A DNA stretch of 15,844 bases from Candidatus Hodarchaeota archaeon. Its GTDB lineage: Archaea; Asgardarchaeota; Heimdallarchaeia; Hodarchaeales; Hodarchaeaceae. The notes under the pieces were generated by a model that was not told the origin of the DNA, ran no database searches, and worked only from the letters and a program-made list of their open reading frames with translations. Both the position numbers and the translations under genes were made by a program. Below, piece after piece: positions 1 to 15,844 of the stretch; within the stretch, counting starts at the first letter, position 1; the number at the start of each line of letters is the position of its first letter. The stretch covers positions 1-15,844 of the forward strand of contig JAHQWW010000085.1 in assembly GCA_029856365.1 (NCBI GenBank), written 5' to 3'.

Positions 1-507
1 TAAGTGCAAACTAATTATATACAAGCGAGTTCGTCAGATCCTCTCCCCTCGAGAGAAATCATTTTGCAATGGCCTAAAAAAGAATGCAAATTATTAAATC
101 GACGACTTACTGATAAAAACATACTTATTCTTCTTAGTCAAAAAATCTTTCTCTCCTTAGTTCCTTGAATAAGTATTAATTCATTATTTAACCGTATGAT
201 GATTTAGGAAGCAGATTCACTGAAGGTCCTTCAATTATTAGTCATATTTTTATACGTCGCAAAATAACTCTTTGACGACACAATTATTACTTAATTTCAA
301 GATATGTGTGAGAACTCTGAAGATCTTCCATTTCAAACGCCACAAAAATTTAGAAAATTCAATAAGAAAAAGGATTTTCTTAGGATGGTTTATCAATACA
401 CATGATTTTTTGTAATTAAAGATAATACGGGACTTTATTCAGCTTTACTATCCCCATTGATGGCGCAAATGTCTTGATACTTACTATTATAGCAAAGAGG
501 ATGAATT

Positions 508-1959
508 ATGCCTGCGCCCACAAAACATCATCTTATAATTGGAGACTGTACAAAAACTAAGAAAATTCTCGATTTCCCGGCTATTGATCTTTTATTGACC
601 TCACCACCATATTTTAATGCACCTTTCGATTATAGTGACCTTTTTCATAACTATGAAACCTTTTTAGGTATGGTAGATAAGTTTGGAAAACTTTACTTTA
701 AAACTTTGAAACCTGGGGGAATCGTTGGTCTCAATATTGATGATATGCTCATCGAAGGCGTCAAATATCCAATTATATCGGATATCCTAAAGATATTTTC
801 TAATATAGGTTATCTATTGAAAGGAAAAATTATATGGAGAAAACCTGAGGGATATATTCGCATTAGCAGACGAAGTGGGGTTTTATTACAGAATCCATAC
901 CCAATGTATTATTATCCTGATAACCTTCTCGAAGTTATCTTAATCTTTCAGAAACCATCACATATGAATCTTACAAGCAATAAAATAATGTATTTTGAAG
1001 ATATATGGGAGATGACTAATGTTCTACCTTTGAAAGGACGGCTCGAAACTAATATTGCTGCGTTTCCAGAAGAACTGCCTAGGAGACTCATCAATATTTT
1101 TACAACAAAGGGATCATGGGTTTGTGACCCATTTCTTGGATCAGGAACCACAATGAAGGTTGCACGGGAGTTAAGGCGACATTCAATAGGTGTTGAAATC
1201 CTAGAACAACTATTACCTATAATCAAGATGAAAATTGGTTTTACTTCAGAGAATCTTACAAGCTACTTGGATTTAGATCAATTAATAATTAATAATCTCC
1301 AACCAGATGAAAAAGAAGACGAAATCAACCACCAAGTTTCAAGTCATTCCTTGCTTCCCCTTGCATTAAAGAAACACAAATCTCTCAATAACGAATATAA
1401 ATATCATTTATTACTCTTAGATTGTAGAAATATTTCAAAGAATGCGTTGAACGAGTCATTTTTTAAACTAATTAACAAATTATTTCCTGGTCGGATATTA
1501 GCTGTCATGTTTGAATCTTTAAATAATTCAAGCAATATATTAGCTCTTAATCAAGTAACTGATTCTATTATGCGCCATGGATTACGATTACGCGATAGAA
1601 TAACAGTCCAACATCAACCAGACTGGCATTGGGAAGTTATTACTAATTACAAAACTAGAGTAGTTTTTCATCATTGTTTCTATGAAGTTTTTTTGTTCCA
1701 AAAAGGAAAATTCAATTATAAAGGTAAATCTATAAGGGAAAAACAGGACTGTCTTATTAATAAACGTCAATTTCAGAAAGAAAAATGGTACCTAACGTTA
1801 TGGGATTTCAGAAATCAACCAAGAAATGAATGTGATTCAATTGTCACAAGTAGATTATTAGAGTTATTTCTTTTCAATGATGAAATTATTTGCACAAATA
1901 TCAAACAAATATCTTGTTCACAAAGACGATTTTCCACTGAGTATTTCACCTTAAGGTAA
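508..1959 (+). CDS. Beta-class N4-cytosine/N6-adenine DNA methyltransferase with a fused C-terminal degenerate methyltransferase-like domain
   Basis: Catalytic motif IV TSPPY (nt 598-612) precedes SAM-binding motif I DPFLGSGTT (nt 1126-1152), the beta-class order. Other typical elements: LKPGG, IIWRKP, AAFPEELPRRLI, RHSIGVEI. Residues from about 298 to 483 repeat the fold without the catalytic motifs. SD-like GAGGA at 497-501. Confidence 0.9.
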   Translation: MPAPTKHHLIIGDCTKTKKILDFPAIDLLLTSPPYFNAPFDYSDLFHNYETFLGMVDKFGKLYFKTLKPGGIVGLNIDDMLIEGVKYPIISDILKIFSNIGYLLKGKIIWRKPEGYIRISRRSGVLLQNPYPMYYYPDNLLEVILIFQKPSHMNLTSNKIMYFEDIWEMTNVLPLKGRLETNIAAFPEELPRRLINIFTTKGSWVCDPFLGSGTTMKVARELRRHSIGVEILEQLLPIIKMKIGFTSENLTSYLDLDQLIINNLQPDEKEDEINHQVSSHSLLPLALKKHKSLNNEYKYHLLLLDCRNISKNALNESFFKLINKLFPGRILAVMFESLNNSSNILALNQVTDSIMRHGLRLRDRITVQHQPDWHWEVITNYKTRVVFHHCFYEVFLFQKGKFNYKGKSIREKQDCLINKRQFQKEKWYLTLWDFRNQPRNECDSIVTSRLLELFLFNDEIICTNIKQISCSQRRFSTEYFTLR

Positions 1960-1975
1960 TTTTCCTTAAAAAAAC

Positions 1976-1981
1976 GAGGAG
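1976..1981 (+). promoter_or_regulatory. Shine-Dalgarno site for the AOR-like gene
   Basis: GAGGAG lies 10 nt upstream of the TTG start at 1992, inside a 32-nt gap after the methyltransferase stop codon. Confidence 0.65.
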
Positions 1982-1991
1982 TAGATCATTA

Positions 1992-3821
1992 TTGCTAAAA
2001 ACATGGAACCCACAATTCGTAAAGCTTGACCTGACGGAAGAAAAGGTTTCTCCACAGAAACCAATTGAAAAAAGAGTTATTGAAAATTTTCTGGGTGGCC
2101 GTGGAATAACTGTTTATCTTGGTTATCATACAATTCCGACTGATGCTAGTCCACGTGGGCCTGATAATGCGGTAATCTTTGGGACAGGAGTTCTTACTGG
2201 AACATTATTCCCATCAACAGGCATGGTGGTTGCAACTTTCAAATCTCCCCAAACAAACACACTATTTACTTCAGTAGCTACTGGACAGTTTGGTGCAAGT
2301 TTGAAACAAGTTGGTTTGGACTTTTTCCAAATATCTGGCTGCGCAAAAACTCCCAAATATGTTGTAATAGATGAATTTTCTGATGTAACACTTGAGGATG
2401 CAGACCAAATTTGGCAAAAGACTATATCAGAGACAGATGCTTGGTTACGTACAAAACATGGGAATGATGCTTGTATTGCTTCAATAGGCCTTTCAGCTGT
2501 TAATCAGGTAACTTTTGCTGGATTAGCGGTTGATCGTGTACACTTTTTTCGTCGTGGAGGATTAGGAGCTGTCTTAGCCTCAAAAAACATCAAAGCGATC
2601 GTAATCACAGAATCCCCTCACATAAAGGAATTAAAGGGATTAACATCTGAATTTATTGATGATTTTAACAGATTTCTTGAGCAAAAGCCTTGGTTCAAAA
2701 TGCTTCATAACCGAGGAACCTTTTCGACAATATTTCCTACTATTGAAAACACTGTTCTTCCAGCAAAAAATTGTACTCGTTTATTGCAGCTAGCCCCTGA
2801 AAAAATATCTTCTTTTCAAGGCTATGGAGAGCCTTTTCAATGTTGGCAATGCCCGATGCAATGCCAGCGTAATTCTTATCAAGCTTTCGTTGCATTGGGA
2901 CCGAATTTGAAAATAGTGGATATAGAACGGATACAAAAAGCCATTGAATCCTGTGATAACGAAGCACTCGATCCGCTCTCTACAGGAGCCGCTCTTGCTT
3001 CACTATTCAACATCCAAGAAGATCGGAGAAAACTGTTAGATATTGATCTTGGATTTCAATGGAATAACCCTGAAATCTATTCTCTGATTGATAAAATCAT
3101 TAGAAGAGAGGAGTTAGGAGATCAGCTATCTCGTGGCGAAATTTATCTCTATCAACAGACTAGTGAGCCTTCTCCTATGATTAAAAATCAGATGGGCGGA
3201 ATGTATTATTATCCTAATATCCTAGGATTGAGTCTCGCGACGAGTATTTCCCCATATGGAGCTAATAATTTCCGCTCAGATTACATGATCTTTCCTGAAC
3301 TTCTAGGTTATCCTTTCAAGCTCAATCCAAGTTCTAAAAGAGGAAAAGTCAGAACCATTATTTTATTGGAAAATTATGTAGCAGTTCTAGATTCTCTTGT
3401 AATCTGTTCTAGATACCTTCCTATTTTCTTACAACCACATAGGTGGTTCACTTGGTTATCATCAAATCTACGCAACCGTCTCTTCAATCTTCTTCCTTAT
3501 CCACTTATTGGAAGTTTTGGATTAGAACTGAATACTCTATTATCCATTCTTAAAATCACTTTTGACGAAAAATTTACTTTTAAAAAACTATTAGCAATAG
3601 GAAATCGTACCACACTTCTCGAACGAATCTTCAACACACGGGCAGGAATGACCCGTGATGATGATCACTTTGCTAAATTTCTTAAAAAAAGGCCAGATTT
3701 TTTTAAGAAGCATGATGAACTACTTTCAGAATATTATTTTCGAAAAGGTATCACTCCAAAAGGATTAGTAAACAAGAAAACTCTGCAGAAGACAGGGTTA
3801 CTTGGATTAATTACTATTTAA
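1992..3821 (+). CDS. Aldehyde:ferredoxin oxidoreductase (tungstopterin AOR/WOR) family protein, divergent
   Basis: Family motifs FLGGRG, KSPQT, FGASLKQVGLD, RGGLGAVLASKNIKAI, the Fe-S ligands CWQCPMQC plus DSLVIC, then CDNEALDPLSTG, LERIFNTRAG and EYYFRKG. TTG start with an SD site. Length is typical for the family. Confidence 0.88.
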   Translation: MLKTWNPQFVKLDLTEEKVSPQKPIEKRVIENFLGGRGITVYLGYHTIPTDASPRGPDNAVIFGTGVLTGTLFPSTGMVVATFKSPQTNTLFTSVATGQFGASLKQVGLDFFQISGCAKTPKYVVIDEFSDVTLEDADQIWQKTISETDAWLRTKHGNDACIASIGLSAVNQVTFAGLAVDRVHFFRRGGLGAVLASKNIKAIVITESPHIKELKGLTSEFIDDFNRFLEQKPWFKMLHNRGTFSTIFPTIENTVLPAKNCTRLLQLAPEKISSFQGYGEPFQCWQCPMQCQRNSYQAFVALGPNLKIVDIERIQKAIESCDNEALDPLSTGAALASLFNIQEDRRKLLDIDLGFQWNNPEIYSLIDKIIRREELGDQLSRGEIYLYQQTSEPSPMIKNQMGGMYYYPNILGLSLATSISPYGANNFRSDYMIFPELLGYPFKLNPSSKRGKVRTIILLENYVAVLDSLVICSRYLPIFLQPHRWFTWLSSNLRNRLFNLLPYPLIGSFGLELNTLLSILKITFDEKFTFKKLLAIGNRTTLLERIFNTRAGMTRDDDHFAKFLKKRPDFFKKHDELLSEYYFRKGITPKGLVNKKTLQKTGLLGLITI

Positions 3822-3841
3822 GAGCTATTTCCTTATGAACT

Positions 3842-6800
3842 TTACTTTCCTTTGTCCACTAACTGTAGAGATGACCCTTTTAACATACTCATAATCCCTG
3901 AGAGATAAGAGACAAATTTTTCGTCTGTACTGGCGAAGCCTAGGGTATCGGGCAATACTAGGACAGCACTCTCATCTTTAATAGCTAAAAGCCCTGATAG
4001 TTTCGTAGCTTTTAGTTTATAGAAATTTATATTGACTGGTTTACCAACTTCTGTAGCCCATTTTTTACCTTTTTTAGAGAAATCAAAGTTTGTAATAACA
4101 AAGATACGCTTTTCTGAAGGTATAGTTTTAAGGTCAGCTACAGATAAGAAGGTAGGATTCGATGTAACGATTGTTACTTGTCTGGATGCGGTTTTAATCA
4201 TGTCTTGTACGAACTCATTCTTTGCTTCATCAGTAGCTAATTTAATTAAACGAAGAGAATCTATCGGTTTAACACGAGAAAACTCAGTAGCAAACGCTTG
4301 TAAGATTTCTATTTGTTGCTTGTTTGTGTTTATTAAATTGTTTAAAAAATCTTGAGATCTATTAAGTACCTCTGAAAATTGATTATCGAGTTCTTCTATT
4401 ACGTTTTGAGTAATTTGATTTGTCTTTCCTGTGAGCTCAAGCGAAGTTTTATTAAGATCAGTATTGTAAGAGTCAAGATTTGCATTAAGACTCTTTCTAA
4501 AATCATTGCTTGTATTTTCAACTGTCTCTGATAGTTCTTCCTTGAATTTCGTAAGCTGATCTAGTAATTTTGCATTCTGTTCAACGATAATAGCCGACAA
4601 TTTAGAAAATAAACTTTTAATTTGTTCTCGTGATTTCTCAACCTCTTTAATGGTCATCTGAATACTATCAGTCAAGTCTACGGATAATGTTTCGATATCC
4701 TCAGCCGTTGATTGTGAAAAATTAAGTAATATTTCATTTAATTCAGTTTTCATTTCAGAAAAGTCGAGATTTTGACTTTCTTCTTTCAGATATTTGTGCA
4801 ATTGATTTGAAAGCGCTGTTTGTGAGCTGGAAATTAAATCTCCTAAATCTTCCAAATAAGAAGATAGATCTTCTGCTGTTTGGGTGTGAGCTGCTTCATA
4901 TGATGTTACTAATTCGGGGATCAATTGTTGGTCAAATTGCTCTATGTGCGCCTTCAAACTTTCAGAAATCACAGATTTCAAACGTTTGTTTGCTAGTTTA
5001 ATCTTCTTCTGGATCTCACGTAATCCAAGGATATCATCTTTAGAGGTTTCAAGATCTAAGATTGTACTGAAAGATGTTATTGTTTCTTCAATATTTGTCT
5101 GAACTATTACTTCTAAATTCTCGAGATTTGCCTCAATAGCTTTATCTATGGCATTTGATACATCCTGTAACTTTGTTCTGCCTTTTTCCATTTCCTTATT
5201 CCAGTATTCTATGAGACTTGCTAAGTTTTCCTCTGTTTTCTCCTCTAACTCATGATTTGAACGTGAACGTTCCTGAATTAAATCATCAAAAACCTGAGAA
5301 AATTCCTGAGACTGTTCGGGGATTTTTATTTGGAATTCTTGATCTTGATGCACAATAAAATCTTTAATTCCTGTACTTAATCTTTCTACAGTCTCAGATA
5401 ATTCACTTTTTAAAGTTCCTATCTCTTCTTGAACTACTTTGGTAGAATTCTCAATCTCAGACGTTACAAAACCCGTCGTAACATTAATCTGGTTTTCTAG
5501 ATCTGTTAGGGAGTCTGTATAATAGAGATCGATGTCTTCTGTGATCCTATTAAGACTATTAGTTGCACTCTGTAAAGAATCAGTTACTAATGTTGTAAAT
5601 TTATCTCCGCTATCTTGAACCTGTCGCAATAAGTTATTAACCTCCCCAATAGTAGACTCTGAATAACCGCTATAATAGGCTTCAAGTTCCACCATAGCGT
5701 CTTTAACTTTTTTATTCTGATTTATAACATCTGATTCTATCTGATTTATAAAAGATAAGATATCACTTGTTCCTCTTTCTTGATATTTTTCAATATTCGA
5801 TTTTTGTAGATCAATTACTTCTGTGGTTGTCTGATGACTCTCATTGATTAAATCAGCGACAACTTTCTTACTTTCTTCAATAGTTTTGTTCAGGTCAACT
5901 GTAAATTTTGAAAGTTGTTCCACAGTTTGACCTGAAAATGAATCTATTATTGTATTCAGGTTGATTTGTTGATTTTCACTATTTTTTTCTATTTGATTGA
6001 GCTGATTCTCTAATTCTAATGTGAATTCAGTTTTTATTTGACTAAAACCCTCTTTAATGACTTCAAGTGTTCTATCTAGATGGCTTTGTAAAGCTGTATC
6101 TAATTGAGTAATATATTCAGCAGAATCTTTTTGATTTTGAGTAAAAATATGATCGATATCATTTTTCACTTGAGTGACCGAAACTTGAAGTGCTGATTCC
6201 ACATTGGTGGTAATATTCTCTGAAGAAAGCCTTTCAATGATATCCCCATAACCTCCTTCAATTGAGTTTATAACCTGTTGAAAGTTCCGGGCTATAGCTT
6301 CAAGCTCAGTGTTCATAACTTTAGCTCTTTGTTCAAATCTAAGCTCTACTTTATCCAAATATGCTTCTTGAAGATTAGAAACGGTACTATTTAATTGTGT
6401 TGTAGAGCTAATGACTTTTTGAATTTCATTTTTGCTTTCTTCCAAAGTCTCCTTAAATGAGGTCTCAATTCTCTTTTGTGTACTTGATAAAGAGCCATAG
6501 ATATCTTCAACAGGTTTTAACGATGATTCACTCATCCCGTCCTGGATTTCCATAACAGAATTGTTTAGGGAGTTTTTTAACAAAGTTTTAAAATTATTAG
6601 ATTGCATAGGAACCGATATCAGTATGTTTCCAAGTAATTGTACAATTGATTGAGATAATCGTTGAAAATGACTGACATCCATGTCTTTTCTTGCAATTGA
6701 TTTTTCAATCGTAGTATGAAATGAATGGATAAGTCCTTCGAATTCTTTACTCTGTTGGGTTAACCTTGTTTTTGCAGAACGCCGAATTTCTTCCATGATA

Positions 6801-8023
6801 TCAGTAGTAGCTTTTTGTACACGACGATAACTTGTTTCCATTGTGTTTAAATCGGCAGACAAGTGAGCTTGAAATTGTCGTTTAAATGTCTCTGAAACGG
6901 TCGTTAATCTTTTTTCTGAAGACAACTTGGTTATTTCTGTATTTAAAACATCCAAAGGTGTTCTTTGTTCTTGGATTAATTCAGAAGCATTCTCAACAAA
7001 CTCTTTGAATTCGGTTTTTATTTGATTTGAACTATTTTTAATAGCATTATTTGTTTGTTGTTTCACTTCTTCAACTGCTTGGTTGATCTCTATATCTATT
7101 TCGTTGGCTAGGTTTTTCACCACAGCCTGTAAAACTTTAATTACCTCTTCTCCTAAAGTTACTTGTACCCTTTGACGAACTTCTTTTAGAAACTCTTTCT
7201 CCTGTTTCCAAGATTCCTGCAGACCTGTGTTAAGATTTGTCTTAAAATCTTCTGCAAAAGATTCTGTATTAGCAAAAAATTCTTGAATCTGATTTGTAGA
7301 CTCCACTTCTATCGCTGTGACAACATCTGACAATTGAGATTGAATAGATGTTATTTTCTTTACAGCTACCTTGATAATTTCGGATAATTCTTGTTCATAT
7401 TTGGCAATAGATCCCTTAAGAGTTCGTGTCCCTGTTTCAGGGATAGTTTGGAAACCACCAAGAGCTTTCAGCCATTCTTTTTCAAAATTTGATGATTCAG
7501 AAGACAAAGAGGTCTGGAATTCCGTAAGTAAATCAGAAGACCCTGTAGAAAACAACGATAACATTGACTCTGCAAGCTCATCTGTCCGCTTTGATCTTTG
7601 TTGTTCTATTTCATCGAATTTTTCTTTCAAGGATGTTTGTAGCATATTACTTGAAGCCTTAGATTCCTCGAACTGTGTTTCAAGGGATTCACGAAGTTTT
7701 TCTAAGTTTCCATCAATTGATTTTCGATATTCTTGAAATATTTCTGCCTGATCCTTTTTATTAGTTTCAATCTCTTTGGAACTATTGTTAAACATAGTTA
7801 TGACGTTTTCTAGTGGAAGAGATTGAAAATATATTCCTGTTTCTTCATCTAAACGAATAAATCCTTTAGTAAGTAACTTTGAAAGGGCTTGTTCTGCTTT
7901 TTCAACATTTAAGCCTGTTGCTAGTAATAATTCCTGTTTCGTTTGGCTACCAAGCCTCACCAATGATAAAAATACTTCATTCTCGGTTTTGGATAATGAA
8001 TATCCATTTTCAGATCCTGACAT
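3842..8023 (-). CDS. Giant helical/coiled-coil protein with an N-terminal TrmB-like winged HTH and a C-terminal TrmB effector/PLD-like domain
   Basis: The N-terminus LSKTENEVFLSLVRLGSQTKQELLLATGLNVEKAEQALSKLLTKGFI...YFQSLPLE fits the TrmB wHTH pattern. About 1180 aa of E/Q/K/S/T/L/I-rich amphipathic helix follow, with no Cys and few Pro. The last ~140 aa (DMIKTASRQVTIVT...LLAIKDESAVLV...GFASTDEKFVSYL) fit the TrmB C-terminal PLD-like fold. No Walker A motif. Confidence 0.8.
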   Translation of the reverse strand: MSGSENGYSLSKTENEVFLSLVRLGSQTKQELLLATGLNVEKAEQALSKLLTKGFIRLDEETGIYFQSLPLENVITMFNNSSKEIETNKKDQAEIFQEYRKSIDGNLEKLRESLETQFEESKASSNMLQTSLKEKFDEIEQQRSKRTDELAESMLSLFSTGSSDLLTEFQTSLSSESSNFEKEWLKALGGFQTIPETGTRTLKGSIAKYEQELSEIIKVAVKKITSIQSQLSDVVTAIEVESTNQIQEFFANTESFAEDFKTNLNTGLQESWKQEKEFLKEVRQRVQVTLGEEVIKVLQAVVKNLANEIDIEINQAVEEVKQQTNNAIKNSSNQIKTEFKEFVENASELIQEQRTPLDVLNTEITKLSSEKRLTTVSETFKRQFQAHLSADLNTMETSYRRVQKATTDIMEEIRRSAKTRLTQQSKEFEGLIHSFHTTIEKSIARKDMDVSHFQRLSQSIVQLLGNILISVPMQSNNFKTLLKNSLNNSVMEIQDGMSESSLKPVEDIYGSLSSTQKRIETSFKETLEESKNEIQKVISSTTQLNSTVSNLQEAYLDKVELRFEQRAKVMNTELEAIARNFQQVINSIEGGYGDIIERLSSENITTNVESALQVSVTQVKNDIDHIFTQNQKDSAEYITQLDTALQSHLDRTLEVIKEGFSQIKTEFTLELENQLNQIEKNSENQQINLNTIIDSFSGQTVEQLSKFTVDLNKTIEESKKVVADLINESHQTTTEVIDLQKSNIEKYQERGTSDILSFINQIESDVINQNKKVKDAMVELEAYYSGYSESTIGEVNNLLRQVQDSGDKFTTLVTDSLQSATNSLNRITEDIDLYYTDSLTDLENQINVTTGFVTSEIENSTKVVQEEIGTLKSELSETVERLSTGIKDFIVHQDQEFQIKIPEQSQEFSQVFDDLIQERSRSNHELEEKTEENLASLIEYWNKEMEKGRTKLQDVSNAIDKAIEANLENLEVIVQTNIEETITSFSTILDLETSKDDILGLREIQKKIKLANKRLKSVISESLKAHIEQFDQQLIPELVTSYEAAHTQTAEDLSSYLEDLGDLISSSQTALSNQLHKYLKEESQNLDFSEMKTELNEILLNFSQSTAEDIETLSVDLTDSIQMTIKEVEKSREQIKSLFSKLSAIIVEQNAKLLDQLTKFKEELSETVENTSNDFRKSLNANLDSYNTDLNKTSLELTGKTNQITQNVIEELDNQFSEVLNRSQDFLNNLINTNKQQIEILQAFATEFSRVKPIDSLRLIKLATDEAKNEFVQDMIKTASRQVTIVTSNPTFLSVADLKTIPSEKRIFVITNFDFSKKGKKWATEVGKPVNINFYKLKATKLSGLLAIKDESAVLVLPDTLGFASTDEKFVSYLSGIMSMLKGSSLQLVDKGK

Positions 8024-8031
8024 TAAAACAA

Positions 8032-8038
8032 CACTCCT
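8032..8038 (-). promoter_or_regulatory. Shine-Dalgarno site for the giant TrmB-like gene
   Basis: The minus strand reads AGGAGTG 8 nt upstream of the ATG at 8023. Confidence 0.6.
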
Positions 8039-8081
8039 AGTTATTTTATTGTGATATTAAATTGATTGAACCAGTTGAATA

Positions 8082-8783
8082 CTAATCATATTCTTCAAAT
8101 ATGCGTCTTCCCACTCGAATCATTGTAGATCCTTCTTGGAGGGCAATGACATAATCATTACTCATACCCATTGATAATACTTTCATCTCAACGTTTGAAG
8201 GGCAAACGCTATATTTCATAATATTCTCATAAATTATACGCATACGTCTAAAATAATCGCGAGTCTCTTCTGGTGAAAGGTAAGGGGCAATCGTCATAAG
8301 TCCTTGAATCTTTAAATGTGAAAAAGAACCTATTTCTTGTAAAACATCCTTTAATGCGTCTTCACTAGGAGAAAAACCAAATTTAGACCCATTTTGACAA
8401 ATATCTATTTGAAGTAGGCATTTAACGACAATATTTTGATCAGAAGCTCGCTTTTCAATCTCTTTAGCTAAAGATAACCGATCAAGTGAATGGATCAAAG
8501 AAAATTTTCCAAGTATTTTTTTGACTTTATTTCTTTGAAGATGCCCAATGAAGTGCCAATTGGCCTTAGTCTTCCTACACACTTCGATTTTCTTAAGAGC
8601 TTCTTGTACACGGTTCTCTCCAATAATCGGTCTTTCCAATCTATTTAAAATCCGTGCAACCAATTCAACTGGCTGATCTTTAGTAACCATGACCAGTTGG
8701 GGCCTTTCTTTGCCATGCGTATATTGTTGTAACAATGAGAGAATGTTATAATAATTCTTGATTATTTGGTCTTCTTCAATCAC
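8082..8783 (-). CDS. yggS: YggS/PLPBP family pyridoxal phosphate homeostasis protein
   Basis: VMVTK (PLP-binding lysine), GENRVQE, WHFIGHLQRNKVK, IHSLD, SKFG, GLMTI, LSMGMSNDY and GSTMIRVG. GTG start. Confidence 0.95.
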   Translation of the reverse strand: MIEEDQIIKNYYNILSLLQQYTHGKERPQLVMVTKDQPVELVARILNRLERPIIGENRVQEALKKIEVCRKTKANWHFIGHLQRNKVKKILGKFSLIHSLDRLSLAKEIEKRASDQNIVVKCLLQIDICQNGSKFGFSPSEDALKDVLQEIGSFSHLKIQGLMTIAPYLSPEETRDYFRRMRIIYENIMKYSVCPSNVEMKVLSMGMSNDYVIALQEGSTMIRVGRRIFEEYD

Positions 8784-8890
8784 AATTGAACCCTGCTAAT
8801 TCAAACAATCAATCCTATTTTTCATGCTTACGTGAAATTACTAATCAATTGACTCGTCTGATAAATAGATAAAGAATCTTTCAATGGTGC

Positions 8891-8898
8891 TTAATATA
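8891..8898 (+). promoter_or_regulatory. Candidate archaeal TATA box for the aminotransferase gene
   Basis: TTAATATA ends 28 nt upstream of the ATG at 8927, within the 143-nt divergent yggS/aminotransferase spacer. The AT-rich background makes chance matches possible. Confidence 0.4.
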
Positions 8899-8926
8899 GA
8901 GACTTTCAACGGGAGAAGTTCACTCT

Positions 8927-10072
8927 ATGAAATATATCGCACAACCACAAATTTCGGAAGAAGAAATTTCCCTAGTTGCACATACAATCAGATCAAAAAG
9001 TTTTGTGGAAGGGGAAAACGCTAGAACGCTTGAAAAGGAGTTCGCAACATATGTTGGAGCTAAACATGCCATTTGTACAGTTAATGGAACCGCTGCCTTG
9101 CATTTGGCTTTGGAAGGATTAAATATCCCTCCAGGAGTAGAAGTCATTACCTCAGCTTTCACCTTCATTGCGTCTGCAAATGCTATTTGTTTCGGAGGGG
9201 GGATTCCAATCTTTGCTGATATTGATCCGTCCAGCTTTAATGTTGATCCTGAAAAAATTGAGGCTCTAATAACTCCCAAAACAAAATGTATAGTACCTAT
9301 TCATATATTTGGTCTACCAGCAAACATGAAAGCTATTTTAGATATAGCAGAAGATCATAAGCTTACCATAATTGAAGATGCTTGTCAGGCTCATGGGGGT
9401 CGCATTGATGGCAAACATGTTGGTACGTTTGGGGATGTAGGTTGTTTCTCCTTTTATGCGACTAAGAATATGATCACTGGTGAAGGAGGGATGGTTGTCA
9501 CTAATAACGATGAGCTAGCCACTCGAATAAGAAGTCTCAAGAACCATGGCCGTGGGCCTAGTGGAGGTTATCATCATCACCTCATTGGTTATAATTTTCG
9601 ACTTGCAGAACCATTAGCAGCCATTGGTCTAATTCAGCTCAGAAAGCTCCCTAAGATGTTGGAACAGAGGAGAAAAAACGCCGAAATGATAAGAAGCACG
9701 ATAATGGAGCTGGACTCACTTAACGCACAGACAATTCCCACAGGAGTTACTCACAGCCATTATATTTGTGCGCCAGTGATACAGGATCCTAAATTTTCAG
9801 TTGATGAAGTCATAAAAGAATTACATAACCGAGGTATAGGATCTAGAAGAATTTACTCAGTTCCTTGCCACCAACAACCAACATATCTAGATGGAATAAA
9901 AACTTGGCGATGGAATAAATTTGTAAATTATCCAGATTACTCCAAAGTTAGGCTTCCAGTGACTGAAAGGATTGCTCACTCTCACTTTGAAGTTCCTATT
10001 CATCCTGGAATCACTTCTGATGAAGTTGCAGCAATTCAAAACGCTTTAAAAGAAATTTTTTCCTCAGGATAG
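8927..10072 (+). CDS. DegT/DnrJ/EryC1/StrS family PLP-dependent nucleotide-sugar aminotransferase
   Basis: NGTAALHLAL, FTFIASANAI, PIHIFG, IIEDACQAHG, FSFYATKNMITGEGG (PLP-binding lysine) and GYNFRL. Confidence 0.95.
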   Translation: MKYIAQPQISEEEISLVAHTIRSKSFVEGENARTLEKEFATYVGAKHAICTVNGTAALHLALEGLNIPPGVEVITSAFTFIASANAICFGGGIPIFADIDPSSFNVDPEKIEALITPKTKCIVPIHIFGLPANMKAILDIAEDHKLTIIEDACQAHGGRIDGKHVGTFGDVGCFSFYATKNMITGEGGMVVTNNDELATRIRSLKNHGRGPSGGYHHHLIGYNFRLAEPLAAIGLIQLRKLPKMLEQRRKNAEMIRSTIMELDSLNAQTIPTGVTHSHYICAPVIQDPKFSVDEVIKELHNRGIGSRRIYSVPCHQQPTYLDGIKTWRWNKFVNYPDYSKVRLPVTERIAHSHFEVPIHPGITSDEVAAIQNALKEIFSSG

Positions 10073-10123
10073 TGATCCTCTACTAGGAAATGCAAACTAA
10101 AATTAAAATATAACCAAACAAAT

Positions 10124-11179
10124 TTAACTCAAATAACTAGGCATCCAATCAAGCAGATAGTCTCTTCCGATTTCTCTAAATTCACGTTTTATTTGGTCAA
10201 TTTTAGTGAAGAATCCTTCTCTCATGGACTCGAGTTGAAGATTTTCTAGAATTTTATCTAACTTAGGTTGGATGTTTTTTATACCCGCAATAAGGTTAGA
10301 ATAATTATCCAACTTCTTTTCAGTTAATAATTCATTATTATAAAGCTGAATCTGAGTGGATAATCCACCTGAAAGGATTTTGAGCCCTTCTTCTTTGTTA
10401 AAACTATTTGGATCATTACATGAAGCTAATAATTGATCAAAACATTCTTTATTGGGTAAAAATACATTTCTTGCTAAAACACCACGAAGGTACATTTGTG
10501 TGGTTCTTTTCGCAAGAATTATAGAGAAAGGAATCGAAGTCATAAACTCTGTCATTCGCATTTTCTCACTATCCAAGATGGAACCTGATATGTCTTGAGC
10601 TTTCTCATATAGATCTAAGGGGAGGACTATTCCTGTTATTTCACGATAATCAGTTACTATAGAGCCTGGTCCTAACTGGAATTTCACCCAGTATATCCCT
10701 AGTCCTGTTATAAGAAAGAACGGTTCACCTGTTGTTTCTTCAAATCCCGATAGTGCAATATTAGGTAAAAAGACAATTGTATCTTGAAAGATTTTCTGCA
10801 CTGGTTGGTTTAAATAAAATCCATTGAAATGAGATCCAAGCAGTTTCCGCCATGAAGGAATGAACAGGAGTTGATCTAAAACCCCAAAAACTGATTTTCG
10901 TAGTTCAATAATAGTTTTATCAATTTCTTTAATACGTTGATCTATTTTATCAAATATAGATTGTCTGTCATAGACCCCGAGACGATAGGGATAGTCATGG
11001 TCTTCTTGAAAACGTTTGAATTCGCGAATTGAGATACCAGTAATCTCCTCTAGATCAGCATAGGATAATTTCCGCTCATAATATGCTTTGAGTCCCTCAA
11101 GAATTTTTTTCTCACCTTCAAATTGGGAAATATTCTCTGTAATCTCTTTTTCGCGTAGAGACATTTGGATTCTTTCCAA
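10124..11179 (-). CDS. Hypothetical protein with a UPF0175-like HTH near the N-terminus and an unassigned alpha/beta domain (true start may be the ATG at 11164)
   Basis: Open frame of 351 aa with no long competing ORF. LKAYYERKLSYADLEEITGISIREFKRFQEDHDYPY resembles the UPF0175 pattern (Y...kiS...aaelaGis..eF). I do not recognise the remainder. Confidence 0.7.
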   Translation of the reverse strand: MERIQMSLREKEITENISQFEGEKKILEGLKAYYERKLSYADLEEITGISIREFKRFQEDHDYPYRLGVYDRQSIFDKIDQRIKEIDKTIIELRKSVFGVLDQLLFIPSWRKLLGSHFNGFYLNQPVQKIFQDTIVFLPNIALSGFEETTGEPFFLITGLGIYWVKFQLGPGSIVTDYREITGIVLPLDLYEKAQDISGSILDSEKMRMTEFMTSIPFSIILAKRTTQMYLRGVLARNVFLPNKECFDQLLASCNDPNSFNKEEGLKILSGGLSTQIQLYNNELLTEKKLDNYSNLIAGIKNIQPKLDKILENLQLESMREGFFTKIDQIKREFREIGRDYLLDWMPSYLS

Positions 11180-11316
11180 AAATTTAGACTATGGTGGGGA
11201 TTTTTCTATAAATTCGCTCAGGAAATTCAATTAAACCAAACCTGTTACTTATTCTCTTTCTTTTAACATTATCGAATTAAAAAAGACCAGTGGAATCAAT
11301 TACATTAGAACTTAAT

Positions 11317-12369
11317 TTATGACAAAAAAACAGTTCTAATTTCTTCCCAAACCTCTGATGCTTGTTGAGGTGTAGCAACCCCTCGAATCAGCACATTTCC
11401 TCCCTTAAAAATAGTCATTAATATGTTCTTTGATACTGAAAGAGTAAGAGAATGAGTTCCCATCTTTGTTATAGTATAATTTTCTTCCAATTGAGATTTA
11501 GTTTGAATTATATCGAAATTTAGGTTCATTTGAGGAACTAGCATAAAATTATTTTCTCCACAAATATCTAATGCAACCCATTCTTCAACAGGGATTTTAC
11601 TAGCGTTCTTAGAAACTCCCGAGCAAATAGAGCAAGTAGGGTTCTTTTGAATTGGAATTTTATCGAAGCTTAGGCTCTTTAGGTCAATGAATAATAAAGA
11701 TCCATTTATTGATGATTCTCCCTTAAGCAGAATTTCAATGGCTTCATGAACCTGAATACCTGTTAAGATTGGAAGTATTGCGGGATGAATCCCTGTGATG
11801 TCGCAAGACGCTAATTCGTTATCATCAATCCCATGATATAAACAGGAAAAACACGGGGATTGTCTATCTAAATTGAATACTGTTATATTCCCAGAATGTG
11901 CACTAACACCGCAGAAAATGAAAGGAATTCCTCTTTGAAGACATGCATTATTGATAATTCGTCGTGTTTCAAAATTATCTAGTGCATCAATAACAACATC
12001 AATCCCATCCAATAGATCATTAATGTTCGCATTTCCAATATGACATGCATGAGTATCAATTGTCATTGATGGATTTAATTGTTTAAGTCGATCTGCAGCA
12101 ACTTCAACTTTTGCACGATCTAAATCAGTAATGGTATATAATGGCGTTCTATGTAGATTGGTACGCTCTACTATGTCGCGATCGACTATTCTAAGATAAC
12201 CTATGCCCATTTCAGCTAATAAAAGGCTTGAAAATGTCCCTAAGCCACCAATACCAACCACTAAAATTCGAGCTTGTTTTATCTTTACTTGTCCAGTTTC
12301 TCCAAAATCAGCCAAGACAATTTGTCTTGCATAACGAAGTTTTTCATCATCTGATAACAGATCTTTCAT
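11317..12369 (-). CDS. MoeB/ThiF/HesA family E1-like adenylyltransferase with a C-terminal Cys-containing TBP-like domain
   Basis: RYARQI, GIGGLG nucleotide-binding loop, DRDIVERTNLHRT, DALDNFETR, Zn pairs CFSC and CSIC, and an active-site-region Cys in ASCDITG. The extension reads LDICGENN...TIFKGGNVLIRGVATPQQA. Confidence 0.92.
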   Translation of the reverse strand: MKDLLSDDEKLRYARQIVLADFGETGQVKIKQARILVVGIGGLGTFSSLLLAEMGIGYLRIVDRDIVERTNLHRTPLYTITDLDRAKVEVAADRLKQLNPSMTIDTHACHIGNANINDLLDGIDVVIDALDNFETRRIINNACLQRGIPFIFCGVSAHSGNITVFNLDRQSPCFSCLYHGIDDNELASCDITGIHPAILPILTGIQVHEAIEILLKGESSINGSLLFIDLKSLSFDKIPIQKNPTCSICSGVSKNASKIPVEEWVALDICGENNFMLVPQMNLNFDIIQTKSQLEENYTITKMGTHSLTLSVSKNILMTIFKGGNVLIRGVATPQQASEVWEEIRTVFLS

Positions 12370-12437
12370 CCCTTATCATGACCATAAGCAGAGGTATTTC
12401 CTTGATACATACGAACTAAGACTGTCGTTGAAAAACA

Positions 12438-14873
12438 TTATTCTCCCTTAAAAGGAGTAAGGTTCAATTCAATTTTCTTCCAAAATTGTGTTACTTCACG
12501 CTCTAGATCGCTGCATATCAATTCTCTTGGGCTTTCTTGATAATAGTAGGGGGGAAAATAGCTTGCATAGCGAAGAGAAGCAAAGCGACGTCCAATAAAA
12601 ATGATAATACCACGATCAGAAGAAGTACGAATTAATCTACCTGCAGCTTGAAAAGTCCGTGTCAATCCAGGGAACTGATAAGCATATGCAAACCCATTAC
12701 TAAACCTCTCCTCATAGTATTGTTTAAGTAGCTCTTGTTCAAAGGTTACTGTTGGTAAACTAGGCCCAATTACAATAACACCATCCAAAATACCTGGAAA
12801 ATCAATGCCTTCAGCAAAAATCCCAGCTGTGACAGCTAACGCTAATACATGAGGAGAAGTTTTTAGAGTATCGATAAAATCCTGACGATCAGATTCTTGC
12901 ATTGTAGGCGCTTGTTTTAAAACAATCAAGTCTTTACTAGGTGTTAGAAAACTAGCTACTTTTTCTGCAAATTTGAAAGAGGGGAAGAAGACAAAATATT
13001 TCCCTTGTTTTATCTCCAATACTTTTTGAATTAAATCAGCAATATCTTGGAAGTGATGCCGTCTTTGTTCATAGCGAGTATCAATATTCGGAAAAACTAA
13101 GATTTTACGATTGTGAGGTGAAAAAGGTGATGGAAAACGTTTATATACAGTTTTATCAATGGGAAGTCCGAGTAAATCACGATAAAACGGGAATGGTGTG
13201 ATAGTGGCAGATATTGCAACTGATGACTTGAAAAAAGTCAAGCGTTGCTGAAGAAATGAGGAAGCGTCTTTGCATAATATTTTTATTTTCCCTTCGTGAA
13301 CGTAGTACAAAATCGAGAACTCTTCAGCATTCTGTGCAAGCGCTGCGGTTTCCACGAAGTCACGGAGATGATAATAAAATCTGAGAATGGGATCATCAGG
13401 CCAGTAAAGTTCTCTTTCCACCAAAAATCGCACATATCGGGTTACTGCTTCTTCAAACTGAGTCATAATCTTCTGAAATGAATTAAGATGGATATTTTTC
13501 AGAAGATGAGTAGAGATTTCAGTACCTTGTTTAGCACGAAGATTTCGAAAGATCCTCTCTAATTTTGGAGGGAGAAACTCAGGTAAGGGAATCCCCTTGA
13601 TCTTCTTTTTGAGTTGCTGCATCGATCGTTTAAAGACGAAGACTTCTCCCTGAGTCAAAGCGTGAGAGTAATAAGATAAACTCCTAGACACTAAATTGTG
13701 AGCTTCATCTATTATCAAATAAAACAAGGATTTTTTCTGATGAGGATCCCCAAAAAAACGTTGTAACGATACTCGAGGATGGAATACATAATTATAATCC
13801 CCAATAATAACATCTGCCTCTAAAGAAATATCTAAAGATAATTCAAAGGGACAAAAAGCTTCTGTAGTTAAAGCTTCTCTTTCAATAGATTCTGGATCTA
13901 TTACTCCTCGCTGTTGGACAAATTTTTCAAGAATTTCGTCAGGATAATGCTGTAGATAGTTTTTTAAAAAAGGACAATAATCTTCATGGCAAAAATAAAT
14001 TGCATTCTGACACATCTTTTCTTTTGCCTTTAATGTCAAAGCTAGGAAATCTACTCCTTGTTTGTAAAATAAATCAAGAGTTCTTTCCACTATATGTCGC
14101 TGAGTAGCTTTTGCAGTTAAAAAGAAGATCTTTGAATCCTCAAGGATAGCTTTAGGAATTAGCGGATAGAGGGAGACGACTGTTTTCCCCAAACCACTAG
14201 GAGCTTCCATTATAAGACATAATTTTTTATCCACAATTCCCCTAATCTTCTGGACTATTTCTTTTTGATATTTTCTATAATGAAAAGGAAAATGTAAGCG
14301 AGATAATGAGTTGATCTTCTTTTCAAGGCGAATCTGTTTAACCTGTTCTTGTTGAAGAAGTTTTGTAATTTTCTCGATTACAAATTCAGACATATCCTGA
14401 TATGGAATAGGGACAACATGTTGTTTATTATCGAAACGGTTAACCAAAATTAATTGCAATGATAATGAAGGCAGCCCAGTTTCAATTTGGCTTAACATCC
14501 ATGCATAACATTGAAGTTGTAGCCTGAATGGTTTGATTCGTGGATCATCAGGGGAAGCAGAAAACTGCTTTAAAAAAATTGACTTTATTTCTTCAATTTG
14601 AATAGACTCAGATGTACGAGCAACTAGATCTATCCTCCCGCGAATGATAACCCGCCAGTCTTGAACTGAGAACTGATATTTGACAAAATATTCAGCCTCA
14701 TAATTAATATTTTCCCTTTGTTTTTGATTCTGTATCTCTTGATGAATTTCCTTGCCTACTTCTGCATTTTTAAAAGAAATTTGAGCTCTAGTAAACTTAG
14801 GAATCCCAAGAAACGAAAGATCTCTTACACTAAGTTTAAGTTCTTTCTTTTCACGATTAAACCGAATAGTCAA
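12438..14873 (-). CDS. XPD/Rad3/DinG family Fe-S ATP-dependent DNA helicase with an N-terminal PD-(D/E)XK (RecB/Cas4-like) nuclease domain
   Basis: Nuclease motifs SVRDL, GKEIHQEIQ, GRIDLV, IEEIKS and QLQCYA. Helicase motifs: Q motif YRKYQ, Walker A APSGLGKT, four Fe-S cysteines (KEKMC..FC..YCP...FCPFE), DEAH, SAT, FAEGIDF and QAAGRLIR. TTG start. Confidence 0.93.
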   Translation of the reverse strand: MTIRFNREKKELKLSVRDLSFLGIPKFTRAQISFKNAEVGKEIHQEIQNQKQRENINYEAEYFVKYQFSVQDWRVIIRGRIDLVARTSESIQIEEIKSIFLKQFSASPDDPRIKPFRLQLQCYAWMLSQIETGLPSLSLQLILVNRFDNKQHVVPIPYQDMSEFVIEKITKLLQQEQVKQIRLEKKINSLSRLHFPFHYRKYQKEIVQKIRGIVDKKLCLIMEAPSGLGKTVVSLYPLIPKAILEDSKIFFLTAKATQRHIVERTLDLFYKQGVDFLALTLKAKEKMCQNAIYFCHEDYCPFLKNYLQHYPDEILEKFVQQRGVIDPESIEREALTTEAFCPFELSLDISLEADVIIGDYNYVFHPRVSLQRFFGDPHQKKSLFYLIIDEAHNLVSRSLSYYSHALTQGEVFVFKRSMQQLKKKIKGIPLPEFLPPKLERIFRNLRAKQGTEISTHLLKNIHLNSFQKIMTQFEEAVTRYVRFLVERELYWPDDPILRFYYHLRDFVETAALAQNAEEFSILYYVHEGKIKILCKDASSFLQQRLTFFKSSVAISATITPFPFYRDLLGLPIDKTVYKRFPSPFSPHNRKILVFPNIDTRYEQRRHHFQDIADLIQKVLEIKQGKYFVFFPSFKFAEKVASFLTPSKDLIVLKQAPTMQESDRQDFIDTLKTSPHVLALAVTAGIFAEGIDFPGILDGVIVIGPSLPTVTFEQELLKQYYEERFSNGFAYAYQFPGLTRTFQAAGRLIRTSSDRGIIIFIGRRFASLRYASYFPPYYYQESPRELICSDLEREVTQFWKKIELNLTPFKGE

Positions 14874-15281
14874 GGTAAATACATCTGTTTCAATAGAATT
14901 GTACTAGTTACCATAAATAAATTATCTGAATTCACACGGAGCTACAAATCAACTCGGTTCCTCTCTAGTGTGTTGGCTACAAAACCATAGTCTCTAACTA
15001 ATCAGCAAGAGTACATATTTAAAAGTTAAGAAGACGATTATCCAAGAAAAAAAGACTTGATTTATTCTTTTCTCCTTTCTTATCCCAGCTCTCAATTATT
15101 CCTTTCTTCGTAATTGAAGAGATAGATTGTATTTTTCCTTCCTTCCCTTTCTACAAGTCTAAATTGTCATTTCAATCAAATTAGATGTATCTTAAACCAC
15201 TTTTTAACTCGAATACTTGCATAAATATTTCAGTGTGAAATAGGAAAAGAAGAATTCTATTCACAAGAGAACATAAACTTT

Positions 15282-15844
15282 ATGAGTCTTTTTTCATTTT
15301 TCACAATTGAAAATAAGGGCGAACTTGATTTGAAAGAACTTAGTAGTATTGATGACTTTCTTTCACGGCTTAAGAATAAGCCTTTTCTTAGAGAAAATTG
15401 GGCAAATCTATTTTTTATAATAATAATTGCTATTCCTTTTTCCATCTTTTTTGTACAAGGTCTTCTCTATGGTTTTGATGAATTAGAACATTCTGGTGTT
15501 TCTGGTCTTTTCGTTTCTGCTTTATTCTATAATTTATTCATTATTTTAATGGTAATATTCATTCTCACGAATATAAAACTACGCTTAACACCAACACTCC
15601 TTTACCTTGGTCTTATCTTCATGACAGTTTTTTTTATCTTATATCTGCCAGGAATGTATGGAGGAGATGTTAATCAAGTGGTCTACACTGGAGCACAATG
15701 TTTATGGGAAGGAAAAAACCCTTATGATCCGAACAAACTTTATATTAAACATGGTAGTCCAACAGGGGCAGGTGTTTTTCATGAGGGAACCTATCCATAC
15801 CTACCAGTTGATTTACTATCGTATGGATTGATTTTAGGTATTTT
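15282..15844 (+). CDS. GT87/DUF2029-like GT-C membrane glycosyltransferase, truncated by the window end (absent from the ORF track)
   Basis: Manual translation from the ATG at 15282 stays open to the window edge: MSLFSFFTIENKGELD...NLFFIIIIAIPFSIFF...LFYNLFIILMVIFIL...LLYLGLIFMTVFFILYLPGMYGGDVNQVVYTGAQCLWEGKNPY...TYPYLPVDLLSYGLILGI. Three hydrophobic segments precede the D..v(Y)..a..l..G.NPY...YpYlP signature typical of GT87-like proteins. Confidence 0.75.
   Translation, partial: MSLFSFFTIENKGELDLKELSSIDDFLSRLKNKPFLRENWANLFFIIIIAIPFSIFFVQGLLYGFDELEHSGVSGLFVSALFYNLFIILMVIFILTNIKLRLTPTLLYLGLIFMTVFFILYLPGMYGGDVNQVVYTGAQCLWEGKNPYDPNKLYIKHGSPTGAGVFHEGTYPYLPVDLLSYGLILGI

Follow-up and report, generated by a model that had tools for sequence, protein, structure and literature searches.

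Why should a DNA methyltransferase carry, within one polypeptide, a second copy of its own fold from which both the catalytic and the cofactor-binding motif have gone? The question is raised by a gene at positions 508-1959 (+) of the window (15,844 nucleotides of contig JAHQWW010000085.1, from a Candidatus Hodarchaeota archaeon), an intact, unbroken open reading frame for a two-domain beta-class amino-methyltransferase of 483 aa. About 33 homologues, full-length or nearly so, are 43-77% identical to the protein, and those that are named carry Hodarchaeales or related Asgard labels; a literature search, with most subscription journals outside its reach, found no published description of it. We propose that it is probably a solitary (orphan) beta-class DNA amino-methyltransferase whose single chain forms a pseudo-dimer and has one active site. 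The architecture itself, a live and a dead half joined in one chain, we regard as very likely, and the sequences and structural models make it quite likely that the protein is an active DNA methyltransferase that needs both halves.

A live methyltransferase domain joined to a dead one

The N-terminal half (508-1296 (+), aa 1-263) has a complete beta-class fold. PF01555 matches it at aa 26-240 (E 7e-38), its motifs run in the order IV - TRD - I that defines the beta class, and VIA superposes it on TTHA0409 of Thermus thermophilus HB8 over aa 6-268 (Z 22.4). Motif IV (601-633 (+)) comprises SPPY (aa 32-35), invariant in 31 N halves, and a following loop (aa 36-42) that is 0.99 identical to the consensus of the single-domain relatives described below as parents. 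Motif I, the SAM-binding FxGxG loop (1126-1146 (+), aa 207-213), is invariant in the N halves, as are all the catalytic and SAM residues. A variable linker follows (1297-1398 (+), aa 264-297), disordered at aa 268-276, where pLDDT is under 50. The first-pass annotation of this DNA, which had seen an active and a dead methyltransferase in a single chain, gave the linker about 50 aa; since aa 246-263 still belong to the fold of the N domain, its true length is about 30-35 aa.

The C-terminal half (1399-1956 (+), aa 298-483) had been read as a second beta-class copy from an alignment by eye, which is not beyond chance on its own because BLASTP finds no significant similarity between the halves (E 0.14); a second PF01555 match (aa 280-483) is faint (E 0.069). 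The reading is borne out by other comparisons. Against an HMM built from 83 single-domain relatives, aa 278-483 reach 45 bits (E 4e-16), with the top of 1000 shuffles at 7.4 bits, and hhalign gives the C part 99.7% (E 1e-25). Folded alone, this part reaches pLDDT 91; Foldseek places beta-class methyltransferases at the top (2zie, E 2.6e-9), the first structural matches of the model are TTHA0409, HpyAVI, BceJIV, RsrI and CcrM, and VIA aligns 174 residues with TTHA0409 (2zie; Z 14.4, rmsd 3.7). Each half has the beta-class fold, in the second case trimmed.

What the second copy lacks are the motifs for catalysis. SPPY and FxGxG are missing from the C domain in 34/34 aligned sequences, extending to the homologues what had been noted for this protein, and a two-headed methyltransferase whose second domain is also active was rejected on that count. 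At the position of motif IV stands DCRN (1420-1431 (+), aa 305-308), which column counts across the homologues give as D/N-C/F/L-R-N/K. The ungapped VIA range against 2zie (model position 3, aa 292, on residue 34) sets DCRN over SPPY and so backs the register of the by-eye alignment; a MAFFT register that puts aa 300-308 on the first strand, and not on motif IV, was rejected in favor of the structural one. The "gap" opposite SPPY in the segment-identity alignment is a MAFFT artefact, and the motif is missing either way. The eroded motif I (1882-1899 (+), aa 459-464) has no glycine loop or FxGxG, and its E459 and N464 are invariant.

In a comparison of 16 coding sequences the live domain has a pN/pS of 0.27, the dead domain reaches 0.39 and the linker region (aa 246-297) 0.72. 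Because synonymous sites are near saturation, more weight falls on the five pairs that are least saturated; these give a dN/dS of 0.12-0.19 for the live domain and about 0.17-0.20 for the dead one. On the two points that the first-pass annotation had proposed to check, the two-domain architecture recurs in the homologues and the dead copy is, on these sequences, under purifying selection and not decaying.

Complementary losses in the two halves

Beta-class enzymes need a dimer because each subunit's catalytic face acts together with its partner's TRD (PMC7544214), which gives the homodimer two composite sites. In the M.BceJIV-DNA structure, loop-45 and loop-6F of a monomer read the DNA bound by that monomer, and its two-helix TRD reads the DNA of the other (PMC11380664). 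M.BceJIV (Burkholderia cenocepacia; PDB 8URK, 9C3S/U) is likewise an orphan beta-class enzyme, with the two-helix TRD acting in trans and both loops in cis, and matches both of our halves structurally (Z 20.2 for the live, 11.2 for the dead). It is a homodimer with two live sites on two DNAs, making m6A at GTWWAC, whereas the fused enzyme is one chain with one putative composite site. TTHA0409 (PDB 2ZIE/2ZIF/2ZIG), the top structural match of both halves, is also of the SPPY type and a homodimer; unlike the fused enzyme it has a single domain, with both subunits intact, and it is ~30% identical to the live half.

The nearest relatives, our parents, are single-domain enzymes of ~285 aa that are 51-57% identical to the live half, and identity to their consensus differs sharply between the two copies. 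The equivalent of loop-45 (838-930 (+), aa 111-141) scores 0.87 in the live and 0.11 in the dead copy, that of loop-6F (1012-1068 (+), aa 169-187) 0.72 and 0.03, and motif I 0.89 and 0.13; for the TRD arm the order is reversed, with 0.02 in the live and 0.49 in the dead copy. The parents themselves score 0.87 for loop-45 and 0.78 for loop-6F, and are mutually 0.66 identical in the arm. The names of loops and arm would map onto this family by fold position, and the two loops, present in the live copy only, are predicted to be recognition loops by analogy with M.BceJIV.

In the dead copy the arm is an intact, basic, helical element of 32 aa (1705-1800 (+), aa 400-431; net charge of the segment +4), and in the live copy a remnant of 17 aa (955-1005 (+), aa 150-166; net charge -1), lengths that agree with those first noted. 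Because the arm of the parents also measures 32 aa, the dead copy has the ancestral length and the live copy was shortened, so the losses, when set against single-domain parents, do look complementary as had been suggested. The live copy has retained the catalytic motif, the SAM motif and both predicted recognition loops, with its arm cut from 32 to 17 aa; the dead copy has retained the ancestral arm and the interface core and lost the remainder. Read by analogy, the protein would keep all the parts of one composite site of an M.BceJIV-type dimer and none of the other. The earlier proposal that recognition and catalysis are divided between the halves is thereby sustained for the helical TRD arm, which comes from the dead copy, but not for loop-45 and loop-6F, which stay in the live one. 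Constraint follows the same partition: the arm of the dead copy, with conserved basic residues at K399, K401, K412 and K426, has a pN of 0.19, equal to that of the catalytic domain, and the arm remnant of the live copy (pN 0.54, pN/pS 0.85) drifts like the linker.

Predicted packing of the two halves

Modeled as one chain, the protein closes in cis (pTM 0.87). When the halves are predicted as two chains they score 0.85, against 0.21 for the best of three controls; the 0.85 mark is reached by 58/80 solved complexes and by 2/110 mismatched pairs, and since this complex is like homodimers already solved, the pass may show likeness rather than binding. The runs share at least 95% of contacts, with a partner pLDDT of 86. 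The packing predicted in these models is pseudo-symmetric, with the halves meeting at the normal two-fold interface, a dimer-like arrangement of the kind that the first-pass annotation had proposed to look for: among 145 aligned columns, 36 interface positions are shared by both halves, 16 and 13 are unshared and 80 belong to neither. Several interface residues of the live copy are altered relative to the parents.

The two sides of this interface differ. On one, the dead arm touches loop-45 of the live copy in the complex prediction, and is predicted to pack on its residues 129-141. On the other, the lowest-error contacts join aa 161-165 of the live arm remnant to aa 384-389 of a beta-hairpin (1618-1680 (+), aa 371-391; strands in the model) that takes the place of loop-45 in the dead copy. 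The remnant is predicted to be now a strand that pairs with the dead copy, and a new strand pairing would have formed where both partners had degenerated.

Such packing would also suit a dead domain that is only a folding scaffold, covering the hydrophobic dimer face without reading DNA and keeping its arm to prop up loop-45, and in CcrM the sequence-reading loops all lie in the catalytic subunit (PMC10406627). Yet the arm has retained its length, its net charge of +4 and its basic lysines, it is as constrained as the catalytic domain, and the equivalent element of M.BceJIV contacts bases in trans (PMC11380664), so that we judge a mere scaffold very unlikely. We give still less credence to a domain-swapped dimer or higher oligomer, in which the live half of one chain would work with the dead half of another, or to a non-catalytic GGCC binder. 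The linker is long and flexible enough for swapping, and the halves also pass as a complex when folded apart, by a measure that is blind to cis and trans, but the one-chain model closes in cis and the invariance of the catalytic and SAM residues speaks against such readings.

Our preferred reading, the single-chain pseudo-dimer, would work as follows. The live domain would supply SPPY, the SAM loop, loop-45 and loop-6F, its own arm being lost, and the dead domain the arm and the interface core. The two would close through the normal two-fold interface, with the dead arm resting against live loop-45 and the abandoned side gaining its new strand pairing; the live domain would then flip a cytosine and methylate its N4 with SAM, the dead arm meanwhile holding the major groove. 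The protein would thus be a natural test of the beta-class dimer rule, in which selection preserved what makes up one composite site and removed what makes up the other, and it offers a ready single-chain scaffold for structural work.

Parent family and likely target

The genomic context of the parents points to restriction-modification. In 11 fetched loci, single-domain relatives adjoin a gene of ~350 aa that matches the Type II restriction-endonuclease (REase) profile PDLC03572 (E 4e-100), and one single-domain locus also has a controller-like HTH gene. Among 14 control genomes this profile rings only in Sulfolobus acidocaldarius, where SuaI is the sole reported R-M system, with GG-m4C-C as its product (PMC5809426); besides S. 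acidocaldarius, a further profile, PDLC03353, rings in three more control genomes. M.SuaI and M.PhoI are both of the beta class (PMC3425538). PacBio methylomes exist for three complete soil Asgard genomes (10.1101/2024.03.22.586370): Atabeya-1 and Freyarchaeia, each with a single-domain family member (in Freyarchaeia adjoined by the REase), show GGCC m4C, and in Atabeya-2, where no family member was found (best E 3e-28 vs 6e-106), GGCC m4C is not listed. The presence pattern of CCGG m4C in these three genomes is the same as that of GGCC; CCGG is not a motif of S. acidocaldarius, and GGCC is the sole motif common to all lines.

These links are indirect, and by them the parents are most likely SuaI-like Type II R-M enzymes (GG-m4C-C), the fused enzyme having its place within the single-domain relatives that go with REases of the SuaI-like family. 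The putative parents of the M.SuaI/M.PhoI type have one domain and are often accompanied by a nuclease, whereas the fused enzyme is half dead, orphan and vertically inherited. No cognate nuclease lies adjacent to it, and PDLC03572 finds its REase in 0/24 genomes of the order, among them a carrier with a single contig of 4.9 Mb; the fused methylase is not a working Type II R-M system.

We are moderately confident that the fused enzyme methylates GGCC as m4C; the most likely target would be the inner C of this parental site in double-stranded DNA. The first-pass annotation had suggested an asymmetric, single-stranded or RNA target. This is not supported, because the parents, enzymes of Type II R-M systems that are most likely SuaI-like, adjoin their nucleases and track GGCC m4C, and because the specificity elements of one site are all kept. 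Specificity may all the same have moved, since the arm has drifted and interface residues of the live copy have changed. The same single-chain architecture might then act on a new substrate, be it a different or asymmetric DNA site, ssDNA or RNA, with the loss of symmetry having freed arm and interface. The enzyme is no longer tied to a nuclease, its arm is only 0.49 identical to the parents, with family-specific substitutions, activity on ssDNA or RNA is known from other beta-class enzymes (PMC7544214), and there is no GGCC word signature tied to the gene. Loop-45, however, is as parent-like as the parents themselves and loop-6F nearly so, the protein has no added nucleic-acid-binding domain and no MT-A70 match, and its neighbors are not RNA-related; no RNA holder is listed. 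We consider a new substrate unlikely, and the preferred reading concretely predicts a single chain with a single site that makes GG-m4C-C.

Word counts across the genomes gave three candidate signals, all rejected. CCGG is the most depleted 4-mer of this genome (0.34), yet it is depleted with the methylase gene (0.22-0.32) and without it (0.36-0.51). GGCC enrichment is no footprint either, at 1.02-1.77 in carriers and 1.04-1.41 in non-carriers, and GGCC depletion near the parents (0.37 with the REase; 0.61-0.62 in Atabeya-1 and Freyarchaeia) was discounted, gene-less Atabeya-2 being equal (0.65). As a feature of the order, no 4-mer is more depleted than CCGG in any Hodarchaeales genome sampled (this one and 10 relatives; 0.22-0.51), and GGCC is usually among the most enriched words, in both cases regardless of the gene; this genome has one C5-methylase, a candidate cause of the CCGG depletion through deamination.

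The parent family extends beyond cellular R-M loci. Members occur in the Sulfolobales viruses STSV1/2 and YNP1/2 (~50% identity; L113:1483-2376), where they plausibly protect against SuaI-like restriction, and in one case a member is fused to a ParB domain (L064:261-2012).

Origin and inheritance

In the phylogeny, which places the fused methylase among prokaryotic R-M enzymes, the live halves form a clade of their own (100/100) that falls within the single-domain family, and the dead halves form one long-branched clade. A constraint that holds live and dead halves together is not rejected and has the higher likelihood (p-AU 0.60). Of the duplication and fusion first proposed, the joining of two domains in one chain holds; tandem duplication is compatible with the tree and a plausible origin, to which the fusion of two family members is the alternative. 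One sequence sister to the N halves, P0040, looks like a mosaic by eye, has no contig on record and was left out of our conclusions.

In a survey of 399 genomes of the phylum, 12/22 genomes of the host's family have the dead domain and no others do, the weaker matches being intact single-domain relatives. A profile search of 1.84 billion representatives agrees with this picture, and with the queries used no live-dead fusion was found outside Hodarchaeales. The full-length homologues lie at one syntenic site, where the methylase gene is directly upstream of an aldehyde:ferredoxin oxidoreductase (AFOR)-family gene (1992-3821 (+)) inside a conserved gene block. This neighbor, a syntenic marker outside the mechanism, is downstream in every carrier examined and stays where the methylase is missing, as it is from its site in seven genomes that keep the block; in two of the seven, a HEAT-repeat gene and the AFOR gene adjoin directly. 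The tree of neighbor genes requires at least two changes, with two losses the simplest account; the methylase tree broadly tracks it, and the methylase gene has the GC of its surroundings. Being missing from its site in those seven genomes, the gene is dispensable in some lineages, and it behaves as an inherited orphan. It would derive from a mobile Type II R-M system that then lost its nuclease, and would have been fixed in the chromosome of an early family member, with vertical inheritance and at least two losses thereafter.

Two apparent exceptions were set aside. A stand-alone or re-fused dead domain in a relative (G015) is an artefact of an assembly gap of Ns, and two gene copies in another (G021) sit in separate neighbor blocks with different places in the host tree, so that this genome is probably a mixed bin. 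At the methylase locus, a promoter scan, not built for archaea, stayed at chance level, and no tRNA was found.

Several other genes of the window merit description. The AFOR-family gene starts 32 nt downstream of the methylase, with which it is possibly co-transcribed, and carries a CxxCxxxC motif; its usual EYE and DxxGLD motifs are, we presume from inspection by eye, altered. At 3842-8023 (-) lies a gene for a 1393-aa protein with a TrmB-like winged helix, ~1100 aa of apolipoprotein-like coiled coil and a small C-terminal domain, kept in the block of all relatives examined. A protein of ~346 aa with no Pfam match (10124-11179 (-)) is encoded by one of the best-conserved genes of the block (67-92% identity). 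An XPD/DinG-type helicase that carries a PD-(D/E)XK nuclease-like domain at its N-terminus (12438-14873 (-)) persists in methylase-less genomes and is therefore not the partner of the methylase.

Comparison with active and inactive pairs elsewhere

Division of labor between two beta-class subunits on one DNA is also known from EcoP15I Mod2 and CcrM (PMC7544214), whose subunits are identical with interchangeable roles, whereas the roles in the fused enzyme are fixed in its sequence. METTL3-METTL14 and MTA1-MTA9 follow a like logic, a live domain with a paralogue whose motif IV is eroded (EPPL and NALW; here DCRN), but they are encoded by two genes, have accessory subunits and DPPW motifs, and act on adenine. 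The MT-A70 profile PF05063 gives no match up to E 1, the motif here is SPPY and not DPPW, and the fold similarity of MT-A70 to the live half is distant (Z 13.4, vs 22.4 for TTHA0409). The likeness is convergent, not ancestral, and the first-pass annotation was right to offer METTL3/METTL14 as an analogy rather than an orthology. A close kinship of Hodarchaeales with eukaryotes has been proposed and is debated; it does not make the fused enzyme an ancestor of the eukaryotic writers. What the protein would show is a stepwise path from a symmetric homodimer to an active/inactive pair, the METTL3/METTL14 and MTA1/MTA9 design reached convergently in a prokaryote, though its product is likely an ordinary m4C mark and the enzyme is off the line to the eukaryotic writers.

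Other methylases of the genome

The genome has an unusually large repertoire of amino-methylases, in which about two dozen ORFs account for 37 PF01555 matches, and holds two additional conserved live/dead pairs from different subfamilies. One is a Mod-like methylase of 810 aa (L182:8101-10533; G000:C160:76100-78532 (+)) with a motif-less N copy and a live C copy (DPPF and a SAM loop); it occurs in 19/22 genomes of the family, and in all 14 of the 14 orthologues inspected the motifs are in the C copy only. The other consists of overlapping genes (L181:5359-7066; G000:C187), the first for a motif-less beta-class homologue of 308 aa with an N-terminal extension and the second for an intact DPPY enzyme of 271 aa. 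The dead gene is found in 12/22 genomes and is adjacent to its partner in all 10 loci that reach far enough; from these sequences, the pair is a candidate two-gene live/dead heterodimer.

With the enzyme studied here, the genome thus has three conserved live/dead cases: a live-dead fusion, a dead-live fusion and a two-gene pair. It is conceivable, if improbable, that Hodarchaeales have repeatedly and independently made nuclease-free live/dead pseudo-dimers from homodimeric R-M methylases, the broken symmetry having allowed at least the enzyme studied here to gain a new target or regulatory role. Were that so, the lineage would be a natural series for the rise of METTL3/METTL14-type writers, though not their ancestor. 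The genome also encodes a 569-aa tandem of two methyltransferase domains (L183; G000:C96:51590-53299 (-)) that are 27% identical to each other (E 4e-25); both have a SAM loop, and in both motif IV is non-canonical.

Follow-up and report, generated by a model that had tools for sequence, protein, structure and literature searches.

The window (the whole 15,844-nt stretch of DNA that was analysed) belongs to an Asgard archaeon of Hodarchaeales type; the earlier note had raised the possibility of an Asgard host. It carries a long gene on its minus strand, the features of which are collected in Table 1. Known TrmB-family proteins are regulators or chromatin proteins of 140 to 360 residues; here, two familiar TrmB domains are joined by what is best read as a coiled coil of ~87 nm, held in length to a few residues. 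We consider the gene to be real, because 29 full-length orthologues (43 to 78% identity) and other copies, down to 36% identity, were found, none of them with a frameshift. Synteny with yggS, AOR-like and DegT genes was limited to the family of the protein's own genome, and no conserved gene neighbours were found across 15 loci from different length classes. Our literature search found no paper describing this family of giant TrmB-like rods.

Table 1. Position of the gene and of its features in the window (nucleotides counted from the first letter of the window)
Feature	Residues	Position	Strand	Basis or remark
Whole gene		3842..8023	minus	1393 aa and stop codon
Spacer between upstream yggS and the gene, 58 nt		8024..8081	minus	AGGAG-like site and AT-rich box, predicted from sequence
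TrmB-type wHTH	9-72	7808..7999	minus	Pfam PF01978; family profile against PDB
Recognition helix	39-53	7865..7909	minus	Profile alignment to 3qph and 5bqt; charges
Rod arm 1	75-652	6068..7801	minus	Hendecad amphipathic helix
Joint zone, arm 1	292-369	6917..7150	minus	Helix breaks, hendecad phase jumps, pLDDT <50
Second joint, arm 1	455-504	6512..6661	minus	Pro472, Pro504
Centre/tip	653-664	6032..6067	minus	Conserved K-E-G-F (657-660); AF2 helix break, covariation centre
Rod arm 2	665-1250	4274..6031	minus	Hendecad amphipathic helix; read as antiparallel partner of arm 1
Mirror of second joint, arm 2	806-861	5441..5608	minus	Gly806, Gly851
Mirror joint zone, arm 2	962-1036	4916..5140	minus	Gly1000, Pro1036
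TrmB-type PLD-like domain	1251-1393	3845..4273	minus	AF2 model, Foldseek and VIA matches, charge
Invariant basic loop	1317-1322	4058..4075	minus	K-K-G-K-K-W; specific to the ~1390-aa class
Degenerate HKD strand	1343-1350	3974..3997	minus	Reads S-G-L-L-A-I-K-D

TrmB-type domains at both ends

The earlier note had called a TrmB-type winged helix-turn-helix (wHTH) at the N terminus and a PLD/TrmB-like domain, probably non-catalytic, at the C terminus. This proved to be the case for both. Residues 9 to 67 match Pfam TrmB (PF01978) with 28.5 bits, above the cut-off of 25.6, and a family profile (A6) searched against the PDB retrieved TrmB 3qph first (E = 2.7e-9), then TrmBL2 (E = 1.6e-8), the next wHTH following at E = 1e-5. 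The recognition helix lacks the Tyr50/Asp51 pair of the TrmB/TrmBL2 type: in the profile alignment with 3qph and 5bqt, these residues of TrmB, the first of which has a role in DNA recognition (PMC4158304), align to Glu44 and Gln45. The domain is acidic (median net charge of -2 in the family) and so is its wing (D-E-E). This wHTH is at most a putative DNA-binding domain.

In the AlphaFold2 (AF2) model, the chain ends in an alpha/beta domain of ~140 residues (pLDDT 91.4). Its best structural match, found with VIA, is TrmB 2f5t (Z 13.7, rmsd 2.4 Å, 123 aligned residues), and spans TrmB residues 110 to 244; next come TrmB 3qph (Z 13.2) and TrmBL2 (Z 11.7), then members of the PLD superfamily. Foldseek matched it to the TrmB-type PLD-like fold with an E value of 8e-8. 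At the level of the fold, the domain is the first subdomain of Regulator_TrmB (PF11495). The sequence link to PF11495 is only transitive and near threshold (21.9 bits for the distant member P0097, with a cut-off of 22.2), and searches of Pfam and the PDB with the domain sequence gave nothing significant. In PLD enzymes the strand formed here by S-G-L-L-A-I-K-D carries the HxK(x)4D motif; the catalytic His and Lys positions are vacant. Residues 1240 to 1393 do not contain a single His, and therefore HKD chemistry is impossible. The domain is basic (median net charge of +5 in the family). No sugar-binding beta-barrel subdomain is present: the chain stops after the PLD-like domain, with the secondary structure of the model ending at residue 1385.

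A hendecad rod with an antiparallel centre

The region joining the two domains, helical over ~1170 residues, had been described from the sequence as Cys-free, with about six prolines and a periodicity of 11 residues rather than a heptad, and as having neither an ATPase motif nor a transmembrane segment. All of this stood up to analysis. The entire product is devoid of Cys, and the rod has exactly six Pro (195, 356, 472, 504, 902 and 1036). Hydrophobicity shows a Fourier peak at 3.66 residues (11/3), with a power of 24.7 for the single sequence and 32.6 for the family average, compared to 0.41 at 3.5; the repeat is thus a hendecad, not a heptad. Large hydrophobic residues occupy 83 to 87% of the a and e positions, about 50% of h and 30 to 50% of d. 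Such a narrow stripe, ~2.5 positions out of 11, is typical of a two-stranded coil. The net charge of the rod is -78, and its conservation is similar to that of the heads (column identity of 0.67, compared to 0.65 and 0.71). The protein has no Walker A pattern and no match to an ATPase family in Pfam or NCBIfam, which sets it apart from SMC and Rad50 and their ABC ATPase head, as the earlier note had proposed. The maximum hydropathy over 19 residues is 1.08, and hence there is no transmembrane segment. Single-sequence searches of the PDB returned weak apolipoprotein and ClpC-N matches only. An internal duplication of the rod was also considered and rejected, the hhalign score of arm 1 against arm 2 being no better than that of reversed or 11-block-shuffled controls.

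We conclude from covariation, the AF2 monomer model and mirrored joints that the rod has an antiparallel centre at residue 657. Among 2053 antidiagonals analysed for mutual information (MI-APC) in 35 sequences, an effective number of ~24, the best was i+j = 1314 (z 5.4), followed by 1311 and 1317. The AF2 monomer model of the rod, which is of low confidence (pLDDT 61.8, pTM 0.33), consists entirely of helix apart from a break at 653-658. The structures most similar to it are hairpins, antiparallel and with their centre at residue ~656: the chemoreceptor 2ch7 (Z 11.3) and the Smc arms 5xg2 and 5nnv (Z 10.5). The pLDDT profile of the model mirrors itself (r = 0.86 at i+j ~1318). The Pro/Gly joints of arm 1 are likewise mirrored in arm 2. 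Covariation and the monomer model fit an intrachain hairpin and an antiparallel homodimer alike. Two further register tests were set aside: a palindromic correlation of the hydrophobic pattern mainly reflected local periodicity, without 1314 standing out, and local covariation registers over 70 residues were too noisy.

Equal arms and fixed lengths

A survey of rod length and taxonomic spread, as the earlier note had advised, revealed a family widespread in Asgard archaea, with several paralogues of different fixed lengths per genome. Length is fixed within each clade. Rod indels among the 29 orthologues amount to 1 to 3 residues and occur at four sites only, and the spacer between the wHTH and the C-terminal domain is 1149 to 1153 residues long in about 50 sequences. 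A phylum-wide profile search with the C-terminal domain (E <= 1e-5) retrieved 154 of 399 genomes, with a query biased to Heimdall-type members, so that the figure is not a clean family count. The abundant MK-D1 protein annotated as 'TrmB family transcriptional regulator' (DSAG12_03376) was also considered as possibly linked to the family; no named MK-D1 protein is among the best 120 matches.

In the Loki-type subfamily, seven length classes were found, the two arms of which change in lock-step: 254/251, 276/273, 294/291, 298/295, 316/313, 327/324-326 and 338/335 residues. The central loop around which they do so is conserved, flanked by Gly, hydrophobic and polybasic, and it coincides with both the mutual information centre and a break in the hendecad phase. 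A 731-aa ORF of one Loki-type family (f20) matches a confirmed member at its N- and C-terminal parts. The equal-arm rule holds across paralogues: the three of this genome, of 760, 1393 and 1533 aa, have arms of 258/261, 583/587 and ~657/654 residues, with tips of K/G-G-F type between them. By inspection, no clear pattern of quantisation modulo 11 was seen in the wHTH-to-C-terminal-domain spacers of the Heimdall-type classes, and an hhalign comparison of the long form with a 747-aa form gave a single colinear match driven by the C-terminal domain, uninformative on rod growth.

Possible architectures and their known counterparts

The earlier note had estimated the rod at 175 nm if extended, or about half of that if folded back. 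We favour the second figure, ~87 nm with both TrmB domains at one end, while 175 nm is probably not the length of the rod. This choice follows from the antiparallel centre at 657, the lock-step arms of the relatives and the equal arms of the three paralogues. The longer figure would apply to an antiparallel homodimer of extended chains with a head at each end, in which the wHTH of one chain would meet the PLD-like domain of its partner, that is, a stretched TrmB dimer bridging distant sites. There is a precedent in the dimer helix of TrmB, which pairs antiparallel between chains (F81/I91', F84/L88'; PMC4158304), and covariation at i+j = 1314 and equal arms fit this arrangement equally well. 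In the ~1390-aa class, moreover, hendecad phase and amplitude run unbroken through residue 657 (phase of 139 to ~115 degrees), which suits a continuous helix and was counted against a hairpin. Nevertheless, we consider such a dimer unlikely, as the exact centre is, in related subfamilies, a clearly non-helical loop flanked by Gly, with a break in phase, Gly659 at the centre of the rod is 93% conserved, the AF2 model breaks its helix there, and an intramolecular hairpin meets the same contacts more simply. With the chain folded back and both TrmB domains at one end, the bridging of two distant DNA sites by a single chain is weakened as a proposal.

Other readings do without a hairpin, or put it to other uses. 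The 11-residue amphipathic periodicity of the rod is also that of the apolipoprotein A1/A4/E repeats (PF01442) and of the peripheral stalk coils of A/V-ATPases. Given the period of 11/3, an E value of 5e-17 for PF01442 and the character of the Loki-type central loop, the helices might lie flat and unpaired on a membrane or lipid, as in apolipoproteins, perilipins or LEA proteins. This is very unlikely: the Pfam match reaches 62.6 bits, below the cut-off of 90, Pro-punctuated 22-mers are absent, the strongly negative rod has a narrow stripe where apolipoproteins have a wide lipid-binding face, and the arms must pair with each other to yield the covariation along antidiagonals and to change in lock-step. 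Archaea are known to have two-stranded hendecad coils in their stator stalks (PMC3293630, PMC6131620); these stalks are short parallel heterodimers, unlike the rod. Side-by-side packing of rods into an intermediate-filament-like cytoskeletal element, anchored by the TrmB-like head, would account for a rod surface conserved like the globular domains, for the rigid length and for the several paralogues per genome. It seems rather unlikely, however, since the surface is strongly acidic, self-assembly is purely conjectural and the differing lengths of the paralogues are as good an argument for rulers as for fibres. The filament reading overlaps with that of a fixed-length spacer or tether, and is compatible with it. 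Finally, the two TrmB-type domains could mean that the protein is a common TrmB-family transcription factor, recognising specific sequences, with the long middle as a mere linker or sensor. We find this very improbable, considering the missing beta-barrel, the Glu at the position of Tyr50 and the acidic wHTH; nor would a linker vary by no more than 3 residues in length and retain a column identity of 67%.

The protein is probably a derivative of TrmB/TrmBL2 with an intramolecular antiparallel hendecad rod of ~87 nm, a single head and an exposed tip. The single dimerisation helix of the ancestor would have become a coiled coil of two arms of ~583 to 587 residues, presumably paired within one chain and probably interrupted by two flexible joints. 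Folding back would unite the wHTH and the non-catalytic PLD-like domain as one TrmB-like head, and the opposite end of the rod would present the conserved K-x-G-F tip. The topology would be that of SMC or Rad50 minus the ATPase, and length would evolve as in the chemoreceptor hairpin. Rather than a sugar-responsive regulator, such a protein may be a passive structural spacer or tether of fixed length, whose head binds a polyanion (DNA or other) and whose tip binds a second partner. A rod of this kind, constant in length, not a motor and perhaps binding nucleic acid through its head, is a candidate for organising the architecture of the cell or nucleoid in the archaea nearest to eukaryotes. A bolder proposal, which we regard as quite improbable, is that Asgard archaea possess ATP-independent 'molecular rulers' of SMC-like topology (~39, 87 and 98 nm in this genome), with a nucleoid- or polyanion-binding head and a membrane- or cytoskeleton-binding tip, that set the distance between chromatin and envelope. 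If this were true, the closest relatives of eukaryotes would have, in these rulers, a primitive equivalent of the tethers of the nucleoskeleton.

Among known proteins, TrmBL2, a chromatin protein of Thermococcales (5bpd, 5bpi, 5bqt, 5box), shares the order of domains: wHTH, helix and PLD-like C-terminal domain, without a sugar-binding barrel (PMC4877046). It differs in having 264 aa and one short dimerisation helix, where the Asgard protein has a two-armed rod, and a DNA-contacting Tyr where the latter, acidic in its wHTH and over its whole chain, has Glu. DNA binding and filaments on DNA have been demonstrated for TrmBL2; the Asgard protein is at most a putative DNA binder. TrmB of Pyrococcus furiosus (3qph, 2f5t) ranks first both for the C-terminal domain, by structure, and for the wHTH, by sequence, but it has a beta-barrel sugar-binding subdomain, which is missing here, and a helix of ~30 residues in place of the rod.

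SMC, Rad50 and MukB have a long intramolecular antiparallel coiled coil of conserved length that unites N- and C-terminal parts, as the Asgard protein would in our preferred reading. An ABC ATPase head, a hinge and a zinc hook are all absent from the latter, and its repeat is a hendecad, where that of SMC and Rad50 is heptad-based. The hairpin of chemoreceptors (MCPs), the top match of the rod model, is also antiparallel with a conserved tip. MCPs are heptad-based four-helix bundles and membrane receptors, to which the Asgard protein shows no sequence kinship and no MCPsignal Pfam match. Their arms gain and lose residues symmetrically, resulting in discrete length classes (PMC5907407), and the arms of the Asgard family change in lock-step too; this growth offers a clean natural case of length evolution in antiparallel coiled coils.

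The 1393-residue protein and its terminal domains

A single long ORF in the window (3842-8023, minus strand) encodes a protein of 1393 residues, with a mass of 158 kDa and a pI of 4.8. Judged from sequence comparison, the gene is genuine and not a spurious ORF: 29 full-length relatives were found (43 to 78% identity, 1389 to 1418 aa), labelled Heimdallarchaeota, Hodarchaeales, Hodarchaeota or Promethearchaeota, and the gene was present in 21 of 21 genomes of the host's family (lowest identity 36%). Because of these labels and this distribution, the host, for which the earlier note had considered an Asgard archaeon, can be placed there, as a Hodarchaeales type. The composition was also as described: the protein has no Cys, and six of its 12 prolines lie in the rod. 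As the note had claimed, ATPase motifs and transmembrane segments are lacking, since a sequence pattern check revealed no Walker A motif and the hydropathy over 19 residues never exceeded 1.08, which leaves no hydrophobic segment. The Pfam model for the TrmB wHTH matched residues 9-67 with 28.5 bits, above its cut-off of 25.6; Pfam also gave, along the middle, an Apolipoprotein match of 62.6 bits, below the cut-off of 90; NCBIfam gave no further match.

Profile A6, built from N-terminal regions of many length classes, was searched against PDB sequences. TrmB 3qph (E 2.7e-9) and TrmBL2 (E 1.6e-8) ranked first, with generic wHTH proteins scoring far below, which confirms the proposed TrmB-type fold. 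The proposed DNA binding is less clear. In TrmB, Tyr50 and Asp51 of the recognition helix are important for DNA recognition (PMC4158304), whereas in our profile alignment Glu44 and Gln45 occupy these positions. The recognition helix reads E-K-A-E-Q, D-E-E is found in the wing, and the family median net charge of the wHTH is -2. The C-terminal domain is basic (median net charge +5, up to +12), with an invariant K-K-G-K-K-W loop. The head may bind a polyanion through this domain, or the wHTH may serve for protein contacts.

The C-terminal 170 residues matched no Pfam or PDB sequence. Their fold, predicted from a 60-sequence alignment (pLDDT 91.4), retrieved TrmB (E 8e-8), TrmBL2 (3e-7), then the PLD superfamily with Foldseek. 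VIA-align again ranked TrmB 2f5t first (Z 13.7, rmsd 2.4 Å over 123 residues, TrmB 110-244), followed by 3qph (13.2), NucT and FAM83B (12.0) and TrmBL2 (11.7), so the PLD/TrmB-like assignment of the note holds. Its view of the domain as non-catalytic, based on GLLAIKD, also stands: His does not occur in residues 1240-1393 and the sequence of the HKD strand is S-G-L-L-A-I-K-D, which rules out PLD enzyme activity. Since the chain stops after this domain, the protein lacks the sugar-binding barrel of TrmB, as does TrmBL2 (PMC4877046).

Periodicity and folding of the rod

Averaged over the family, hydrophobicity along residues 80-1240 peaked at a period of 3.66 residues (power 32.6, compared to 0.41 at 3.5), a value held almost everywhere in sliding windows. 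The 11-residue rather than heptad repeat seen by eye is thus borne out. In long constant-phase stretches, large hydrophobic residues occupy 83 to 87% of hendecad positions a and e, about 50% of h and 30 to 50% of d; Ser, Thr, Asn, Gln and acidic residues abound elsewhere, and the rod net charge is -78. Such a narrow hydrophobic stripe is more in keeping with a two-stranded coil than with a face that binds lipid. Rod length is tightly kept: the 29 orthologues have indels at only four sites, of 1 to 3 residues each, and the spacer between wHTH and C-terminal profile is 1149 to 1153 in about 50 sequences. The rod is conserved to the same degree as the globular ends (mean column conservation 0.67, compared to 0.65 and 0.71).

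Covariation, an AF2 model, mirrored breaks and relatives put the centre of an antiparallel arrangement at residue ~657, the site of a conserved K-E-G-F motif (Gly659, 93%). By MI-APC on 35 sequences, i+j=1314 ranked first of 2053 antidiagonals (z 5.4), 1311 and 1317 coming next. The AF2 model of residues 75-1260, of low confidence (pLDDT 61.8, pTM 0.33), was all-helical, with helices of up to 330 residues and a break at 653-658. Its closest PDB matches, chemoreceptor 2ch7 at Z 11.3 and Smc arms at Z 10.5 (Z reflects model geometry only), were antiparallel hairpins whose alignment is symmetric around residue ~656. The pLDDT profile was its own mirror image at i+j~1318 (r=0.86). Mirrored pairs (292-369 with 962-1036; 455-504 with 806-861) were also formed by the helix breaks, the conserved Pro/Gly and the zones of low confidence, which suggests two joints in the rod.

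The strongest argument for folding back comes from relatives. In a Loki-type subfamily (751 to 918 aa, with more than 70 cluster representatives of exactly 751 aa), a conserved aromatic, polybasic loop flanked by Gly coincides with the subfamily's own covariation centre (i+j=681-684) and with a break in hendecad phase. Across seven length classes (arms 254/251, 276/273, 294/291, 298/295, 316/313, 327/324-326 and 338/335), both arms always shift by an equal amount, a behaviour shared with the length classes of chemoreceptors (PMC5907407). The window's own genome encodes three paralogues, of 760, 1393 and 1533 aa, with arms of 258/261, 583/587 and about 657/654, and each carries a motif of the K/G-G-F type exactly at its middle. 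The 760-aa and 1533-aa paralogues have a wHTH, a hendecad rod (period 3.62 to 3.64) and a PLD-like end.

An antiparallel homodimer of extended chains, 175 nm long, would lead one to expect the covariation, the monomer model and the equal arms just as much. The TrmB dimer helix itself pairs antiparallel between chains (F81/I91', F84/L88'; PMC4158304), and the hendecad phase of the 1393-aa class is continuous across residue 657. Such a dimer is nevertheless less likely in view of the evident central loop of related subfamilies, and for this reason we favour an intrachain hairpin, for which 0.15 nm per residue gives a length of about 87 nm. Of the two lengths offered by the earlier note, 175 nm or half of it, the shorter is thus preferred.

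The Loki-type loop reads G-F-F-W-M-G then K-K-K-K-Y-K at the rod midpoint (residues 337-353 of relative P0163), and the same loop occurs in relatives P0100, P0140, P0152 and P0159. A Gly-flanked aromatic, polybasic composition is usual for loops that enter membrane interfaces or bind nucleic acid.

Distribution and gene neighbourhood

The architecture of wHTH, hendecad rod and PLD-like domain occurs across the Asgard phylum, in proteins of 750 to 2084 aa all with a period of 3.65 to 3.67; among named records it is found in Ca. Atabeyarchaeum (WXG46104.1), in Ca. Freyarchaeum (WXG40257.1) and in Lokiarchaeota. Length is fixed by clade, the spacer being exactly 501 in the 747-aa class (29 to 89% identity); that of the ~910-aa class is 662. 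The C-terminal profile matched no more than 60 clusters in a set of 1.84 billion representatives, the nearest Atlas clusters being Promethearchaeota. When it was run on 399 Asgard genomes, 154 had a match at E<=1e-5, which at this sensitivity does not support a presence in almost all Asgard genomes. For two outlying records, misbinning seems a better explanation than gene transfer: a 551-aa fragment (P0036) labelled 'Gammaproteobacteria bacterium', with a 69% identical C-terminal domain, and a 46%-identical copy on a 3.4-kb contig (contig 56) of G080, a genome of another Heimdallarchaeia family.

Our literature searches turned up no publication about the family. Proteome data for MK-D1, a cultured strain of the Loki class, place DSAG12_03376, a 'TrmB family transcriptional regulator', tenth by identification score, with a low length-normalised abundance (NSAF 0.15; PMC11284389, Table 1). 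This pattern would fit a very long protein, and DSAG12_03376 may be a long member of the rod family.

All loci of the host's family keep the order DegT-like, yggS, rod gene, then a convergent AOR-like gene downstream. At each of them, but not in other classes, yggS lies 58 nt upstream of the rod gene on the same strand (spacer 8024-8081). No neighbour was shared with other length classes across 15 loci, so gene context gives no functional lead.

Neighbouring genes in the window and paralogues elsewhere in the same genome (G000)
Feature	Location	Coordinates	Strand	Source
yggS (PLP-homeostasis)	window	8082-8783	-	
351-aa ORF, between DegT-type aminotransferase and ThiF/MoeB E1-like genes	window	10124-11179	-	
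ThiF/MoeB-type E1-like adenylyltransferase, 350 aa	window	11317-12369	-	NCBIfam NF009123
811-aa protein, PD-(D/E)XK / Cas4-like nuclease and XPD/DinG-type helicase	window	12438-14873	-	Pfam/NCBIfam
760-aa paralogue (L054)	G000 contig 171	1477-3759	+	
1533-aa paralogue (L056)	G000 contig 88	1943-6544	-	

The 351-aa ORF had no significant match in Pfam or NCBIfam. The E1-like protein matches its NCBIfam model, a long MoeB/ThiF subfamily, over nearly its full length, including the C-terminal extension past the ThiF domain. In the 811-aa protein, an N-terminal nuclease region is fused to a helicase with DEAD_2, HBB and Helicase_C_2.
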